64,000 nucleotides of DNA, taken from the sequence record MK373786.1, one strand, 5' to 3'. This document shows, one piece after another, positions 1-64,000 of the stretch; position 1 is the first letter of the stretch, and every line of letters begins with the position of its first letter. The position numbers and the translations under genes were made by a program. The stretch comes from Escherichia phage vB_EcoM_R5505. The notes below the pieces were generated by a model, which saw nothing but the letters and a program-made list of their open reading frames with translations, did no database searches and was not told the DNA's origin.

Positions 1-525
1 GAATGGCTCACTGAAAATAAATTAGCAGTAGATAAAGGCATCAAAGCCGAACTGTTTGAATCCATGCTTGGTGGATTGAAAGAGCTCTTCGTTGAACACA
101 ACGTTGTTGTTCCAGAAGAATCAGTTGATGTTGTAGCTGAAATGGAAGAAGAACTGCAAGAACATAAAGAAGAATCAGCTCGTCTGTTCGAAGAACTCAA
201 TAAGCGTGACGCATATATCAATTATGTGCAGCGTGAAGTGGCATTGAGCGAAAGTACTAAAGATCTGACTGAGTCTCAAAAAGAAAAAGTCTCTGCTCTG
301 GTCGAAGGTATGGATTATTCAGATGCATTCTCAAGTAAATTGAGTGCAATCGTAGAAATGGTGAAGAAATCTAATAAAGATGAAAGCACTATTACTGAGA
401 GTATAAATACTCCTGATACTGAAGCAGCCGGACTGAATTTCGTCACTGAAGCTGTAGAAGATAAATCTGCACAAGGTGCAGAAGATATTGTAAGTGTATA
501 TGCGAAAGTCGCATCTCGTTTCTAA
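1..525 (+). CDS. 22: Prohead core scaffold protein gp22, C-terminal part (5' end outside window)
   Basis: Frame-1 ORF open from base 1 to stop at 525; acidic, coiled-coil-like; sits immediately upstream of gene 23 as in T4. Confidence 0.75.
   Translation, partial: EWLTENKLAVDKGIKAELFESMLGGLKELFVEHNVVVPEESVDVVAEMEEELQEHKEESARLFEELNKRDAYINYVQREVALSESTKDLTESQKEKVSALVEGMDYSDAFSSKLSAIVEMVKKSNKDESTITESINTPDTEAAGLNFVTEAVEDKSAQGAEDIVSVYAKVASRF
402..409 (+). promoter_or_regulatory. Late promoter (TATAAATA) upstream of gene 23
   Basis: Exact TATAAATA about 135 nt upstream of gene 23 ATG. Confidence 0.6.
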
Positions 526-543
526 TTTTAAAGGTTAACACAA

Positions 544-2109
544 ATGACTATCAAAACTAAAGCTGAACTTTTGAACAAATGGAAGCCATTACTGGAAGGT
601 GAAGGTTTACCGGAAATTGCTAATAGCAAACAAGCGATTATCGCTAAAATCTTTGAAAACCAGGAAAAAGATTTCCAGACAGCTCCAGAATATAAAGACG
701 AAAAAATTGCTCAGGCATTTGGTTCTTTCTTAACAGAAGCTGAAATCGGTGGTGACCACGGTTACAATGCTACCAACATCGCTGCAGGTCAGACTTCTGG
801 CGCAGTAACTCAGATTGGCCCAGCTGTTATGGGTATGGTACGTCGTGCTATTCCTAACCTGATTGCTTTCGATATTTGTGGTGTTCAGCCGATGAACAGC
901 CCAACCGGTCAGGTATTCGCACTCCGCGCGGTATATGGTAAAGACCCAATCGCTGCCGATGCTAAAGAAGCATTCCACCCAATGTATGGTCCAGATGCAA
1001 TGTTCTCTGGTCAGGGTGCTGCTAAGAAATTCCCAGCTCTGGCTGCTAGCACACAAACCACAGTAGGTGATATCTATACTCACTTCTTCCAGGACACTGG
1101 TACTGTGTATCTGCAAGCTTCTGCTCAAGTAACAATCGATGCTGGTGCGACTGATGCTGCTAAATTAGATGCTGAAATTAAGAAACAAATGGAAGCTGGT
1201 GCACTGGTAGAAATCGCTGAAGGTATGGCTACTTCTATCGCTGAACTTCAGGAAGGTTTCAATGGTTCTACCGATAACCCATGGAATGAAATGGGCTTCC
1301 GTATCGATAAGCAAGTTATCGAAGCTAAATCTCGTCAGCTGAAAGCTGCTTACTCTATTGAATTAGCACAAGACCTCCGCGCTGTTCACGGTATGGATGC
1401 TGATGCTGAACTGTCTGGTATTCTGGCTACCGAAATCATGCTGGAAATCAACCGTGAAGTTGTTGATTGGATTAACTACTCCGCACAGGTTGGTAAATCT
1501 GGTATGACCCTGACTCCGGGTTCTAAAGCTGGCGTATTTGACTTCCAGGACCCAATCGATATTCGTGGTGCTCGCTGGGCAGGTGAATCCTTTAAAGCTC
1601 TGTTGTTCCAGATTGACAAAGAAGCAGTTGAAATTGCTCGTCAAACCGGTCGCGGCGAAGGTAACTTCATTATCGCTTCCCGTAACGTAGTTAACGTTCT
1701 GGCTTCAGTTGATACCGGCATTTCTTATGCTGCACAAGGTCTGGCTACCGGCTTTAACACTGATACTACCAAGTCAGTATTTGCTGGTGTTCTGGGTGGT
1801 AAATACCGTGTATATATCGACCAGTATGCTAAACAGGATTATTTCACTGTAGGTTATAAAGGTCCGAACGAAATGGATGCTGGTATTTACTATGCTCCAT
1901 ATGTAGCTCTGACTCCGCTGCGTGGTTCCGATCCGAAGAACTTCCAACCGGTAATGGGATTCAAAACTCGTTACGGTATCGGTATCAACCCATTTGCAGA
2001 ATCCGCTGCTCAGGCTCCGGCTTCTCGCATCCAGAGCGGTATGCCTTCTATTCTGAATAGCCTTGGTAAAAACGCTTACTTCCGCCGTGTATATGTTAAA
2101 GGTATCTAA
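544..2109 (+). CDS. 23: Major capsid protein gp23
   Basis: 521-aa ORF, N-terminus MTIKTKAELLNKWKPLLEGEG; length and position match T4 gp23; strong codon bias of a highly expressed gene. Confidence 0.97.
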   Translation: MTIKTKAELLNKWKPLLEGEGLPEIANSKQAIIAKIFENQEKDFQTAPEYKDEKIAQAFGSFLTEAEIGGDHGYNATNIAAGQTSGAVTQIGPAVMGMVRRAIPNLIAFDICGVQPMNSPTGQVFALRAVYGKDPIAADAKEAFHPMYGPDAMFSGQGAAKKFPALAASTQTTVGDIYTHFFQDTGTVYLQASAQVTIDAGATDAAKLDAEIKKQMEAGALVEIAEGMATSIAELQEGFNGSTDNPWNEMGFRIDKQVIEAKSRQLKAAYSIELAQDLRAVHGMDADAELSGILATEIMLEINREVVDWINYSAQVGKSGMTLTPGSKAGVFDFQDPIDIRGARWAGESFKALLFQIDKEAVEIARQTGRGEGNFIIASRNVVNVLASVDTGISYAAQGLATGFNTDTTKSVFAGVLGGKYRVYIDQYAKQDYFTVGYKGPNEMDAGIYYAPYVALTPLRGSDPKNFQPVMGFKTRYGIGINPFAESAAQAPASRIQSGMPSILNSLGKNAYFRRVYVKGI

Positions 2110-2124
2110 TCTTTGACGATTTAA

Positions 2125-2143
2125 GGGACCTTCGGGTCCCTTT
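2125..2143 (+). terminator. Intrinsic terminator hairpin after gene 23
   Basis: gggacc-ttcg-ggtccc stem-loop followed by T-run. Confidence 0.8.
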
Positions 2144-2157
2144 AGTTGTTTTTATGG

Positions 2158-2165
2158 TATAAATA
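2158..2165 (+). promoter_or_regulatory. Late promoter (TATAAATA) for gene 24
   Basis: tataaata about 28 nt upstream of gene 24 ATG. Confidence 0.75.
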
Positions 2166-2192
2166 AATCATATAAACCAAAAGGAAAGCGCA

Positions 2193-3476
2193 ATGGCTAA
2201 AATCAACGAACTTCTGCGCGAATCAACCACAACGAATAGCAACTCAATCGGTCGCCCAAATCTCGTTGCTTTGACTCGCGCTACCACTAAATTAATATAT
2301 TCTGACATTGTAGCAACGCAAAGAACTAATCAACCTGTTGCTGCTTTTTATGGTATCAAATACCTTAACCCAGACAATGAATTTACATTTAAAACTGGTG
2401 CTACTTACGCTGGCGAAGCCGGATATGTAGACCGAGAACAAATCACAGAATTAACAGAAGAGTCTAAATTAACTCTCAATAAAGGCGATTTATTCAAATA
2501 TAATAATATCGTTTATAAAGTATTAGAAGATACACCATTTGCTGATATTGAAGAAAGCGACTTAGAGTTAGCTCTTCAGATTGCAATTGTTCTTTTAAAG
2601 GTTCGTCTATTTTCTGACGCAGCGTCAACAAGCAAATTTGAAAGCTCTGATAGTGAAATTGCGGATGCTAGATTCCAGATTAATAAATGGCAAACCGCAG
2701 TTAAATCTCGTAAACTTAAAACTGGTATCACAGTTGAATTAGCGCAAGATTTAGAAGCAAATGGATTCGATGCTCCTAATTTCTTGGAAGATTTGCTTGC
2801 AACTGAAATGGCAGATGAAATCAATAAAGATATTCTACAGTCTTTGATTACAGTGTCAAAACGCTATAAAGTTACAGGAATTACTGATAGTGGATTCATC
2901 GATTTGAGTTATGCATCTGCTCCTGAAGCTGGTCGTTCATTATACCGAATGGTATGTGAAATGGTTTCGCATATCCAAAAAGAATCAACTTATACAGCAA
3001 CATTCTGTGTTGCTTCTGCTCGTGCTGCTGCGATTCTTGCTGCATCAGGTTGGTTAAAACATAAACCAGAAGATGATAAATATCTTTCACAAAATGCCTA
3101 TGGGTTTTTAGCTAATGGTTTACCACTTTATTGCGATACTAACAGCCCATTAGATTATGTAATCGTTGGCGTAGTAGAAAATATCGGTGAAAAAGAAATT
3201 GTTGGATCAATTTTCTATGCTCCGTATACAGAAGGTCTCGACTTAGATGACCCTGAACATGTAGGTGCATTTAAAGTTGTAGTTGATCCAGAAAGTTTGC
3301 AGCCATCTATCGGTTTATTAGTTAGATATGCTTTATCAGCAAATCCTTACACCGTAGCAAAAGATGAAAAAGAAGCAAGAGTAATTGATGGTGGAGACAT
3401 GGATAAAATGGCGGGTCGTTCAGATTTGTCTGTTTTATTAGGTGTTAAATTACCAAAAATTATTATTGATGAATAA
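2193..3476 (+). CDS. 24: Capsid vertex protein gp24 (gp23 paralog)
   Basis: 427-aa ORF directly after gene 23, shared motifs with gp23 (KLKTGITVELAQDLEA vs LKAAYSIELAQDLRA). Confidence 0.95.
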   Translation: MAKINELLRESTTTNSNSIGRPNLVALTRATTKLIYSDIVATQRTNQPVAAFYGIKYLNPDNEFTFKTGATYAGEAGYVDREQITELTEESKLTLNKGDLFKYNNIVYKVLEDTPFADIEESDLELALQIAIVLLKVRLFSDAASTSKFESSDSEIADARFQINKWQTAVKSRKLKTGITVELAQDLEANGFDAPNFLEDLLATEMADEINKDILQSLITVSKRYKVTGITDSGFIDLSYASAPEAGRSLYRMVCEMVSHIQKESTYTATFCVASARAAAILAASGWLKHKPEDDKYLSQNAYGFLANGLPLYCDTNSPLDYVIVGVVENIGEKEIVGSIFYAPYTEGLDLDDPEHVGAFKVVVDPESLQPSIGLLVRYALSANPYTVAKDEKEARVIDGGDMDKMAGRSDLSVLLGVKLPKIIIDE

Positions 3477-3480
3477 AACA

Positions 3481-3503
3481 AAGGGACCTTTCGGTCCCTT
3501 TTT
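3481..3503. terminator. Bidirectional terminator hairpin between convergent genes 24 and rnlB
   Basis: aagggacc-tttc-ggtccctt flanked by A-run and T-run. Confidence 0.8.
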
Positions 3504-3505
3504 AT

Positions 3506-4510
3506 TTAACTTACCAATTCAATCCAAGCCGGACGAAGTACATCTTGTACCATTTTAACTAATTCCTTCTTAATCAAAGAAGGATTATCCGCTTGAGTTA
3601 GAGTAATACCTTCACGAGAAGTTTCTTCCAAAATATCTTGAACGGTTAGTCCCATCACCTTTCCAAAATCTTTAGGACCAATTTCGCCAATTTTAGAAAT
3701 AACGTTATTTACCCGGTTCAGTGTAACGTAACAAGCTAAAATCCCCACCAATTTGTTATCAGCTTCTGACAGTTCAACTTTAGCTTTAATAGGCTTATCA
3801 GACTTTTTCTTTTCACTAAATTTAGAATTCTTGCATTTGATGGCTACACGATTGCGATTAGGCAGCCAAGAAGGATAACAAGGTTTCAATACATATCCTT
3901 CAGCAGTAAATACTTCGCCTTTGGTTTCAGCTTTCCAAACACATTTGTTAGCGTCAATTAAACCTGCATTATCTACGGTAAAATTATAAGACGGAACAAC
4001 AGAATCCAAATCATTTGGAAGTTTAATAAGATCTTCAAATTTACCACGACCCAAAAGTGGAGCGATTTTAAACCCAAATGAATTACAAAACGATTCCATC
4101 ATGTAATCATCAACATAAGTTACATCACCACTTTCGGTAGTGACAATAATGTCAAATACATAAAAATCTTTATCGCCATAATCAACATTCTTCTGAATGC
4201 CAGGTCCAGCGAATTCGCCAAAAACTTGATAAGTCACAACAGCTGAAGTTTCCATAATTTCTTGTACTGCTTTAATGGAATCAGCGTAATTCTTTAAAAT
4301 AATTTCATACCCAAAGAAATCTTCAGCAGGAAGAATAGGACCAGTACGTTTAGCGCAAGTTACTTTATCACGCTCAATAATCAATGAGAAATTTGTGCCG
4401 TGAATCTTTTCACGAGCTACCCATTCGCCGCCAGTCAATCCCAAGCTATAAAGTTTTTCAATAAATTTAGAGTTGTAATGATTTTCAAGACTGCTATACT
4501 TTTTAAACAT
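3506..4510 (-). CDS. rnlB: RNA ligase 2
   Basis: 334-aa ORF with nucleotidyltransferase lysine motif (EKIHGTNF); position after gene 24 as in T4. Confidence 0.93.
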
Positions 4511-4519
4511 AATTAATCC

Positions 4520-4798
4520 TCAAAATGTAATTTCTAACCAATCACCATCACGCTGATCACTATTGACTTTAAAATTAAATCCTTCTTTTCTCAGCCAATC
4601 ACCAATTTCTTCAGTAATCAATTTATCGCGAGCAGTACAATAATAACTAAAATATGTTTTACCTTGTTCAGCTGCTTTATTAGCAAGTTCTGAAAAATCT
4701 TTAATAAAACACTCTAGCTTAAACTGTTTACTTTTTAATGCTTTTTCACGTAATTGATTAGCAAAAGATTCATTTTCATAAAGATCATACTGTTCCAT
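4520..4798 (-). CDS. Hypothetical protein (T4 24.2 position)
   Basis: 92-aa ORF, coupled to upstream ORF. Confidence 0.65.
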   Translation of the reverse strand: MEQYDLYENESFANQLREKALKSKQFKLECFIKDFSELANKAAEQGKTYFSYYCTARDKLITEEIGDWLRKEGFNFKVNSDQRDGDWLEITF

Positions 4799-5000
4799 TT
4801 TTCACCTTTTTATTAATATGTCTTTTTCTATAGACAACTTTTTCTCGAGTTTCAAATCTATTCTTAGCAGTCATAGCTCGAGCCCATAATACAGCCACTT
4901 CTTTTGCCTGTAAGTTCAATTCACGAGCAATTTCAATGAATGACTTTCCAGACTCATGAAGCGTAAACACCACAACCTCAGTTCTCATAATCAATCTCAT
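4785..5000 (-). CDS. Hypothetical protein with possible helix-turn-helix (T4 24.3 position)
   Basis: 71-aa ORF; segment SFIEIARELNLQAKEVAVLWARA looks HTH-like. Confidence 0.55.
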   Translation of the reverse strand: MRLIMRTEVVVFTLHESGKSFIEIARELNLQAKEVAVLWARAMTAKNRFETREKVVYRKRHINKKVKNGTV

Positions 5001-5067
5001 GTTATCGAGTTGGTGCCATTATATACATCATTTTCTGATTGTGTTTTGTGTGCTTTCAAAATGAAGA

Positions 5068-5087
5068 AAGGGGCCGAAGCCCCTTAT
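5068..5087. terminator. Terminator hairpin downstream of hoc
   Basis: aaaggggcc-gaag-ccccttt stem-loop. Confidence 0.75.
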
Positions 5088-5089
5088 GA

Positions 5090-6220
5090 TTATGGATAGG
5101 TATAGATGATACCAGTTTCTAAAGCAGTTTTATGAATGATGTATCCATTACGTGATTCTTGAACATCAACTTCTGGATAGTCTTTCATCATCTTCTGAAG
5201 AGTATAACGATGCAGATAGTATTTACTATCTGGGTCTTCAGTTTTCCAATCTTTACCTTCTTCGGTCATTTTTTGGATTTCATCCATAACCCACCAACCG
5301 CACCAGATGTAAGCTGAAGTACGATGTGGAAGAGGATGAACATAAGGCAATTCACCTTCTGGTTCTGGAGCAACTTTATCAGTTACCTGAACTTGACCTT
5401 CTGCTGTAATAGTTTTGCTATCATAATCAGCAGCAGTAACAGTTGCAGTAACTTCAATAGTTTGACTTCCAATAGATGAGGTATCAACGGTATATACATT
5501 AGTTGACCCTTCTACAGGAGAAGAATCTTTCTTCCATGAGTATTCGATTTGTGCTTCTTCTGGAGCATCAGTGACATTAGCAGTAAATGTAGCCAAAGCA
5601 TCTTGTTGAACGTCAATAGAAGGAGGAGTCAATGTAACCTGTGGATTCATTGTCTTCTTATTAACCGTTAATGATACTTCATTCGAAGTAACTTCCTTTG
5701 CATCATAATCTGCCGCGGTTACTTGAGCCACACACTTAATTGTTTTAACTCCGCTTGCGGTAGGAGTGTAATTGAATGTAGCAGAAGTTGCTTCGCCCAC
5801 AGGAGAATCATCTACATACCATTGATAAGTAGCGTTTGCGCCTGATGGCTGCGAAGCTAAAGTAGCGGTAAATTCAACAGCTGTTCCGATTACTCCAGCC
5901 GCAGGACTATCAGGAGTTACTGCCAAGGTAGTCGTCTGAGTCTTGTTTTTGACTGTGATAGTTGTACTAATTTCAGCTGTTTCAGCTTCAGAATCAGGAA
6001 TAGTATTTGTTGCAACTACCTTAATAGTCTTTTGACCGGCAGGTCCTTTTAATACATAATCAAAAGTTGCGGCTGATCCTTCTTGGGGAGCATTATCTAC
6101 ACTCCATGCATAGGTAATAGTTCCACCTTCAGCCTGACCACTAGGTGCAGCAGTAAACTGTTTGGTTTCATCAATAACCCCTGTTGGTGTTTTAGGAGTT
6201 ATATCAACTGTAAAAGCCAT
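5090..6220 (-). CDS. hoc: Highly immunogenic outer capsid protein Hoc (Ig-like repeats)
   Basis: 376-aa ORF, T/S-rich repeated beta-rich modules, conserved C-terminal capsid-binding region. Confidence 0.92.
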   Translation of the reverse strand: MAFTVDITPKTPTGVIDETKQFTAAPSGQAEGGTITYAWSVDNAPQEGSAATFDYVLKGPAGQKTIKVVATNTIPDSEAETAEISTTITVKNKTQTTTLAVTPDSPAAGVIGTAVEFTATLASQPSGANATYQWYVDDSPVGEATSATFNYTPTASGVKTIKCVAQVTAADYDAKEVTSNEVSLTVNKKTMNPQVTLTPPSIDVQQDALATFTANVTDAPEEAQIEYSWKKDSSPVEGSTNVYTVDTSSIGSQTIEVTATVTAADYDSKTITAEGQVQVTDKVAPEPEGELPYVHPLPHRTSAYIWCGWWVMDEIQKMTEEGKDWKTEDPDSKYYLHRYTLQKMMKDYPEVDVQESRNGYIIHKTALETGIIYTYP

Positions 6221-6229
6221 AAGTTATCC

Positions 6230-6910
6230 TTATTTTAATGTTACGAAAGAAGAATTGCGTGTTTCACGAATTAAAACTGATCCGTCACGGTTAATGTAAT
6301 AAATTAAGCTAAATAAAGTTTGGTGTGCTGACGCGTGTTCAAAACTAGTTGGGTGAGATTTCCAATCAGGAGTTTCAGCAATCCATTGATAAATCCACCA
6401 AGGAACGGTACAAAATCCTGGATTTTTTCCAATCAGCTGAAGATTCGGACTAAAGTTTTCCGGAAGAGTAAATACAGACGGCTTTTCAGATTCAATAATC
6501 TCAGCTACAGCCTGTTCAAATTTTTCTTCAACAAAAGGAGTATCTTCAATCAAAACTGAGGTATTTTCAGGAATTTTATCCGTTTCTACTACTTCAATTT
6601 TAATGTCAGATTTAACCGGAGAATCAATCAGAAGTGCTGCTTCTGGATTGACTTCTTCATCGTCATATTTTAATCCCTCTGCGGCATCAGCAGCATCAAT
6701 TAAGTCTTTAATAGATAACCCATCAGTCTCTGGCATAGGTTCACTAGCAAGCTTCTGGAGGGCTTCTTCAATATCAACAACGATATTATCAAAAGATTTA
6801 TTCTTTTTGACCTTTATACCAAACTGTTCAGCATATTCAGCTAATTTAGCTTTAGCTTCTTTATTATCATCAAGAGCCTTCAGCTCTGCAATATAATCTT
6901 TATCTATCAT
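6230..6910 (-). CDS. inh: Inh, inhibitor of prohead protease
   Basis: 226-aa ORF immediately upstream of hoc on same strand. Confidence 0.8.
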   Translation of the reverse strand: MIDKDYIAELKALDDNKEAKAKLAEYAEQFGIKVKKNKSFDNIVVDIEEALQKLASEPMPETDGLSIKDLIDAADAAEGLKYDDEEVNPEAALLIDSPVKSDIKIEVVETDKIPENTSVLIEDTPFVEEKFEQAVAEIIESEKPSVFTLPENFSPNLQLIGKNPGFCTVPWWIYQWIAETPDWKSHPTSFEHASAHQTLFSLIYYINRDGSVLIRETRNSSFVTLK

Positions 6911-6923
6911 AATATTTCCTCAG

Positions 6924-6931
6924 TATAAATA
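6924..6931 (+). promoter_or_regulatory. Late promoter (TATAAATA) for uvsW
   Basis: tataaata about 30 nt upstream of uvsW ATG. Confidence 0.7.
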
Positions 6932-6960
6932 TAGATATATTTATTACATGGTATTTAGAC

Positions 6961-8472
6961 ATGACTGACATTAAAGTACATTTTTATGATTTTAGTCACG
7001 TGAGAATTGATTGTGAAGAAAGTACATTTCATGAACTCCGTGATTTCTTTAGCTTTGAAGCTGATGGGTATCGTTTTAATCCGAAATACAAATATGGCCA
7101 CTGGGATGGACGAATCCGTCTTTTAGATTATAATCGTCTTCTTCCATTCGGCTTAGTCGGGCAAATTAAAAAGTTCTGTGATAACTTTGGCTATAAAGCC
7201 TGGATTGACCCACAAATTAACGAAAAAGAAGAATTATCAAGAAAAGATTTTGATGAATGGCTTTCTAAATTAGAAATCTATTCAGGAAATAAAAGAATTG
7301 AACCACACTGGTATCAAAAAGATGCAGTGTTCGAAGGATTAGTTAATCGTCGTAGAATTCTTAATCTTCCAACATCCGCTGGTAAATCTTTAATTCAAGC
7401 TTTGCTTGCGCGATATTATTTGGAAAATTATGAAGGTAAAATTCTTATCATTGTTCCAACAACTGCTCTGACAACTCAGATGGCTGATGACTTCGTCGAC
7501 TATCGTTTATTCAGTCATGCAATGATAAAGAAAATTGGTGGCGGAGCATCAAAAGATGATAAATATAAAAATGATGCACCAGTCGTTGTTGGTACATGGC
7601 AAACTGTAGTAAAACAACCGAAAGAATGGTTCTCACAGTTTGGAATGATGATGAATGATGAATGCCATCTTGCTACAGGAAAAAGTATTTCATCTATCAT
7701 ATCAGGTTTAAATAACTGCATGTTCAAATTTGGTCTATCAGGTTCATTACGTGATGGCAAAGCCAATATCATGCAGTATGTTGGAATGTTTGGTGAAATA
7801 TTTAAGCCAGTAACGACTTCTAAATTAATGGAAGATGGACAAGTAACTGAGCTAAAAATTAATAGTATTTTTCTTCGCTATCCCGATGAGTTCACTACTA
7901 AATTAAAGGGAAAAACTTATCAAGAAGAAATAAAAATTATTACTGGGCTTAGTAAAAGAAATAAATGGATCGCTAAATTAGCTATTAAGCTTGCGCAAAA
8001 AGATGAAAACGCTTTTGTCATGTTTAAACATGTATCGCATGGTAAAGCTATTTTCGATTTAATTAAAAATGAATACGATAAAGTTTATTACGTATCAGGG
8101 GAAGTTGATACCGAAACCCGCAATATAATGAAAACCTTAGCTGAAAATGGTAAAGGAATAATTATAGTAGCTAGTTATGGTGTATTTTCTACTGGTATTT
8201 CAGTTAAAAATCTGCATCACGTTGTTTTAGCGCACGGTGTTAAATCAAAAATCATTGTATTACAAACAATCGGTCGTGTATTACGTAAGCATGGTTCTAA
8301 GACAATAGCAACTGTCTGGGACCTCATAGATGATTGTGGCGTTAAGCCAAAATCTGCTAATACGAAAAAGAAATATGTTCATTTGAACTATCTTTTAAAA
8401 CACGGCATTGATCGTATTCAGCGCTACGCAGATGAAAAATTTAATTACGTAATGAAAACAGTTAATTTATAA
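6961..8472 (+). CDS. uvsW: UvsW SF2 DNA/RNA helicase
   Basis: 503-aa ORF; Walker A (LPTSAGKS) and DECH box (MNDECHLA). Confidence 0.95.
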   Translation: MTDIKVHFYDFSHVRIDCEESTFHELRDFFSFEADGYRFNPKYKYGHWDGRIRLLDYNRLLPFGLVGQIKKFCDNFGYKAWIDPQINEKEELSRKDFDEWLSKLEIYSGNKRIEPHWYQKDAVFEGLVNRRRILNLPTSAGKSLIQALLARYYLENYEGKILIIVPTTALTTQMADDFVDYRLFSHAMIKKIGGGASKDDKYKNDAPVVVGTWQTVVKQPKEWFSQFGMMMNDECHLATGKSISSIISGLNNCMFKFGLSGSLRDGKANIMQYVGMFGEIFKPVTTSKLMEDGQVTELKINSIFLRYPDEFTTKLKGKTYQEEIKIITGLSKRNKWIAKLAIKLAQKDENAFVMFKHVSHGKAIFDLIKNEYDKVYYVSGEVDTETRNIMKTLAENGKGIIIVASYGVFSTGISVKNLHHVVLAHGVKSKIIVLQTIGRVLRKHGSKTIATVWDLIDDCGVKPKSANTKKKYVHLNYLLKHGIDRIQRYADEKFNYVMKTVNL

Positions 8473-8487
8473 GGGCTTCGGCCCTTT
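8472..8487 (+). terminator. Hairpin after uvsW
   Basis: gggcttcggccc stem-loop. Confidence 0.55.
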
Positions 8488-8497
8488 GGAGAAAAAG

Positions 8498-8728
8498 ATG
8501 TTACTAGAATTTAAACAATTTCTTTATGAAGCTTCTATTGATGAATTTATGGGTAAAATTGCCTCTTGTCAAACATTAGAAGGTTTAGAAGAACTTGAAG
8601 CTTATTATAAGAAAAGAGTCAAAGAAACTGAATTAAAAGATACTGATGACATCTCAGTTAGAGATGCTTTGGCAGGAAAAAGAGCTGAATTAGAAGATTC
8701 AGACGATGAAGTAGAAGAAAGCTTTTAA
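8498..8728 (+). CDS. uvsW.1: UvsW.1 small acidic protein
   Basis: 76 aa from the ATG at 8498 (track start at 8486 is TTG); GGAG Shine-Dalgarno 6 nt upstream. Confidence 0.8.
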   Translation: MLLEFKQFLYEASIDEFMGKIASCQTLEGLEELEAYYKKRVKETELKDTDDISVRDALAGKRAELEDSDDEVEESF

Positions 8729-8783
8729 ATTAAAAAAGGCCCAACCAAAAAGGAAGGGCCAAAACTATAGACTAAAGGTCACA

Positions 8784-8951
8784 CTATAGCAAAAGTTGTG
8801 TTTCATTTAATTGTTCTTCCGAACTTTCTGAAACTGGTAGTTCTTTAATGTAATTATAGCAAGGCCCAGGATGTACAGGACCTTTGTCTGTTTCAACAAC
8901 CAATGCAGAATCGATTGGAGTTTTACAGACAACACAAATCTTATCTGACAT
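8784..8951 (-). CDS. Small CxxC...C protein (T4 uvsY.-2 position), not in ORF track
   Basis: 55-aa ORF MSDKICVVCK...PCYNY with GAGGAG Shine-Dalgarno; possible zinc-binding mini-protein. Confidence 0.5.
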   Translation of the reverse strand: MSDKICVVCKTPIDSALVVETDKGPVHPGPCYNYIKELPVSESSEEQLNETQLLL

Positions 8952-8979
8952 GATTGTCTCCTCTGAATTATATATCTAT

Positions 8980-9204
8980 TTATACAACTCTCATATGCAT
9001 ATCAATGCCCATATCTTTAGAATAAAAATATTCATCAAGATATCCGGCAAATTTTCCTTTAATATAAAGGACATCTTCACCACACGGGTGGTCGGCCAGG
9101 ATACGAATATCCTGACGCTTAAGATTATGCTTTTTCATTAAGAATTGAATCTCAGTTTCAAATTCTTCTTCATAATTAAAAGCATCATCAATGCTATATC
9201 TCAT
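8980..9204 (-). CDS. Hypothetical protein (T4 uvsY.-1 position)
   Basis: 74-aa ORF abutting the uvsY stop. Confidence 0.65.
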   Translation of the reverse strand: MRYSIDDAFNYEEEFETEIQFLMKKHNLKRQDIRILADHPCGEDVLYIKGKFAGYLDEYFYSKDMGIDMHMRVV

Positions 9205-9617
9205 TATTTTCCAGCCTCAAATGCTCGCATGTCTTGAATATGCTTAATAGCAAATCCGCGTGATTTGATAGCATCAAGAGCTCCGCTACAGAAATCTAAT
9301 AAAATCCCCCAATACTGTAACGAGGTATCAACCTTTAAAACATCCTTATCAGCTGATAGAACTGTCTTCATTTCTGATTTCTCGTAACGATCCATACTAA
9401 ATTCATCACCATCTCCTCGTCCCGAGTAGTAGTCTAATTTAGCTTTAAGAGCAACTTTTTTCTGTGCATCAATTCTAAGCATTTCCTTTTTAATACTTGA
9501 ATGCTTATTAAGCCATTTACTATATAACATCACATTATTAGCTGCTTCATACTGTAATTTAGTCGAATCTATAAACACATCTTTCTTCAATTCTTCTTGA
9601 AGATCTTCTAATCTCAT
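9204..9617 (-). CDS. uvsY: UvsY recombination mediator
   Basis: 137-aa ORF, length and neighbourhood as T4 UvsY. Confidence 0.93.
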   Translation of the reverse strand: MRLEDLQEELKKDVFIDSTKLQYEAANNVMLYSKWLNKHSSIKKEMLRIDAQKKVALKAKLDYYSGRGDGDEFSMDRYEKSEMKTVLSADKDVLKVDTSLQYWGILLDFCSGALDAIKSRGFAIKHIQDMRAFEAGK

Positions 9618-9657
9618 ATTGTTCTCTATTCAATTGTTATTGGATGGACTTAGATTC

Positions 9658-9684
9658 ATTATACCACGTTTTAACGTGAAGCAT
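9658..9684 (-). promoter_or_regulatory. MotA-dependent middle promoter upstream of uvsY (ori(uvsY)/oriF-type)
   Basis: On the minus strand: MotA box ATGCTTCA, 13 nt, then TATAAT; the MotA box overlaps the gene 25 stop codon. Confidence 0.7.
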
Positions 9685-10082
9685 TATACTCTATTACTGG
9701 AAGCCAGTTGCAGTTTTATCTGCTCAATATCATCAGGATTATCGATGACCGAAAAGCGTATTTCTACTATCAGAGTATAATCATCATAAACCGGTATTAC
9801 ATTAACTGCTAATTTATCAATACGTGGCTCATAGTTTCTTACTGCGCTTTCGATGTTACGCTCAACCGTATCAGCAGTAAGAGGAGTCATATTTTCAAAA
9901 AGCTGATCTGATAAATCACATCCAAATTCAGGGTCAAACGGTCTTGAACCTTTTCTTGTTGTAATAATTCCCAAAAGACTGTTTTTAATTGACCTTAATC
10001 CAAGTGATCTGGAAACGTCTTTGTTCCAATCCATTTTCATTTCCGGGTCAATGTCAGAATAAAGCTTATTAATATTTGACAT
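9684..10082 (-). CDS. 25: Baseplate wedge protein gp25
   Basis: 132-aa ORF, gpW/gp25 family. Confidence 0.93.
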   Translation of the reverse strand: MSNINKLYSDIDPEMKMDWNKDVSRSLGLRSIKNSLLGIITTRKGSRPFDPEFGCDLSDQLFENMTPLTADTVERNIESAVRNYEPRIDKLAVNVIPVYDDYTLIVEIRFSVIDNPDDIEQIKLQLASSNRV

Positions 10083-10708
10083 TATAGTAACTCAAAGAAC
10101 TCTTTGAGGCCTCTTATTACGTGAGCATGGGTTTTTCCACACTCTGGACACTTAATTGGAACAGCCAAATAAACAGTAGGCTTTAAAAGCATATCTTTTA
10201 TAGCTACAATATCTGACTCTGTGATGATAGAATATAAATCTTCCAGCTCTTTTTCATTTAAGTCTTCAACTGGAATGCTTTCCCCGTTAGCGTGAATCGT
10301 TTCTATACATGATACTATCATGTGGGCTATATTTTTATCATCAAAAATTTTAGGGTATCGGAATTTAATTTTAATGTCACCCAGTGTATACCAGAGGTCT
10401 TCTGGTGCATCTATTTGTGTATGTAATAGATTTATATGGGTTGATATTTCAGTTCCACAGGTGCACTTCCAGGAGTTTTCGTGATTAACTTCACCGAGAG
10501 AATGTGCCCATAAATGAATCAACAATAGTTCTGATTCTTGGCGGTTTAAATCTTTTGCATTTGTGCAGTCTTTGATTAGCTTTTTAACAATTACTTCTAC
10601 GGAACCATTATTTTTGGCAGTAATAAGTTCTAGATATTCTTTAAGCGTGAATGCGCGACAATTGATTATTTTAGAACCAACTCTCACATCAAATTTGTAT
10701 TCATACAT
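10082..10708 (-). CDS. 26: Baseplate hub protein gp26
   Basis: 208-aa ORF coupled to gene 25, two CxxC pairs. Confidence 0.88.
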
Positions 10709-10730
10709 ATTTTAGCTCCTTTATTTATCA

Positions 10731-10742
10731 TATTTATAAATA
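10731..10742. promoter_or_regulatory. Palindromic bidirectional late promoter (TATTTATAAATA) between divergent genes 26 and 51
   Basis: The 12-mer is self-complementary, so TATAAATA is present on both strands. Confidence 0.7.
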
Positions 10743-10759
10743 GAATAAAAGGAGCATCT

Positions 10760-11509
10760 ATGGCAAACATTATTCGTTGTAAATTACCAGATGGTGTTCA
10801 TCGTTTTAAACCATTTACGGTAGAAGATTATCGAGATTTTTTGTTAGTTCGAAACGATATAGAACATCGGTCACCACAAGAACAAAAAGAAATAATTACT
10901 GATTTAATTGATGATTATTTTGGAGACTATCCGAAGACTTGGCAACCATTTATATTTTTGCAGGTATTTGTAGGGTCAATAGGTAAAACAAAAGTACCAG
11001 TCACATTCGTATGTCCAAAATGTAAAAAAGAAAAGACAGTTCCATTTGAAATATACCAAAAAGAATTAAAGGAACCTGTTTTTGATGTAGCTAATGTTAA
11101 AATTAAATTAAAGTTTCCTTCTGAGTTTTATGAAAATAAAGCAAAGATGATTACTGAAAATATTCATTCTGTTCAAGTAGATGAAATATGGTATGATTGG
11201 AAGGAAATTAGTGAATCAAGCCAAATAGAACTTGTTGACGCCATCGAGATAGAAACATTAGAAAAAATTCTCGATGCAATGAATCCTATTAATTTAACTC
11301 TACATATGTCATGCTGTAATAAGTACATTAAAAAATACACTGATATAGTAGACGTGTTTAAGCTATTAGTTAACCCAGATGAGATATTTACTTTTTATCA
11401 AATTAACCACACACTTGTAAAAAGCAATTATAGCTTAAATTCAATAATGAAAATGATTCCTGCTGAGCGCGGATTCGTATTAAAACTGATTGAGAAGGAT
11501 AAACAATAA
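10760..11509 (+). CDS. 51: Baseplate hub assembly protein gp51
   Basis: 249-aa ORF. Confidence 0.9.
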
Positions 11510-12681
11510 TGAGTATGTTGCAACGCCCCGGATATCCAAATCTCAGCGTTAAATTATTTGATAGCTACGACGCTTGGAGTAATAATAGATTTGTTGAATT
11601 AGCTGCTACTATTACCACATTAACTATGCGGGATTCTCTTTATGGCCGAAATGAAGGAATGCTGCAGTTTTATGATTCTAAAAACATCCATACAAAAATG
11701 GATGGAAATGAAATAATTCAGATTTCTGTAGCTAATGCAAACGATATTAATAATGTTAAAACACGAATTTATGGATGCAAGCATTTTTCCGTGTCAGTAG
11801 ATTCAAAAGGCGATAACATCATTGCTATTGAATTGGGAACTATTCATTCTATAGAAAATCTTAAATTTGGTAGACCATTTTTCCCTGATGCAGGTGAATC
11901 TATAAAAGAAATGCTTGGTGTCATTTATCAAGATCGCACATTATTAACTCCAGCAATAAATGCTATAAATGCTTATGTTCCTGATATTCCATGGACTAGC
12001 ACATTTGAAAACTATTTGTCATATGTAAGAGAAGTTGCTCTAGCTGTGGGAAGTGACAAATTTGTATTTGTGTGGCAAGACATCATGGGAGTTAACATGA
12101 TGGACTATGATATGATGATAAATCAAGAACCATATCCAATGATTGTCGGTGAGCCATCTTTAATAGGTCAATTCATCCAAGAATTAAAATATCCATTAGC
12201 ATATGATTTCGTTTGGTTGACTAAATCGAATCCTCACAAACGCGACCCAATGAAAAATGCTACTATCTATGCACATTCGTTTTTAGATTCTTCACTGCCA
12301 ATGATTACTACAGGAAAGGGCGAAAACTCTATTGTGGTGTCAAGGTCAGGTGCTTATTCTGAAATGACTTATAGGAATGGCTATGAAGAAGCTATTCGTC
12401 TTCAAACTATGGCGCAATATGACGGTTATGCTAAATGTTCTACTGTCGGTAATTTTAACTTGACTCCTGGTGTTAAAATTATTTTTAATGATAGTAAAAA
12501 CCAATTTAAAACAGAATTTTACGTTGATGAAGTTATCCATGAATTATCCAATAATAATTCAGTAACTCATCTATATATGTTCACTAATGCAACGAAACTG
12601 GAAACAATAGACCCAGTTAAGGTTAAAAATGAATTTAAATCTGATACTACCACTGAAGAAAGTAGTTCTTCCAATAAGTAA
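11509..12681 (+). CDS. 27: Baseplate hub protein gp27
   Basis: 390-aa ORF coupled to gene 51. Confidence 0.93.
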
Positions 12682-13162
12682 TAAAGAAGTTTCTATTCCT
12701 AAAATGGGTCTTAAACATTATAACATTTTAAAAGATGTTAAAGGTCCTGATGAAAATTTAAAACTTCTTATTGATTCTATTTGTCCGAATTTATCACCGG
12801 CAGAAGTTGATTTCGTTTCTATTCATTTATTGGAATTTAATGGAAAGATTAAATCTCGTAAAGAAATAGATGGTTATACTTATGACATTAATGATGTTTA
12901 TGTGTGCCAAAGATTAGAATTTCAATACCAAGGAAATACATTTTATTTTAGACCTCCTGGAAAATTTGAACAATTTTTAACGGTGAGCGATATGTTATCT
13001 AAATGCTTGCTTAAGGTCAATGATGAAGTTAAAGAAATTAATTTTCTTGAGATGCCAGCATTCGTTTTAAAATGGGCAAATGATATTTTTACAACTTTAG
13101 CAATTCCTGGCCCTAATGGTCCAATAACTGGAATTGGCAATATTATTGGATTATTTGAATGA
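12629..13162 (+). CDS. 28: Baseplate hub distal protein gp28
   Basis: 177-aa ORF overlapping the gp27 3' end in another frame. Confidence 0.88.
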
Positions 13163-14931
13163 AAAAGCCACAAGAAATGCAAACGATGCGTAGAAAAGTT
13201 ATTTCAGATAATAAACCAACACAGGAAGCGGCTAAATCCGCTTCCAACACTTTATCTGGACTTAATGATATATCTACGAAATTGGATGATGCTCAAGCTG
13301 CTTCTGAATTAATAGCTCAAACTGTCGAAGAAAAATCGAATGAAATAGTTGGAGCAATTGGTAACGTAGAAAGCGCAGTGAGTGATACTACTGCCGGTTC
13401 TGAGTTAATTGCTGAAACTGTTGAAATTGGCAACAATATTAATAAAGAAATCGGTGAATCACTCGGGAGCAAATTAGATAAATTAACAAGTTTACTAGAG
13501 CAAAAAATTCAGACAGCTGGAATTCAACAGACTGGAACTAGTTTAGCCACAGTTGAAAGCGCTATTCCTGTTAAAGTCGTTGAGGATGATACTGCTGAAT
13601 CTGTGGGTCCTTTATTACCGGCCCCTGAAGCAGTTAATAATGATCCTGACGCTGATTTTTTCCCTACCCCTCAGCCAGTTGAACCCAAACAAGAATCGCC
13701 AGAAGAAAAACAGAAAAAAGAAGCATTTAACTTAAAATTATCTCAAGCTTTAGATAAATTAACGAAGACTGTTGATTTTGGATTTAAAAAATCCATTTCA
13801 ATTACTGATAAAATATCAAGCATGTTATTTAAGTACACCATCAGTGCTGCTATTGAAGCTGCTAAAATGACTGCAATGATATTGGCTGTTGTTGTTGGAA
13901 TAGACCTGTTGATGGTTCATTTTAAATACTGGTCAGATAAATTTTCAAAAGCCTGGGATTTATTTAATACTGACTTTACTAAATTCTCTAGCGAAACCGG
14001 AACATGGGGTCCTTTATTACAGAGCATCTTTGATTCTATTGATAAAATTAAACAACTTTGGGAAGCGGGAGATTGGGGTGGATTGACAGTAGCTATTGTT
14101 GAAGGGCTTGGAAAGGTTCTTTATAATTTAGGAGAACTTATTCAGCTTGGAATGGCTAAATTATCTGCGGCAATTCTTCGAGTCATTCCTGGCATGAAGG
14201 ATACTGCTGATGAAGTAGAAGGAAGAGCACTAGAAAATTTCCAAAATTCTACTGGAGCATCTCTCAATAAAGAAGACCAGGAAAAAGTTGCAAATTATCA
14301 AGATAAACGAATGAATGGAGACCTTGGTCCGATAGCAAAAGGATTAGATAAAATTGCTAATTGGAAAACTCGTGCATCTAATTGGATTCGTGGGGTTGAT
14401 AATAAAGAAGCACTAACTACCGACGAAGAGCGTGCGGCAGAAGAAGAAAAATTAAAGCAACTTTCACCTGAAGAAAGAAAAAATGCTTTAATGAAGGCTA
14501 ATGAAGCCCGTGCCGCAATGATTCGCTTTGAAAAATATGCTGATTCAGCTGATATGAGTAAAGACTCAACGGTTAAATCAGTTGAAGCTGCCTATGAAGA
14601 CCTTAAAAAACGGATGGATGACCCGGATTTAAATAATTCACCGGCAGTTAAAAAAGAACTTGCTGCTAGATTTTCTAAAATTGATGCTACTTATCAAGAG
14701 CTCAAGAAAAATCAGCCTAATGCCAAACCTGAAACTTCTGCTAAATCACCAGAAGCGAAACAAGTCCAGGTGATTGAAAAGAACAAAGCACAGCAAGCTC
14801 CTGTTCAACAAGCATCTCCTTCAATCAATAATACTAATAATGTTATTAAGAAAAATACTGTCGTTCATAATATGACACCCGTAACGAGCACGACTGCTCC
14901 TGGTGTATTTGATGCGACTGGAGTTAATTAA
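13159..14931 (+). CDS. 29: Baseplate hub / tail length determinator gp29
   Basis: 590-aa ORF, coiled-coil rich. Confidence 0.93.
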   Translation: MKKPQEMQTMRRKVISDNKPTQEAAKSASNTLSGLNDISTKLDDAQAASELIAQTVEEKSNEIVGAIGNVESAVSDTTAGSELIAETVEIGNNINKEIGESLGSKLDKLTSLLEQKIQTAGIQQTGTSLATVESAIPVKVVEDDTAESVGPLLPAPEAVNNDPDADFFPTPQPVEPKQESPEEKQKKEAFNLKLSQALDKLTKTVDFGFKKSISITDKISSMLFKYTISAAIEAAKMTAMILAVVVGIDLLMVHFKYWSDKFSKAWDLFNTDFTKFSSETGTWGPLLQSIFDSIDKIKQLWEAGDWGGLTVAIVEGLGKVLYNLGELIQLGMAKLSAAILRVIPGMKDTADEVEGRALENFQNSTGASLNKEDQEKVANYQDKRMNGDLGPIAKGLDKIANWKTRASNWIRGVDNKEALTTDEERAAEEEKLKQLSPEERKNALMKANEARAAMIRFEKYADSADMSKDSTVKSVEAAYEDLKKRMDDPDLNNSPAVKKELAARFSKIDATYQELKKNQPNAKPETSAKSPEAKQVQVIEKNKAQQAPVQQASPSINNTNNVIKKNTVVHNMTPVTSTTAPGVFDATGVN

Positions 14932-14939
14932 GGAATAAT

Positions 14940-16034
14940 ATGGCAATTGTTAAAGAAATAACTGCTGATTTAATTAAAAAGTCTGGTGAGAAAATTTCAG
15001 CCGGACAGAGTACTAAATCAGAAGTAGGAACTAAAACATACACTGCCCAGTTTCCAACTGGGCGTGCTAGTGGTAATGACACTACAGGGGACTTCCAGGT
15101 AACAGATCTATATAAGAATGGATTATTATTTACTGCATACAATATGTCATCTAGGGATTCTGGAAGTCTTAGATCGATGAGATCTAACTACTCTTCTTCA
15201 TCTTCGAGTATTTTACGTACAGCTAGAAACACTATTAGTAGTACAGTATCAAAACTATCAAATGGATTAATATCAAATAATAATTCAGGAACAATAAGTA
15301 AATCTCCTATCGCAAATATTCTTTTACCGAGATCTAAATCTGATGTTGATACATCATCACATAGATTTAATGATGTTCAAGAAAGCCTCATCAGTAGAGG
15401 CGGAGGTACTGCTACTGGTGTGCTAAGTAATATTGCTTCAACCGCAGTATTTGGGGCGCTGGAAAGTATAACACAAGGTATAATGGCTGATAATAATGAA
15501 CAGATTTATACGACAGCCAGAAGTATGTATGGTGGTGCTGAAAATAGAACTAAAGTGTTTACATGGGATTTGACTCCACGTTCAACAGAAGATTTAATGG
15601 CTATTATTAATATCTATCAATATTTTAACTATTTTTCTTATGGTGAAACGGGTAAATCTCAATATGCTGCTGAAATAAAGGGATATTTAGATGATTGGTA
15701 TCGTTCTACGTTAATTGAACCTTTATCTCCGGAAGACGCAGCTAAAAATAAAACACTATTTGAGAAAATGACATCGAGTTTAACTAACGTTCTAGTAGTT
15801 TCAAACCCGACAGTTTGGATGGTGAAAAACTTTGGTGCAACATCTAAGTTTGATGGAAAAACGGAAATATTCGGTCCATGTCAAATCCAGAGTATCAGAT
15901 TTGATAAAACACCTAATGGTAACTTTAACGGATTAGCTATTGCTCCAAACCTCCCTAGTACATTTACTCTTGAGATTACTATGAGAGAAATTATCACGTT
16001 AAACCGTGCTTCTTTATATGCGGGGACTTTTTAA
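14940..16034 (+). CDS. 48: Baseplate tail-tube junction protein gp48
   Basis: 364-aa ORF. Confidence 0.93.
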   Translation: MAIVKEITADLIKKSGEKISAGQSTKSEVGTKTYTAQFPTGRASGNDTTGDFQVTDLYKNGLLFTAYNMSSRDSGSLRSMRSNYSSSSSSILRTARNTISSTVSKLSNGLISNNNSGTISKSPIANILLPRSKSDVDTSSHRFNDVQESLISRGGGTATGVLSNIASTAVFGALESITQGIMADNNEQIYTTARSMYGGAENRTKVFTWDLTPRSTEDLMAIINIYQYFNYFSYGETGKSQYAAEIKGYLDDWYRSTLIEPLSPEDAAKNKTLFEKMTSSLTNVLVVSNPTVWMVKNFGATSKFDGKTEIFGPCQIQSIRFDKTPNGNFNGLAIAPNLPSTFTLEITMREIITLNRASLYAGTF

Positions 16035-16999
16035 TGTATTCTTTAGAGGAATTTAATAATCAAGCAATAAACGCAGATTTCCAACGTAATAATATGTTTA
16101 GCTGCGTTTTTGCGACAACTCCATCAACTAAAAGCTCTTCGTTGATAAGTTCAATTAGCAACTTTTCTTATAATAACTTGGGCCTAAATTCAGATTGGTT
16201 AGGATTGACTCAAGGTGATATTAATCAGGGAATTACCACGCTAATTACTGCTGGCACACAAAAACTGATAAGAAAATCAGGGGTTAGTAAATATCTTATT
16301 GGTGCCATGAGTCAACGTACAGTTCAAAGTTTATTAGGCTCATTTACAGTTGGTACATATTTAATTGACTTCTTTAATATGGCATATAACTCATCTGGAT
16401 TGATGATATATTCAGTAAAAATGCCAGAGAATAGATTATCCTATGAAACTGACTGGAACTATAATTCTCCTAATATTCGTATAACTGGGAGAGAATTAGA
16501 CCCTTTGGTTATTTCATTTAGAATGGATTCAGAAGCATGTAACTATCGTGCAATGCAAGACTGGGTTAACGCTGTTCAAGACCCAGTAACTGGATTACGC
16601 GCTTTGCCACAAGATGTCGAGGCAGATATTCAGGTTAATCTTCATTCTCGCAATGGATTACCTCATACTGCGGTGATGTTCACAGGATGCATTCCAATAT
16701 CAGTGAGCGCTCCCGAGTTATCATATGATGGAGATAACCAAATAACTACATTTGATGTTACTTTTGCGTACAGAGTGATGCAGGCTGGAGCAGTTGATAG
16801 GCAAGCTGCGCTTGAATGGCTTGAATCTGCTGCTATAAATGGTATTCAAAGCGTTCTCGGAAATAGTGGAGGTGTTACTGGACTATCTAATTCGCTTTCA
16901 CGACTTAGTAGATTAGGAGGGACTGCTGGAAGCATTTCAAACATTAATACTATGACAGGAATTGTTAATTCGCAGAGTAAAATATTAGGAGCAATATAA
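16034..16999 (+). CDS. 54: Baseplate tail-tube initiator gp54
   Basis: 321-aa ORF, start overlaps gp48 stop. Confidence 0.93.
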   Translation: MYSLEEFNNQAINADFQRNNMFSCVFATTPSTKSSSLISSISNFSYNNLGLNSDWLGLTQGDINQGITTLITAGTQKLIRKSGVSKYLIGAMSQRTVQSLLGSFTVGTYLIDFFNMAYNSSGLMIYSVKMPENRLSYETDWNYNSPNIRITGRELDPLVISFRMDSEACNYRAMQDWVNAVQDPVTGLRALPQDVEADIQVNLHSRNGLPHTAVMFTGCIPISVSAPELSYDGDNQITTFDVTFAYRVMQAGAVDRQAALEWLESAAINGIQSVLGNSGGVTGLSNSLSRLSRLGGTAGSISNINTMTGIVNSQSKILGAI

Positions 17000-17001
17000 C
17001 A

Positions 17002-17023
17002 ATGGGGACCTTTCGGTCCCCAT
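17002..17023. terminator. Bidirectional terminator between gene 54 and the alt-region genes
   Basis: ggggacc-tttc-ggtcccc stem-loop. Confidence 0.8.
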
Positions 17024-17027
17024 ATTT

Positions 17028-17318
17028 TTATTTACGGAATGAAATGAAAGCAGAAACTGAAGCAACTAAACTGTCTTCAATATAAACTTCAATTTTTACC
17101 GGAGCTTCTGACTCGAATTTACCTGTTACTACACCTTGGAAAATACTTTCAGTTTGTTCTGGCTTTGAAAAATTTTCAGAAGGAAAAATTCCGAACTTTT
17201 TATCTGTTCCAAAAATTTTGATAAATTCATCATAAACTGCTTCATTAAAAGCATTATCAGCAGGAATAACGCCTTCAACTACAAGTTCTTGACCTAAAAA
17301 GCGCAAAGAAGATTTCAT
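17028..17318 (-). CDS. Hypothetical protein (T4 alt.-3 position)
   Basis: 96-aa ORF preceded by an early promoter repeat. Confidence 0.7.
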   Translation of the reverse strand: MKSSLRFLGQELVVEGVIPADNAFNEAVYDEFIKIFGTDKKFGIFPSENFSKPEQTESIFQGVVTGKFESEAPVKIEVYIEDSLVASVSAFISFRK

Positions 17319-17326
17319 TTTGTGTT

Positions 17327-17379
17327 CCTCATGTTATGTCAGTAAGACTACTATAACACAACACGAGGGACTTGTAAAC
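17327..17379 (-). promoter_or_regulatory. Early promoter, copy 1 of a 53-nt repeat (GTTTAC-N18-TATAGT)
   Basis: Near-identical to 32653-32706 (2 mismatches in 53 nt); -35 GTTTAC (plus-strand gtaaac at 17374-17379). Confidence 0.65.
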
Positions 17380-19436
17380 TACATCTTGAACTTTTTAGAC
17401 ATTCCGTTGATGTTAACCAAAGAAGCCAAGATTTGAGAAACTTCGTTTTCCTCTTCTTTTGATTCTTCTACAAGGAATTGATTAAATCCAGCCATTGGAC
17501 GAACTTCACCAGTTTCCATTAAATGGTCGCCATCATATACTGATTCTTCTAATTGTTCAGAAGGAGGAACGATTGTACCTTCGATTAGATACTTGTTATA
17601 AGCAGTTTCTTTCATAAAGTACGTACTTACTTTATTAATCTTCAGTAAAATTCCACGCGGTAGAATAACTTCAGCTTCTGATGGAAATCCTGATAAATGA
17701 CCTGGAACGATAACTTTGATTCGCTCAGCTCCTTTAATTACCATACCCACGCTAGTTTCAGCATCTTCAATGGCATATGTAGAATGACTACCCATATGCA
17801 TTAAATCTTCTGCATCAACGGAACCTTCTCCTTCGCCAGAAAATACTGCGCCGGAATCATCTAGAGCCATATAGTTTTTACCATGCTCACCGAAGATATT
17901 TGGTTTAAGTGATGTCGATACGAAGTTCTTGAAATAGAACATTTTGTTTTCAATGTTATGACGCAAAGTTTTAAAGGTAACTTCTTGTCCACGGTAAAGT
18001 GTAGTTCCTGGAGGAAGAACTGATCCTTTGGCAAAGGCAGAATCCAACGTCTCGATGTGCTTAATAGCTCGTTCCATATATTCTTCACGGGTAGAATCTG
18101 GTTTACCCAAAAGGAACGAGTTCATTTCAACATATGAATCTGCACAATAATCTTCAATTACATCAGATTCAGCTTGGGTTAATCCTTTTGGAGTTACTTC
18201 GGTGCTTGCGTATTCATATGCCTGGGCAGCAGATTCATTAATCAATTTATAAATGCCATTCATGACAAATTGAATAATAGCTGTCTTTTCATCTGGCGTA
18301 GCTTTAGAACCTTTAACTAAATCATTAATAATTTTCTTAATAACATCAAAGCTATTAGAAATATTAATGTCAGCAAGATCGCTTAAAATTTTATCAGTTT
18401 TATAATCAAAGAATTCTTTATTCTTTAAATATTCTTGAGAACCTTGATATGTTATATCGCTCTGCAACTTGATAGATGGATCACGTAAACGTGCATGGGC
18501 TAATGCAATATGATTTCGGAAGTTTTCTAGTTCATAATCGTTAGATTTAAAACGAGAAGCACTTCTCATACCACCGATAGCTCCTTTGCTAAAGTTTGAA
18601 CCAATCTGGATAACCCCGGAGTTCATCGGACCTTCTGCTTTATATACCGGAACTTTAGATTCAAACTCTTGATATTTCTTGGCAGCGAAGCTATCACCCT
18701 GAAGTGAAGCATCAACAGTAGAATATTGAGCTTGTGCTGCTAATCGACGACTAATTTTAGTTTTCTGAATAACAGCTTGATCAGTGCGCTTATCATTTTC
18801 TAAAGCAATAGAAGCAGCAACAGCGACAGCTTTAGGAACAGCATTACCTGTTTTAACGTCTACATAAACATCACCAACCTTTGATTCAACTTTTGTGAAT
18901 AACTCAGTTGAAATAGGAGGTACACCTGGAATGTCTTCTAAATTGGCATTTTTACGGTAAACCATAATATATGCATACTTTTTATCATAGTCCCAGATTT
19001 CCTTTAAAAGAACATATCGACCTGCTCCTTTAGTACGTACTAAACGGTCAGCAATAACTTGCATTTGACGAGCTGCGCCATTTGTTTTACTCTTTAGTAC
19101 ACGGAATAAGCACGCGTCAATTTTGTACTGCTTCATTGTTTGAAGAGCAGTATCAAAAACAGCATTAATGACGCCAATTGGATTTCCACCCAAGTTTCTA
19201 AGCTTAACCAGCGATAATTTCTCGTTGACACCTATCATTACGATATGCATCATTTTATCGCCTGGTTTAACGTTTTTATTTGTATCACCACCAGAGGTGT
19301 ATGTACAAAATCTAAATCCAGGAAGAACGCTTTCTTCACCGGCTTGAATAGCAAAAATTTGAGGTATTTTATGCTTAGGATTTAAGTTAACAACCGGCGC
19401 CGAAGCGCCGTCAAATAATTCTGTAATAAGTTCCAT
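17379..19436 (-). CDS. Alt-like mono-ADP-ribosyltransferase, second paralog
   Basis: 685-aa ORF; N-terminus MELITELFD shared with the neighbouring Alt ORF; R-S-ExE signature (LYRGQ, FVSTSL, SEAEVILPRG). Confidence 0.88.
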   Translation of the reverse strand: MELITELFDGASAPVVNLNPKHKIPQIFAIQAGEESVLPGFRFCTYTSGGDTNKNVKPGDKMMHIVMIGVNEKLSLVKLRNLGGNPIGVINAVFDTALQTMKQYKIDACLFRVLKSKTNGAARQMQVIADRLVRTKGAGRYVLLKEIWDYDKKYAYIMVYRKNANLEDIPGVPPISTELFTKVESKVGDVYVDVKTGNAVPKAVAVAASIALENDKRTDQAVIQKTKISRRLAAQAQYSTVDASLQGDSFAAKKYQEFESKVPVYKAEGPMNSGVIQIGSNFSKGAIGGMRSASRFKSNDYELENFRNHIALAHARLRDPSIKLQSDITYQGSQEYLKNKEFFDYKTDKILSDLADINISNSFDVIKKIINDLVKGSKATPDEKTAIIQFVMNGIYKLINESAAQAYEYASTEVTPKGLTQAESDVIEDYCADSYVEMNSFLLGKPDSTREEYMERAIKHIETLDSAFAKGSVLPPGTTLYRGQEVTFKTLRHNIENKMFYFKNFVSTSLKPNIFGEHGKNYMALDDSGAVFSGEGEGSVDAEDLMHMGSHSTYAIEDAETSVGMVIKGAERIKVIVPGHLSGFPSEAEVILPRGILLKINKVSTYFMKETAYNKYLIEGTIVPPSEQLEESVYDGDHLMETGEVRPMAGFNQFLVEESKEEENEVSQILASLVNINGMSKKFKM

Positions 19437-19439
19437 GAT

Positions 19440-21530
19440 TTATCCTTGAACGAACTTGTAAGGCATGTTTGTAATATCTATGCAAGACGCAATAATTCCA
19501 AGAGATGATTCTACTTTCTGTTTAACATTTGATGAAACAAATGATGCAAAGTCAACTCTATCTTCTATATCACCTGTCATTGCAACTACTTCGCCGGTTT
19601 CCATTAAACGGTCACCGTCATAAATTACCGATTCGGTGAGTTCTTCTGTGGTCATAACTTCAGCTTGAATGAGTTTTGTATTATTAGACGTGGTTCCGTC
19701 ATTATTAGAAGCATCAGTTATTTTATTAACTTTAACCATCAATCCGCGCGGTAGAATAACTTCAGCTTCTGTTGCTATTCCTAGACTTCCTGGATATACA
19801 ACATTAACTTTATGTGCGCCGTCAATTGCCCATCCTATTTGAACTTTAACGTATTCAGGATTTTCTTTATACGCTCTTATTTCGTTTGGATTAATAGTTA
19901 TTCCTTCTTCATTTTTATCAACTGTCAATTCATTACGAGCTTCTGGTTCTAAAAGACCAATACCAGCATGTGTAATTCCAAAACGCCCAAAAATGATAGG
20001 AGTTAAAGAAGTAGATACAAAATTTCTGAAATAGAACACTTTATTTTTAACTAGCGCTTCGTATATAGGAGCAGTCATACTTTGAGCACGATAAACTGTA
20101 ATGCCTTCCGGTATGCGGTCACCATTTTCAAAAGCTGAATCTAAATTATTTATAGCAGATTCAATTTCTTTTTCACTCATTACATCATATCGTTCTGGAT
20201 TGTAACGACCTAAAAGAAGATTATTGATGTCAGTATATCCTGAACCACAATACTCTCTAATGCCGCGCTTTTGTGATGGAGTATATTTAGAACCATCACG
20301 AGCAATAGTAATATCAATCATTGGACCTGCACCAATTCCGGAAAAGCTATAAATCATTCGTTTGAGGAATTTAGTTTTTGCTGCGTTCCAGGAATTTTTA
20401 GTTATTTCTTCCCAGACTTCATCTGGTTGCCCTTTACGAGTTTTATTATGTTTATCAAGCCAATTATCTTTATATTCTTCAAAGAATTTATTAATAGCTG
20501 CTGCGTATTTCTCTAAACATTTTATTGAAGTAGTTGGTTCATTTTTTATCGCGTTAAAAATTACATCTTTAATTTTTTCGGAAACTTCATCAACCTCACT
20601 TTTTGAAAAGAATTTATAGTCATAGTGAAGTTCATTCGCAGTTCCTTCGGCAATAATTTTTGCTGCCTTAGTTTTAGAAGCTAATGAATTAATTCCAAGC
20701 TTCATTTCTTCTGCTTCGGGAATTAAAGGAGCGGTAGCGGGTTTATTGAAATTAGCTGCGGTAGATTCATACTTCTGAAATAATTCACTTTCAAATCTAG
20801 AAGATTCCAATGACTGACTTTGTGCAATTGCTCTACGGGAAATTTTAACTTTAACGATTACAGCTTGATCAGAACGTTTATCATTTTCTTGCGCAATAGA
20901 TGCTGCAATTGCCTCATTTTTAGTTACTTGAGCTCCAGTATCTTTATTGATATAAACATCACCGACCTTCGATTCAACTTTAGTAAAGAGCTCGGTACTA
21001 ATTTCCGGAACCCCTGGAATGTCTTCTAGTGATACATTTTTGCGATGTATAAGAATATATGCATACTTTTTATCGTAATCCCAGAGTTCCTTAAGAAGGA
21101 CGTATCTGCCACCTGAACGACTACGGATAAGTCTATCAGCAATAACCTGAATTTGTCGAGCTTGACCAGCGGTTTTAGACTTAAGAATACGAAGCATACA
21201 GGCATCAATTTTATACTGACGCATTGTTTGCATTGCAACAGTAAAAACTGAATTGATATAATTAATTGGGCTTGAACCAAGACCTTTCAATTTAGCAATT
21301 GAACCTTTAGCAGTTAATGTAAAAGGAACAATATGCATCATTTTATCGCCCATCTTTAAATCGCGATTAGTATCACCTCCAGATGTATAGGTACATAAAC
21401 GAAAGCCTGGTTGTTCAATTGCATCATCAACATGAACTGAAAAAATTTGTGGTATTTTCTTCTTTGGGTTTAAGTTTGTAATCGGAAGAGTAGTATCTTC
21501 GTCAAATAATTCTGTAATGAGTTCCATCAT
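19440..21530 (-). CDS. alt: Alt, packaged NAD-protein ADP-ribosyltransferase
   Basis: 696-aa ORF; R-S-ExE signature (VYRAQ, FVSTSL, TEAEVILPRG); late promoter immediately upstream. Confidence 0.88.
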   Translation of the reverse strand: MMELITELFDEDTTLPITNLNPKKKIPQIFSVHVDDAIEQPGFRLCTYTSGGDTNRDLKMGDKMMHIVPFTLTAKGSIAKLKGLGSSPINYINSVFTVAMQTMRQYKIDACMLRILKSKTAGQARQIQVIADRLIRSRSGGRYVLLKELWDYDKKYAYILIHRKNVSLEDIPGVPEISTELFTKVESKVGDVYINKDTGAQVTKNEAIAASIAQENDKRSDQAVIVKVKISRRAIAQSQSLESSRFESELFQKYESTAANFNKPATAPLIPEAEEMKLGINSLASKTKAAKIIAEGTANELHYDYKFFSKSEVDEVSEKIKDVIFNAIKNEPTTSIKCLEKYAAAINKFFEEYKDNWLDKHNKTRKGQPDEVWEEITKNSWNAAKTKFLKRMIYSFSGIGAGPMIDITIARDGSKYTPSQKRGIREYCGSGYTDINNLLLGRYNPERYDVMSEKEIESAINNLDSAFENGDRIPEGITVYRAQSMTAPIYEALVKNKVFYFRNFVSTSLTPIIFGRFGITHAGIGLLEPEARNELTVDKNEEGITINPNEIRAYKENPEYVKVQIGWAIDGAHKVNVVYPGSLGIATEAEVILPRGLMVKVNKITDASNNDGTTSNNTKLIQAEVMTTEELTESVIYDGDRLMETGEVVAMTGDIEDRVDFASFVSSNVKQKVESSLGIIASCIDITNMPYKFVQG

Positions 21531-21550
21531 ATCCTCTCTAGTGTTTATTC

Positions 21551-21558
21551 TATTTATA
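21551..21558 (-). promoter_or_regulatory. Late promoter (TATAAATA on minus strand) for alt
   Basis: Plus-strand tatttata, i.e. TATAAATA on the minus strand, about 25 nt upstream of alt ATG. Confidence 0.7.
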
Positions 21559-21563
21559 AAATT

Positions 21564-21581
21564 AAAGGCCCGAAGGCCTTT
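21564..21581. terminator. Terminator hairpin between the gene 30 operon and alt
   Basis: aaaggcc-cgaa-ggccttt. Confidence 0.75.
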
Positions 21582-21768
21582 AATAATCTATTGGTAAGAG
21601 AGTACGATATATTTCAAACTTTGGACCTTTTTCATAAGCATCAAAAGTTTCTGTGAATTTATTATAAGCATATGCATCTATAAATTCAATCATGATTTGT
21701 GATACAGAAGTAGAAACATCTCCACCTTCTTTTTGAGCCACGACAATTGTTTCTAAGTAAGCTTTCAT
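21580..21768 (-). CDS. Small hypothetical protein translationally coupled to DNA ligase
   Basis: 62-aa ORF; ATGA start/stop overlap with gene 30. Confidence 0.5.
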   Translation of the reverse strand: MKAYLETIVVAQKEGGDVSTSVSQIMIEFIDAYAYNKFTETFDAYEKGPKFEIYRTLLPIDY

Positions 21769-23228
21769 AAACCAGTTACCTCATGAAAATCACCAAATAC
21801 ATCCTCGAATGTATTAGCTTTAGTTTTATCTTCACGCAAACGAATCGCAATTGGAAGAAATAATTTAACGTAATCAGTGCGGCCATCGGATTTTAACCAA
21901 CCGTTGCATTCGCACTCTAGAATTTTTCCAATATAATAATTTTGGTTTTCCATAATGCGAGTACGGTCAAGTTCATGTGATTTTACGCCGGCTTTATCTT
22001 TTAAGCCTGAACCGGCATTTACCTTAATTTTTCCACACTCTGACTCAAGAATAAATCCACCTGCTTTAGTAGGGTCTTTACGGTGAGGATAAATTCCTAC
22101 AATTTTTAAATCAACATCAATTACTTCTTTAAATTTATAGAGATTTTTTGAACGAGCATTTTCCCATAATCCATCGATATTTTTGAGAATAATACCTTCA
22201 AGACCTTGGTCAATATACTTTTTATAAATTACCTTAGCTTCATCTAGGTTATTTACTACTTGGTTTTCAATTAAAATTACTTTATCATATCCTGATGTCA
22301 TTTGTTCTAATTTAGAAAAACGTACATCATATTTTAAACGAAATGCTGGAAGACCGTATATTTCTACCAACGGAACATAATCCCAGACCTGAAACTTCAT
22401 GCATTGAGCTTCTTTTTCTGAAATAGTTCCCTTTAAAGATTTATTAGCGATTCCATTAGAAGTAGTACGTGATTCAGCTACTTCAGCAAACTCTTTAGCT
22501 TTACTAATTTCAGGATAAGCATCAAAAAGAAAATCTAGGCCTTCTGGCTCCTTTTTAACTTGCTCATGGTATACCAATTCGCCATCAATTAACACACCTT
22601 CTGGATGAATCTGGCGGGCTTCAGCGGTCATTTTGATTAACTCTTCCTTAAGAAGATCTAATCCTAGATATTCATTACCAGCTCGTGATAAAAGACGGAC
22701 ATCATCTAATTCATCACCTCTAACTTCAGCAAAACACCGAGCTCCATCTGCTTTTAATTGTGCAAAGGCTGGAAATTTGATATTCTTACTAATGCCTTTT
22801 TCATCATAAGAACTTGCGAGCATTTGAGGTTGTTCAGGAATTAAACCTGGCCAAACTTTGTTTGCAATAGATACTGAAGCACCACATTCAAGGTCTCGCA
22901 TCATCACTCGACGCAAAACTTCAACATCATCTTTTTTACCATCGGTGATATATCCAGATAATTCCTCAATTGCCGCATTTCCGGTCAATTTCCGAGTAGC
23001 TAACGTGAATTCAATGAAGTCAAGCATATCGGTAAGAGTCAACATTCCAAAACTCTGGGTAGCAATACCAGATTTAGGCCATTTCTTGATATAATACTGC
23101 AACCCACGAGAATAAGTCAGACGATATACTCGTTTAAGCAATTCATTATCTTTATTCTTTTCAAGAATTGCTTGCTTCTGCTTAGTTGAACCAATAGATG
23201 CTATTTCGTTCAGAATTTTAAGAATCAT
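21765..23228 (-). CDS. 30: ATP-dependent DNA ligase gp30
   Basis: 487-aa ORF; adenylation lysine motif (QLKADGARCF); N-terminus MILKILNEIASIGSTKQKQAILEKN. Confidence 0.97.
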   Translation of the reverse strand: MILKILNEIASIGSTKQKQAILEKNKDNELLKRVYRLTYSRGLQYYIKKWPKSGIATQSFGMLTLTDMLDFIEFTLATRKLTGNAAIEELSGYITDGKKDDVEVLRRVMMRDLECGASVSIANKVWPGLIPEQPQMLASSYDEKGISKNIKFPAFAQLKADGARCFAEVRGDELDDVRLLSRAGNEYLGLDLLKEELIKMTAEARQIHPEGVLIDGELVYHEQVKKEPEGLDFLFDAYPEISKAKEFAEVAESRTTSNGIANKSLKGTISEKEAQCMKFQVWDYVPLVEIYGLPAFRLKYDVRFSKLEQMTSGYDKVILIENQVVNNLDEAKVIYKKYIDQGLEGIILKNIDGLWENARSKNLYKFKEVIDVDLKIVGIYPHRKDPTKAGGFILESECGKIKVNAGSGLKDKAGVKSHELDRTRIMENQNYYIGKILECECNGWLKSDGRTDYVKLFLPIAIRLREDKTKANTFEDVFGDFHEVTGL

Positions 23229-23494
23229 TGTTCATCCTTTAGAGTTTGGTTTACAGCTCTATTATAAATCAATTCATCATTAAGCTCAGTCAAAGACCTA
23301 TGGTACGTGGTTCTAACTTTATTTCCTTGCATCCAGTGCTTGACGTAAATGAAACCTTGCTCTACACATTTTTTAAAAATTCGTTCGTCTTTTTGAGCTC
23401 GGAATTCTGGATTGCATCTAAAAAATTGATTTACGTGACCGTAATCACGTGTAGTATTACCTTCATTTTCATAAATAGTGTGAACAACAAACAT
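23225..23494 (-). CDS. Hypothetical protein (T4 30.1 position)
   Basis: 89-aa ORF coupled on both sides. Confidence 0.7.
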   Translation of the reverse strand: MFVVHTIYENEGNTTRDYGHVNQFFRCNPEFRAQKDERIFKKCVEQGFIYVKHWMQGNKVRTTYHRSLTELNDELIYNRAVNQTLKDEQ

Positions 23495-24330
23495 TAGAAT
23501 GCTCCTTGGAAAATATTATCACCACTAGTAGGTCTATTATACAAATACTCTATGCCACCAGGTTTAATATAGTTCCATGTCTGAAACGGATGTGTCTGAT
23601 ATAGATGATATGGATTATAAGGATTAAATCCAGGAGTTCTCCAGGTAGTGTTCCAACGAAAAGAATCATTTTTAATCATCTTTTCAATTACATCTTTTAT
23701 AGCTTTTTCACTATCAAAACTTTCTTTATTTTCCTTTGGTGAAAAAAGCTTATTCTCTACATCGTTCCATGTATAAACTCGCTGAGCGGTTTTTGGAATA
23801 CTGTCACGTTCCCCTCGAGCCATCCAATACACAGGAACACGTAATATTTCACTCGCATGATCGCAGTGGTGAGCGAGATCGTCAATATAACAAATTACGT
23901 TATATTTCTCTTTTGCCTTTTTGAACAACTCTTCTTTTGAAGAATCATGACCACACATCATTACTTCTGAGAAGGCACCAGGAAAAAGAGCATTCAAATT
24001 AAATTGACGATTCAACAGAGCGTCAATAGAATCACCCAATGCTGTAACAGCTACAAAATTATAATCTTCTTTTAATTTGTTAATTACACACAGGGCATCT
24101 TTATATGGAGACAAGTAACGAATAAAATCTGAACGATTGTATTTTTCAATTAGCTTAACGCCAAGCTCTTCATCGCAATTAAATAGTTTACCTGGAGAGA
24201 TAAATTTCTCATCTTGGATCATTTTTAAAATATGTTCCAACGGAAGATTATATTTCTGAGCAAAATAAGGAAGACCTGATTGCCAGCTTAAACATACTCC
24301 ATCAATATCAGTTAAAATAGTAGGCTTCAT
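23494..24330 (-). CDS. HAD-superfamily phosphatase-like protein (T4 30.2 position)
   Basis: 278-aa ORF; HAD motif I DIDGV near the N-terminus and DD motif (YIDDLAHH); about 100-aa C-terminal extension. Confidence 0.75.
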   Translation of the reverse strand: MKPTILTDIDGVCLSWQSGLPYFAQKYNLPLEHILKMIQDEKFISPGKLFNCDEELGVKLIEKYNRSDFIRYLSPYKDALCVINKLKEDYNFVAVTALGDSIDALLNRQFNLNALFPGAFSEVMMCGHDSSKEELFKKAKEKYNVICYIDDLAHHCDHASEILRVPVYWMARGERDSIPKTAQRVYTWNDVENKLFSPKENKESFDSEKAIKDVIEKMIKNDSFRWNTTWRTPGFNPYNPYHLYQTHPFQTWNYIKPGGIEYLYNRPTSGDNIFQGAF

Positions 24331-24791
24331 AGAGAGTCTCTTAATAGGTTTAACACATCAATAAATTCAGCTTCGGTTAGTATTGTATCATCTTTTGTTA
24401 GACCACTAGCCATGCTGTGCTTCAAAACTTTTCCTTTCGAGGCTTGTAATGCATCACGAAAGCCCTTGTTTTGGATCGCTGCTTCAAAATATGCATTTGT
24501 GTATAATTCTTTCCACGCCGGGGAGTATCTTGAAAACGGAACTCCAATCCAGAAGAGGGTCCCACGGTCCTGAGCTCTAGCATAAGACCTTCCAGCTTGT
24601 TGGGCGGCAAGCCCGGATAACCCAAATATACGACGTTGTTGTTCAACATTTTTCACCTTACACCCTTGGAGGAATCCTTCAAGACCTCCAAATTGAATAC
24701 CATCCATAACGAAAGGCCATTGGGCGAAATTACTTAATGCGCATGATGGCCATCTAAAATTACTTCTAATCTCTAACTCAGACATTTTCAA
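24327..24791 (-). CDS. YbiA/NADAR-like (DUF1768) putative N-glycosidase/ADP-ribose-processing protein (T4 30.3 position)
   Basis: 154-aa ORF; LSNFAQWPFVMDGIQF...LEGFLQ resembles the E. coli YbiA core (FSNFAAWPIKVDGKTW...SEHYFQ) as I recall it. Confidence 0.7.
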   Translation of the reverse strand: MKMSELEIRSNFRWPSCALSNFAQWPFVMDGIQFGGLEGFLQGCKVKNVEQQRRIFGLSGLAAQQAGRSYARAQDRGTLFWIGVPFSRYSPAWKELYTNAYFEAAIQNKGFRDALQASKGKVLKHSMASGLTKDDTILTEAEFIDVLNLLRDSL

Positions 24792-24984
24792 TGCTTATAA
24801 TTTCAACATCAGCCCAATGACCATAGCAAGGAAGACGAAATTCAACTGGCCAGTTAGGGTCCTTTTCTAATATAATAGACTTAACTTGTGGTTCTTCGTG
24901 TTCATCAGTATACGGATTTTTATCTGTTACTTTATATGTGACCTTAATGTACTGAATTCCAAAAATCTTATTAATTATATTCAT
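24778..24984 (-). CDS. Hypothetical protein
   Basis: 68-aa ORF in a coupled early-gene array. Confidence 0.6.
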   Translation of the reverse strand: MNIINKIFGIQYIKVTYKVTDKNPYTDEHEEPQVKSIILEKDPNWPVEFRLPCYGHWADVEIISIENV

Positions 24985-25178
24985 ACTAATTCCTTTAATC
25001 CGTAGATAGGAGATAATTCATCACCCATACGAAGGTCTTCATTTCCATCTACCCAGGAAACAATATAAGCCTCTTTTATTTGAATACCACTCCATTTAAA
25101 TGGAGGTAGAACCTTAGAAATTAATCCAGGTATACCAACTCCCTTTAATTCAACGGTTTGACCTAAAAAGAATTTCAT
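24981..25178 (-). CDS. Hypothetical protein
   Basis: 65-aa ORF, coupled. Confidence 0.6.
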   Translation of the reverse strand: MKFFLGQTVELKGVGIPGLISKVLPPFKWSGIQIKEAYIVSWVDGNEDLRMGDELSPIYGLKELV

Positions 25179-25465
25179 TAAAACCTCATCTGAAAACCAT
25201 GCGATTTAACGTTACCACCGCCAATATCAGAAATATTAATTTCACGCGCAATTGAAGGGTCAATGTCAATTTCACGATTGAGTTTAGTGATAGCTAAAGT
25301 ATCGCGCCCATTTACAGTACGGAACTCTAAAGGACAAACCACATCAACGTAGTTTTTAATCGATTCACTAGTAGGCTGCAAATGAGCAGGAAGGTCTTTA
25401 GGCGCCTTTGAGAAAACCACTTCACAGAAATTTTTGCGGGTATCAAAATAAGTAGTCATAAACAT
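25178..25465 (-). CDS. Hypothetical protein
   Basis: 95-aa ORF, coupled. Confidence 0.65.
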   Translation of the reverse strand: MFMTTYFDTRKNFCEVVFSKAPKDLPAHLQPTSESIKNYVDVVCPLEFRTVNGRDTLAITKLNREIDIDPSIAREINISDIGGGNVKSHGFQMRF

Positions 25466-25481
25466 AATATTTTCCTCAGTA

Positions 25482-25497
25482 AGGGGCCGAAGCCCCT
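25482..25497. terminator. Hairpin aggggcc-gaag-cccct
   Basis: GC stem with GAAG loop between two minus-strand ORFs. Confidence 0.6.
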
Positions 25498-25507
25498 CAT
25501 TTTATTT

Positions 25508-25885
25508 TTAAATATCAAATTCGTTAAGAACTACATCAAAGATTGCTTCCAAGTGCTCAGGTTTAGCTTTGTTACTCAGAATATGACGAATCCAAGTTTT
25601 AACTAAGAGTTTACGATTAGCACCATTCCAGCAAGGATGAGTCCCTAAATCGCGTTGGCGGAAATCATCATCCAGAGCGATTTTGAAGTTGGAACCTTTC
25701 ATCGTGATTGAAACCGTGATACCGTTTTCAAATCGCATATAAACGTAGTTAGGAGTCATATACTGTTCAATTTCGCATACTGATCCGTTTTGATGTTTCC
25801 AGAGGCAAATAGTATCAATAGAACCTGCAATACCATTAGAAACATATTTACGTTCAAAGTTGATGTAGTTCATTTTATTCTCCAA
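25508..25885 (-). CDS. Hypothetical protein
   Basis: 125-aa ORF. Confidence 0.7.
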   Translation of the reverse strand: MENKMNYINFERKYVSNGIAGSIDTICLWKHQNGSVCEIEQYMTPNYVYMRFENGITVSITMKGSNFKIALDDDFRQRDLGTHPCWNGANRKLLVKTWIRHILSNKAKPEHLEAIFDVVLNEFDI

Positions 25886-25940
25886 GATGTTTAATTGCGG
25901 TACAGGTATATAATATCATATCCTGTACCAAAGTAAACAA

Positions 25941-26273
25941 TTATTTTACTACTTTCCAATGCTGCATGTCAAGTTTACCAACTTTTTTCATCTTCTCAAT
26001 TAAGCGTTCTGCACGTTGGCGAGCTGTAACATAATGCCATTCGCCTAATTCATTTTGTTCAATTTTTCCAACGATTACTGTATTCAATTCATAAATCCAA
26101 CCAGTAAAGAAATTATGAACTTGAATTGTAAAGGTGAAATCTGTTCCCATACCTTCTGTTGTTTCTACTTCAATAATATCACCTTCAACTGCCATTAAGA
26201 ACCACATAGTTTCATTATATTTACCATTGAAGCATTTAGTTTTAACTGCAGCGTTCAGATTAATCGTTTTCAT
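25941..26273 (-). CDS. Hypothetical protein
   Basis: 110-aa ORF preceded by an early promoter. Confidence 0.7.
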   Translation of the reverse strand: MKTINLNAAVKTKCFNGKYNETMWFLMAVEGDIIEVETTEGMGTDFTFTIQVHNFFTGWIYELNTVIVGKIEQNELGEWHYVTARQRAERLIEKMKKVGKLDMQHWKVVK

Positions 26274-26300
26274 TTTATTCTCCTTTGTTTGTGTAAGATA

Positions 26301-26330
26301 ATACTATCACAAAGGAACTATACTGTAAAC
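26301..26330 (-). promoter_or_regulatory. Early promoter (GTTTACA-N17/18-TAGTAT)
   Basis: On the minus strand GTTTACAgtatagttcctttgtgaTAGTAT upstream of ORF 25941-26273. Confidence 0.6.
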
Positions 26331-26360
26331 AACTTTATGCAATCTTTGGAAAATAAAAAA

Positions 26361-26378
26361 GGACTCCCGAAGGAGTCC
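26361..26378. terminator. Hairpin ggactcc-cgaa-ggagtcc
   Basis: 9-bp GC-rich stem flanked by A-run and T-run. Confidence 0.7.
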
Positions 26379-26383
26379 TCAAC

Positions 26384-26560
26384 TTATGCTTTCTGCTTAC
26401 CAAAACGAGAAGCATCATCTCGAAGAACCGCACGTGCTCGGCGCATGATCTTCTCAACAGTTTGATTGATACGAGAGTTCGACCCACGCTTGTAACCAGC
26501 GCGTTTAGAATCACCAACTTTCTTTTCAACTGCTTTCTTTGCTTTAACTTGTTTTGCCAT
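26384..26560 (-). CDS. Small highly basic protein, possible nucleic-acid binder
   Basis: 58 aa from MAKQVKAKKAVEKK (AAAGAGAA Shine-Dalgarno); the track ORF extends to 26602 with a weaker start. Confidence 0.55.
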   Translation of the reverse strand: MAKQVKAKKAVEKKVGDSKRAGYKRGSNSRINQTVEKIMRRARAVLRDDASRFGKQKA

Positions 26561-26848
26561 TATAAATTCTCTTTTAAATGAAAATGCAGGACTTATTGAC
26601 ATTGCCTGCGCAAGCCCTCAAGGGGAACATAGGTTTTTGGATATTTAACGACCAGGATAACCATAAACCCGTCATCATACCACCAAGACTTATACAGATA
26701 ACACTTTTCTGACGCATGATAGTAACATTCAAGAGGTACACCGTAAAACTGTCGGGGTCTTAAAACTATAATGATTCGCAAATCATTAATCAGACAGTTC
26801 GACGGCTCCTCGATTTAGCTCACACTAAGGCAGTGAATCTCCAATAAA

Positions 26849-27097
26849 TTACTTCAATGTTACCACAAAGTGACGAACTGCTTTTCGTGCAGCAGAAGCC
26901 AAAGGCTTAGCATATTTAAGTTCATCTTTTTCCTGAAGCTCAGCAGCTAATGCAGTTTGAGCGGGATTCAGATGTTTGAAATAACGCAGGATTTCAAGAG
27001 CTTCGGCTTCAACATCAATAGATGCGCCATAGTTTTCGTGACCATTATTCCATGCGTTTCGTTGCAGTTCAAGAGCGTGTTGTAATTGTTTAATCAT
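26849..27097 (-). CDS. rIII: rIII lysis-inhibition accessory protein
   Basis: 82-aa ORF at the expected position between the gene 30 cluster and gene 31. Confidence 0.85.
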   Translation of the reverse strand: MIKQLQHALELQRNAWNNGHENYGASIDVEAEALEILRYFKHLNPAQTALAAELQEKDELKYAKPLASAARKAVRHFVVTLK

Positions 27098-27236
27098 TTA
27101 AAAATTCTCGTTAGAGATTAAAACTCGGTAGTCACGTTCTTCTGAATTTCATCTTCTTTCGACAGATCTCTCAGTTGTAGACTACCACATAGAATTGTTC
27201 GGTTAACTTATTATTCCGACACCCAATTCATATTAT

Positions 27237-27244
27237 TATTTATA
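27237..27244 (-). promoter_or_regulatory. Late promoter (TATAAATA on minus strand) upstream of rIII
   Basis: Plus-strand tatttata; about 140 nt upstream of rIII ATG. Confidence 0.5.
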
Positions 27245-27580
27245 TCACTTATAAAGACACGGAATAGCTTTATAGTGACAGGTAACAAATTTTTGTTTAA
27301 TTTCTTTTGGCTGCTTAAGACCCAGAGCTACAAAAGGATGCGGAACATTTCGAATTTGACCAACTGGAAGAGAAGTCAAATCACCAACTTCGCAGAAACC
27401 TTCAGGAACATCAGGACCGACAGAGTGAACTACACACAGTTCAGGAACTTCACCTTGAACACGTTTACCGATAATAAGTCCTGATTCTGTAACTTCTTCA
27501 TCACCGGCTTGTGCAGGTTCAGAAACTAAAATAACATATTCACCGACAGCACGAATTGGTAGCTGTTGTACTTCAGACAT
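27245..27580 (-). CDS. 31: Co-chaperonin gp31 (GroES analogue)
   Basis: 111-aa ORF, N-terminus [22 protein letters not shown]. Confidence 0.95.
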
Positions 27581-27636
27581 CGTTTTTCCTTTTTGTTAAC
27601 AGATGAATTAATAATAACAAATAATTCTTAAAGCAT

Positions 27637-27945
27637 TTATTTACCAATAAATTGAAGCAAATGCTCAACTTTCATACCATTAACAGAAATCAATTTGTCA
27701 ATAGAAAAACCTCGCCATGCACCAAGCTCAACATCAAATACTGGAATCATGTCAGTAGATTCTTTCCGAGTAGATTCAGTCAATTTACCAGTTTGCATGG
27801 TTGGCATAAAGTCTGCATCACGAGTACCTTTCATAGTACGAATAGTACCATCAGACTTTTCAAAAACTACGTTTGAAACACCCATGGACAATTTAGTTTT
27901 CAAAATTTCACGAATTGCTACTTTCTGCTCAGTTGTCAGTTTCAT
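27637..27945 (-). CDS. Hypothetical protein (T4 31.1 position)
   Basis: 102-aa ORF. Confidence 0.7.
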   Translation of the reverse strand: MKLTTEQKVAIREILKTKLSMGVSNVVFEKSDGTIRTMKGTRDADFMPTMQTGKLTESTRKESTDMIPVFDVELGAWRGFSIDKLISVNGMKVEHLLQFIGK

Positions 27946-28182
27946 TTATTTACCTATTACAGTTTTAATATGAGTTGTTCCACGTTCTTTAAGGGTGGAA
28001 AGTAATTTTTGGCATTTTTCTAAATCAGATTTCCAACTATATGGTCTATCAATACTAGTCCAATCAGTTTTATAATACTGTTTCCATTTAGAGAAAAAAT
28101 ATTTCTTATACTCTACAGCAAATGAGATGTTCTCGTTAGAATAAGAACTAATTGCTGTGAGCTTTACCAAACGAAATTTCAT
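27946..28182 (-). CDS. Hypothetical protein (T4 31.2 position)
   Basis: 78-aa ORF abutting the cd start. Confidence 0.65.
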   Translation of the reverse strand: MKFRLVKLTAISSYSNENISFAVEYKKYFFSKWKQYYKTDWTSIDRPYSWKSDLEKCQKLLSTLKERGTTHIKTVIGK

Positions 28183-28763
28183 TATTCACCACAGAATTCG
28201 TTGATATTTTCCCAGTTTAACTTATTCAAGTTTTTCTTAGGAACATTAAACACTTCAATACCTGCATTTCGCAGAATATCATCCCAGCCAGGTTTATTTT
28301 TATCGTATGTTTCGCAATAAACCAGCTTTTTAATACCAGATTGAGCTATCGCTTTTGCACAATCTGGACAGGGAGAAAGTGTTACATACATAGTAGCACC
28401 TTCAATAGAAGAACCATTTCGTGCAGCAAACAAAATTGCATTTAGTTCAGCATGAATTTCATTTTTAGATGACCATTCCGAATGAGCGCTGCGGTGTTCT
28501 TTCGCCAAGACAAAACGATCAGTTGAACCAAATGATACACATTCAGGCTTATGACCTTGAATGATAGTATGTTTAGGCTTATTCAGTAACCAGCCTTGCT
28601 CAGCAGCATAATCACAACAGTTCACACCCCCTGCGGGTGAACCATTATACCCAGTAGAAATAATACGTCCATTCTTTTCAATTACTGCTCCTACCTTCCA
28701 GGAGCAACATTTTGATTCCTGTGATACTAAATATGCAATTTGAAGTACTGTACTCGCTTTCAT
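28182..28763 (-). CDS. cd: dCMP deaminase
   Basis: 193-aa ORF; zinc-binding deaminase motifs HAELNAI and PCPDCAKAI. Confidence 0.95.
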   Translation of the reverse strand: MKASTVLQIAYLVSQESKCCSWKVGAVIEKNGRIISTGYNGSPAGGVNCCDYAAEQGWLLNKPKHTIIQGHKPECVSFGSTDRFVLAKEHRSAHSEWSSKNEIHAELNAILFAARNGSSIEGATMYVTLSPCPDCAKAIAQSGIKKLVYCETYDKNKPGWDDILRNAGIEVFNVPKKNLNKLNWENINEFCGE

Positions 28764-29098
28764 TTCATAATCACCAGATAAGCAGATTTAGCAGTTTCAA
28801 CACGATAAATTTCGTGACGAAGTTTAGTTATACTTTTAATAACAGAACTAATTATATTCTGCCCATCTTTAAAGCGGTTTTTCTTATCAATAAAAACTGC
28901 GCCAGTCATCTTTTTGTGAAGCTCAACCGGATACTTCGTCACAATAATAGCATCATACACAGAAGGATGAATACTATTCACCAGAGTATCATTCATTAAA
29001 GTTATTCTAATGAACTGTGCTGTTTCAGAGTCAAGCGCTCTATGATCGCCAGTATCATTTTCAAGACAATTATCAATTATATCAGTTAAATTCATCAT
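28760..29098 (-). CDS. Hypothetical protein (cd.1 position)
   Basis: 112-aa ORF, coupled. Confidence 0.7.
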   Translation of the reverse strand: MMNLTDIIDNCLENDTGDHRALDSETAQFIRITLMNDTLVNSIHPSVYDAIIVTKYPVELHKKMTGAVFIDKKNRFKDGQNIISSVIKSITKLRHEIYRVETAKSAYLVIMK

Positions 29099-29331
29099 AG
29101 TACGCCATACGCCCTTTGTGCTTCAACTAATCCATCAAAATCCAATTTGAGATGTGTTATTTGGTCACCATCACCTGGATTCACAATTACTAATACTGAA
29201 CGAGGAGTTTCGGTAATAACACGAACCGATGTTTCAGGAAATCGTTCAGAAACCTTATTTACCAATTCCTGCGCAAATAGTTTAACTTTTTCTTGGAATT
29301 CTTTAACAGTAATTGGTTTTTCACTTAGCAT
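29095..29331 (-). CDS. Hypothetical protein (cd.2 position)
   Basis: 78-aa ORF. Confidence 0.65.
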   Translation of the reverse strand: MLSEKPITVKEFQEKVKLFAQELVNKVSERFPETSVRVITETPRSVLVIVNPGDGDQITHLKLDFDGLVEAQRAYGVL

Positions 29332-29361
29332 TTTGTTTTCCTCATTTGTTTTGGTAGAGCT

Positions 29362-29391
29362 ATAATATCACAACTCTACCATAAAGTAAAC
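29362..29391 (-). promoter_or_regulatory. Early promoter (GTTTAC-N18-TATTAT)
   Basis: On the minus strand GTTTACtttatggtagagttgtgaTATTAT; plus-strand gtaaac at 29386-29391. Confidence 0.55.
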
Positions 29392-29393
29392 TG

Positions 29394-29675
29394 TTAAATT
29401 GCCTTGAATTCTGATGTCTGTGATTCAAAACGAATATCGCCTTTGATGACTAGCTCAGCATCAAGACCAAATACGACAATGATATGCGCGGAACCCGGAT
29501 ACAGCGTAATTGCAATAGAATCCACCTGGTCTGGAAGCAAAGTGTTCAATACATGAGTCACTTGAGCATGAATTCGAAGCTCGGCTGCGTTATCAAGCTT
29601 TTCAAACATATTATTAGCGATAATTTGACTAAACACTACTTCTACGATTTTAGAATAAGTCGGAAACATATTCAC
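29394..29675 (-). CDS. Hypothetical protein (cd.3 position)
   Basis: 93-aa ORF. Confidence 0.65.
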   Translation of the reverse strand: MNMFPTYSKIVEVVFSQIIANNMFEKLDNAAELRIHAQVTHVLNTLLPDQVDSIAITLYPGSAHIIVVFGLDAELVIKGDIRFESQTSEFKAI

Positions 29676-29872
29676 CTCACATAATTTTCTTCAAGCCAAT
29701 TAATAACATCCAACGCATTATCAAAAGTTGAACCATCTACTATGTCTTCTGTTTCATAATCAAGAATATCTAAGTCTACTCTTCCATCAACAATAGGCCA
29801 TAAACAAAATAGATATTTCTTTTCTTTTTCAATTTTATCACAAAGTCGATAAATCTTTTCTATGTTATTCAT
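29672..29872 (-). CDS. Hypothetical protein (cd.4 position)
   Basis: 66-aa acidic ORF. Confidence 0.6.
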   Translation of the reverse strand: MNNIEKIYRLCDKIEKEKKYLFCLWPIVDGRVDLDILDYETEDIVDGSTFDNALDVINWLEENYVR

Positions 29873-30061
29873 AAGTTTTCCACGGTAAAGGCAGTTTAGT
29901 TTTCTTTACTGTTAGTTCAACATCAGGATTCTTTTCTCTTAATTTAAGGCATTCCTCCCAAGCTCTTATTTCACTAGTGAATACACAAAATTGCCCATTA
30001 CTAGTACCAACTAAACCACTATTTACAATAACAATAGACCAAGTTTCATGATGCCACGCCA

Positions 30062-30062
<1 letters not shown>
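29865..30062 (-). CDS. Hypothetical protein (cd.5 position)
   Basis: 65 aa from the internal ATG, which forms a TAATG overlap with the pseT stop; track ORF extends to 30092. Confidence 0.5.
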
Positions 30063-31274
<1,212 letters not shown>

Positions 31275-31278
<4 letters not shown>

Positions 31279-31505
31279 TTATTTTTCTCAACTAATGATT
31301 GAATATAATCATGCAGATCTTTAGATGCCTTACCCCACTTATTTTGATATTCATTTTTAAGATTAGCACGTGATTGAGCTAATAAAACATCATTAGTTGG
31401 AGGTAAAGATTCTAACCGCTGAATTTGGCGTCCATAAATCATTGCAGCCATCTCGGATTCATAAATCAATCCTTTGAGATGTTCAAATTGATGCCATGAA
31501 ATCAT
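31275..31505 (-). CDS. Hypothetical protein
   Basis: 76-aa ORF. Confidence 0.65.
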
Positions 31506-31801
31506 TTACATTTATCCTCTTTTAACTCTTGACGATAATAACATATCATAGTTTTCTGGTCATGTACATATCGTTTTACATCATTAAGCCAAATACGAAA
31601 TTCCTGAGAATCTTCAAATGGCATACCTACCCAAGCTTTACCATCAATAACTTTAACTTGCCAAGATAGTTTAGCTTCGTCATATGACTTTATTTGCACA
31701 GGCCAATTAGGATGAACTGTTTCTTTCTTTACTTCTAGAGGCTTTGTCGAACAACCAACTAGAAGACCAATAGATAATATTACTGCTGATAGTTTAATCA
31801 T
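31502..31801 (-). CDS. Outer-membrane spanin (o-spanin) lipoprotein
   Basis: 99-aa ORF; signal peptide with lipobox MIKLSAVILSIGLLVGC; 4-nt overlap with the upstream i-spanin-like gene. Confidence 0.7.
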   Translation of the reverse strand: MIKLSAVILSIGLLVGCSTKPLEVKKETVHPNWPVQIKSYDEAKLSWQVKVIDGKAWVGMPFEDSQEFRIWLNDVKRYVHDQKTMICYYRQELKEDKCK

Positions 31802-32151
31802 TTAGAAAGGTCCTGGATGTCTTCTGCGAACTTGTTGAAGGAGTTGTTGATTTGTTTTTCAACCAATCCTGGCTTATGAGCCACCACATCCGCCTTCTTT
31901 GCGTCTTTGCGCAGTTTTTCATTTTCACGCTCAATAGCAGCAATTGCCTCACGATTTTTATTATTCATCGCATCAATATAATTATACTGAATTCGCAAAT
32001 TATTTAATGCTAAGGCGTTTTCATTGGCCGTTTTTGTAATTTCAGTAACCGATGTTTCTAATCTTTCTACCTTATTTTTTAAAATAATAGATGTTCCACC
32101 AAATACTATTACAAGTAATAGCAAACCTGCTGTCGTATTACTTAATTGCAT
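31798..32151 (-). CDS. Inner-membrane spanin (i-spanin)
   Basis: 117-aa ORF; N-terminal transmembrane helix (AGLLLLVIVFGGTSIIL) then charged coiled-coil periplasmic domain. Confidence 0.7.
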   Translation of the reverse strand: MQLSNTTAGLLLLVIVFGGTSIILKNKVERLETSVTEITKTANENALALNNLRIQYNYIDAMNNKNREAIAAIERENEKLRKDAKKADVVAHKPGLVEKQINNSFNKFAEDIQDLSK

Positions 32152-32645
32152 AAAGTTTTAATAACCTCTATAATATCGTCTTGAGAAAGACCGTTAATTA
32201 AAATATGATGTTCCGCCGGAGATTTAGAAATTTTAAAGCATGCCGCAACATCTTCTGCCATATCCGATGCGCTACGATTTGGATTACTAATTCCAAGACG
32301 ATGTTTTCCCGTTAAAGGATTAACGATAATATAGCATTTACAGCTATTGATATGAACATTAGGTTGAGTCTGATTAATGAACACTTCACAATCATACTTA
32401 GCGAGTTGATTTTCTAAAAAGACTTTCATCTCTTCAACCGCATCAGGAAGCATATCACGGGCTTGCTCAAGACGACGATTTCGATATTCTTTAATGGTCG
32501 TTTTCCGCTTGACTTGCTTAGCTAAATCTTTCTTAAGATCGGTGATATATCCAACTCGACGATTTCCTTTAAATACAGAAATCCCATCTGTAGTATCACC
32601 GTATGCTTCAACGACCATTTCAGTAGTAATAAGCTGCAAATCCAT
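32142..32645 (-). CDS. alc: Alc, inhibitor of host transcription on cytosine-containing DNA
   Basis: 167 aa from the second Met (MDLQLITTEMVVEAYGD); early promoter upstream. Confidence 0.88.
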   Translation of the reverse strand: MDLQLITTEMVVEAYGDTTDGISVFKGNRRVGYITDLKKDLAKQVKRKTTIKEYRNRRLEQARDMLPDAVEEMKVFLENQLAKYDCEVFINQTQPNVHINSCKCYIIVNPLTGKHRLGISNPNRSASDMAEDVAACFKISKSPAEHHILINGLSQDDIIEVIKTLCN

Positions 32646-32652
32646 CATAAAG

Positions 32653-32706
32653 TCCTCATGTTATGTCAGTAAGATTACTATAACACAACATGAGGGACTT
32701 GTAAAC
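32653..32706 (-). promoter_or_regulatory. Early promoter, copy 2 of the 53-nt repeat
   Basis: Near-identical to 17327-17379; GTTTAC (plus-strand gtaaac at 32700-32705) and TATAGT. Confidence 0.65.
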
Positions 32707-32709
32707 AGC

Positions 32710-34297
<1,588 letters not shown>

Positions 34298-34305
34298 AAT
34301 AAAAT

Positions 34306-34319
34306 GGGCCTTGCGGCCC
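34306..34319. terminator. Hairpin gggcc-ttgc-ggccc between nrdB and denA
   Basis: GC-rich stem-loop. Confidence 0.6.
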
Positions 34320-34324
34320 ACTCC

Positions 34325-35503
34325 TTAAAAATATTTTTTAAAACTCATCATAACTTTATCATCAACATCATTATCAATCTGTGCAACAAGATAAGATGAC
34401 AGTTCTACTTCTTGTGGCGCGGATTGAACATTATCAGAATTAAGATATTCACGAATCCAAGGATATGGGTGTTTAACCGGAGCATCGGTAATTGGGCATG
34501 GAAGACCACACTGTTTCATACGAGATACAGTTAAGTAATCAATAAAGCTCCACATGCTATTTGTATTTAATCCAGGAACATCGCCATCTTTAAATAAATG
34601 AACTGCCCAATCTTTTTCTTGGCGGTTAACTTCCATGAAAATATCAACTGCTTCTTGTTCACACTCTTGAGCAATTTTAACCCATTCATCGCCATCAGTG
34701 CCAAGTTGAAGTTGACGAATAATATATTGGGTGCCTTTAAGGTGAAGCTGCTCATCACGTGCAATGAACTTCATAATCTTGGCATTACCTTCCATGATTT
34801 CCATGTTCTTATGGAAGTTAAAGGTACACGCGAAAGATACATAAAAACGAATAGCTTCTAAGGCATTAATAACGTGCAAACAGAGGTAAAGAGATTTCAT
34901 TAGCTCACGCTTCCAATATGTCTCATGCTCAATAGCATCTTCAATAACGTCTTCGTCTGCATTAATTTCTTTTTGGTATTCGATATCAGCTTTAGCGTTT
35001 TCCCAATAACGAGTTTTAATCAGAACATCATCATAATAACGTCCAATGGATTCAGCACGTTTCATAATAGCTTCATCTAATACAATTTCATCAAATACCT
35101 TCGATGGATCAGTATAAAGATTTCGCATGATATGTGTATATGAACGGCTGTGAATAGTTTCACTAAAAGTCCATGTAGCAACCCATGTATCAAGGCTTGG
35201 GTCTGAAATTAATGACATAAGTACAGCAGACGGTGCACGACCCTGAATGCTATCCAAAAGTGATTGATACTTCAGGTTATTAGTAAAAATATTTTGCTGA
35301 TACTGAGGAAGCTTATTAAACTGTGCAGCATCCATCATTAAGTTTACTTCTTCAGGACGCCAGAAAAATGATAATTGCTTTTCGGTCAAATCTTCAAAAA
35401 CTTTATGGCGTTGAATATCATAACGCGCAATACCAAGACCTGAACCAAAAAACATAGGTTCTTTTAAAACATCAACTGGATTTGTATTAAAAACTGTGCT
35501 CAT
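34325..35503 (-). CDS. nrdB: Ribonucleotide reductase small subunit, uninterrupted
   Basis: 392-aa continuous ORF with di-iron ligand regions; no intron. Confidence 0.95.
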   Translation of the reverse strand: MSTVFNTNPVDVLKEPMFFGSGLGIARYDIQRHKVFEDLTEKQLSFFWRPEEVNLMMDAAQFNKLPQYQQNIFTNNLKYQSLLDSIQGRAPSAVLMSLISDPSLDTWVATWTFSETIHSRSYTHIMRNLYTDPSKVFDEIVLDEAIMKRAESIGRYYDDVLIKTRYWENAKADIEYQKEINADEDVIEDAIEHETYWKRELMKSLYLCLHVINALEAIRFYVSFACTFNFHKNMEIMEGNAKIMKFIARDEQLHLKGTQYIIRQLQLGTDGDEWVKIAQECEQEAVDIFMEVNRQEKDWAVHLFKDGDVPGLNTNSMWSFIDYLTVSRMKQCGLPCPITDAPVKHPYPWIREYLNSDNVQSAPQEVELSSYLVAQIDNDVDDKVMMSFKKYF

Positions 35504-35554
35504 AAATTTTCCACTTAGTTAATAGATAGTGACTCGTCCATGAGTCAAATTATA

Positions 35555-37819
35555 TCATAATTTACAGGATGAACAATCTTCAGCTTTTGGAGTTTCTATT
35601 TCATAATCATCAGTACCAGAACCATCACGGGTATTATGATAATAGAAATTTTTTCCGCCAAAATACCAGAAATACAAAAGGTCATCAATCATTATTGACA
35701 TTGGAACCTTGCCTTTAGGGAAGATTTGGGGGTCATAGTATGTATTCGCTGAAGCTGATTGACAAACCCATTTCAGCATAATAGCTACCTGCGTAAGATA
35801 AGGTTTATTACCTTTCTTAGCTAATTTCCATGTATAATCATAGAGGTCTATGTTATGCTCAATATTGGGCACGACTTGATTAAAGGAGCCCTCTTTTGAT
35901 TCTTTAACAGAGACTGGTCCACGTGGAGGCTCGATACCGTTTGTACTGTTAGAAACTTGGGAAGATGACTCACATGGCATAAGTGCTGATAATGTGCTAT
36001 TACGGATGCCAAAGAGCTTAAGGTCTTCCCGCAGCGACGACCAGTCACAAACGTATTTTGGAGCTGCGATTTGGTCAATCTTTTTATTGTACCAGTCGAT
36101 AGGTAATTCGCCTCGAGACCAACGAGTGTCTGAATAATATTCGCAAGGTCCTTTTTCTTTGGCGAGCTTAATGGATGCTTTAATGAGTCCATACTGTAAT
36201 CTCTCAAATAGTTCATGTGTTAAATCGTTAGCATCTTCATAAGAAGCAAAGTTACTTGCCAGCCAAGCTGCATAGTTGGTAACACCTACACCGAGGTTAC
36301 GACGCTTTTTAGCTTTTTCTGCTTCAGGAACTGGATATCCTTGATAATCCAAAAGATTATCAAGAGCACGAACTTGAACTTCTGCCAATTCATTAATTTT
36401 ATCTTGGTCTTGCCAGTCAAAATTATCTAGTACGAATGCAGAGAGAGTACACAATCCAATTTCAGCATCAGGACTGTTCACATCATTTGTTGGAATAGCA
36501 ATTTCACAGCACAAGTTACTCTGACGAATAGGTGCCTTTTCACGAATAAACGGAGTATAGTTATTCGTATTATCAATGAACTGCACATAAATCCTTGCTG
36601 TTCCTGAACGTTCAGTCATGAGCAATTCAAATAGTTCACGAGCTTTAATACGCTTTTTGCGAATATTAGGGTCTTTTTCTGCTGCTTCGTATAATTCACG
36701 GAAACGGTCTTGGTCTTTAAAATAAGAATAATAAAGCTCGCCACCCATTTCATGCGGGCTGAACAAAGTAATGTAATCATTCTTTCCGAATCGTTCCATC
36801 ATCAAATCATTCAGCTGAACACCATAATCCATATGACGAATGCGGTTTTCTTCTACGCCTTTGTTATTTTTCAAAACGAGAAGATTTTCAACTTCCAAAT
36901 GCCAAATAGGATAATAAGCAGTAGCAGCGCCGCCACGAATTCCACCCTGTGAACATGATTTAACAGCAGTCTGAAAATGTTTCCAAAAAGGAATAACACC
37001 GGTATGGCGTACTTCACCCATGCCAATCTTAGAACCTTCGGCACGAATCATACCAACGTTAATACCAATTCCAGCGCGTTTAGAGATATATTCAACAATT
37101 GAAGCAGAAGCCTTATTGATAGACTTCAGCGAATCACCTGCCTCAATAACAACACATGAACTAAACTGTCGAGTCGGAGTACGGCAACCAGCCATAATAG
37201 GAGTTGGCAATGAAATCTGTCGAGTAGATACTGCTTCATAAAAACGGATAACATGTTTTAGTCTATCAACAGGTTCATCTTGATGCAATGCCATTCCAAT
37301 AGCCATAAATGCAAACTGCGGAGTTTCATAAATTTGACCAGTGGTTTTATCTTTAACTAGATATTTTTCTTTTAATTGCATCGCCCCGGAATAAGTAAAT
37401 TCCATATCCCGCTCGTGCTTAATTTTTGATTCTAAAAATGTAATTTCTTCTGCTGAATATTTTGACAATAATTCAGGGTCATATTTACCTGCATTTACAC
37501 AATAAGAAATATGGTCAATAAATGAACGTGGTTCATACTGCCCATAAACATGCTTACGAAGAGCAAACATTAAACAGCGTGCAGCTACATATTGATAATC
37601 AGGCTCTTCAACCGAAATAGAATTCGCAGCAGCCTTAATGACAATAGTCTGAATATCATCAGTTGTCATTCCATCACGGAGATAAGATTTAATGTTTTCA
37701 TATAATTCATAAGGATCTACTGATGTTCCTTCAGCTGCCCAAGATAAAACTTTAATAATTTTTTGCGGGTCAAAGCTCTGAGAAACACCACTACTTTTGA
37801 TAACATTAATTAATTGCAT
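35555..37819 (-). CDS. nrdA: Ribonucleotide reductase large subunit
   Basis: 754-aa ORF, class Ia RNR; C-terminal CSSCKL. Confidence 0.97.
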   Translation of the reverse strand: MQLINVIKSSGVSQSFDPQKIIKVLSWAAEGTSVDPYELYENIKSYLRDGMTTDDIQTIVIKAAANSISVEEPDYQYVAARCLMFALRKHVYGQYEPRSFIDHISYCVNAGKYDPELLSKYSAEEITFLESKIKHERDMEFTYSGAMQLKEKYLVKDKTTGQIYETPQFAFMAIGMALHQDEPVDRLKHVIRFYEAVSTRQISLPTPIMAGCRTPTRQFSSCVVIEAGDSLKSINKASASIVEYISKRAGIGINVGMIRAEGSKIGMGEVRHTGVIPFWKHFQTAVKSCSQGGIRGGAATAYYPIWHLEVENLLVLKNNKGVEENRIRHMDYGVQLNDLMMERFGKNDYITLFSPHEMGGELYYSYFKDQDRFRELYEAAEKDPNIRKKRIKARELFELLMTERSGTARIYVQFIDNTNNYTPFIREKAPIRQSNLCCEIAIPTNDVNSPDAEIGLCTLSAFVLDNFDWQDQDKINELAEVQVRALDNLLDYQGYPVPEAEKAKKRRNLGVGVTNYAAWLASNFASYEDANDLTHELFERLQYGLIKASIKLAKEKGPCEYYSDTRWSRGELPIDWYNKKIDQIAAPKYVCDWSSLREDLKLFGIRNSTLSALMPCESSSQVSNSTNGIEPPRGPVSVKESKEGSFNQVVPNIEHNIDLYDYTWKLAKKGNKPYLTQVAIMLKWVCQSASANTYYDPQIFPKGKVPMSIMIDDLLYFWYFGGKNFYYHNTRDGSGTDDYEIETPKAEDCSSCKL

Positions 37820-38136
37820 AAGTCCTCAACTTGAAAATCGTCTTTAAACAATCGGTTAACTATATGAGCTATTATATCACCATGACACGGCTTTGGTTTA
37901 CATGTGCATCCTAGCCTCATTCCACGTAAAGGCTCTAAATGTGCTTTAGTTATTTCTCCGGATTTAATTCGACGTATAAAATCTTTTTTGAATAATTCAA
38001 TGGCAGCCTCCCGGCTGCCAGCATCTTTACCGACGTAATTTCCCCAAAATGTACCGCGGTGAATATTAACATCAAAGTCGGATTTGTATTTATTCACTAC
38101 CCGGCATAGACGGCCCACGCTGGAATAATTCGTCAT
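37810..38136 (-). CDS. Hypothetical protein (nrdA.1 position)
   Basis: 108-aa ORF with [11 protein letters not shown] cysteine cluster. Confidence 0.7.
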
Positions 38137-38353
38137 ATTGTTTTTCCGTTAAAACAGTAATATCGTAGTAACAGTCAGAAGAAGTTTTAACTGTGGAAAT
38201 TTTATTATCAAAATACTCACGAGTCATTTTATGAGTATAATATTTTTTACCATAAATGATAATAGGCTGTTCTGGTCCTGGAACTTCTAACTCGCTTGGG
38301 TTAGGAAGTGTAAAAAGAACAACGCCAGAAGTATCTTTAAATCGTAAAATCAT
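38090..38353 (-). CDS. Hypothetical protein (nrdA.2 position)
   Basis: 87-aa ORF. Confidence 0.65.
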
Positions 38354-39210
38354 ATTGCCATTTTCCCTTTAATTGCTGGATGCGATTCATAATTTTCAAG
38401 GATAAAATCTTTCGGTTTCATGTATTCAGTTAACCAGTAAAGCTGTGTTTCGGTGTCACAATTTCCAAACTCTATAGGCCAATCAATTTTAAGTTCACAC
38501 AGTTCTTTAGGCTCACGACGTAAAATTTCTTTACATTGCTCAGTATGATTCATATAGATGTGAGTATTACCACCAGAAAATATCAAATCTCCTGGGATAA
38601 GATTACACATCTTAGCCACAATATGCGTCAAGGCAGCGTACGAGGCAATGTTGAATGGCAAGCCCAAGAAAACATCTACACTTCTTTGGTACCATTGTAA
38701 ATCAAGATAACCATTACGCACATTAAACTGATAGAACATATGACAGGGCGGTAATGCCATTTGATTGATTTCAGCTGGATTCCATGCTGAAACGATTTGA
38801 CGTCGATCAGTTGGTAATTTTTTAATACGATCAATAGTTTCAACTAATTGATCCACACCACCGAAATCACGCCATTGTTTACCGTATATAGGACCAAGTT
38901 CACCACTATGATATCCTAGGTCTTTAGCCTGGTTTTCATAGTTATCGTCCCAAATAGTTTTACCTTGAATAAGACTACCATGAGTGCGAAGACGTAAATC
39001 ATTAACATTGGTAGAACCGGAAATAAACCATAGAAGCTCAGCAATGCATGCATTCCAGGCGAGCTTCTTAGTTGTTACTGCAGGAAAACCTTTAGTTAAA
39101 TCCCAGCGTAATTTAGTACCGAACAAAGCAATTGTTCCTGTGCCTGTTCGGTCATCGGTTTCATAACCATTTTCAAAAATGTCTTTAATTAAATCTTGGT
39201 ATTGTTTCAT
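38350..39210 (-). CDS. td: Thymidylate synthase, uninterrupted
   Basis: 286-aa continuous ORF; catalytic motif PPCHMFYQF; no intron. Confidence 0.97.
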
Positions 39211-39254
39211 TTAGTACCTTATATAAATTATAATACATTTTATGAAGCTAATAA

Positions 39255-39602
39255 TTAATACGGTTTAGCATCAAATTTTCTCTCAATTTCAGGCGTGAAA
39301 TATAATTCTTTACCGCGTTTGGAAAAGCGACCAATAATATGATAATTATTCTCATCAAACGTGATATTACCAATATCCATAGCTTTCAACCAAATATCGA
39401 TATTTCTATCCAGCTTTATGTCAAAATTCCAATACGGAGAACTATTACCGAAAATACTGCAAGCGGATTCAGTGAAACAACTGCTATAAATCTTGTCTTT
39501 AGGAACTACTAATTGATAGACACCTTTAATAAACTGAGGACCCTGCCACTTTGGCTGTTTCGCGTCTTTTTCTAATAGAATAGGGTAATAATTAAAATTC
39601 AT
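39255..39602 (-). CDS. Hypothetical accessory protein inserted between frd and td
   Basis: 115 aa from the ATG at 39602 (track start at 39614 is GTG); no recognisable motifs. Confidence 0.6.
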   Translation of the reverse strand: MNFNYYPILLEKDAKQPKWQGPQFIKGVYQLVVPKDKIYSSCFTESACSIFGNSSPYWNFDIKLDRNIDIWLKAMDIGNITFDENNYHIIGRFSKRGKELYFTPEIERKFDAKPY

Positions 39603-39622
39603 ATTTTCCGCCACGCGTTATT

Positions 39623-40443
<821 letters not shown>

Positions 40444-40452
40444 TATATTTCC

Positions 40453-40695
40453 TCAAATAGACTTTTTCACAATTTTCCAATCGGCTTTAAACTGCTCGAC
40501 GTCAGAATGGTAAATCCAGAATCCTGCGCTTTCTCCGTCTTCATAAAGAGGACATCCATCACATTCATCTTCCCACCCCATATCACGTAAAAGGTGTTCA
40601 GCTTTTTCAACAAGCTCAGAATCTTTACCGATGATATTAAAATACCATTTACCTCTAACTTCTGAATCTTTAATGCTCTGACGTTGTAATCTCAT
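40453..40695 (-). CDS. Hypothetical protein
   Basis: 80 aa from internal Met with GAGGAG Shine-Dalgarno; the 5' part of the track ORF is an early promoter. Confidence 0.55.
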   Translation of the reverse strand: MRLQRQSIKDSEVRGKWYFNIIGKDSELVEKAEHLLRDMGWEDECDGCPLYEDGESAGFWIYHSDVEQFKADWKIVKKSI

Positions 40696-40714
40696 TTTAT
40701 TCTCCTCATGTAGT

Positions 40715-40755
40715 TGATAGGGTAATAGTATCACACTACTACCCTGTTGTAAACA
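40715..40755 (-). promoter_or_regulatory. Early promoter (GTTTACA-N17-TACTAT family)
   Basis: On the minus strand GTTTACAacagggtagtagtgtgaTACTAT. Confidence 0.6.
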
Positions 40756-40762
40756 ATTATTT

Positions 40763-41059
40763 TTAAATTTTATCGAGCCACTTACCAAGCTTAATCATTT
40801 CTTTAGTAGCCTTTTCCATACTTCTGAACTTAACCAATAGAGGATAGGTATCGACACCCATAACTAAACTGGTTACAAGACTGTGTTCACCCACAAGCCA
40901 TAACGAATACGTTTGAATATCGAGCCCGTAATTTCTGTCTTTATGGACCCGTACACCCATCACTTCAAATTTCTCACTAGCTTTTTCTACCGCATCCAGG
41001 AAATCATCTTTAGTCATATTAGGCCTTAAAAGTTTTTCGCAAAAGTTCAATGATTTCAT
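40763..41059 (-). CDS. Hypothetical protein
   Basis: 98-aa ORF; alternative start at Met15. Confidence 0.55.
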   Translation of the reverse strand: MKSLNFCEKLLRPNMTKDDFLDAVEKASEKFEVMGVRVHKDRNYGLDIQTYSLWLVGEHSLVTSLVMGVDTYPLLVKFRSMEKATKEMIKLGKWLDKI

Positions 41060-41384
41060 CTACATTGTTTTCGTCAACAATGCAGTGAATTTTTGTTACG
41101 CCATAAACCTCGTCTTTGACTTCATCTTCTTCAGAAGTCGGTTCTTTATACTCACGAAAACAATGAAATTCGTCTTCACAAACGTTAAAGTAAAAATGCT
41201 TTCCATTTGCGCATTCAATGTGTTTTATTACTCTAAATCCATCAACAAAGAAAGCTTCTTTAACTTCAAACCATCCTCCATTTTCTTGAATAATTTTAAC
41301 TATTGATGAATTAGAACGTGGGCGATAATTAATAAATGTATCAATAAGTCTTGGAACAAGTTCATACTTTTTGCCGATATACAT
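41019..41384 (-). CDS. Hypothetical protein
   Basis: 121-aa ORF. Confidence 0.65.
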   Translation of the reverse strand: MYIGKKYELVPRLIDTFINYRPRSNSSIVKIIQENGGWFEVKEAFFVDGFRVIKHIECANGKHFYFNVCEDEFHCFREYKEPTSEEDEVKDEVYGVTKIHCIVDENNVDEIIELLRKTFKA

Positions 41385-41404
41385 TACGTTTTCCTCATTT
41401 TAAC

Positions 41405-41421
41405 GGGGCTGTAATAGCCCC
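41405..41421. terminator. Hairpin ggggct-gtaata-gcccc
   Basis: GC stem-loop between ORFs. Confidence 0.55.
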
Positions 41422-41428
41422 TTGATAA

Positions 41429-41659
41429 TTATTGTTCAATCAATCCCATGTAAAATTCTGCGTCTTCAGAATCCATGCCATCACAGTATTCATTAGCCAT
41501 AAAGCGGGTGAGGTCTTCAAGAGGACCTTCAATGACAATAGAAAAATTGCAATAATTGGGATCATCATGAATACTTGTGATACTAAGTTCAGGATAACGA
41601 TTACGAATAATTTCTTCGATATATTCAAAATCAACGATGTCAATATCAACTTTAGCCAT
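41429..41659 (-). CDS. Hypothetical acidic protein
   Basis: 76 aa from MAKVDIDIV with AAAGAGGAAA Shine-Dalgarno; track ORF starts 7 codons earlier. Confidence 0.6.
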
Positions 41660-41693
41660 ATTATTTTCCTCTTTAATCATCAGCAGTATTGCC

Positions 41694-41765
41694 GATAGTT
41701 GTATAGTACCACAGTATGCTTTGGTTGTAAACCGTTTTGTGAAAAAATTTTTAAAATAAAAAAGG
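41694..41765 (-). promoter_or_regulatory. Early promoter with A/T-rich upstream element, copy of a 71-nt repeat
   Basis: Near-identical to 58101-58171; GTTTACA-N17-TACTAT. Confidence 0.65.
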
Positions 41766-41782
41766 GGACCTCTAGGGTCCCC
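41764..41782. terminator. Terminator hairpin downstream of gene 32
   Basis: ggggacc-tctag-ggtcccc. Confidence 0.75.
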
Positions 41783-41804
41783 GATTAATTAGTAATATAA
41801 TCTA

Positions 41805-42713
41805 TTAAAGGTCATTCAAAAGGTCATCCAGGTCCGTGTCATCAGCACTAGATGAACTGCCAGAGCTTGAGCTCATAAAATCATCTTCAGTTTTTGTATT
41901 GAAGTCATCAACATTGAATGCATCCAAATCATCAGCAACTTTATCAGCTTTCTTAGCAGCAGTCGCTGCGGCACCGCCCATCACAGCAGTTCCCATAACT
42001 TGACCGAATTTAGTATTCAGTTCTTCAAATGATTTGAATTTATCTTTAGAAGTCATTTCAGAAAGGTCAACCATTTGTTCGAACAGTTCTTTCTGGAAAG
42101 ATTCATCATCAATGTTTGGAATCGCAGATTGATTCAGGAATTTAGATTCGTCGTAGTTACTAAATCCAGAAACTTGTTTAACTTTCAGTACAAAGTTAGC
42201 ACCTTCCCACGGACAAGTTACATCAACTGGAGTTTCACCCATTTCAACATCAACCGCAATCATTGCATTGATTTTATCCCAGATTTTCTTACCGAAACGG
42301 TATTTAAATACTTTACCTTCGTTTTCTGGAGCAGCTGGGTCTTTTACTACAAGAATGTTAGCCCAGTAAGAAGTTTTACGTTTAACAAGACTGTACTCTT
42401 TATTGTCAGTGTTGTACAGATCATTTTTACTAATGTATTGACATACTGGGCAAGAATCGTAATCACCGTGGGTAGATGAACAGTTTTCAATATACCATTT
42501 ACCATTTTTCTTGAAACCATGATTTACAAGAATTGCGAATGGTGCTTGTTCATCATTTTTAGACGGAAGAAAACGAATTACTGCTTGACCGTTACCCGCA
42601 TTGTCGAGTTTCAGTTTCCACTCGCCTTTATCTTCAGAAGAAAAACCACTTTTATTTCCAGCCAGTTTAGCCATTTGTGCAGCGAGTTCAGCAGTAGATT
42701 TACGTTTAAACAT
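41805..42713 (-). CDS. 32: Single-stranded DNA-binding protein gp32
   Basis: 302-aa ORF; zinc ligands ([10 protein letters not shown]) and acidic Ser/Asp-rich C-terminal tail. Confidence 0.97.
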
Positions 42714-42745
42714 TTTTATTTCCTTTTTAATTTAATTAACAGTTG

Positions 42746-42778
42746 GTGCTATGACGATGTATGACCTCATAGCTGGTC
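42746..42778 (-). promoter_or_regulatory. Gene 32 translational operator, H-type pseudoknot
   Basis: mRNA-sense UGACC-A-GCUAUGA-GGUCA-UACAUCG-UCAUAGC gives two interleaved stems, followed by an unstructured A/U-rich leader. Confidence 0.65.
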
Positions 42779-42796
42779 AGTGAGATAATTATAATC

Positions 42797-42804
42797 TATT
42801 TATA
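42797..42804 (-). promoter_or_regulatory. Late promoter (TATAAATA on minus strand) upstream of gene 32
   Basis: Plus-strand tatttata. Confidence 0.5.
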
Positions 42805-42812
42805 ATAAGCAA

Positions 42813-43466
42813 TTAATACTTACAAGATTTCACAGTTTCAATGAAAACATTTTTAGCTTTCTGTGAATCAATATTTAAAATTTTTCTATAAGCCTTTAAC
42901 TTTATAGAATAATTATTCCAGACTAAATTATCAGTCTGTTCATCATGTTTATCAATTATATTTAAAAATGAATCAAGCAAGATAAACGTTTCAAACGAAA
43001 TTATGTTCGACTGAAGCAGTTTAAAAATATAGCTTGATTGAACTTTTGGATTATATTCAAAGATTTCTTTAAAAGCAGAAACTTCAACTTTTTTACTAAA
43101 ATAATAAATGTTGCGAATATCTTCTTCAAACTTAAATTTAATTTGCTTTAAGCGTCCGATATATTCACGATAAAACACAAGTGCATCAGCGTCAGAGATG
43201 TCGCCAATCCAAGCATCTTGGTTAGCAACCAAATTACTTATAAAGATTAAAGCAAGTTCCTTTAATTTATATTTTTCTGATAACTTCTGGAAAAAATACT
43301 TATCCCTTCGCTTTTGATAAGCGGCATCAGACACCCGCATGCACCAATTATACTTAATAACATCATACTTTCCATTCATATGTTGTTTTATCATTAAGTA
43401 TAATTTATAAACTGATTTACCATCAATGTATCTTTCACCACCAGCAGGCATGCGGAGTTTAATCAT
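42813..43466 (-). CDS. 59: gp59 helicase loader
   Basis: 217-aa ORF directly upstream of gene 32. Confidence 0.92.
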   Translation of the reverse strand: MIKLRMPAGGERYIDGKSVYKLYLMIKQHMNGKYDVIKYNWCMRVSDAAYQKRRDKYFFQKLSEKYKLKELALIFISNLVANQDAWIGDISDADALVFYREYIGRLKQIKFKFEEDIRNIYYFSKKVEVSAFKEIFEYNPKVQSSYIFKLLQSNIISFETFILLDSFLNIIDKHDEQTDNLVWNNYSIKLKAYRKILNIDSQKAKNVFIETVKSCKY

Positions 43467-43801
43467 AGTAGAAAATCTAATGTATTAGTTTTTTCACAAC
43501 GAACAACAGAAGGACGTAAAAGATTTTCATCAATAGCTTCTGACTGAATTTTTTCAATTATACCCGAAGGAATAAATTTAGCAAATTGAGTTTCAGGAAT
43601 AGAGTTTTCTTCCAAGAATGCTGTCGTAGCTTCAAGATAACTCATTCCAAACTCTTCTACCATTTTTTCAATAATAAATCCATTTTCTTGACGATCAAGA
43701 AGCTTTGCTATTTCATCCTTTTCTTTCTTAATTGAAAGTTCTTTTTCTGAAAGACCGGTCTCATCGACCGGACGAATATCATTTAGAGAAAACTGTGTCA
43801 T
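43463..43801 (-). CDS. 33: gp33 late transcription co-activator
   Basis: 112 aa from MTQFSLNDIRPV; acidic. Confidence 0.88.
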   Translation of the reverse strand: MTQFSLNDIRPVDETGLSEKELSIKKEKDEIAKLLDRQENGFIIEKMVEEFGMSYLEATTAFLEENSIPETQFAKFIPSGIIEKIQSEAIDENLLRPSVVRCEKTNTLDFLL

Positions 43802-44048
43802 AAAGTTCAACTACCTCTTCAGTTTCAGCTTCAAACACATCACGGTTATCTTTATGATACAAAGCTAATAGACGATTAAACATCTTACCATCAACGCCAA
43901 GTTCATCTTTGGCACGAATTCGAATATCTTTAATCAATTCATTATAACCGGAAATTTTCAGTTTATGATCAGATGCTTCTTTAATAAATTTAGCCAAGTC
44001 TTCGCCATGGATAGCTTCATCAAATTCAACCATTTCTTTTTTAGCCAT
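43779..44048 (-). CDS. dsbA: DsbA double-stranded DNA-binding protein
   Basis: 89-aa ORF between rnh and gene 33. Confidence 0.85.
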   Translation of the reverse strand: MAKKEMVEFDEAIHGEDLAKFIKEASDHKLKISGYNELIKDIRIRAKDELGVDGKMFNRLLALYHKDNRDVFEAETEEVVELYDTVFSK

Positions 44049-44056
44049 TATTCACC

Positions 44057-44974
44057 TCAAAATTCATTAATGCTATTAGTTAATTTAGAAAGACCCGCTT
44101 TTACAAAATATGAATAAATTTTGCCACGCGGTGGTAATTTATATGAATTATAGTAATTCACAATGTTTGAAGCAATATTATCAGGAATATAATCAAAATC
44201 AATTAGAACTAAATTTTCTTTATAACGATTATATTCAGATTCTGTGAGAAGCACCTTAGCTTGCTCACGGTCATTAGCAATAGCTTCAACGATTGAAGTT
44301 TTCATTGAAGGAGTTCGTTCACCTTCAACTCTGGTAAACCAAAAGTCAGAACGTACTTTAACTGAAGCAACGTTATCCTTTTTGTCACCCTTAAGAATTT
44401 TAGTCATACAATCAATTTCAGCAGAACCGCTTTTAATTTTAACCCATTTCTTGTGCATCGGTGACCATTGCTTAACATTTGGATATTTGTGAAGCTGAGT
44501 AAAGTCACCATCAGATGAAATGATTAAAATCTTATGCCCTTCTAAAGAGAACTTTTTAACAAGAACAGCAATGTGGTCATCTGCTTCATACTTATCAATA
44601 TCCATAACAATGTATGGCATATAAGCTTTCAATTCATCTATAACTTTATGGCTGGATTCAAAATAACCTTCCCAGTCCCAAGTAGATTCTTCTCGTGCTT
44701 TTCCACGGTTTTTCTTGTAATAATACGCGAAATCACGACGCCAGTATCCAGATTTCGCGTTATCAATACACAGTACAATTTTAGTGTATCCAAGCGTTTT
44801 TGCTTTTTTGACATTAAACTTAATTGAGTTCAATATCAAATGACGAACCATTGATAAATTAATTTTTTCTTTATCTGGGAAGTTTACTAAAGCAGTTGAA
44901 AGCGCAATTTGACTAAAGTCAATTAAGCAAATTCCTTCTTTGTAATCTTCATCCAGCATCATTTCTAAATCCAT
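44057..44974 (-). CDS. rnh: RNase H (5'-3' exonuclease, FEN-1 family)
   Basis: 305 aa from MDLEMMLDEDYKEG (GAGG Shine-Dalgarno); acidic metal-binding clusters. Confidence 0.93.
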   Translation of the reverse strand: MDLEMMLDEDYKEGICLIDFSQIALSTALVNFPDKEKINLSMVRHLILNSIKFNVKKAKTLGYTKIVLCIDNAKSGYWRRDFAYYYKKNRGKAREESTWDWEGYFESSHKVIDELKAYMPYIVMDIDKYEADDHIAVLVKKFSLEGHKILIISSDGDFTQLHKYPNVKQWSPMHKKWVKIKSGSAEIDCMTKILKGDKKDNVASVKVRSDFWFTRVEGERTPSMKTSIVEAIANDREQAKVLLTESEYNRYKENLVLIDFDYIPDNIASNIVNYYNSYKLPPRGKIYSYFVKAGLSKLTNSINEF

Positions 44975-45003
44975 ATGAACCTCGTTCAATTAGTGAGATT
45001 TCT

Positions 45004-45033
45004 ATTATATACCATCCAAATCTTAAAGTAAAC
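45004..45033 (-). promoter_or_regulatory. Early promoter for rnh (GTTTAC-N18-TATAAT)
   Basis: On the minus strand GTTTACtttaagatttggatggtaTATAAT. Confidence 0.6.
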
Positions 45034-45036
45034 AAG

Positions 45037-45044
45037 TATAAATA
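45037..45044 (+). promoter_or_regulatory. Late promoter (TATAAATA) for gene 34
   Basis: tataaata about 35 nt upstream of gene 34 ATG, back-to-back with the rnh early promoter. Confidence 0.75.
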
Positions 45045-45078
45045 CTTATTATTGAAAACACAATAGGAGCCCGGGAGA

Positions 45079-48000
45079 ATGGCCGAGATTAAAAGAAAGT
45101 TCAGAGCAGAAGATGGTCTGGACGCAGGTGGTGATAAAATAATCAACGTAGCTTTAGCTGATCGTACCGTAGGAACTGACGGTGTTAACGTTGATTACTT
45201 AATTCAAGAAAACACAGTTCAACAATATGATCCAACTCGTGGATATTTAAAAGATTTTGTAATCATTTATGATAACCGCTTTTGGGCTGCTATAAATGAT
45301 ATTCCAAAACCAGCAGGAGCTTTTAATAGCGGACGCTGGAGAGCATTACGTACCGATGCTAACTGGATTACAGTCTCATCTGGTTCATATCAATTAAAAT
45401 CCGGTGAAGCAATTTCGGTTAACACCGCAGCTGGAAATGACATCACGTTTACTTTACCATCTTCTCCAATTGATGGCGATACTATCGTTCTCCAAGATAT
45501 TGGAGGAAAACCTGGAGTTAACCAAGTTTTAATTGTAGCTCCAGTGCAAAGTATTGTAAACTTTAGAGGTGAACAGGTACGTTCAGTACTAATGACTCAT
45601 CCAAAGTCACAGCTAGTTTTAATTTTTAGTAATCGTCTGTGGCAAATGTATGTAGCTGATTATAGTAGAGAAGCTGTAGTTGTAACACCAGCGAATACTT
45701 ATCAAGCGCAATCTAATGATTTTATCGTGCGTAGATTTACTTCTGCTGCACCAATTAATGTCAAACTTCCAAGATTTGCTAATCATGGCGATATTATTAA
45801 TTTCGTTGATTTAGATAAACTGAATCCACTTTATCATACAATTGTTACTACATACGATGAAACGACTTCAGTACAAGAAGTTGGAACTCATTCCATTGAA
45901 GGCCGTACATCGATTGACGGTTTCTTGATGTTCGATGATAATGAGAAATTGTGGAGATTGTTTGACGGTGACAGTAAAGCACGTTTACGCATTATAACGA
46001 CTAATTCTAATATTCGTCCAAATGAAGAAGTCATGGTGTTTGGAGCGAATAACGGAACAACTCAAACAATTGAGCTTCAGCTTCCTACTGATATTTCTGT
46101 TGGTGATACTGTTAAAATTTCCATGAATTACATGAGAAAAGGACAAACAGTTAAAATCAAGGCTGCGGGCGAAGATAAAATTGCTTCTTCAGTTCAATTA
46201 CTGCAATTCCCAAAACGCTCAGAATATCCGCCTGAAGCTGAGTGGGTTACAGTCCAAGAATTAGTTTTTAATGGTGAAACTAATTATGTTCCGGTTTTAC
46301 AACTTGCTTATATAGAAGATTCTGATGGAAAATACTGGGTTGTACAGCAAAACGTTCCAACTGTAGAAAGAGTTGATTCTTTAAATGATTCTACTAGAGC
46401 AAGATTAGGCGTAATTGCTTTAGCTACACAAGCTCAAGCTAACGTCGATTTAGAAAATTCTCCTCAAAAAGAATTAGCAATTACTCCAGAAACGTTAGCT
46501 AATCGTACTGCTACAGAAACTCGTAGAGGTATTGCAAGAATAGCAACTACTGCTCAAGTGAATCAGAACACCACATTCTCTTTTGCTGATGATATTATCA
46601 TCACTCCTAAAAAGCTGAATGAAAGAACTGCTACAGAAACTCGCAGAGGTGTCGCAGAAATTGCTACACAGCAGGAAACTAATACAGGTACTGATGATAC
46701 TACAATCATTACTCCTAAAAAGCTTCAAGCTCGCCAAGGTTCTGAGTCATTATCTGGTATTGTAACTTTTGTATCTACTGCAGGTGCTACTCCAGCTTCT
46801 AGCCGTGAATTAAATGGTACGAATGTTTATAATAAAAACACTAATAATTTAGTTGTTTCACCTAAAGCTTTGGATCAGTATAAAGCTACTCCAACGCAGC
46901 AAGGTGCAGTAATTTTAGCAGTTGAAAGTGAAGTAATTGCTGGACAAAGTCAGGAAGGATGGGCAAATGCTGTTGTAACACCAGAAACGTTACATAAAAA
47001 GACATCAACTGATGACAGAATTGGTTTAATTGAAATTGCTACGCAAAGTGAAGTTAATACAGGAACTGATTATACTCGTGCAGTCACTCCTAAAACTTTA
47101 AATGACCGTAGAGCAACTGAAAGTTTAAGTGGTATAGCTGAAATTGCTACACAAGTTGAATTCGACGCAGGCGTCGACGATACTCGTATCTCTACACCAT
47201 TAAAAATTAAAACCAGATTTAATAGTACTGATCGTACTTCTGTTGTTGCTCTATCTGGATTAGTTGAATCAGGAACTCTCTGGGACCATTATACCCTTAA
47301 TATTCTTGAAGCAAATGAGACACAGCGTGGTACACTTCGTGTAGCTACACAGGTTGAAGCTGCTGCAGGAACATTAGATAATGTTTTAATAACTCCTAAA
47401 AAGCTTTTAGGTACTAAATCTACCGAATCGCAAGAAGGTGTTATTAAAGTTGCAACTCAGTCTGAAACTGTGACTGGAACGTCAGCAAATACTGCTGTAT
47501 CTCCAAAAAATTTAAAATGGATTGTGCAGAGTGAACCTACTTGGGCAGCTACTACTGCGATAAGAGGTTTTGTTAAAACTTCATCTGGTTCAATTACATT
47601 CGTTGGTAATGATACAGTCGGTTCTACCCAAGATTTAGAACTGTATGAGAAAAATAGCTATGCGGTATCACCATATGAATTAAACCGTGTATTAGCAAAT
47701 TATTTGCCATTAAAAGCAAAAGCTGTAGATAGTAATTTATTGGATGGTCTAGATTCATCTCAGTTCATTCGTAGGGATATTGCACAGACGGTTAATGGTT
47801 CACTAACCTTAACCCAACAAACGAATCTGAGTGCCCCTCTTGTATCATCTAGTACTGCTACGTTTGGTGGATCAGTTTCGGCAAATAGTACATTAACTAT
47901 TTCTAATACTGGAACGGCAACTCGTCTGATTTTTGAGAAAGGACCTCAAACTGGAACTAACCCAGCACAGACGATGACTATCAGAGTTTGGGGAAATCAG

Positions 48001-48948
48001 TTTGGTGGCGGATCAGATACAACACGTTCTACTGTATTTGAAGTTGGTGATGAAACATCTAATCACTTTTATTCTCAACGTAATAAAGCTGGTAATATTA
48101 CGTTTAGCATTAATGGTACTGTGATGCCAATAAATGTTAACGCTTCCGGTTCATTGAATGCGAATGGCGTAGCAACATTTGGTAGTTCAGTTACAGCCAA
48201 TGGTGAATTCATTAGCAAGTCTGCAAATGCTTTCAGAGCAATAAACGGTGATTATGGATTCTTTATCAGGAATGATGGCGGCAGTACATATTTTATGCTT
48301 ACTGCATCGGGTGATCAGACTGGCGGATTTAATGGATTACGTCCTTTAGCTATTAATAATGCATCTGGCCAAGTAACGATTGGTGAAAGCTTAATCATTG
48401 CCAAAGGTGCTACTATAAATTCAGGTGGTTTGACTGTTAACTCGAGAATTCGTTCTCAGGGTACTAAAACATCTGATTTATATACCCGTGCACCAACATC
48501 TGATACGGTAGGATTCTGGTCAATTGATATTAACGATTCAGCTACTTATAACCAATTCCCGGGTTATTTTAAAATGGTTGAAAAAACTAATGAAGTGACT
48601 GGGCTTCCATACTTAGAACGTGGAGAAGAAGTTAAATCTCCTGGTACACTGACTCAGTTTGGTAATACACTTGATTCACTTTACCAAGATTGGATTACTT
48701 ATCCAACAACTCCAGAAGCGCGTACCACTCGCTGGACACGTACATGGCAGAAAACCAAAAACTCTTGGTCAAGTTTTGTTCAGGTATTTGACGGAGGTAA
48801 CCCTCCTCAACCATCTGACATCGGTGCTTTACCATCTGATAATGCTACAATGGGCAATCTTACTATTCGTGATTTCTTACGAATTGGTAATGTTCGCATT
48901 ATTCCTGACCCAGTGAATAAAACTGTTAAATTTGAATGGGTTGAATAA
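45079..48948 (+). CDS. 34: Long tail fibre proximal subunit gp34
   Basis: 1289-aa ORF with repeated RGVAEIATQ-type beta-structure motifs. Confidence 0.97.
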   Translation: MAEIKRKFRAEDGLDAGGDKIINVALADRTVGTDGVNVDYLIQENTVQQYDPTRGYLKDFVIIYDNRFWAAINDIPKPAGAFNSGRWRALRTDANWITVSSGSYQLKSGEAISVNTAAGNDITFTLPSSPIDGDTIVLQDIGGKPGVNQVLIVAPVQSIVNFRGEQVRSVLMTHPKSQLVLIFSNRLWQMYVADYSREAVVVTPANTYQAQSNDFIVRRFTSAAPINVKLPRFANHGDIINFVDLDKLNPLYHTIVTTYDETTSVQEVGTHSIEGRTSIDGFLMFDDNEKLWRLFDGDSKARLRIITTNSNIRPNEEVMVFGANNGTTQTIELQLPTDISVGDTVKISMNYMRKGQTVKIKAAGEDKIASSVQLLQFPKRSEYPPEAEWVTVQELVFNGETNYVPVLQLAYIEDSDGKYWVVQQNVPTVERVDSLNDSTRARLGVIALATQAQANVDLENSPQKELAITPETLANRTATETRRGIARIATTAQVNQNTTFSFADDIIITPKKLNERTATETRRGVAEIATQQETNTGTDDTTIITPKKLQARQGSESLSGIVTFVSTAGATPASSRELNGTNVYNKNTNNLVVSPKALDQYKATPTQQGAVILAVESEVIAGQSQEGWANAVVTPETLHKKTSTDDRIGLIEIATQSEVNTGTDYTRAVTPKTLNDRRATESLSGIAEIATQVEFDAGVDDTRISTPLKIKTRFNSTDRTSVVALSGLVESGTLWDHYTLNILEANETQRGTLRVATQVEAAAGTLDNVLITPKKLLGTKSTESQEGVIKVATQSETVTGTSANTAVSPKNLKWIVQSEPTWAATTAIRGFVKTSSGSITFVGNDTVGSTQDLELYEKNSYAVSPYELNRVLANYLPLKAKAVDSNLLDGLDSSQFIRRDIAQTVNGSLTLTQQTNLSAPLVSSSTATFGGSVSANSTLTISNTGTATRLIFEKGPQTGTNPAQTMTIRVWGNQFGGGSDTTRSTVFEVGDETSNHFYSQRNKAGNITFSINGTVMPINVNASGSLNANGVATFGSSVTANGEFISKSANAFRAINGDYGFFIRNDGGSTYFMLTASGDQTGGFNGLRPLAINNASGQVTIGESLIIAKGATINSGGLTVNSRIRSQGTKTSDLYTRAPTSDTVGFWSIDINDSATYNQFPGYFKMVEKTNEVTGLPYLERGEEVKSPGTLTQFGNTLDSLYQDWITYPTTPEARTTRWTRTWQKTKNSWSSFVQVFDGGNPPQPSDIGALPSDNATMGNLTIRDFLRIGNVRIIPDPVNKTVKFEWVE

Positions 48949-48956
48949 GAGGTATT

Positions 48957-50072
48957 ATGGAAAAATTTATGGCAGAGTTTGGACAAGGATATGTCCAAAC
49001 GCCATTTTTATCGGAAAGCAATTCAGTAAGATATAAAATAAGTATAGCGGGTTCTTGCCCGCTTTCTACAGCAGGACCATACGTTAAATTTCAGGATAAT
49101 CCTGTAGGAAGTCAAACATTTAGCGCAGGCCTTCATTTAAGAGTTTTTGACCCTTCTACAGGAGCATTAGTTGATAGTAAGTCATATGCTTTTTCGACTT
49201 CAAATGATACTACATCAGCTGCTTTTGTTAGTTTCATGAATTCTTTGACGAATAATAGAATTGTTGCTATATTAACTAGCGGAAAGGTTAATTTTCCTCC
49301 TGAAGTAGTATCTTGGTTAAGAACCGCAGGAACGTCTGCTTTTCCATCTGACTCTATATTGTCAAGATTCGACGTATCATATGCTGCTTTTTATACTTCT
49401 TCTAAAAGAGCTATCGCATTAGAGCATGTTAAACTGAGTAATAGAAAAAGCACAGATGATTATCAAACTATTTTAGATGTTGTATTTGACAGTTTAGAAG
49501 ACGTCGGAGCTACCGGGTTTCCAAGAAGAACGTATGAAAGCGTTGAGCAATTCATGTCAGCGGTTGGTGGAACTAATAACGAAATTGCGCGTCTACCAAC
49601 TTCAGCTACTATAAGTAAATTATCTGATTATAATTTAATTCCTGGCGATGTTCTTTATCTTAAAGCTCAGTTATATGCTGATGCCGATTTACTTGCTCTT
49701 GGAACTACAAATATATCTATCCGTTTTTATAATGCATCAAATGGATATATTTCCTCGACACAAGCTGAATTTACCGGGCAAGCTGGATCTTGGGAATTAA
49801 AGGAAGATTATGTAGTTGTTCCAGAAAACGCGGTAGGATTTACGATATACGCACAAAGAACTGCACAAGCAGGTCAAGGTGGCATGAGAAATTTAAGCTT
49901 TTCTGAAGTATCAAGAAACGGCGGTATTTCAAAACCCGCTGAATTTGGCGTCAATGGTATTCGTGTTAATTATATCTGTGAATCTGCTTCACCTCCGGAT
50001 ATAATGGTACTTCCTACACAAGCATCGTCTAAAACTGGTAAAGTGTTTGGGCAAGAATTTAGAGAAGTATAA
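48957..50072 (+). CDS. 35: Long tail fibre hinge protein gp35
   Basis: 371-aa ORF. Confidence 0.92.
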   Translation: MEKFMAEFGQGYVQTPFLSESNSVRYKISIAGSCPLSTAGPYVKFQDNPVGSQTFSAGLHLRVFDPSTGALVDSKSYAFSTSNDTTSAAFVSFMNSLTNNRIVAILTSGKVNFPPEVVSWLRTAGTSAFPSDSILSRFDVSYAAFYTSSKRAIALEHVKLSNRKSTDDYQTILDVVFDSLEDVGATGFPRRTYESVEQFMSAVGGTNNEIARLPTSATISKLSDYNLIPGDVLYLKAQLYADADLLALGTTNISIRFYNASNGYISSTQAEFTGQAGSWELKEDYVVVPENAVGFTIYAQRTAQAGQGGMRNLSFSEVSRNGGISKPAEFGVNGIRVNYICESASPPDIMVLPTQASSKTGKVFGQEFREV

Positions 50073-50077
50073 ATTGA

Positions 50078-50095
50078 GGGAGCCTTCGGGTTCCC
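50078..50095 (+). terminator. Terminator hairpin after gene 35
   Basis: gggagcc-ttcg-ggttccc followed by T-run. Confidence 0.75.
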
Positions 50096-50103
50096 TTTTT
50101 CTT

Positions 50104-50111
50104 TATAAATA
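50104..50111 (+). promoter_or_regulatory. Late promoter (TATAAATA) for genes 36-37
   Basis: tataaata about 24 nt upstream of gene 36 ATG. Confidence 0.75.
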
Positions 50112-50134
50112 CTATTAAAATAAAGGGGCATACA

Positions 50135-50800
50135 ATGGCTGATTTAAAAGTAGGTTCAACAACCGGAGGCTCTGTCATTTGGCATCAAGGAAATTTTCCA
50201 TTGAATCCAGCCGGTGACGATGTACTCTATAAATCATTTAAAATATATTCAGAATATAATAAACCACAAGCTGCTGATAACGATTTCGTTTCTAAAGCTA
50301 ATGGTGGTACTTATGCATCAAAGGTAACATTTAACGGTGGAGTTCAAGTTCCGTATGCTGTAAACAACACAAACCCATGCGGTGTTTATCCAGGTAACGG
50401 TGATAATGCTACTTTTGCTGTAGCAAATATCGATATTGTTTCGTGGAATGGTATTGGTTTTAAATCATCACAAGGTTCAGCAGCTCGAACTGTTGTAATT
50501 AATGCACGTAATGGTGATATTAGTACAAAAGGCGTTGTGTCGGCAGCAGGTCAAGTAAGAAGTGATGCGGCTGCTCCTATAGCAGCGAATGACCTTACTA
50601 GAAAGGACTATGTTGATGGAGCAATAAATACTGTTACGGCAAATGCAAACTCTAGGGTGCTACGGTCTGGTGACACCATGATAGGTAATTTAACAGCGCC
50701 AAACTTTTTCTCGCAGAATCCTGCATCTCAACCTTCACACGTTCCACGATTTGACCAAATCGTAATTAAGGATTCTGTTCAAGATTTCGGCTATTATTAA
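50135..50800 (+). CDS. 36: Long tail fibre distal connector gp36
   Basis: 221-aa ORF. Confidence 0.92.
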
Positions 50801-50808
50801 GAGGACTT

Positions 50809-53800
50809 ATGGCTACTTTAAAACAAATACAATTTAAAAGAAGCAAAACCGCAGGTGCACGTCCTGCTGCTTCAGTATTAGCCGAAGGTGAATTGGCTAT
50901 AAACTTAAAAGATAGAACAATTTTTACTAAAGATGATTCAGGAAATATCATTGACTTAAGCATTTCTGCTGGTGGTAATATCAGTGGAAATATCACTCAA
51001 ACTGGTGATTATACACAGACTGGAAAATTTAATTTAATTGGTCCGCAAATTGTAGCAAGCGGTGGATATATTGAGTTTAATTATCGTACTACTGGAAGTG
51101 GGGCTTGGTCCGGTCAACATACTGCGAAAGCTCCAATTTTTGTAGATTTAAGCTCAGCTACTTCCACATCTGAATATAATCCTATAATTAAACAGCGCTT
51201 TAAAGATGGAACTTTTTCATTAGGTACTTTAGTTTCTGAAGGTTCGTTGAAGATTCATTATATCAATGAATCTGGCGATTCGAAATATTGGACGTTTCGA
51301 CGTGACGGCGGATTTACTGTTGACGGTGGAGGTTTAGCAGTATCAGGAGGTAGTATAACTACATCTGGAAATATTGCAGCTATTGGAAATATTACTTCGC
51401 CTCAGATTAATACTAAAAATATTATTTTAGATACAAAAGCATTTGGACAATACGATTCGCAATCATTAGTTCAATATGTTTATCCTGGAACAGGTGAAGA
51501 AAATGGTATAAACTATCTTCGTAAAGTTCGAGCTAAATCAGGCGGAACCATTTACCATGAATTAGCTTCTGCGCAAACCGGAAAAAGTGATGAACTTTCT
51601 TGGTGGACTGGTAATACAGCCGTTAATAAACAAATGGGTCTTCGTAATGATGGGGCTTTAGTATTACGACGCTCACTCGCAATTGGTACAATTACAACAG
51701 ATGAAAACATTAATAACTACGGCTCCGCTGGAGCAATGGGCGAATGTTATATAGTTATCGGTGATGCATCAACAGGCTTATCATACAAAAAAACTGGAGT
51801 ATATGATTTAGTTGCTAGTGGTCTTTCTTTAGCATCTATTACTCCTGATAGTTTCCGTAGTACCCGTAAAGCGATTTTTGGTCGTTCCGAGGACCAAGGT
51901 ACAACATGGATTATGCCTGGAACCAACGCCGCGTTTTTATCGGTTCAAACACAAGCTGATGAAAACACTGCTGGAGACGGCCAGACGCATATTGGCTATA
52001 ACTCAGGCGGAAAAATGAACCACTATTTCCGTGGTAAAGGCAAAACTAATATTAATACTCAAGAAGGCATGGAAGTTAACCCGGGTATTTTGAAATTGGT
52101 AACTGGCTCTAATAATGTAATGTTTTATGCTGATGGCGGTATTACATCTGTTAAGCAGCTTTCAATATATAATGGCATATATTTAGCAGCTAATAATTCT
52201 ACTGCTGGGCTAACATTCGCTCCAACTACTACAATTGATGGTACTAAGCAAATTTTGTGGGAAGGCGGTACTCGTGCTGGGCAGAATAAAAGCTATGTAA
52301 CTGTTAAAGCATGGGGTAATTCATTTAACGCATCTGGCGATCGTAATCGTGAAACGGTTTTTGAAGTAGCTGATGGACAAGGATATTATTTTTATTCACA
52401 GCGTGTGGCTCCAAGTGGCTCTGAAACTACTGGGCCTGTTGTAACCCAGTTCAATGGACAAGTTAATGCTAGAGGAAGTATTATTACTGACGGAAGTTTT
52501 AAAGTTAATGGATTAAGCACTTTAGTCGGTAATGTTACCATGTCTAATGGTTTGTTTGTCCAAGGTGGTTCTTCTATTACTGGACAAGTAAAAATTGGTG
52601 GAACTGCTGATGCATTAAGAATTTGGAATGCCGAATACGGTGCTATTTTCCGTCGCTCAGAAACAGCATTACATATTATCCCGACTCCTAAAGATGCCGG
52701 TGAAAGTGGTGGAATAAGTAATCTCCGCCCACTTAGTATTAGTCTTAATAATGGTATGGTACAAATGCGCCATTCTGTTACGTTAGGCGATGATGGCGCT
52801 GGAGGTAATATGATTACTGTGGACAACGATACCAAACTTGTTGTTGTTACTAGTAATAGTCGCATTTCTCCTAATTACCGTATGCAGGTAGGACAAGCAG
52901 CTTATATTGATGCTGAATGTACTGACACAGTTCGCCCGGCTGGTGCAGGGTCTTTTGCTTCACAAAATAATGAAAACGTTCGTGCTCCATTCTATATGAA
53001 TATTAATCGTACAGATACAAGTACTTACGTTCCTATTTTGAAACAACGATATGTCCAAGGAAACAGTTGTTATTCTCTGGGAACTCTAATTAACGGCGGT
53101 AACTTCAGAGTTCATTATCATGAAGGCGGCGATGGCGGTTCGACTGGCGCTATTATAAAGGATTTAGGTTGGGAATTTAACAAAAATGGTGATTTTATAT
53201 CTCCTAAGCGTGTTTCTGCTGGTGGTTCAGTTTATTTAGGTACAGACGGCAATATTACAGGTGGTTCTGGCAATTTTGCTAATTTAAACAGTACAATTGA
53301 ATCACTTAAAACCGATATTGTATCGAGTTACCCAATCGGTGCTCCTATTCCATGGCCAACGGATACTCCTCCTGACGGTTACGCTATTATGGAAGGCCAG
53401 ACTTTTGATAAGTCTGCATACCCAAAATTGGCTATGGCTTACCCATCTGGCGTAATTCCAGATATGCGCGGGCAAACTATTAAAGGTAAACCAAGTGGTC
53501 GAGCTGTATTAAGCGCAGAAGCCGATGGTGTTAAGGCTCATAGCCATAGTGCATCGGCTTCAAGTACTGACTTGGGTACTAAAACTACGTCGAGTTTTGA
53601 TTATGGTACTAAGACGACAAGTAGCTTTGACTATGGCACTAAGACTAGCAATACCACAGGTAACCACTCTCATACTGTAAGCGGTACTACGAGTTCTGCT
53701 GGTGCACACCAACATGCGCGCTCAGGTCCTCAGATACAAGCCGGCATACCCAATAACATATTCTATGACGGATATAATAGTGTAGGTGCAAACGCCAACG

Positions 53801-54084
53801 CTAAATTCACTGGAACCGTGAACGGTGCTACTGCAGGGTCGAATATAGCCAAAACTTCTTCAGACGGTGCTCATACTCATACTTGGTCTGGTACTACAAG
53901 CACTACAGGTAACCATGCTCACACAGTAGGTATTGGTGCTCATACCCATACTGTAGGTATCGGTGCTCATACCCACACGGTAGCAATTGGCTCGCATGGT
54001 CATACTATCACTGTAAATAGTACAGGTAATACAGAAAACACGGTTAAAAACATTGCTTTTAACTATATCGTTCGTTTAGCATAA
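50809..54084 (+). CDS. 37: Long tail fibre distal subunit gp37, receptor-binding tip with His-box repeats
   Basis: 1091-aa ORF; C-terminus ...[11 protein letters not shown] as in T4 gp37; HxH repeats near the tip; longer than the 1026 aa I recall for T4. Confidence 0.95.
53575..53664 (+). repeat. Three 30-nt tandem coding repeats in gp37 ([10 protein letters not shown] x2, [10 protein letters not shown])
   Basis: Imperfect direct repeats visible at DNA and protein level. Confidence 0.7.
53908..54009 (+). repeat. Tandem 27-nt His-box repeats in gp37 tip (GIGAHTHTV units)
   Basis: ggtattggtgctcatacccatactgta / ggtatcggtgctcatacccacacggta plus flanking degenerate units. Confidence 0.75.
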
Positions 54085-54087
54085 GGA

Positions 54088-54105
54088 GAGGGGCTTCGGC
54101 CCCTT
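54088..54105 (+). terminator. Hairpin after gene 37
   Basis: gaggggc-ttcg-gcccctt. Confidence 0.7.
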
Positions 54106-54111
54106 CTAAAT

Positions 54112-54663
54112 ATGAAAATATATCATTATTATTTTGACACTAAAGAATTTTACAAAGAAGAAAATTACAAACCGGTTAAAGGCCTCGGTCTTCCTGCTCA
54201 TTCAACAATTAAAAAACCTTTAGAACCTAAAGAAGGATATGCAGTTGTATTTGATGAACGTACTCAGGATTGGATTTATGAAGAAGACCATCGCGGAAAA
54301 CGAGCATGGACTTTTAATAAAGAAGAAATTTTTATAAGTGAAATTGGAAGCCCGGTTGGTATAACTTTTGATGAGCCTGGCGAATTTGATATATGGACTG
54401 ATGACGGTTGGAAAGAAGACGAAACATATAAGCGAGTTTTAATTCGTAATAGAAAAATTGAAGAATTATATAAAGAGTTCCAAGTTTTAAATAATATGAT
54501 TGAAGCTTCTGTCGCCAATAAAAAGGAAAAATTTTATTATAAAAACCTTAAGCGGTTCTTTGCTCTTTTAGAAAAGCATGAGCATTTAGGTGGTGAATTC
54601 CCTTCATGGCCTGAAAAAGAACGGAAACCTTGGTATAAGCGTTTATTCAAGCATTACGTATAA
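54112..54663 (+). CDS. 38: gp38 tail fibre assembly chaperone (T4 type)
   Basis: 183-aa ORF directly after gene 37. Confidence 0.88.
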   Translation: MKIYHYYFDTKEFYKEENYKPVKGLGLPAHSTIKKPLEPKEGYAVVFDERTQDWIYEEDHRGKRAWTFNKEEIFISEIGSPVGITFDEPGEFDIWTDDGWKEDETYKRVLIRNRKIEELYKEFQVLNNMIEASVANKKEKFYYKNLKRFFALLEKHEHLGGEFPSWPEKERKPWYKRLFKHYV

Positions 54664-54683
54664 ATATCTTAAAAGGAGGGTCT

Positions 54684-55340
54684 ATGGCAGCACCTAGAAT
54701 ATCATTTTCGCCCTCTGATATTCTGTTTGGTGTTCTAGATCGCTTGTTCAAAGATAACGCTACTGGGAAGGTTCTTGCTTCCCGGGTAGCTGTCGTAATT
54801 CTTTTATTTATGATGGCGATTGTTTGGTATAGGGGAGATAGTTTCTTTGAGTACTATAAGCAATCAAAGTATGAAACATACAGTGAAATTATTGAAAAGG
54901 AAAGAAATGCACGCTTTGAATCTGTCGCCCTGGAACAACTCCAGATAGTTCATATATCATCTGAGGCAGACTTTAGTGCGGTGTATTCTTTCCGCCCTAA
55001 AAACTTAAACTATTTTGTTGATATTATAGCATACGAAGGAAGATTACCTTCAACAATAACTGAAAAATCACTTGGAGGATATCCTGTTGATAAAACTATG
55101 GATGAATATACAGTTCATTTAAATGGACGTCATTATTATTCTGACTCAAAATTTGCTTTTTTACCAACTAAAAAGCCTACTCCCGAAATAAACTACATGT
55201 ACAGTTGTCCATATTTTAATTTGGATAATATCTATGCTGGAACGATAACCATGTACTGGTATAGAAATGATCATATAAGTAATGACCGCCTTGAATCAAT
55301 ATGTGCTCAGGCGGCCAGAATATTAGGAAGGGCTAAATAA
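54684..55340 (+). CDS. t: Holin t
   Basis: 218-aa ORF; single N-terminal transmembrane segment (VAVVILLFMMAIVWY) and large periplasmic domain. Confidence 0.92.
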   Translation: MAAPRISFSPSDILFGVLDRLFKDNATGKVLASRVAVVILLFMMAIVWYRGDSFFEYYKQSKYETYSEIIEKERNARFESVALEQLQIVHISSEADFSAVYSFRPKNLNYFVDIIAYEGRLPSTITEKSLGGYPVDKTMDEYTVHLNGRHYYSDSKFAFLPTKKPTPEINYMYSCPYFNLDNIYAGTITMYWYRNDHISNDRLESICAQAARILGRAK

Positions 55341-55613
55341 TTATTTGTTCGTATACATCTCTAGATATCGATATACATCCTCAAAACCCTCGTTGAATTC
55401 GTCGATGAGGGTTTTCTTATCTTCTTGAGTTAATTCAGAAACAATTTTACGGAATGAATTCTGATTTAATTTTCTACCTTCATGCGTTACTCCAATCTCA
55501 TTCAGAAATGCAATAAAATTAGCACGATTTTCAACAATATCTTCTCTGGAAAATTTAATCAAAATAGACGCAACAGTAATAATTTCACGAACTGTATCAA
55601 TGTTTTTATTCAT
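55341..55613 (-). CDS. asiA: AsiA anti-sigma-70 factor
   Basis: 90-aa ORF MNKNIDTVREIITVASILIKFSREDIVENRANFIAFLNEIG. Confidence 0.95.
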   Translation of the reverse strand: MNKNIDTVREIITVASILIKFSREDIVENRANFIAFLNEIGVTHEGRKLNQNSFRKIVSELTQEDKKTLIDEFNEGFEDVYRYLEMYTNK

Positions 55614-55625
55614 TAACTATACCAC

Positions 55626-55778
55626 TCAATTAGTTGACTTTGTTATAATATCATCAGACGCTTGATTTGTAAACTGGTCTGTGTTATTTTCTTCAAAAAT
55701 TTTTTCTACGAATTCCTTGAACGACTTACGTTCCTGAGCTACATTATGCTCGATTACCTTTTCAAGATTATGACTCAT
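55626..55778 (-). CDS. Small protein (asiA.1 position), not in ORF track
   Basis: 50-aa ORF MSHNLEKVIEHNVAQERKSF...; ATGA overlap with the arn stop. Confidence 0.5.
   Translation of the reverse strand: MSHNLEKVIEHNVAQERKSFKEFVEKIFEENNTDQFTNQASDDIITKSTN
55640..55675 (-). promoter_or_regulatory. Early promoter for asiA (TTTACA-N18-TATTAT)
   Basis: On the minus strand TTTACAaatcaagcgtctgatgaTATTAT, inside the asiA.1 coding region. Confidence 0.6.
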
Positions 55779-56053
55779 TCGAAATAATCTTCAATTTCAT
55801 AATCATGGACATAAATCATTATAGTTTTTAATACATCATCAATACTTTTTCCTGGAGCTGGAATTACGTAAAAATACCCTGCTTTTGAGAGGTCTTTATA
55901 AGTTCCAATCAAGAAATCATTATTCTCAAGATGTAGTTCTTCAACTAATTCATTAACAATTGAGTGGTATAAATTTGGTAGAAACTTATATAGCTTTTCT
56001 AGAATATCAATTTTGATTGTGTATTGAACCACAGACTGAGAATCAATAATCAT
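55775..56053 (-). CDS. arn: Arn anti-restriction nuclease protein (McrBC inhibitor)
   Basis: 92-aa acidic ORF at the T4 arn position. Confidence 0.82.
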   Translation of the reverse strand: MIIDSQSVVQYTIKIDILEKLYKFLPNLYHSIVNELVEELHLENNDFLIGTYKDLSKAGYFYVIPAPGKSIDDVLKTIMIYVHDYEIEDYFE

Positions 56054-56136
56054 AGACCTTCCCCTTATGTTTCTGTTTGCGATTAGATTCTTTAAACGCT
56101 TTCTTCTTATCCTTATGAACAGAAGCTTTATTGAAA

Positions 56137-56355
56137 TTATGTTTTGCGACTAAATTGTTCATAGTGCTGAATTACCTCTCTCAAACATTTGCATGTGAAT
56201 GAAAACTTTTTAGCTACACCACATTCAAATATATGTTCTCTTAAATCGCGTGTATCGGTATATCCCATCTCAACAATAAAATGCCGTATTAGATTTTTAT
56301 CTTTATCATTGAGAGAATTAAAATAATCAGATTTTGAATTAATTTCCCTGGCCAA
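56137..56355 (-). CDS. Hypothetical protein (arn.x)
   Basis: 72-aa ORF with FTCKC cysteine pair. Confidence 0.6.
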   Translation of the reverse strand: MAREINSKSDYFNSLNDKDKNLIRHFIVEMGYTDTRDLREHIFECGVAKKFSFTCKCLREVIQHYEQFSRKT

Positions 56356-56635
56356 ATTGAATCACCTTCAGTTGACGTTTTAATTCTTTTATCATTTCTT
56401 CGTTCATCGCAATATAAAGATCGCGTAAAGCAGGTTTTAGCATTCCATTTACTGGAGAACTAAATGGACATACATAATCTTTTCCTACAAGCTTTTTGGC
56501 AAATTCCATATCACAAAATTTAAATGCCGGCTCATTCGCATAAATTCCCCAATTAGTTGACATCATTTTATTGGCATATTCCAGTGCCTGGATTTGATTC
56601 ATAATTCCATCGATTTGAAACTTTTTAATATTCAT
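56339..56635 (-). CDS. Hypothetical protein (arn.x)
   Basis: 98-aa ORF. Confidence 0.65.
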   Translation of the reverse strand: MNIKKFQIDGIMNQIQALEYANKMMSTNWGIYANEPAFKFCDMEFAKKLVGKDYVCPFSSPVNGMLKPALRDLYIAMNEEMIKELKRQLKVIQFGQGN

Positions 56636-57096
56636 TAGTAAAGATCCTCAGAGTAAAGTTCTTTTTCACTACCACCACGTTCAATACGTACTTGTCCAGC
56701 GTAAGTTGCAATAATCATTGCTTCTTCACGTGTCCAATAATTACTGTATTGGTCAATAAACCCTTGGTCATCATCACAAACTTGTTGAGTAACTAATTGA
56801 GGTTTAACTACATCTAAAACTTCGGCCATATCTTTAGAATAATGACGAGCACCTGGAATAATAAGAGTTCGTCCATCTTTTAATTTAAAACGGTTGGCTG
56901 CACAGACAATTCGTCGTTGATACTTTTGGTTTTCATCCCAGTACGCAGTCTGCCAACAGATTTCAGGAACTTCTTTCAGAATATCTTCTTCTGTGCATTT
57001 ATAACCATGCGTTTTAAATTTTTCAACAAGACTTTCTGGAGTTTCACGAGATAAAGGAACATTCAGCATTTTTAAACGATTGATAAATGGGTTCAT
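56635..57096 (-). CDS. Hypothetical protein (arn.x)
   Basis: 153-aa ORF. Confidence 0.7.
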
Positions 57097-57422
57097 TTAA
57101 ACCATCCTTTAATACGTTGCCACAAAGTTTTCTGCTGAGCTCTGTTAACACCAATTGAACGAATAACCGGTTGAGATTCCTGGAATTCTTTATAATCAGC
57201 AAGGTAAATTTCGTAAGCTGCATCCGTAAATGAACTTATCGCTGCCATAAAATTATTACGAATACCTACTGGAGCATCTTTACTTTCACGAATAATCATG
57301 TATTTACCAGTCTTAATCTTTACGATAGTTCCAAGATAAGCTCCATGATACCAGATGTCCCAACCCTCTTGTGTAGGTTCTGCACAACGACGAAGTTCAT
57401 TAACAATTTCTAACTTGTTCAT
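57093..57422 (-). CDS. Hypothetical protein (arn.x)
   Basis: 109-aa ORF. Confidence 0.7.
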
Positions 57423-57432
57423 TATTTATTCC

Positions 57433-58068
57433 TCACAGTTCAGATGCTACAGTGATTACTGCTTCAATGTTTTCTGCTGAGCGTTTAATGTCAAGATACA
57501 CATTACCGTTTTTAGCGATTTTACATGACATTCCGATATCAGTAAATTTCTGAATATGATGTTCCATCATTTTGTATCCAAAAATTCGCATATTTCCATT
57601 GTTGTTAATTTCAAAATTACGAATTCCGTGAGTGCGTTTTTCTAAAATAGCAAGATAGTTACTGCGGTAAGTTTCAACCTTTTTAAGAACAAATCCATTT
57701 TCATCTAAAAGTTTTAACATGAAGTCTTTATCTTCTTCCATATCGGAAGTAATCTCACGAGCTTTACGAGTTGCTCGTTTTTTCAGTAGTTCAGGAGCAT
57801 TTTCCTGTGCGTATAAAGTTGCTGCATTTGAAATAATATCCTGAGCTTCGCCTGTAATGATTAATCCATCACCAGATTTCTCCACCAGGCCTTTTTTAAT
57901 CAATACCCCAATATTACTATTAACTACTGCGTTACCTAAATCTGGATGCACCTCACGAACTTCTGCAGCTGTAATGAAATCTTTCTTAGCAATAGTAATT
58001 AAAATCGCAGCAGTTTTTTCATTCAGAACATCGTTAGAAGCTTTGATGATGTAAGTTACTTTAGACAT
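57433..58068 (-). CDS. motA: MotA middle-transcription activator
   Basis: 211-aa ORF MSKVTYIIKASNDVLNEKTAAIL...; early promoter upstream. Confidence 0.95.
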   Translation of the reverse strand: MSKVTYIIKASNDVLNEKTAAILITIAKKDFITAAEVREVHPDLGNAVVNSNIGVLIKKGLVEKSGDGLIITGEAQDIISNAATLYAQENAPELLKKRATRKAREITSDMEEDKDFMLKLLDENGFVLKKVETYRSNYLAILEKRTHGIRNFEINNNGNMRIFGYKMMEHHIQKFTDIGMSCKIAKNGNVYLDIKRSAENIEAVITVASEL

Positions 58069-58100
58069 TTTCTAATCTCCGTAATTCTGTATCAGTAGTT

Positions 58101-58171
58101 GATAGTTGTATAGTACCACAGTATGCTTTGGTTGTAAACCGTTTTATGAAAAAATTTTAAAATAAAAAAGG
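58101..58171 (-). promoter_or_regulatory. Early promoter for motA with A/T-rich upstream element, copy of the 71-nt repeat
   Basis: GTTTACA (plus-strand gtaaac at 58134-58139) -N17/18- TACTAT; near-identical to 41694-41765. Confidence 0.7.
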
Positions 58172-58189
58172 GAGAGCCTCGGCTCTCCC
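58170..58189. terminator. Hairpin gggagagcc-tc-ggctctccc
   Basis: 9-bp GC-rich stem after an A-run. Confidence 0.75.
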
Positions 58190-58194
58190 TAAAA

Positions 58195-58344
58195 TTACTG
58201 CTCGAACGCGATAACTATCGTGATAACACGTTGAATTCCGAACGCAAGAAGACCTCCTGCTACGGCTGGAACAACGCCTAAACCCGCCAGTAAAATGCTA
58301 CCAGATACTAATGCAGCGCTTGTAATACCAATGAATGGACTCAT
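58195..58344 (-). CDS. Small hydrophobic protein (motA.1 position), not in ORF track
   Basis: 49-aa ORF MSPFIGITSAALVSGSILLAGLGVVPAVAGGLLAF...; ATGA overlap with the gene 52 stop. Confidence 0.5.
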   Translation of the reverse strand: MSPFIGITSAALVSGSILLAGLGVVPAVAGGLLAFGIQRVITIVIAFEQ

Positions 58345-59669
58345 TTGATTTCCTCTAAATCTTTGGTGTATTCGGTAACTACATCAGTAGTTTTCCAATA
58401 TTCGTTTTCTTCTTTTTTAGCTTTAGCTTCTTCAGCAAGTTTCTTCGCTTCATCGGAAGTCATATGAAAAATATTCATTCCAACTAGTTTATCAACATAA
58501 GAAGAATACATCTCAATTTTAGAAAGTTCTTCGGTCAGTTCTTTACGAGTTTTACCCTGTACAACAATTTCACCTGAAATTACTTTCTTAATGAAATGTG
58601 CCTTGGCAAAGGCTAAACGAAAAGCTGACTCAGTTTCTTTAATTTTGTTATCAATTCGTTTTTGGACATAAGTTTTACGAACTTCAACGAAATCTTTAAT
58701 TAAATCAACTACGTTATCGTAAACTTGTAGTTTTCCTTTCTCATTAATAACCGTAATATTCTGAGAACGACGCTCAATCAACCCGAAGTCTTTCATAATT
58801 TTTGCATGGCGTTCTTCTTCATTATCGCTCAAAGAATATTCTTTGCGGAATTTAACTTTGAATCCAAAACCGTGCTCACCGCAAGCATCATCCCATGTAA
58901 TGAAGCCTTTATCTTCAAGTGGGTCTAAGATTTTACTCACATAAGTTTCACGATCATACTTATATGGAATCTCAGTGATATGCATTTGAGTTCGTGAAGT
59001 AAACTTGTATGTTCCACGAATTTCATATTGCCCATCAATTTCAATGACTTCACCACGAAATTCTGGGAATTCTACCTTCGGTTTAGTTACTTTCTTTCCT
59101 TGAAGAGCTTGTAGTACAGCTTTCTTGACAGAAGAAACACTATGAGGAAGAATGTAAGTTGCATAACCAGTTGCAATACCGGAAACACCATTAAGAAGAA
59201 CAGTAGGAATAATAGGCAAATAAAAAGCAGGCGGAATGTGTTCTTTATCTTGATGTACCGGAGCATATTCAGTATCTTTATATACGTTATAGAAATTTTT
59301 ACTTACACGAGCAAAAATATAACGACTTGCTGCTGCTTTTTGAACGGTACGAGAACCGAAGTTTCCTTGACCATCTAACAAAGGAAAGTTATTATTCCAA
59401 GTATTAGCCATCAAAGCGCCTGCGTCTTGTGCAGAGTTTTCGCCATGGTGATATCCAAGGTCCGCTACACCACCTGCAATAGAAGCGAGTTTGTGAAACT
59501 TATCTTTATTTCCTCGTGCCAAATCAAGAGCTCGAGCAATAACAAATCGTTGAACTGGCTTAAATCCATCAATCATATTTGGGATAGCACGATTTTCAAC
59601 CGTGTACATAGCATAAGCCAATGCTTCATTATCAATGATACTTTTTAAATCGCGATTATTCAGTTGCAT
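58341..59669 (-). CDS. 52: DNA topoisomerase II medium subunit gp52
   Basis: 442-aa ORF, GyrA-like N-terminal domain with catalytic Tyr region. Confidence 0.95.
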   Translation of the reverse strand: MQLNNRDLKSIIDNEALAYAMYTVENRAIPNMIDGFKPVQRFVIARALDLARGNKDKFHKLASIAGGVADLGYHHGENSAQDAGALMANTWNNNFPLLDGQGNFGSRTVQKAAASRYIFARVSKNFYNVYKDTEYAPVHQDKEHIPPAFYLPIIPTVLLNGVSGIATGYATYILPHSVSSVKKAVLQALQGKKVTKPKVEFPEFRGEVIEIDGQYEIRGTYKFTSRTQMHITEIPYKYDRETYVSKILDPLEDKGFITWDDACGEHGFGFKVKFRKEYSLSDNEEERHAKIMKDFGLIERRSQNITVINEKGKLQVYDNVVDLIKDFVEVRKTYVQKRIDNKIKETESAFRLAFAKAHFIKKVISGEIVVQGKTRKELTEELSKIEMYSSYVDKLVGMNIFHMTSDEAKKLAEEAKAKKEENEYWKTTDVVTEYTKDLEEIK

Positions 59670-59673
59670 AAAT

Positions 59674-59814
59674 TTACCATACTAGTGAATGTAGTGCCAT
59701 AATAACATCAGAAATGAAAAGCACGACTTGAATTAATCCGAACATTATTCCGTAATATAACGCTATCAATAAAATAGCAAAGGCTAATGAATAGCCCAAG
59801 ATTTTCTTAATCAT
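59674..59814 (-). CDS. Small membrane peptide (52.1 position), not in ORF track
   Basis: 46-aa hydrophobic ORF MIKKILGYSLAFAILLIALYYGIMFGL... Confidence 0.45.
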   Translation of the reverse strand: MIKKILGYSLAFAILLIALYYGIMFGLIQVVLFISDVIMALHSLVW

Positions 59815-59962
59815 TAGATAACAACACAAATGTTAAATATGCACACATACCCTGGGCTAAAGCCTGCGAAAACACACTGCTGGCATCGATACAGATAGTT
59901 AAAACACATGCTACTATCCAACAAATAAATGAAATAACTCCTAATAATTTTGCGATATTCAT
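59807..59962 (-). CDS. ac: Ac-type 51-aa membrane protein (acriflavine sensitivity)
   Basis: 51 aa from MNIAKLLGVISFICWIVACVL... with GAGGAG Shine-Dalgarno; track ORF begins at an upstream TTG. Confidence 0.7.
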   Translation of the reverse strand: MNIAKLLGVISFICWIVACVLTICIDASSVFSQALAQGMCAYLTFVLLSND

Positions 59963-59972
59963 AATATTCTCC

Positions 59973-60128
59973 TCAACTATTTTTAGAACCAATGTACGCG
60001 AATAATGATAAAATCGCTAATACGCCCTGAGCTGATGCTTGCAAAAATACTGAAGTTTCTCCAGTTATTACTGTTCCGATGCATAAAAAGAACCAACAGA
60101 AAAAGGCTATACCGTGAACAAGTTTCAT
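59973..60128 (-). CDS. Ac-like paralog, 51-aa membrane protein, not in ORF track
   Basis: MKLVHGIAFFCWFFLCIGTVITGETSVFLQASAQG... shares the CW..C...SVF.QA.AQG pattern with the adjacent ac ORF. Confidence 0.5.
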   Translation of the reverse strand: MKLVHGIAFFCWFFLCIGTVITGETSVFLQASAQGVLAILSLFAYIGSKNS

Positions 60129-60135
60129 ATTTTCC

Positions 60136-60216
60136 TCACTGGCGTCCGAAGACGCCTTTAGTTTTAAGATTGTTACGATAGAACTGCATCACATGTTCGT
60201 TATGGAAATTACTCAT
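60136..60216 (-). CDS. stp: Stp peptide, activator of the host PrrC anticodon nuclease
   Basis: 26-aa [29 protein letters not shown] matches my memory of T4 Stp; TAATG overlap with the ndd stop; 3' end encodes the hairpin ggcgtc-cgaa-gacgcc. Confidence 0.85.
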
Positions 60217-60671
60217 TAATATGCCTGCAAAACAAATTTAAAGTTATCAGCCAACATACGGTTCATTTCTTCAAGTGTTTGATACTCAGAATGATGATTA
60301 CGAGTAAACGCCAAAGCTAACTGACCTTTACCAAATCCCGTCGTCAGAGGTTTCATCTTAGAAGCAGGCAGATAAAATACTGTGTATGGAACATTGTTAT
60401 TTGCAATAGTACGCGCAAGCTGAGACCGACGCTGACGAATATGACTTAGAACTGCACTGAATCCTTGCTTAGAACGCTGATTACCTACATAAAATCGTGC
60501 AGACACACATGGATTACTAAATGGACGACCATCTAATTTACTTACTAAAAAGTAAAATCCAGGTTTAGACAAAATGTCTTTGTGCGGAGTTCCCAAAAAC
60601 CATTCACCGCCCTTGATTGTACCAATAACAGTTGCGCCTGCATTGTTCAGATCAGTAACAGTCATGTATTT
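60216..60671 (-). CDS. ndd: Ndd nucleoid disruption protein
   Basis: 151 aa from [18 protein letters not shown] (GAGGAAA Shine-Dalgarno); track ORF extended to an upstream start. Confidence 0.92.
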
Positions 60672-60706
60672 CATATTAATTTCCTCTAAATTATTTTCTA
60701 CTCCAA

Positions 60707-60728
60707 GGCCGCATGAATACACGCGGCC
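60707..60728. terminator. Hairpin ggccgc-atgaatacac-gcggcc upstream of ndd
   Basis: 6-bp GC stem. Confidence 0.5.
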
Positions 60729-60734
60729 ATTAAA

Positions 60735-60950
60735 TTAATCGTCGCAGTAGACGCTCAATTCCCAAAACTCTTCTACGGTATAAGTTTCAGTATCATTTTC
60801 AATACAGAAACGTTCATTACTATTGTTTGCTAAAGTAGCATTAACTGTCATTTTTTCGCTAGTGCTCTTAAGAGGTGAAATGCGAATTAACTGATCACCA
60901 TTATCTAAACAAAAAATTTCACCAACTTTTACATCTTTAAAAATTTTCAT
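60735..60950 (-). CDS. Hypothetical protein (ndd.x)
   Basis: 71-aa ORF. Confidence 0.6.
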   Translation of the reverse strand: MKIFKDVKVGEIFCLDNGDQLIRISPLKSTSEKMTVNATLANNSNERFCIENDTETYTVEEFWELSVYCDD

Positions 60951-61065
60951 AATTCACCTCAAGGAGTATAAAATCCGAATGCAGTTGTTGACCATCCCAT
61001 CCAATATGGAAAATTTGCACCAATGTAAAACATAAGAATATAAAACCAAATGTTTAGTAAATTCA

Positions 61066-61284
61066 TTATTTTACACCATTCCAAATTGTTTCAACCACAG
61101 ATTTTAAACCATTTTGATGAATATCAATTCCGACTACTGTCATCAAATAGATTCCAACTACAACTGAACCCAAGGCAAAAATCAGCATGAAAATGAATAA
61201 AGCCGGAAAAATATTATCGAAAAACCATTCAATAAATGTAAAAGCACTGCGTTTACGCTTCATATTTTCCTCACATAAATCCAA
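61066..61284 (-). CDS. Small membrane protein (ndd.x)
   Basis: 72-aa ORF with hydrophobic core FPALFIFMLIFALGSVVVGIYLMTVV. Confidence 0.6.
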   Translation of the reverse strand: MDLCEENMKRKRSAFTFIEWFFDNIFPALFIFMLIFALGSVVVGIYLMTVVGIDIHQNGLKSVVETIWNGVK

Positions 61285-61384
61285 AGTAAACGTTTAATAC
61301 ATCAATCATTAAAACGATTGGGAATATACTCAAAACTATTAGTATTATAACTACATTCCATATAGCTTTAACAATCTTTTTCAT
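61271..61384 (-). CDS. Tiny membrane peptide (ndd.x)
   Basis: 37 aa from MKKIVKAIWNVVIILIVLSIF with GGAGG Shine-Dalgarno and early promoter upstream. Confidence 0.45.
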   Translation of the reverse strand: MKKIVKAIWNVVIILIVLSIFPIVLMIDVLNVYFGFM

Positions 61385-61394
61385 TTTCTGTTCC

Positions 61395-61450
61395 TCCGTA
61401 GTTGATAGGGTAATAGTACCACGGAAGAACAGTCTTGTAAACAACTTTTT
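61395..61450 (-). promoter_or_regulatory. Early promoter (GTTTACA-N17-TACTAT family)
   Basis: On the minus strand GTTTACAagactgttcttccgtggTACTAT. Confidence 0.6.
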
Positions 61451-61627
61451 TAAAAATATTCGTAATAAATGTGAATACCAACTACTACCGCTGAAACCTG
61501 TGCAACCCACCACGCACAAGCAATAAGTACAGAATTCAAAATTTTCATAATAACCTCATCACAAAAGTAAATGTTAAACAAATTAATGGAATACTAATTA
61601 ACCAAACAAAACACCACCATAATGAAC

Positions 61628-61891
61628 TCATAGTTCAATCTCAATGATTTCCAGGTGTTTTTGTTTTATTGCCTTTTTAACACAATCATGGACTAAATAT
61701 GACCATGAATCATTATATTCTCCATTAACTAATCGTTGGAGATCTTCACGTGATGATAAGTAAGGTTGATCTGATTCCCATTTTGATAAAAATACTGCAG
61801 TAAAAATATCTCCTTCACCTGTAGTTGAAGTCGTAAATGCAATAAATTCACCGGTAATTTTATGTTTAGCGTAATAAAATTTAAATTTCAT
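61628..61891 (-). CDS. Hypothetical protein (ndd.x)
   Basis: 87 aa from MKFKFYYAKHK with GGAGG Shine-Dalgarno; track start lies inside the promoter. Confidence 0.55.
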   Translation of the reverse strand: MKFKFYYAKHKITGEFIAFTTSTTGEGDIFTAVFLSKWESDQPYLSSREDLQRLVNGEYNDSWSYLVHDCVKKAIKQKHLEIIEIEL

Positions 61892-61904
61892 TTTTACTCC
61901 TCCG

Positions 61905-61975
61905 TAGCTGATAGTTGTATAGTACCACGGTCCTTGTGGTATGTAAACCATTTTGTGAAATTTTTTTTTTTAAAT
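61905..61975 (-). promoter_or_regulatory. Early promoter with A/T-rich upstream element (GTTTACA-N17-TACTAT family)
   Basis: On the minus strand GTTTACAtaccacaaggaccgtggTACTAT. Confidence 0.6.
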
Positions 61976-62527
61976 GGAAAGATACCATCCGTTGTAGTTG
62001 CTTTTTCTTACAACCTTACGAAGGTCTTCTCTGTCACCGATGAACTTCGGAGTGTACTGGATGACACCTGGATGAATTTCTTTAGTGTTGAATATAATTA
62101 TACAGTCAGCGACTTGATGATTTAGAATGGGCCCTAGATTTATTCCAGAACCGTATGGATACTCTCCGCTGCATCCTGTTGTTACAGAAATCCAACGTGA
62201 GTCAGTTTGGTGTGTCTTAACTTCTACACGAAGCCCGCAGTATCTTGGATGCGCCAATACATCCCATGCGTATGTATACGGGTCATTAACATCCTCTTGG
62301 CCTTTATTAACATACCCGCTTAACCAATCTGCTACAAAAAATTCTGCGTACACAGCGATACGACATCTTTCAATAACTTCTGCTTTATCCTGGTTCGGGT
62401 TTTGTTTTAAAGAGTATCTTGCTGTATCAGCAATTTTGACCTTCATTTCACTAGTCAAGTCACTGTTCGATAGGGTAAATGTCGGAATCTGAAATAGTCT
62501 CTGTAAACCCGGATTCGTTTTCTGCAT
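61970..62527 (-). CDS. denB: Endonuclease IV
   Basis: 185-aa ORF at the T4 denB position. Confidence 0.88.
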   Translation of the reverse strand: MQKTNPGLQRLFQIPTFTLSNSDLTSEMKVKIADTARYSLKQNPNQDKAEVIERCRIAVYAEFFVADWLSGYVNKGQEDVNDPYTYAWDVLAHPRYCGLRVEVKTHQTDSRWISVTTGCSGEYPYGSGINLGPILNHQVADCIIIFNTKEIHPGVIQYTPKFIGDREDLRKVVRKSNYNGWYLSI

Positions 62528-62789
62528 TTAGACTTTCCTTTTTACCACTGAGATAGGCGTTATATACTTTAAGAGTGCCATAATAAATTCGGTCATTTTC
62601 ATCTAAAGACTCGCGGTCAAGTTCATCGAGCTCCTTTTTATCCATGACTATAACATCATTACAGTAAAGAAACCCAAGTTTTTCGTGACCAAACTCAAAT
62701 TTATTACAGTACACAATATTAGCGTGATGATTTCCGTGCAGTTTAATCTCTTTTATGTCGGAATCACCGATATTCATACAATAAATCAT
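62460..62789 (-). CDS. Hypothetical protein (denB.1 position)
   Basis: 109-aa ORF. Confidence 0.65.
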   Translation of the reverse strand: MIYCMNIGDSDIKEIKLHGNHHANIVYCNKFEFGHEKLGFLYCNDVIVMDKKELDELDRESLDENDRIYYGTLKVYNAYLSGKKESLNAENESGFTETISDSDIYPIEQ

Positions 62790-62806
62790 AATTTTTCCTT
62801 AAAACA

Positions 62807-62824
62807 AAAGGGCCGAAGCCCTTT
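62807..62824. terminator. Hairpin aaagggc-cgaa-gcccttt
   Basis: Symmetric A/T-flanked GC stem-loop. Confidence 0.7.
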
Positions 62825-62827
62825 ATT

Positions 62828-63022
62828 TTACTTGAATTGTGCAATTCTTTTCTCTAGACATTCAGCATAAGATTTCATTGAGATGAACTGTGAAAGCAGC
62901 AGTTCTTGCTCAACTGCACTAACTGTTAGAAACTTTGCGCTTTCTAAAAATTTACTCAGTGCATTAATTTTGAGCATTAATTGATCGTATTCTTCTTTTA
63001 CTCGTGCTTGATAACCTAACAT
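62828..63022 (-). CDS. Hypothetical coiled-coil protein
   Basis: 64-aa ORF bracketed by two identical hairpins. Confidence 0.6.
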   Translation of the reverse strand: MLGYQARVKEEYDQLMLKINALSKFLESAKFLTVSAVEQELLLSQFISMKSYAECLEKRIAQFK

Positions 63023-63036
63023 AATTTTCCTTAGTT

Positions 63037-63052
63037 AAGGGCCGAAGCCCTT
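63037..63052. terminator. Hairpin aagggc-cgaa-gccctt downstream of rIIB
   Basis: Same hairpin core as at 62807. Confidence 0.7.
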
Positions 63053-63989
63053 ATTTAAATTGTTCAGTAACGTCTTCAACTACTTCGTATTGGCAGGTAC
63101 GCATTTTAGCATCGTTGTAATCAATCGGAATTGATACTACATCACGCGGATGTACTTTAACTTTTACGACTCGGCTGGTTGAACTGCCAAAGTGACGAAT
63201 ATAAGATTTAGAACACACATGCAGACCACGAGAACAAGTTTGTGTATCATCGTCATTCACACGAGTACGTGGCATTTTAACTACTTTACCCGGACTGTTA
63301 TCAAAGGTGTTTGAGTGACAGTCAAAGTAATTGTTGCGAACTACTTTCCAAGCATAGAAGTAACCATCTTCTGTAATTTCAATATCGTTTGCTACCAAGA
63401 AATCAAAGAGTCGAGATACCGCTTTTTGGCTTGGGTTTTCCAACAGATTTTCCAAGAACGGAAAATAAAATTCAAAGTTTTCGCCTTTTTCCATCGAGTC
63501 AAGAATACGATCAACCAAACCAGACCGCAATTCAATATTTTGATAGAACAAGCTTCCACCTTCAATTCGAACATCGCCGGAAATATATTTTTCAACAGCA
63601 CGACGAACATTAATTTTTTGTGCCGCTTCTTCCAGCTTATCTGCTACAAGCAGATTAAGAATTTCCTGGAAGTTTGAATGAGTATTAGGAGTTGCGTTAT
63701 AAGTTACACCGTCAACAGTAATTGAAATGAATTTTTTAGATGCATTCCAAATAATGTCAGATTTAGCAACTGGAGCAATAACTGCATCGCTATTAACTTT
63801 AACTGTAATATCACCACTAATAGTAACTTTAGGGCGTTTAGCTTCTTCAGCATTTTTCAAAACACGACGGATTGTGTCAACCGATACATCCTTCCAATAA
63901 GCTAATTCCTGCTGAGTGTAATTACCACTTGAATACAGTTTAACAATTTCAGCTTGTTCGTTTTTGGTCAGGCATTTAATATTGTACAT
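63051..63989 (-). CDS. rIIB: rIIB rapid-lysis / exclusion-escape protein
   Basis: 312-aa ORF at the window end, N-terminus MYNIKCLTKNEQAEIVKLYSSGNYTQQELA. Confidence 0.95.
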   Translation of the reverse strand: MYNIKCLTKNEQAEIVKLYSSGNYTQQELAYWKDVSVDTIRRVLKNAEEAKRPKVTISGDITVKVNSDAVIAPVAKSDIIWNASKKFISITVDGVTYNATPNTHSNFQEILNLLVADKLEEAAQKINVRRAVEKYISGDVRIEGGSLFYQNIELRSGLVDRILDSMEKGENFEFYFPFLENLLENPSQKAVSRLFDFLVANDIEITEDGYFYAWKVVRNNYFDCHSNTFDNSPGKVVKMPRTRVNDDDTQTCSRGLHVCSKSYIRHFGSSTSRVVKVKVHPRDVVSIPIDYNDAKMRTCQYEVVEDVTEQFK

Positions 63990-64000
63990 AATTTTCCTTA

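What the first reader, a model, noticed from the sequence alone, without database searches (positions are those of the whole stretch)
53575..54009. Expanded tandem repeats in the gp37 receptor-binding tip
gp37 here is 1091 aa versus about 1026 aa for T4. The extra length maps to the C-terminal tip, where 30-nt ([10 protein letters not shown]) and 27-nt (GIGAHTHTV) units are tandemly repeated. The HxH motifs are the metal-coordinating residues of the needle domain in T4, so extra units should lengthen or alter the needle and may change receptor specificity. Repeat-mediated slippage gives a simple mechanism for host-range variation.
Basis: partly seen in the sequence, partly recalled or inferred. 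Interest (0 to 1): 0.6.

Follow-up and report, generated by a model that had tools for sequence, protein, structure and literature searches.

The report
Known TuIb-type tail-fibre tip repeats
The two short tandem repeats are real, but they are the outgoing and returning halves of one extra structural layer in the metal-stapled shaft of a long-known tail-fibre tip (phage TuIb type, receptor OmpC), and nothing suggests they act as a host-range switch.

Summary
Observation confirmed. gp37 (window 50809-54084, 1091 aa) carries [10 protein letters not shown] twice (53575-53634) and GIGAHTHTV twice (53929-53982). T4 gp37 (1026 aa) has one of each, so there are 8 HxH motifs here against 7 in T4.

- The repeats supply 19 of the 65 extra residues. 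The needle region as a whole supplies 37; the rest lie in the shaft.
- The window is phage AdolfPortmann/Bas44. Its tip differs at 3 residues from phage TuIb gp37, sequenced in 1990.
- Bas44 uses OmpC, like T4. TuIa has identical repeats but uses OmpF. A selected Bas44 host-range change (A978D) lies in the head domain, not in the repeats.
- The DNA copies are diverged at synonymous sites (22/30 and 24/27 nt identical). The copy number is the same in the sampled T-even tips of three genera.

In about 200 distinct homologous tips, the ascending 10-aa unit and the descending 9-aa HxH unit are gained or lost together, with one exception. I read them as the two halves of one rung of the antiparallel needle, lying well below the receptor-binding head. 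This is an ordinary, already described allele. The pairing rule is a modest structural point.

The parts
50809..54084 (+). gene 37: long tail fibre distal subunit with C-terminal adhesin, 1091 aa
   Evidence: ORF list. 100% identical to MZ501046.1 bas44_0084. 68% identical to T4 gp37 over the full length.
53338..53481 (+). Collar domain (aa 844-891)
   Evidence: Pfam PF07484, E=2.3e-11. Aligns to the 2XGF collar.
53539..53547 (+). HxH motif 1 (H911-S-H913), ascending strand, nearest the collar
   Evidence: Motif positions. Aligned to T4 H883/H885.
53575..53604 (+). 30-nt unit 1, [10 protein letters not shown] (aa 923-932), ascending strand
53605..53634 (+). 30-nt unit 2, [10 protein letters not shown] (aa 933-942). 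This is the copy with no counterpart in T4. It is 22/30 nt identical to unit 1 and all differences are synonymous.
53635..53664 (+). Degenerate third unit [10 protein letters not shown] (aa 943-952), leading into HxH motif 2
   Evidence: A weak PF03335 'phage tail fibre repeat' match at aa 948-961.
53665..53715 (+). HxH motifs 2 and 3 (H953/H955 and H967/H969), 14 residues apart, at the top of the ascending strand
   Evidence: Gap pattern 42,14 | head | 14,9,9,9.
53716..53871 (+). Head (receptor-binding) domain, aa 970-1021. Single copy, 18 aa longer than in T4 and unalignable to it. It belongs to the same sequence cluster as lambda-Stf-like heads.
   Evidence: T4 head = residues 932-959 (PMC9603124). 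T4 receptor mutants map to 937-955 (PMC5221442).
53740..53742 (+). Codon A978, site of the A978D substitution selected when Bas44 adapted to OmpK36 porins
   Evidence: PMC12421954. Coordinate computed from the ORF start.
53872..53922 (+). HxH motifs 4 and 5 (H1022/H1024 and H1036/H1038), 14 residues apart, at the top of the descending strand
53929..53955 (+). 27-nt unit 1, GIGAHTHTV (aa 1041-1049; HxH motif 6), descending strand
53956..53982 (+). 27-nt unit 2, GIGAHTHTV (aa 1050-1058; HxH motif 7). It is 24/27 nt identical to unit 1 and all differences are synonymous. T4 has one of these two units.
53983..54009 (+). 27-nt unit 3, degenerate AIGSHGHTI (aa 1059-1067; HxH motif 8)
   Evidence: 100% identical in protein to T4 from aa 1051 onward.
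54010..54081 (+). C-terminal 24 aa returning into the collar ([24 protein letters not shown])
   Evidence: Identical to T4. In T4 the chain doubles back to the collar (PMC12609058, PMC9603124).
54112..54663 (+). gene 38, T4-type tail-fibre assembly chaperone, 183 aa
   Evidence: 181/183 identical to T4 gp38. Annotated as such in MZ501046.1.

Best explanation
The region is the C-terminal collar-needle-head adhesin of a TuIb-type gp37. In the T4 homologue (PDB 2XGF) each chain runs out from the collar to the head and doubles back. The trimer therefore forms a six-stranded antiparallel needle whose core is stapled by metal ions, each held by the HxH motifs of the three chains.

The two tandem repeats are not independent features. 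The 10-aa [10 protein letters not shown] unit is a His-free spacer on the outgoing strand. The 9-aa GIGAHTHTV unit is a metal-site unit on the returning strand. The two lie side by side at the same height in the collar-proximal half of the shaft. Relative to T4, this protein has one more such rung (+10 aa out, +9 aa back, 8 HxH sites instead of 7), so its shaft should be one layer longer.

Receptor choice (OmpC) is made by the single-copy head domain between HxH motifs 3 and 4, which here is a different and longer cassette than in T4.

The extra rung is old and fixed. It is the usual architecture among the T-even gp37 adhesins sampled, and T4 is the shorter variant. Whether this lineage gained the rung or the T4 lineage lost it cannot be decided.

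Shown: the repeats, the homology, the architecture classes and their pairing, the identity with TuIb and Bas44, and the receptor data from the literature. Inferred: metal occupancy of the eighth site, the side-by-side register, and the longer shaft.
For: Identity and family:
- 100% identical to Bas44 gp37.
- The C-terminal 267 aa differ from TuIb gp37 (X55191.1) at only F1000I, T1003S and N1005S, all in the head.
- Matches 2XGF at E=7.5e-96. Collar domain found by Pfam. gp38 is 99% identical to T4 gp38.

Pairing of the two repeats, in 192 distinct tips:
- The His-free first ascending gap and the number of 9-residue descending gaps go together: 32 with two (94 tips), 42 with three (89), 52 with four (5). 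There is one exception.
- The 14-residue HxH units also pair between the strands: 0/0 (88), 1/1 (103), 2/2 (1).
- Fisher p=7e-53, not corrected for relatedness.
- The ascending span minus the descending span stays at 14-16 residues in every well-populated class.
- Eight further T-even tips obey the rule.
- Nine head-sequence clusters occur on more than one stem class, almost always with matched halves.

Register: with the T4 head at 932-959 (PMC9603124), a hairpin pairs residue i with about 1891-i. The T4 unit 899-908 then faces 983-992, which is the GIGAHTHTV unit at 985-993 (positions).

Specificity:
- Bas44 depends on OmpC, and A978D in the head adapts it to new porins (PMC12421954).
- Bas40, whose gp37 is 99.6% identical, uses OmpC (PMC8594841).
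- TuIa has the same repeats but another head and uses OmpF (PMC9659904).
- T4 receptor mutants map to head residues 937-955 (PMC5221442).

Age:
- The copies differ only at synonymous sites, including a TCG/AGT serine switch.
- Within-genome paralogue identity (0.82 and 0.85) is about equal to orthologue identity (0.85 and 0.83).
- The same architecture is found in Tequatrovirus, Mosigvirus and Gaprivervirus.
- 105 phage records cover at least 80% of the 705-nt tip region.
Against: - No trimer structure or coordinates were available. The side-by-side register is a geometric inference that assumes equal rise per residue on both strands.
- The monomer AlphaFold model was unusable (pLDDT 50.7).
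- Metal binding at the eighth site is untested.
- The pairing statistic treats related sequences as independent. Head exchange by double crossover would keep both stem halves from one parent, so part of the pairing could be inheritance rather than selection.
- One natural sequence (L004) has two 10-aa units but only two 9-residue descending gaps, so a mismatch is either tolerated or an assembly error.
- An effect of shaft length on adsorption, for example reach through LPS or capsule, was not tested and cannot be excluded.
Confidence: 0.8

Rival explanations
1. The repeats are slippage-prone, so unit number changes often. Each change lengthens or alters the needle and thereby changes receptor specificity, giving a simple host-range switch.
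For: - Tandem in-frame units exist.
- The 27-nt copies share a 14-nt exact run.
- One metagenomic relative (L004) lacks exactly one 27-nt unit.
- From the title of Tetart et al. 1996 (cited in PMC3157838 and PMC5221442), duplications in the T4 gene 37 adhesin region can expand host range.
Against: - The 30-nt copies are only 22/30 identical, with a longest shared run of 8 nt. All differences in both repeats are synonymous, so the duplications are old and the peptides are under selection.
- There is no sign of recent duplication or concerted evolution.
- Unit number does not vary in any sampled record that spans both repeats in one piece, down to about 78% nucleotide identity. It is the same in three genera.
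- The one length variant among close relatives (teqdroes, -6 aa) maps to aa 559-564 in the shaft.
- T4 and Bas44/TuIb use the same receptor despite different unit numbers. TuIa and TuIb use different receptors despite identical units.
- The selected host-range change is in the head.
Confidence: 0.05
2. The two duplications are independent, neutral events with no structural link. They co-occur only because the whole stem is inherited or exchanged as a block.
For: - The sequences are related, and head cassettes are swapped by double crossover, which keeps both stem halves together. For example, the head DNA of L004 and TuIa is 100% identical while the flanks are about 85% identical.
- One mismatched sequence exists (L004).
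Against: - Six different architecture classes all obey the pairing, for two different kinds of unit (10/9 and 14/14). This needs several concerted changes.
- The two stem halves have different histories in this very gene. The descending end is 100% identical to T4, whereas the ascending part is about 76-86% identical. They are still matched.
- The hairpin register places the two units opposite each other.
Confidence: 0.1
3. The polarity is reversed. The 8-site architecture is ancestral for T-even gp37, and T4 (with sutha) lost one rung, so nothing was 'expanded' here.
For: - The 42,14|14,9,9,9 class is carried by five of the eight extra T-even tips fetched and by TuIa and TuIb. The T4 class was seen only in T4 and sutha.
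- The single 27-nt unit of T4, sutha and L004 is identical. It equals the 5' end of copy 1 joined to the rest of copy 2 in the window, as a deletion between the copies would give.
Against: - Both classes are also common among lambda-like side tail fibres.
- The T4 unit differs from window copy 2 by a single base, so simple orthology explains it equally well.
- The units are too short to date.
Confidence: 0.4

Closest known systems
Phage TuIb protein 37 (GenBank X55191.1; Montag, Hashemolhosseini & Henning 1990)
   Same: 264 of 267 C-terminal residues are identical. It has the same two [10 protein letters not shown] and two GIGAHTHTV units, the same 8 HxH motifs and the same head, followed by gene 38 and t. 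The receptor OmpC is reported for TuIb (PMC9659904) and for Bas44 (PMC12421954).
   Different: Three head substitutions (F1000I, T1003S, N1005S). Only the 3' end of the TuIb gene is in the record.
Phage T4 gp37 receptor-binding tip (PDB 2XGF; Bartual et al. 2010)
   Same: Collar, six-stranded needle with HxH metal sites, head, and a gp38 chaperone that is 99% identical. Both use OmpC (PMC12609058).
   Different: T4 has one rung fewer (7 HxH; one unit of each kind). Its head is 18 aa shorter and unrelated in sequence. T4 can also use E. coli B LPS, whereas Bas44 is strictly porin-dependent (PMC12421954).
Phage TuIa protein 37 (GenBank X55190.1)
   Same: Identical stem architecture and identical repeat peptides.
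   Different: A different head sequence and receptor OmpF (PMC9659904). This shows that specificity does not reside in the repeats.
Lambda-type side tail fibre Stf and its prophage homologues
   Same: The same collar-needle-head module with the same modular rungs. The head of this window falls in the same sequence cluster as many Stf heads.
   Different: A different N-terminal shaft and virion context.
Laboratory host-range duplications in T4 gene 37 (Tetart et al. 1996, J Mol Biol 258:726)
   Same: Tandem duplications within the C-terminal adhesin region of gene 37. The title is cited in PMC3157838, PMC5221442 and PMC9603124.
   Different: From my memory of that paper, which could not be read here, those duplications are bounded by His-containing motifs and include the receptor-recognising segment. 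Here the head is single-copy and the duplicated units lie in the shaft. A 75%-identical 36-nt direct repeat flanking the head (53644-53679 and 53893-53928) is the kind of substrate such a duplication would need.

Membership tests
T4-type gp37 C-terminal adhesin (collar-needle-head, PDB 2XGF) | Sequence homology to the solved tip over its whole length | tested here: met
   phmmer E=7.5e-96; query aa 814-1091 against chain residues 2-242.
T4-type gp37 C-terminal adhesin (collar-needle-head, PDB 2XGF) | Phage tail collar domain preceding the needle | tested here: met
   PF07484, E=2.3e-11, aa 844-891.
T4-type gp37 C-terminal adhesin (collar-needle-head, PDB 2XGF) | HxH motifs on both sides of a variable head segment | tested here: met
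   Three motifs before and five after the 52-aa head. T4 has three and four.
T4-type gp37 C-terminal adhesin (collar-needle-head, PDB 2XGF) | T4-type gp38 chaperone immediately downstream (not a T2/T6-type gp38 adhesin) | tested here: met
   181/183 identical to T4 gp38.
T4-type gp37 C-terminal adhesin (collar-needle-head, PDB 2XGF) | Intertwined trimer with metal ions coordinated by the HxH histidines | not testable with these tools
   Only monomer prediction is offered, and it gave pLDDT 50.7 and pTM 0.20. Metal content needs experiment.
TuIb-type OmpC adhesin | Head sequence of TuIb | tested here: met
   Three substitutions in 267 aa.
TuIb-type OmpC adhesin | OmpC-dependent infection | not testable with these tools
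   Reported for Bas44 in PMC12421954 and for the 99.6%-identical Bas40 in PMC8594841.
Slippage-driven contingency repeat (copy-number switch) | Near-identical DNA copies able to misalign | tested here: not met
   The copies are 22/30 and 24/27 identical. The longest exact shared runs are 8 nt and 14 nt.
Slippage-driven contingency repeat (copy-number switch) | Copy number varies among close relatives | tested here: not met
   No span difference in any sampled row of 96% identity or more in the 705-nt search. The teqdroes indel lies elsewhere. The only variant is L004, whose flanks are about 85% identical to TuIa.
Slippage-driven contingency repeat (copy-number switch) | Copy number correlates with phenotype (receptor) | tested here: not met
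   T4 and TuIb/Bas44 use the same receptor with different numbers. TuIa and TuIb use different receptors with the same number.
Tetart-1996-type host-range duplication | The duplicated segment includes the receptor-recognising (head) sequence | tested here: not met
   The head at aa 970-1021 is single-copy. The direct-repeat search finds only His-box and shaft units. The definition of the feature rests on my memory of the paper.

The most novel reading that the evidence does not exclude
The needle of the T4/lambda-Stf adhesin family is a modular ladder. Its length changes only in matched rungs: 10 aa out with 9 aa back adds one metal site, and 14 aa out with 14 aa back adds two. Rung number (5 to 10 HxH sites seen here) would then be a selected length setting, for example to let the head reach a porin through LPS, O-antigen or capsule of a given thickness. 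It would be independent of which head cassette is carried. The pairing itself is well supported here. Its adaptive meaning is speculation.
Probability: 0.2. Interest if true: 0.4.

Novelty: already known. Interest (0 to 1): 0.15.

Why it matters
For this window, little. The gene is deposited and annotated (Bas44), its tip sequence was published in 1990 (TuIb), its receptor is known, and the homologous structure is solved.

Two points are of practical use.
- People who engineer T4 or Stf-type fibres should keep the two stem halves matched when swapping heads. In about 200 natural tips, only one mismatched combination was found.
- HxH count, and so the predicted metal load and shaft length, varies in discrete steps that can be read directly from sequence.

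Tried and rejected
- Monomer AlphaFold2 of aa 814-1091 with a 43-sequence alignment gave pLDDT 50.7 and pTM 0.20. It cannot be used for register or length. A trimer cannot be submitted with this tool.
- Bartual et al. 2010 (tried by DOI and by a PMC id recalled from memory) and the T4 genome review PMC150520 are not held. Tetart et al. 1996 turned up only as a citation. A search for 'His boxes' found nothing. Details of those papers are therefore taken from secondary sources or marked as memory.
- I tried to date the duplications by comparing orthologous and paralogous unit identity. The units are too short and saturated to give more than 'not recent'.
- I checked whether the 18-nt shorter gene of the 99.1%-identical phage teqdroes reflects repeat loss. 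It does not; the deletion is ITDGSF at aa 559-564.
- I considered that the extra 65 aa were all in the tip. This was rejected by the indel map.
- I considered polarity (gain here or loss in T4). It is not resolvable with the data in hand.
Full report
WHAT IS THERE

The finding lies in the 3' end of a 3276-nt ORF (window 50809-54084, + strand, 1091 aa). The gene order is gp35, gp36, gp37, gp38, holin t, asiA, as in T4. The gene is 100% identical to bas44_0084 of Escherichia phage AdolfPortmann (Bas44, MZ501046.1). About twenty other phage records are at least 99% identical.

Tandem Repeats Finder reports a 30-nt array (53568-53647, 2.7 copies) and a 27-nt array (53920-53983, 2.4 copies). In frame these are:
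- [10 protein letters not shown] twice (aa 923-942), then a degenerate [10 protein letters not shown].
- GIGAHTHTV twice (aa 1041-1058), then a degenerate AIGSHGHTI.

T4 gp37 (1026 aa) has one of each. The needle has 8 HxH motifs here and 7 in T4.

WHERE THE EXTRA LENGTH IS

A full-length alignment with T4 (68% identity) gives the following account of the +65 aa:
- Net +16 in an N-terminal segment that hardly aligns (aa ~51-200, 16-36% identity).
- Net +12 in the shaft, including an 11-aa insertion at aa 652.
- +37 in the needle region: +10 for the second [10 protein letters not shown], +18 inside the head domain, and +9 for the second GIGAHTHTV.

The repeats therefore explain 19 of 65 residues, not the whole difference.

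WHAT THE REGION IS

- Residues 814-1091 match the solved T4 tip (PDB 2XGF) at E=7.5e-96.
- A collar domain (PF07484) lies at aa 844-891.
- The downstream gp38 is 181/183 identical to the T4 assembly chaperone.

In T4 the chain leaves the collar, runs to the head, doubles back and returns to the collar. The trimer thus forms a six-stranded needle whose HxH motifs coordinate seven Fe ions (PMC12609058; PMC11705849; PMC9603124). The T4 head is residues 932-959 (PMC9603124), and T4 receptor mutants map to 937-955 (PMC5221442).

In the window protein the head is aa 970-1021, between HxH motifs 3 and 4. The [10 protein letters not shown] units lie on the outgoing strand and the GIGAHTHTV units on the returning strand. 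Both sit in the collar-proximal half of the shaft, roughly 25-50 residues along the chain from the head.

THE TWO REPEATS ARE COUPLED

I collected homologous tips from three searches. I reduced them to 192 distinct C-terminal sequences and described each by the spacing of its HxH motifs. They fall into a few discrete classes, listed below with ascending gaps before the bar and descending gaps after it:
- 32,14 | 14,9,9 (T4 class): 63
- 42 | 9,9,9: 52
- 42,14 | 14,9,9,9 (this window): 36
- 32 | 9,9: 30
- 52 | 9,9,9,9: 5
- 42,14,14 | 14,14,9,9,9: 1

The His-free first ascending gap grows in steps of 10 exactly when the number of 9-residue descending gaps grows by one: 32 with two (94), 42 with three (89), 52 with four (5). 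The 14-residue HxH units pair in the same way: 0/0, 1/1 and 2/2. Only one sequence breaks the first rule (L004).

The naive Fisher test gives p=7e-53. It ignores relatedness, so it should be read as description rather than proof.

Eight additional T-even tips from GenBank obey the rule. Five of them carry the window's architecture, on several different heads, in Tequatrovirus, Mosigvirus and Gaprivervirus. Nine head-sequence clusters occur on more than one stem class, almost always with matched halves.

A simple hairpin register agrees with this. If the T4 head is 932-959, residue i faces about 1891-i. The T4 unit 899-908 then faces 983-992, which is the GIGAHTHTV unit at 985-993.

My reading is that the two repeats are the two halves of one rung of the needle, and that this protein has one rung more than T4. 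The register, the eighth metal site and the longer shaft are inferences. The monomer AlphaFold model was too poor to help (pLDDT 50.7), and a trimer could not be run.

DOES IT CHANGE SPECIFICITY?

The evidence says no.
- The C-terminal 267 aa differ at only three head residues from protein 37 of phage TuIb (X55191.1), sequenced by Montag et al. in 1990.
- TuIb is reported to use OmpC and TuIa OmpF (PMC9659904). TuIa (X55190.1) has exactly the same stem and the same repeat peptides as TuIb, with a different head.
- Bas44 itself is strictly porin (OmpC)-dependent. When it was adapted to Klebsiella OmpK36 variants it acquired A978D in bas44_0084, which is in the head (PMC12421954).
- Bas40 (FelixPlatter), whose gp37 is 99.6% identical, uses OmpC (PMC8594841). 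T4 also uses OmpC.

So the same receptor is used with different rung numbers, and different receptors with the same rung number.

IS SLIPPAGE ACTIVE?

- The two 30-nt copies are 22/30 identical, and every difference is synonymous, including a TCG/AGT serine switch. The 27-nt copies are 24/27 identical, again all synonymous.
- Across nine genomes, copies within a genome are no more alike (0.82 and 0.85) than orthologous copies between genomes (0.85 and 0.83). This rules out recent duplication or homogenisation.
- In the phage collection, 105 records cover at least 80% of the 705-nt tip region. The sampled rows that span both repeats in one piece have spans equal to the query. The one exception (+15 nt, phage F31) is not a multiple of either unit.
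- The tblastn sample shows 834-nt matches from 100% down to 82% identity.
- The only length variant among close relatives (teqdroes) has its deletion at aa 559-564.
- The single natural exception, L004, lacks one 27-nt unit. Its head DNA is 100% identical to TuIa over about 240 nt while the flanks are about 85% identical. It is therefore a product of head-cassette exchange at the conserved His-containing motifs, a process already described for this locus (Tetart et al. 1998, cited in PMC3157838).

Rare unit loss or gain clearly happened in the past. There is no sign that it is frequent or tied to host range.

POLARITY

Whether this lineage gained a rung or T4 lost one cannot be decided. The 8-site class is the commonest among the T-even tips sampled. 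The single 27-nt unit of T4, sutha and L004 equals a copy1/copy2 chimera of the window, as a deletion would produce. Simple orthology with copy 2 (one base different) explains this equally well, and both classes are common in lambda-type Stf proteins.

VERDICT

The structural part of the interpretation (more HxH sites, longer needle) is reasonable. The functional part (altered specificity, slippage-driven host range) is not supported. The allele is a long-known one (TuIb type) in a characterised phage (Bas44). The only thing added here is the rung-pairing rule, which I did not find stated in the papers I could read. [quoted passage not shown]

Noticed in passing
window 54083-54114: Between the gp37 stop and the gene 38 start, the AAGGAG Shine-Dalgarno sequence (54083-54088) lies 23 nt from the ATG (54112). 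They are separated by a GGGGC-TTCG-GCCCC hairpin (54090-54103). The local fold is -15.6 kcal/mol, z=-2.6 against shuffles. From memory, T4 gene 38 is a textbook case where such a hairpin brings a distant SD close to the start codon. The element may also act as a terminator or stabiliser for the gene 37 transcript.
   Followed up: partly
window 50959-51408 (gp37 aa ~51-200): The N-terminal part of gp37 just after the conserved first 50 residues is only 16-36% identical to T4 and is a net 16 aa longer. The flanking segments are 78-96% identical. This looks like a swapped shaft module, probably the part that joins gp36. It was not traced to a donor.
   Followed up: no
window 52762-52794 (gp37 aa 652-662): An 11-aa insertion ([11 protein letters not shown]) relative to T4, within a locally divergent stretch of the shaft that is 40% identical over aa 651-700.
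   Followed up: no
L004:1913-2151 versus L094 (TuIa) 727-965: The head cassette DNA is 100% identical over about 240 nt between a metagenomic T-even contig and phage TuIa, while the flanking stem DNA is about 85% identical. A second 100%-identical block lies in the 3' half of gene 38. This is a clean example of head-module exchange with crossovers in the conserved His-containing motifs.
   Followed up: partly
window 53644-53679 and 53893-53928: A 36-nt direct repeat, 75% identical and 249 nt apart, brackets the head domain together with one HxH motif on each side ([12 protein letters not shown] and [12 protein letters not shown]). Unequal exchange here would duplicate the whole head. That is the kind of event I recall from the 1996 T4 host-range duplications.
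   Followed up: no
public records seen: Annotation slips in public records. PV204681.1 labels gp37 'tail fiber assembly protein' and gp38 'holin'. X55190.1 and X55191.1 (phages TuIa and TuIb) are filed under organism 'Tequatrovirus T4'.
   Followed up: no
window 54112-54663: gp38 is 99% identical to T4 gp38, although the needle it helps fold has one more rung and an unrelated head. The chaperone therefore seems indifferent to rung number and head type. This fits the conserved chaperone families described in PMC9659904.
   Followed up: partly

Follow-up and report, generated by a model that had tools for sequence, protein, structure and literature searches.

A divergent second allele of ac beside the T4-type gene between stp and gene 52 of a T4-like phage

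The ac gene of phage T4 has been in use as a genetic marker for 60 years. Both the loss of ac and the G38R substitution in its product render T4 resistant to acriflavine, and E. coli cells that express nothing but Ac from the phage show a sensitivity to acriflavine raised by ∼3 logs, with that to ampicillin raised too (bioRxiv 10.1101/2025.06.30.662393). The authors of that study proposed, without direct evidence, that Ac resides in the inner membrane and blocks AcrAB-TolC, and the idea has been repeated as an assumption elsewhere (PMC13250531). The older work (Silver, 1960s), in so far as it is summarized in the recent study, read the phenotype as increased uptake and not as blocked efflux (via bioRxiv 10.1101/2025.06.30.662393). 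Like ac, the genes 52.1 and ndd.2 to ndd.6 are already named and annotated in the T4 family.

Another small membrane protein linked to drug efflux is AcrZ of E. coli, a partner of AcrB that has 49 aa, forms a single bent helix and enhances the efflux of some drugs. As for the arrangement of small phage genes, Arbiol, Comeau and Krisch are said to have described PeSL cassettes, in which small early genes are shuffled as modules within the hyperplastic regions of T4-type phages.

Here we analysed a 64,000-nt stretch of the genome of Escherichia phage vB_EcoM_R5505 (MK373786.1), hereafter the window. To what was known of the T4 family this adds, modestly, the two-allele structure of the ac family, the stacking of both alleles in ∼7% of genomes and junction evidence for the route by which they became stacked.

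Small genes between ndd and gene 52

The window comes from a Tequatrovirus (a T4-like phage) and the segment of interest is its 52.1-ac-stp region. The 2.3 kb around it showed 95-98% identity to several hundred Tequatrovirus genomes, the top match being vB_Eco_EL (98.3%). Gene identities were assigned by comparison with the annotated T4 record and translation of both. The order of transcription on the minus strand is ndd, stp, a 51-aa ORF (type-2), a second 51-aa ORF (ac), a 46-aa ORF (52.1) and gene 52, with the following features:

60216-60674, minus strand: ndd
60136-60216, minus strand: stp, 26 aa, Pfam PF08133
60141-60156, minus strand: GGCGUC-UUCG-GACGCC RNA hairpin inside stp at its 3′ end, immediately before the type-2 Shine-Dalgarno sequence
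59973-60128, minus strand: type-2 copy of ac, 51 aa, phrog_2501
59807-59962, minus strand: ac, T4-type allele, 51 aa, protein identical to T4 Ac
59674-59814, minus strand: 52.1, 46 aa from its ATG, Pfam DUF7396
58341-59669, minus strand: gene 52, topoisomerase II medium subunit

The three minus-strand ORFs that an earlier note on this DNA had placed between stp and gene 52 were all present at the positions it gave, and its description of the two 51-aa ORFs as Ac-like was borne out, since one of them is T4 Ac itself and both match phrog_2501. The list of ORFs extends two of the frames to upstream TTG codons (51 and 61 aa); the ATG starts used here agree with the annotations of T4 and Aplg8. The small ORFs are not new genes, as they are named in the T4 family and many GenBank records label the pair 'acridine resistance (x2)'.

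The 46-aa ORF is a direct ortholog of T4 gp52.1, and the gene order and overlap are those of T4. The start of this ORF overlaps the ac stop codon (ATGATTAA), which indicates translational coupling. The protein is hydrophobic (GRAVY 1.78) and matched phrog_3595 and Pfam DUF7396 (PF24129; E = 1.4e-21, 76.8 bits against a cut-off of 27), residues 1-46 aligning with profile positions 1-46. Among 16 distinct alleles pN/pS was 0.29 and the JC-corrected dN/dS 0.28. AlphaFold2 run on the single sequence predicted one long helix (pLDDT 94), a model that is uninformative on membrane topology.

Stp is an activator of the host PrrC anticodon nuclease, and its gene is the left neighbour of the ac cassette. 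In the window the 26-aa protein is identical to T4 Stp (PF08133, E = 2e-21, 75.3 bits against a cut-off of 25) and its dN/dS was 0.13. The UUCG hairpin was kept in all loci aligned for the region, and the 66 nt containing it had a predicted folding energy of -15.8 kcal/mol (z = -2.7). A terminator scan flagged this hairpin on the antisense strand only. The sigma-70 promoter scan of the region gave 15 sites against 14.9 expected, which is the background level.

Two ac alleles, their distribution and their junction

The product of ORF 59807-59962 is 100% identical to T4 Ac (NP_049877), and 152 of its 156 nucleotides are the same. As in T4, the gene lies after stp and overlaps the start of 52.1. 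It carries a Shine-Dalgarno sequence (GAGGAG) 6 nt 5′ of the ATG and matched phrog_2501 over its full length (E = 2.2e-25). In T4, by contrast, nothing corresponds to the copy at 59973-60128, and stp runs directly into a single ac gene. This additional copy is preceded by its own Shine-Dalgarno sequence (GAGGA, 5 nt 5′ of the ATG) and also matched phrog_2501 over the full length (E = 6e-26). The upstream protein belongs to the same family as T4 Ac and has the same length, predicted hairpin and conserved motif, but its identity to T4 Ac is only 42-45%; BLASTP between the two 51-aa proteins gave 18 identities in 40 positions (E = 2e-10), and their GRAVY values were 1.17 and 1.46. Protein identities of 69-96% were instead found to annotated acridine resistance proteins of RB33, RB68, UFV-AREG1, T4_ev151 and other phages. 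These results show that the extra copy is a divergent, type-2 allele of the Ac family located upstream of the T4-type allele.

We then aligned 12 diverse members of the family. Results showed that W12, T19, V27, F28, Q30 and Q34 (type-2 numbering) were invariant and that E24, G35 and A38 were nearly so, which gives the motif W...T...(E/D)..VF.Q..Q(G), present in both copies of the window. The T4-type copy has D-A at the turn, where the other members have G-E; the remaining conserved residues are kept in both copies. The earlier note had described a pattern shared by the two ORFs, and the similarity on which it rested is real; the spacing from the second Cys to SVF, however, is 9 residues and not the 6 that it contained.

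To place the family more widely, an HMM built from the Ac alignment was searched exhaustively against 1.84 billion representative proteins, with 9 matches. Seven were proteins of 48-52 aa that look like members of the Ac family; the other two (2254 and 859 aa) were rejected as chance matches to short, repeated stretches (E ∼3e-4). Among the seven small matches none was traced to a bacterial chromosome, contigs having been fetched for two of them (P0012 and P0009), and the one that bears a bacterial name lies on a phage-sized contig of 164 kb; the search thus gave no hint of a cellular relative whose function might be transferred to Ac. The contig of P0012 carries rIIB and denB besides ndd and gene 52, with the P0012 gene between the latter two, and P0009 adjoins ndd. 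The slot from ndd/stp to 52.1/gene 52 is kept even in the distant relative L027. Precomputed matches to Pfam PF26944 (Phage_T4_Ac) were found on P0004, P0007 and P0009, close relatives of the type-2 copy; scans of both copies of the window with NCBIfam and with a Pfam set that lacks the PF26944 model gave no match.

The type-2 gene is the only ac gene in 10 of the 10 type-2-only loci that were fetched (among them RB32, RB51, wV7, RPN226, UFV-AREG1, ESh30, REP4 and the Gaprivervirus phages TH40 and TH57), as it also is in RB33 and RB68, and in single-copy phages it occupies the exact slot that the T4-type gene has in T4. The RB32 record itself notes its ac as 'more similar to RB69'. Among ∼750 matching GenBank phage records, ∼50 carry both alleles in tandem (∼7% of sequenced relatives) and ∼42 carry type-2 alone; the remainder are mostly T4-type alone, together with a minority of distant relatives that match part of the region. 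The tandem spans several Tequatrovirus species: it was confirmed in the fetched records of slur07, Aplg8, PhiZZ6 and pSs-1, and PST, ECML-134, Sf22 and others are also among the records in the hit list. Type-2 sequences are mosaic, as the tandem copy resembles RB51 and RB68 at its C-terminus and RPN226 and UFV-AREG1 over its N-terminal two thirds. T4_ev151 has a different N-terminal segment, and in the metagenomic protein P0009 a turn of the type-2 kind is joined to a second helix that resembles that of T4.

The boundary between the two copies was read from a DNA alignment and from the junction strings:

59978 to 59960, minus strand: junction between the ac copies, AGTTGAGGAGAATATT-ATG
59972-59963, minus strand: most of the 3′ part of the junction, between the type-2 stop codon and the ac ATG

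The junction opens with AGT TGA (59978-59973), which are the final sense codon of type-2 and its stop, and ends with the start codon of ac (ATG, 59962-59960). It copies the sequence formed by the end of stp and the Shine-Dalgarno site, (C)AGTGAGGAAAAT-ATG. Placed side by side, the strings are AAAAAT-AGTTGAGGAGAATATT-ATG in the window, AAAAAT-AGTTGAGGAAAAT-ATG in sb4 and CGCC-AGTGAGGAAAAT-ATG at the stp-ac boundary of T4, so that the junction of sb4 is that of T4 with one inserted T. The outer flanks are alike in all arrangements: at one border TGAGGAAAATATGAA comes after the end of stp, and the other border is AATGATTAAGAAAATC, the start of 52.1. Compared with the type-2 genes of RB32, RB33, RB51, RB68, wV7, UFV-AREG1 and Gaprivervirus, the upstream copy of the window has a protein identity of 69-90% and shares the junction on the stp side. 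In the single-copy phages, however, the type-2 stop codon overlaps the start of 52.1, whereas in the window type-2 ends in ...KNS, its stop codon is taken over from the junction of stp type and the next gene is the T4-type ac.

A recent tandem duplication in place was ruled out, because the two copies of the window have only 52% nucleotide identity and their synonymous sites are near saturation (pS 0.70). The junction suggests another route. A type-2 gene would have been joined, right behind its penultimate codon (AAT, Asn), to the last two bases of stp, and the joined stretch would also have brought the stp stop codon and the Shine-Dalgarno sequence that precedes a T4-type ac. Joining at AAT would explain why the tandem type-2 protein ends in ...KNS and the single-copy alleles end in ...KND. 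Such joining may have occurred by illegitimate or unequal recombination between co-infecting phages that carried different alleles, after which both copies would have been kept as coding genes. Illegitimate or unequal exchange is the simplest reading of the origin of the tandem, reconstructed as it is from one undatable junction.

Selection on Ac, its predicted structure and its possible action

Scans of IMG/VR and of metagenome contigs gave only 5 and 3 related loci, and because these were too few the population analysis was moved to 22 annotated GenBank regions. Nei-Gojobori statistics were calculated on 27 related loci. The T4-type ac had a dN/dS of 0.09, with 9 of its 12 variable columns at third codon positions; the type-2 gene had a dN/dS of 0.36 (18 alleles) and its central GETSVF.Q..AQG block never varied. 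Purifying selection this strong on the T4-type gene (dN/dS ∼0.09), despite the vulnerability to DNA intercalators that Ac brings, implies a real benefit of Ac to the phage.

Short frames can be open by chance in AT-rich DNA, and such a noncoding origin might be put forward here because the ORFs are so small and are passed over by some gene finders; in the record of RB32, for example, the genes 52.1 and stp carry the remark 'not predicted by GeneMarkS or Glimmer'. Against this, the small ORFs have Shine-Dalgarno sites or coupled starts, their pN/pS values range from 0.07 to 0.4 and their variable sites cluster at third codon positions, homologs are kept in distant relatives, and the genetics of ac is well established in the literature. 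Selection and homology, as read from the sequences, have already refuted the idea of chance frames, whose probability is close to nil. The expectation of the earlier note that these were genuine genes for small hydrophobic proteins thus held. Of the two outcomes that it named as refuting, an absence of translation signals and a lack of purifying selection, neither was observed, and the ORFs are therefore coding genes. Whether both copies of ac matter is a separate question, because type-2 might be a redundant passenger of recombination that drifts towards loss while the T4-type copy alone is of consequence. A single ac copy suffices in most Tequatroviruses. In the tandem lineage, moreover, the T4-type copy had 8 synonymous variants and in essence a single true replacement (A27V), two further counted changes coming from a one-codon Thr insertion, whereas the type-2 copy showed 5 synonymous and 9 nonsynonymous variants; the corresponding nonsynonymous/synonymous ratios were 0.10 and, from these small numbers, 0.51. 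The type-2 copy of BCH953P4 also carries a 1-nt deletion. Given this deletion and the weaker constraint, the function of type-2 in the tandem is not assured. The deletion lies, however, in a homopolymer of five T and may be a sequencing error. Both copies were intact in 9 of the 11 tandem loci and type-2 in 10 of them, from several species; its Shine-Dalgarno sequence and ATG are retained, and none of its 9 nonsynonymous variants falls in the conserved central motif. In sb4 it is stp and the T4-type ac that have nonsense codons, at Q11 and W15 respectively, and type-2 is the intact copy. Type-2 is thus less constrained in the tandem, yet, within the small numbers available, it is not obviously decaying, and we consider it rather improbable that it is a mere passenger.

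For the type-2 protein, AlphaFold2 with a small alignment predicted two helices (residues 2-22 and 25-50) separated by a turn at G23-E24, with a mean pLDDT of 78. From this model, the hydropathy, the basic N-terminal residue and the acidic turn, we infer that Ac is a hairpin in the membrane, its N- and C-termini both lying on the cytoplasmic side. A Foldseek comparison of the hairpin model with the PDB returned generic helical hairpins only (best E = 2.9), and a profile search of PDB sequences with Ac gave no match. Ac would resemble AcrZ in being a membrane protein of ∼50 aa and, according to the published hypothesis, in binding the transmembrane part of the AcrAB-TolC pump. It differs in its predicted two-helix hairpin and in that it is proposed to inhibit efflux, which AcrZ enhances. 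An hhalign comparison of Ac with AcrZ gave a probability of 0.4% and one aligned column; any resemblance would therefore lie in the mode of action and not in ancestry. The site of the G38R substitution was identified in our alignment as the conserved Gly of the AQG motif, so that the conserved residues with which helix 2 begins are important for function.

By analogy with T4, it can be assumed that the copy identical to T4 Ac confers acridine sensitivity. In the explanation that we prefer, each Ac would be an inner-membrane helical hairpin of ∼50 aa whose turn is acidic and whose second helix begins with a conserved polar stretch (E..VF.Q..QG). Made early in infection, Ac would raise the intracellular level of acridine, most likely by binding and blocking a host efflux system, for which AcrAB-TolC is the published candidate. 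The two alleles would probably have one and the same function, though their preferred targets may differ. Taken as a whole, that is to say the tandem of alleles, its origin by recombination, the hairpin and an Ac that blocks efflux, this explanation is somewhat more probable than the sum of its alternatives. Efflux inhibition by itself, which draws on prediction and on the literature, is the most likely mechanism of Ac with a probability that comes near to even. The earlier note had guessed at a modulator of transporters, which agrees with the hypothesis that Ac blocks AcrAB-TolC (bioRxiv 10.1101/2025.06.30.662393); for a superinfection function, which it also named, our analysis gave no support.

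The main rival to a block of efflux is a change in permeability, in which Ac, and possibly its paralog too, would act as a viroporin-like pore-former or membrane perturbant that lets more cationic dye in or alters the membrane potential and has no specific pump as its target. Such an Ac would suit the classical view of an early, energy-dependent permeability change, as the recent study relates it, and sensitization to two unrelated drugs fits a leak as well as it fits a blocked pump (bioRxiv 10.1101/2025.06.30.662393). The predicted two-helix hairpin is very hydrophobic, and its polar, Q/S-rich stretch could line an oligomeric pore. A general leak is expected to be costly, however, and T4 ac+ infections are productive, with drug-free titres unaffected on cells that express Ac (bioRxiv 10.1101/2025.06.30.662393). 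In addition, the conserved residues lie on most faces of helix 2, an arrangement that better suits a protein-protein interface than a single pore-lining face. A pore-forming Ac thus seems unlikely, if still worth consideration. Far less probable is an action of the small membrane proteins of the segment (52.1, ac and ndd.2 to ndd.6) on the lipid metabolism of the host membrane, with the acridine effect as a secondary consequence. The T4 deletion sa-delta-9 does abolish the stimulation of phosphatidylglycerol synthesis that T4 induces, but it removes 52.1, ac, stp, ndd, ndd.1 to ndd.6 and denB, more than 10 genes in all (PMC6071114). Point mutations in ac alone are enough to give the acridine phenotype (bioRxiv 10.1101/2025.06.30.662393), and we found no link in sequence or fold between these proteins and enzymes or regulators of lipid metabolism.

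Whatever its mechanism, ac is represented by at least two deeply diverged alleles that replace each other at one slot and that occur together in ∼7% of sequenced relatives. They constitute a natural set of variants, useful for the efflux-pump hypothesis and for mapping an interaction surface, and leave what is known of the locus unchanged.

Small hydrophobic genes around the ac slot

The interval from ndd to gene 52 holds different small hydrophobic ORFs in different phages. REP4 has one of 53 aa between stp and ac, and UFV-AREG1 has one of 57 aa between ndd and stp; relatives of both ORFs flank the Ac homolog on the distant contig L027. As the small ORFs differ from phage to phage, the interval behaves as a variable array of genes for small membrane proteins. 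It resembles the PeSL idea in its differing sets of small hydrophobic ORFs and its shared boundary sequences. Unlike in PeSL, the repeated boundary is a stop codon, Shine-Dalgarno sequence and ATG beside the UUCG hairpin of stp, and not a cassette of promoter and stem-loop. A doubtful extension is that the two classes of Ac are specificity variants for different host membrane targets (RND pumps, or variants of one pump) and that the interval is an array of cassettes exchangeable through their shared stop/Shine-Dalgarno/ATG junctions. If so, a phage that stacks both alleles would benefit from Ac in more hosts or under more conditions.

A second run of hydrophobic mini-ORFs, which the earlier note had reported at about 60957-61627, is equally real. 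The comparison with T4 ac and ndd.1 to ndd.6 that the note recommended yielded exact correspondences: the run consists of T4 ndd.2, ndd.2a, ndd.4, ndd.5 and ndd.6, each in a PHROG family of its own and each a direct ortholog of its T4 namesake, with the same order and overlaps:

60959-61066, minus strand: ndd.2, 35 aa, hydrophobic; phrog_4135 (E = 3e-23); pN/pS 0.11
61066-61263, minus strand: ndd.2a, 65 aa, intact; DUF7248; pN/pS 0.07
61271-61384, minus strand: ndd.4, 37 aa, hydrophobic; phrog_3098 (E = 2.9e-21); Shine-Dalgarno sequence GGAGGA; ortholog of T4 ndd.4
61450-61548, minus strand: ndd.5, 32 aa, hydrophobic; phrog_5011 (E = 3.6e-26)
61545-61631, minus strand: ndd.6, 28 aa, hydrophobic; phrog_8851 (E = 3.2e-17); pN/pS 0.07

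The genes are tightly packed. The start of ndd.2 overlaps the stop codon of ndd.2a (TAATG), ndd.5 has an ATGA overlap with the stop codon of ndd.6, and ndd.6 has another with the stop codon of the ORF upstream. Where variation sufficed for a measurement pN/pS was 0.07-0.11, and the DNA of ndd.5 was identical in 9 of the 9 loci compared. The ndd.2a protein matched PF23906 (DUF7248; E = 6.5e-19, 68.1 bits against a cut-off of 27) over positions 4-57 of the 58 in the profile. Alignment showed that in the T4 reference a 1-nt deletion splits this gene into the annotated 'ndd.3' and 'ndd.2a', whereas the form in the window is intact. The window also differs from T4 by an additional gene of 87 aa between ndd.6 and denB.

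Gene content between ndd and denB

In the window, positions 61066-61263 on the minus strand carry an intact 65-aa gene, ndd.2a, whose product matches full-length Pfam DUF7248 and which is also intact in the tandem-ac phage Aplg8. Comparison with the T4 reference (locus L002, 3933-4129) revealed the deletion of one nucleotide directly after the start codon, the sequence reading ATGAA-CGT in T4 versus ATGAAGCGT in the window. Given this single-nucleotide deletion, 'ndd.3' and 'ndd.2a', annotated in T4 as separate genes of 26 and 40 aa, appear to be a single gene split in two by a frameshift.

The window also contains an additional reading frame in this region:

61628-61951, minus strand: 87-aa ORF, or 107 aa if begun at an ATG further upstream, between ndd.6 and denB

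This ORF gave a full-length match to phrog_2390 (E = 3e-43), and its stop codon overlaps the start of ndd.6 in an ATGA arrangement. In contrast, T4 has a mere 106-nt gap at this place, whereas Aplg8 carries a diverged copy of the ORF that is not annotated. In addition, reading back from the putative ndd start (MKYM...), the frame is open for 16 further codons, to a GTG (60675-60722, minus strand). The same extension, starting with ATG, is annotated within Ndd in Aplg8 and RB32, and it includes the GAGGAAA that would be the Shine-Dalgarno site of the shorter Ndd form.

A repeated start-site string and two UUCG hairpins

The window holds exactly two copies of a 15-nt string, TGAGGAAAATATGAA, that combines stop, Shine-Dalgarno and start signals, compared to 0.04 copies expected by chance:

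60124-60138, minus strand: copy before the divergent (type-2) ac gene
61259-61273, minus strand: copy before ndd.2a

A slightly changed form of the string is present at the junction between the two ac copies. The string may mark a recombination-prone boundary of small-gene cassettes.

Hairpins of the C(UUCG)G type are a known feature of T4 mRNA, and two stable UUCG-tetraloop hairpins were located in the window:

60141-60156, minus strand: GGCGUC-UUCG-GACGCC, inside the last codons of stp
62807-62824, minus strand: hairpin followed by a T-run, downstream of a 109-aa ORF (62460-62789) and upstream of denB

The stp hairpin stands immediately before the first ac copy's Shine-Dalgarno site, and every locus aligned for that region retains it. 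The second looks like an intrinsic terminator.

Variation of the ndd-to-52 interval among related phages

Other phages house different small hydrophobic ORFs in the ndd-to-52 interval:

REP4 locus, about 858-1019: 53-aa hydrophobic ORF between stp and ac
UFV-AREG1 locus, 947-1120: 57-aa hydrophobic ORF (...FER....CGV.E) between ndd and stp

Recognisable relatives of both flank the Ac homolog on L027, a distant T4-like metagenomic contig (2331-2504 and 2655-2813).

Disrupted frames were found in two tandem phages. In Shigella phage sb4, stp is interrupted by a nonsense codon at codon 11 (CAG to TAG) and the T4-type ac by another at W15 (TGG to TGA), with the type-2 ac intact, and in Tequatrovirus BCH953P4 the type-2 ac has lost one nucleotide from a T5 run. 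These changes represent either natural knock-outs or sequencing errors. In Shigella phage ESh30 (locus L004, 1339-1501), the 52.1 frame continues beyond its usual stop (...HSLVWVNLCN) and overlaps the gene 52 ORF, itself N-terminally extended; since the record is marked UNVERIFIED, this arrangement may be an assembly error.

What the first reader, a model, noticed from the sequence alone, without database searches (positions are those of the whole stretch)
60136..60216. Unannotated stp peptide, alongside the tRNA-repair genes pseT and rnlA
A 26-aa ORF ([26 protein letters not shown]) overlaps the ndd stop by one nucleotide (TAATG) and ends inside a GC hairpin. It matches the Stp peptide that triggers the host PrrC anticodon nuclease. 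The two enzymes that repair the resulting tRNA break, polynucleotide kinase (pseT, 30062-30967) and RNA ligase 1 (rnlA, 32710-33834), are in the same window, so the whole trigger-and-repair circuit is encoded here.
Basis: partly seen in the sequence, partly recalled or inferred. Interest (0 to 1): 0.45.

Follow-up and report, generated by a model that had tools for sequence, protein, structure and literature searches.

The report
Phage T4 stp gene, already known

Summary
The minus strand at 60136..60216 holds a 26-codon [29 protein letters not shown]. It is 26/26 identical to T4 Stp (NP_049878.1) and sits in the T4 position, between ndd and ac. Its ATG overlaps the ndd stop (TAATG), and its last six codons form a GGCGUC-UUCG-GACGCC hairpin. 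It matches Pfam PF08133 (anticodon nuclease activator) at 75.3 bits against a cut-off of 25. A siphovirus allele differs at 8 bases in the first 18 codons, all synonymous, so the coding is real. pseT (30062..30967) and rnlA (32710..33834) are full-length T4 polynucleotide kinase-phosphatase and RNA ligase 1.

The window is a Tequatrovirus about 98% identical to its nearest public relatives. The mechanism comes from the literature. Stp inhibits the type Ic restriction enzyme EcoprrI, which unmasks the PrrC tRNA-Lys anticodon nuclease. Pnkp and Rnl1 then repair the tRNA.

- Three caveats apply:
  - The nuclease and its restriction partner are host genes.
  - The repair genes lie 26-30 kb from stp.
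  - T4's reference record does annotate stp.
- Most related records do omit it: only 4-12 of the 59 annotated records sampled carry a CDS there.

Novelty: already known. Interest is low.

The parts
60136..60216 (-). stp coding sequence, 26 codons plus a TGA stop. It encodes [26 protein letters not shown].
   Evidence: ORF list and translation. The peptide is 26/26 identical to T4 NP_049878.1. It matches Pfam PF08133 at 75.3 bits against a cut-off of 25, and PHROG 6763.
60214..60218 (-). TAATG junction, where the ndd stop codon TAA and the stp start codon ATG share one A. This arrangement suggests translational coupling, which is an inference.
   Evidence: Read directly. The same junction is present in T4, Bas41, T2, T6 and RB68.
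60216..60674 (-). ndd (nucleoid disruption protein), 152 aa, the upstream neighbour of stp. The mechanical ORF list starts it at a GTG at 60722, but the family alignment supports the ATG at 60674.
   Evidence: Pfam PF06591 at 317.8 bits, residues 1-152 against profile positions 1-154 of 154. PHROG 1102.
60141..60156 (-). C(UUCG)G tetraloop hairpin GGCGUC-UUCG-GACGCC lying within stp codons 21-26. It is followed at once by the stop codon and by the GAGG ribosome-binding site (60134..60137) of the next gene.
   Evidence: Folds at -11.5 kcal/mol, z = -3.14. It is one of 13 CTTCGG sites with stems of at least 4 bp in the window. The stem is kept in T4, RB68 and VR7, weakened in Bas41, and absent in T2, T6 and K1ind2.
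59973..60128 (-). First ac-family small membrane ORF (51 aa), the downstream neighbour of stp. T4 itself lacks it.
   Evidence: PHROG 2501, E = 6e-26. The alignment with T4 shows that T4 lacks this copy.
59807..59962 (-). Second ac-family ORF (51 aa), the orthologue of T4 ac (acridine resistance).
   Evidence: PHROG 2501, E = 2.2e-25. It aligns to the T4 ac region.
30062..30967 (-). pseT, polynucleotide 5'-kinase/3'-phosphatase (Pnkp), 301 aa. The P-loop GSGKS (K15) and the DVDGT motif (D165, D167) are present.
   Evidence: PDB 1LTQ, full length, E = 1.8e-208. Pfam HAD_PNKP plus AAA_33. Motifs were read, and the residue roles come from established knowledge of T4 Pnkp.
32710..33834 (-). rnlA (gene 63), RNA ligase 1, 374 aa. 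The adenylylation lysine K99 (TKEDG) is present.
   Evidence: PDB 2C5U, E = 1.5e-253. NCBIfam TIGR02308 equivalog at 632 bits against a cut-off of 242. Pfam RNA_lig_T4_1 plus T4_Rnl1_C.

Best explanation
This is the stp gene of a T4-like phage (genus Tequatrovirus). It is translated from the polycistronic early/delayed-early message that also carries ndd, probably by ribosomes re-initiating at the TAATG overlap (inferred). The 26-residue peptide binds the host type Ic restriction-modification complex EcoprrI through its N-terminal 18 residues and blocks DNA restriction. In hosts that carry prrC embedded in that locus, this inhibition releases the latent PrrC anticodon nuclease, in a step that needs GTP hydrolysis and dTTP. 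PrrC then cuts tRNA-Lys 5' of the wobble base, leaving 2',3'-cyclic phosphate and 5'-OH ends. The phage's Pnkp (pseT) heals those ends and Rnl1 (rnlA) seals them, so wild-type phage survives. Mutants in pseT or rnlA die unless stp is also mutated. Shown here: sequence identity, family membership, synteny, protein-level selection, and the presence of intact repair genes. Taken from the literature and inferred for this phage: every biochemical step. The hairpin in the last six codons is one of the C(UUCG)G hairpins typical of T4 messages. It most likely acts as a stable RNA structure at a cistron boundary, as a 3' decay barrier or a separator before the next ribosome-binding site. That role is inferred, not shown.
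For: - **Identity and synteny.** The peptide is 26/26 identical to T4 Stp, and the stp DNA differs from T4 at a single synonymous base. The gene order ndd-stp-ac-52.1-52 is that of the T4 reference, where stp is annotated with this function.
- **Family membership.** Pfam PF08133 'Anticodon nuclease activator family' matches at 75.3 bits against a cut-off of 25, end to end. PHROG 6763 gives E = 4.4e-21.
- **Spread.** tblastn finds the peptide at 99% identity or more in 422 phage records.
- **Protein-level constraint.** The K1ind2 allele has 8 base changes in codons 1-18, all synonymous. Across 12 alleles the core HNEH[VI]MQ[FWL][YH]R is kept.
- **Repair genes.** They are confirmed.
- **Mechanism.** It is described in PMC3014915, PMC1484252 (abstract) and PMC12707154.
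Against: - Nothing in the sequence speaks against the explanation.
- The limits are these:
  - Translation of the ORF in this phage was not observed.
  - The upstream Shine-Dalgarno match is weak (CAGG, 7 nt before the ATG).
  - The molecular way in which Stp inhibits EcoprrI is still described as unknown in a 2025 review.
  - No solved structure contains the peptide.
- T-even DNA is glucosyl-hydroxymethylated and is generally held to be immune to type I restriction (own knowledge). The benefit that keeps stp conserved in these phages is therefore not explained by the standard model.
Confidence: 0.95

Rival explanations
1. The ORF is a chance reading frame. What is conserved is an RNA or DNA element, the hairpin plus the ribosome-binding region of the next gene, and not a peptide.
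For: ORFs of this length are abundant by chance: 38 of at least 20 aa overlap 2.5 kb. The 3' end carries a stable hairpin, which one public record checked annotates as a terminator while calling no CDS there (three more sampled records list a 'terminator' under the match).
Against: All 8 base differences in codons 1-18 between the window and the siphovirus K1ind2 are synonymous. The peptide core is kept in Drexlerviridae alleles whose DNA differs at 15-18 of 54 bases. The hairpin is missing from the T2, T6 and K1ind2 alleles while the N-terminal peptide is intact. Published genetics map suppressor missense mutations to residues 4-14, and plasmid-expressed Stp is sufficient for activity.
Confidence: 0.01
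2. Stp is kept in T-even phages for a target other than EcoprrI/PrrC, such as another host defence or enzyme. The PrrC story would then be a rare side effect seen only in a few hospital strains.
For: The N-terminal 18 residues are nearly invariant across hundreds of Tequatrovirus genomes and recur in Kagunavirus, Rtpvirus, Tlsvirus and other siphoviruses. T-even DNA is already protected against type I enzymes by its modification (own knowledge). The inhibitory mechanism is still called unknown.
Against: No data point to a second target. Inhibition of two type Ic enzymes, EcoprrI and EcoR124I, but not type Ia enzymes, is documented. In siphoviruses with ordinary DNA, plain anti-restriction is a sufficient reason to keep the gene.
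Confidence: 0.15
3. The hairpin at the end of stp is a transcription terminator, for the early-gene strand or for antisense read-through from the late genes. On this view the position of the stp stop codon inside it is incidental.
For: The consensus scan calls it terminator-like on the + (antisense) strand: GGCGTCCGAAGACGCC followed by TTTAGTTTTA. ARNold-based annotation in phage D5505 marks a terminator here.
Against: On the coding strand the stem is followed by AGUGAGGAAAAUAUG, with no U run, and the next gene starts 13 nt after the stem. The scan found 4 terminator-like sites against 1.9 +/- 1.5 expected, which is not significant. The T2 and T6 alleles lack the hairpin altogether.
Confidence: 0.2

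Closest known systems
Bacteriophage T4 Stp (gene stp, NP_049878.1; Pfam PF08133 Nuclease_act)
   Same: The 26-residue sequence is identical. The position between ndd and ac, the TAATG overlap with ndd, and the terminal C(UUCG)G hairpin are all the same.
   Different: There is one synonymous base change (His8 CAT versus CAC). The downstream neighbour is an extra ac-family ORF that T4 lacks.
T2/T6-type Stp alleles (27-28 aa, tail ...KNFGILGFKNS)
   Same: The first 18 residues are identical, and so is the position after ndd.
   Different: The C-terminal tail is different and has no hairpin. Its last codons, stop and ribosome-binding site match the 3' end of the window's first ac-like ORF. This suggests a deletion that fused the two genes.
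Stp-like peptides of siphoviruses (Rtp rtp6, U136B_009, K1ind2, P818, STGO-35-1)
   Same: They share the core motif and all pass the Pfam PF08133 cut-off, at 35-67 bits.
   Different: They occur in unrelated genome backgrounds (Drexlerviridae, Kagunavirus and others) and have diverged tails without the hairpin. In Rtp and U136B, a protein that matches only the phosphatase (HAD) domain of Pnkp lies within about 0.5-1 kb. No kinase domain was detected in it.
Other phage anti-restriction proteins that act on type I enzymes (T7 Ocr, ArdA/ArdB)
   Same: They have the same functional class, inhibiting restriction by type I systems.
   Different: Stp is a 26-residue peptide specific to type Ic enzymes. 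It shows no sequence relation to those proteins and has no known structure, and its mode of inhibition is unknown.

Membership tests
Stp / anticodon nuclease activator (Pfam PF08133, PHROG 6763) | Sequence match to the family profile above the curated threshold, over the whole 26-residue length | tested here: met
   PF08133 at 75.3 bits against a cut-off of 25, residues 1-26 against profile 1-26 of 26, E = 2e-21. PHROG 6763, E = 4.4e-21. 26/26 identity to T4 Stp.
Stp / anticodon nuclease activator (Pfam PF08133, PHROG 6763) | Intact N-terminal 18 residues. This is the functional part, and suppressor mutations cluster at residues 4-14. | tested here: met
   Residues 1-18 are identical to T4, T2 and T6. 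Their functional importance is taken from PMC3014915.
Stp / anticodon nuclease activator (Pfam PF08133, PHROG 6763) | T-even genomic position: directly after ndd, before ac and gene 52, on the early-gene strand | tested here: met
   The order ndd (60216..60674), stp, ac-family ORFs and gene 52 (58341..59669), all on the minus strand, matches the T4 reference.
Stp / anticodon nuclease activator (Pfam PF08133, PHROG 6763) | Evidence that the frame is under selection as a protein | tested here: met
   8 of 8 base changes against K1ind2 in codons 1-18 are synonymous. In the more distant alleles, 5-9 codon changes are synonymous against 4-6 non-synonymous.
Stp / anticodon nuclease activator (Pfam PF08133, PHROG 6763) | Inhibits type Ic restriction (EcoprrI, EcoR124I) and activates PrrC cleavage of tRNA-Lys | not testable with these tools
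   This is a biochemical and genetic property. It is inferred from the identical sequence and the literature.
Stp / anticodon nuclease activator (Pfam PF08133, PHROG 6763) | The peptide is actually made during infection (delayed-early expression) | not testable with these tools
   No expression data are available here. Delayed-early expression is stated for T4 in PMC3014915.
T4 Pnkp (pseT) | Two-domain kinase plus HAD-phosphatase protein with the P-loop lysine and the DxDxT nucleophile | tested here: met
   Full-length match to 1LTQ. Pfam AAA_33 at residues 5-148 and HAD_PNKP at residues 159-301. GSGKS with K15, and D165-V-D167-G-T, were read.
T4 RNA ligase 1 (rnlA, gene 63) | Rnl1 nucleotidyltransferase domain with the KxDG lysine, plus the Rnl1-specific C-terminal tRNA-binding domain | tested here: met
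   TIGR02308 equivalog at 632 bits against a cut-off of 242. Pfam RNA_lig_T4_1 and T4_Rnl1_C. 2C5U, E = 1.5e-253. K99 in TKEDG was read.
T4-type C(UUCG)G mRNA hairpins | CUUCGG closed by a G+C-rich stem, on the mRNA strand, at a cistron boundary | tested here: met
   A 6-bp stem at -11.5 kcal/mol on the coding strand, ending 5 nt before the end of the stop codon. CTTCGG occurs 31 times against 14.05 +/- 3.16 expected, and 13 of those sites are stemmed. The class is described in PMC4371310. Its function was not tested.

The most novel reading that the evidence does not exclude
Two readings remain open. First, Stp may have a selected role beyond the rare prr system. Its N-terminal 18 residues are almost frozen in hundreds of T-even phages whose modified DNA should not need protection from type I enzymes. 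The same core also recurs in unrelated siphoviruses, twice next to a phosphatase-only fragment of Pnkp. Second, in the T4-type allele the functionally dispensable C-terminal codons may be constrained twice, once as peptide and once as a C(UUCG)G hairpin that shapes the fate of the ndd-stp message or the translation of the next gene.
Probability: 0.15. Interest if true: 0.4.

Novelty: already known. Interest (0 to 1): 0.08.

Why it matters
As biology this is a classic system. Stp, PrrC, Pnkp and Rnl1 form the founding example of a host defence that senses a phage anti-defence protein, and of phage-encoded tRNA repair. Finding it in one more T4-like genome adds nothing new.

The practical point is about annotation. 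At 81 nt, stp lies below the usual minimum gene length of about 90 nt used by common gene callers such as Prodigal (own knowledge). Consistent with that, only 4-12 of the 59 annotated related records sampled carry a CDS there. Studies that list the anti-defence genes of T-even phages from GenBank annotation will therefore systematically miss it.

How the peptide inhibits type Ic enzymes at the molecular level also remains an open question.

Tried and rejected
- **Rfam.** A scan of the whole window at gathering thresholds gave no hits, so the hairpin belongs to no curated RNA family.
- **tRNA scan.** There are no tRNA genes in the window, so no phage tRNA-Lys is involved here.
- **Larger RNA structure.** Folding 141 nt around stp gave z = -0.6, so there is none; only the local hairpin stands out.
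- **MotA-box middle promoter.** The pattern TGCTT-N12-15-TANNNT gave 28 matches against 21 +/- 4.7 expected, which is not enriched, and none lies directly upstream of stp. The sigma-70 scan was likewise at background, 16 against 14. No dedicated stp promoter was found, so co-transcription with ndd is assumed.
- **NCBIfam.** It has no model for Stp.
- **PDB.** No chain resembles the peptide, even at E = 10.
- **Literature.** Searches for a recent structure or mechanism of Stp bound to EcoprrI found only reviews that still call the mechanism unknown. A hit list entry with 13 'stp' word starts (PMC6070864) contained no mention of Stp as a whole word.
- **Source record.** Exact identification failed. 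The best matches are about 98% identical over 93-94% of a 25-kb query.
- **Searches not run.** I left out the large protein-database searches, because identity to a curated family already settled the question.

Full report
**What is in the sequence.** The minus strand at 60136..60216 carries an ATG-initiated ORF of 26 codons plus a TGA stop. Reading on the reverse strand, the upstream gene ends ...CAG GCA TAT TAA and the stp ATG begins on the last A of that stop. The TAATG overlap is therefore real (plus-strand positions 60214..60218). Codons 21-26 (GGC GTC TTC GGA CGC CAG) contain the inverted repeat GGCGTC / GACGCC around TTCG, at 60156..60141. As RNA this folds into a 6-bp stem with a UUCG loop closed by C-G. 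Its energy is -11.5 kcal/mol, with z = -3.1 against dinucleotide shuffles. The stem ends 2 nt before the stop codon. The stop overlaps a GAGG ribosome-binding site, and the next ATG is at 60128. An ORF of this size is not significant in itself, because 38 ORFs of at least 20 aa overlap the surrounding 2.5 kb. The case rests on homology.

**Identity.**
- The T4 reference genome annotates stp at 165505..165585, between ndd and ac. Its product is 'activator of host PrrC lysyl-tRNA endonuclease'.
- The T4 translation is identical to the window's peptide at 26 of 26 residues. The DNA differs at one synonymous base.
- The peptide matches Pfam PF08133 (Anticodon nuclease activator family) end to end, at 75.3 bits against a curated cut-off of 25. 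It also matches PHROG 6763 with E = 4.4e-21.
- The upstream neighbour is Ndd (PF06591, 317.8 bits), starting at the ATG at 60674.
- The two downstream 51-aa ORFs belong to the ac family (PHROG 2501), and gene 52 topoisomerase follows.
- The window is a Tequatrovirus. The stp region is 98.1% identical to its best match, and a 25-kb query is about 98% identical over 93-94% of its length to phages such as teqdroes. No record is identical.

**Is the ORF really coding?** Yes. tblastn finds the peptide in 817 phage records, 422 of them at 99% identity or more. I extracted twelve alleles.
- In the Kagunavirus K1ind2, a siphovirus unrelated to T4, the first 18 codons differ from the window at 8 bases. 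All 8 changes are synonymous.
- In the Drexlerviridae alleles (Rtp, U136B, P818) and in STGO-35-1, 15-18 of 54 bases differ, yet the core HNEH[V/I]MQ[F/W/L][Y/H]R is kept. All of these alleles pass the Pfam threshold.
- This is protein-level purifying selection. It fits the published finding that the N-terminal 18 residues carry the activity, that suppressor mutations cluster at residues 4-14, and that deleting 8 C-terminal codons only moderately reduces activity (PMC3014915).

**The repair genes.**
- The 301-aa product of 30062..30967 matches T4 polynucleotide kinase-phosphatase residue for residue (1LTQ, 1-301 to 1-301, E = 1.8e-208). It has the kinase and HAD-phosphatase domains. The P-loop lysine (K15) and the D165-x-D167 motif can be read.
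- The 374-aa product of 32710..33834 matches T4 RNA ligase 1 (2C5U, E = 1.5e-253). It hits the TIGR02308 equivalog at 632 bits against a cut-off of 242. It keeps K99 in TKEDG and has the Rnl1-specific C-terminal domain.
- The roles assigned to these residues come from my own knowledge of the T4 enzymes.
- Both genes are on the same strand as stp but lie 26-30 kb away. 'Alongside' is therefore true only in the sense of sharing the same 64-kb window.

**How it works (from the literature, inferred for this phage).**
- It relieves restriction by the type Ic enzymes EcoprrI and EcoR124I, but not by type Ia enzymes. Its target is therefore the restriction complex rather than PrrC itself.
- PrrC is held latent by its association with EcoprrI. 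Activation needs Stp, GTP hydrolysis and DNA with unmodified sites, with dTTP as a co-activator.
- The cut lies 5' of the wobble base. Pnkp heals the ends and Rnl1 seals them.
- All three phage genes are delayed-early (PMC3014915).
[quoted passage not shown] No PDB chain resembles the peptide.
The refinements are that only the phage half of the circuit is in the window, and that triggering PrrC is the host's response to an anti-restriction peptide.

**The hairpin.**
- CTTCGG occurs 31 times in the window against 14.05 +/- 3.16 expected, and no shuffle reached 31.
- Thirteen of those 31 sites are flanked by stems of at least 4 bp. For eleven permuted control hexamers the figure is 0-3.
- This is the class of 'extraordinarily stable' C(UUCG)G hairpins first found in T4 mRNA (PMC4371310). 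The stp hairpin is one member. It is unusual only in lying inside a coding sequence.
- At least two other stemmed sites, at 25487 and 63042, are likewise followed within a few bases by a ribosome-binding site.
- Among alleles, the stem is intact in T4, RB68 and VR7 (where the loop is UUUG). One mismatch weakens it in Bas41 (-6.4 kcal/mol, z = -0.5). It is absent from the T2, T6 and K1ind2 alleles.
- K1ind2 and Rtp keep the amino acids GVFG with other codons and no stem. The tail sequence is therefore not simply dictated by the RNA.
- On the coding strand there is no U run after the stem. On the opposite strand the scan calls the site terminator-like, and at least one public record marks a terminator here. 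That scan is not above background (4 against 1.9 +/- 1.5).
- I regard a role as a stable structure at a cistron boundary as most likely, but this remains untested.

**'Unannotated'.** No annotation came with the window, so the claim cannot be checked directly. I took an even sample of 60 records matching the 81-bp gene, of which 59 carry annotation. Four of them list a CDS besides ndd under the match. Eight more list a single 'hypothetical protein' that could be either gene. The rest list only ndd, or nothing. T4 and the RB-series records do annotate stp. The gene is thus known, but most pipelines drop it. The probable reason is that 81 nt is below the usual minimum gene length, which I state from my own knowledge of gene callers.

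**Verdict.** The feature is a textbook gene that belongs to a curated Pfam family. Novelty is 'already known' and interest is low. The side observations are listed separately: the duplicated ac-family ORF, the fused tail of the T2/T6 alleles, the Stp homologues next to phosphatase-only Pnkp fragments in siphoviruses, and the enrichment of CUUCGG hairpins.

Noticed in passing
window 59973..60128 (-) and 59807..59962 (-): Two tandem 51-aa ORFs of the ac (acridine resistance) family, PHROG 2501, follow stp. T4 has only the second. In T4 the ribosome-binding site that follows stp is joined directly to the second copy's coding sequence, as if the first copy had been deleted precisely.
   Followed up: partly
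L003 (T2) 601..684, L004 (T6) 601..687, L006 (TOPO13) 601..687, compared with window 59973..59995: The T2/T6-type Stp alleles have a different C-terminal tail (...KNFGILGFKNS). Their last codons, stop and ribosome-binding site (AAAAATAGTTGAGGAGAA) match the 3' end of the window's first ac-like ORF. This looks like a deletion that fused stp at about codon 19 to the tail of that ORF. These alleles lack the hairpin.
   Followed up: partly
whole window, e.g. 2130, 5074, 8476, 19400, 21570, 25487, 26367, 50084, 54094, 62813, 63042: CTTCGG occurs 31 times against about 14 expected. Thirteen copies sit in stems of 4-10 bp, mostly of the form AAGGGGC-TTCG-GCCCCTT, and lie between genes. Some are followed by T runs and others by a ribosome-binding site. 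This is the known T4 C(UUCG)G hairpin class.
   Followed up: partly
L008 1501..1578 (K1ind2), L009 1483..1575 (Rtp), L010 1501..1581 (U136B), L011 1501..1578 (P818), L012 1501..1581 (STGO-35-1): Stp-family peptides that pass the Pfam threshold occur in siphoviruses unrelated to T4 (Kagunavirus, Drexlerviridae, Caminolopintovirus). The K1ind2 and P818 copies are not annotated.
   Followed up: partly
L009 495..1034 (rtp4) and L010 2151..2714 (U136B_012): In Rtp and U136B, a gene annotated 'polynucleotide kinase' lies within about 0.5-1 kb of the stp homologue. It matches only the HAD phosphatase domain of Pnkp (179-187 aa), with no kinase domain hit. I did not check whether these phages have any RNA ligase.
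   Followed up: partly
window 60141..60156, + strand: The stp hairpin also reads as a terminator-like site on the opposite strand: GGCGTCCGAAGACGCC followed by TTTAGTTTTA. It could stop antisense read-through from the late genes. This was not tested.
   Followed up: no
window 33861..33886 (-) and 59699..59723 (-): MotA-box-like sequences (TGCTT ... TAnnnT) lie just upstream of rnlA and of gene 52. They may be middle promoters, but the pattern as a whole is not enriched in the window.
   Followed up: no
public records OP870145, OL964735, OQ223305, OL631483, OK272484, OP856590 (hits): Several GenBank records list 'naphthalene 1,2-dioxygenase' under the match, where other records name ndd (nucleoid disruption protein). 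This is probably a name propagated from the shared gene symbol ndd.
   Followed up: no
window 60216..60722 (-): The mechanical ORF for ndd starts at a GTG and gives 168 aa. The family alignment shows the real start is the ATG at 60674, giving 152 aa.
   Followed up: yes
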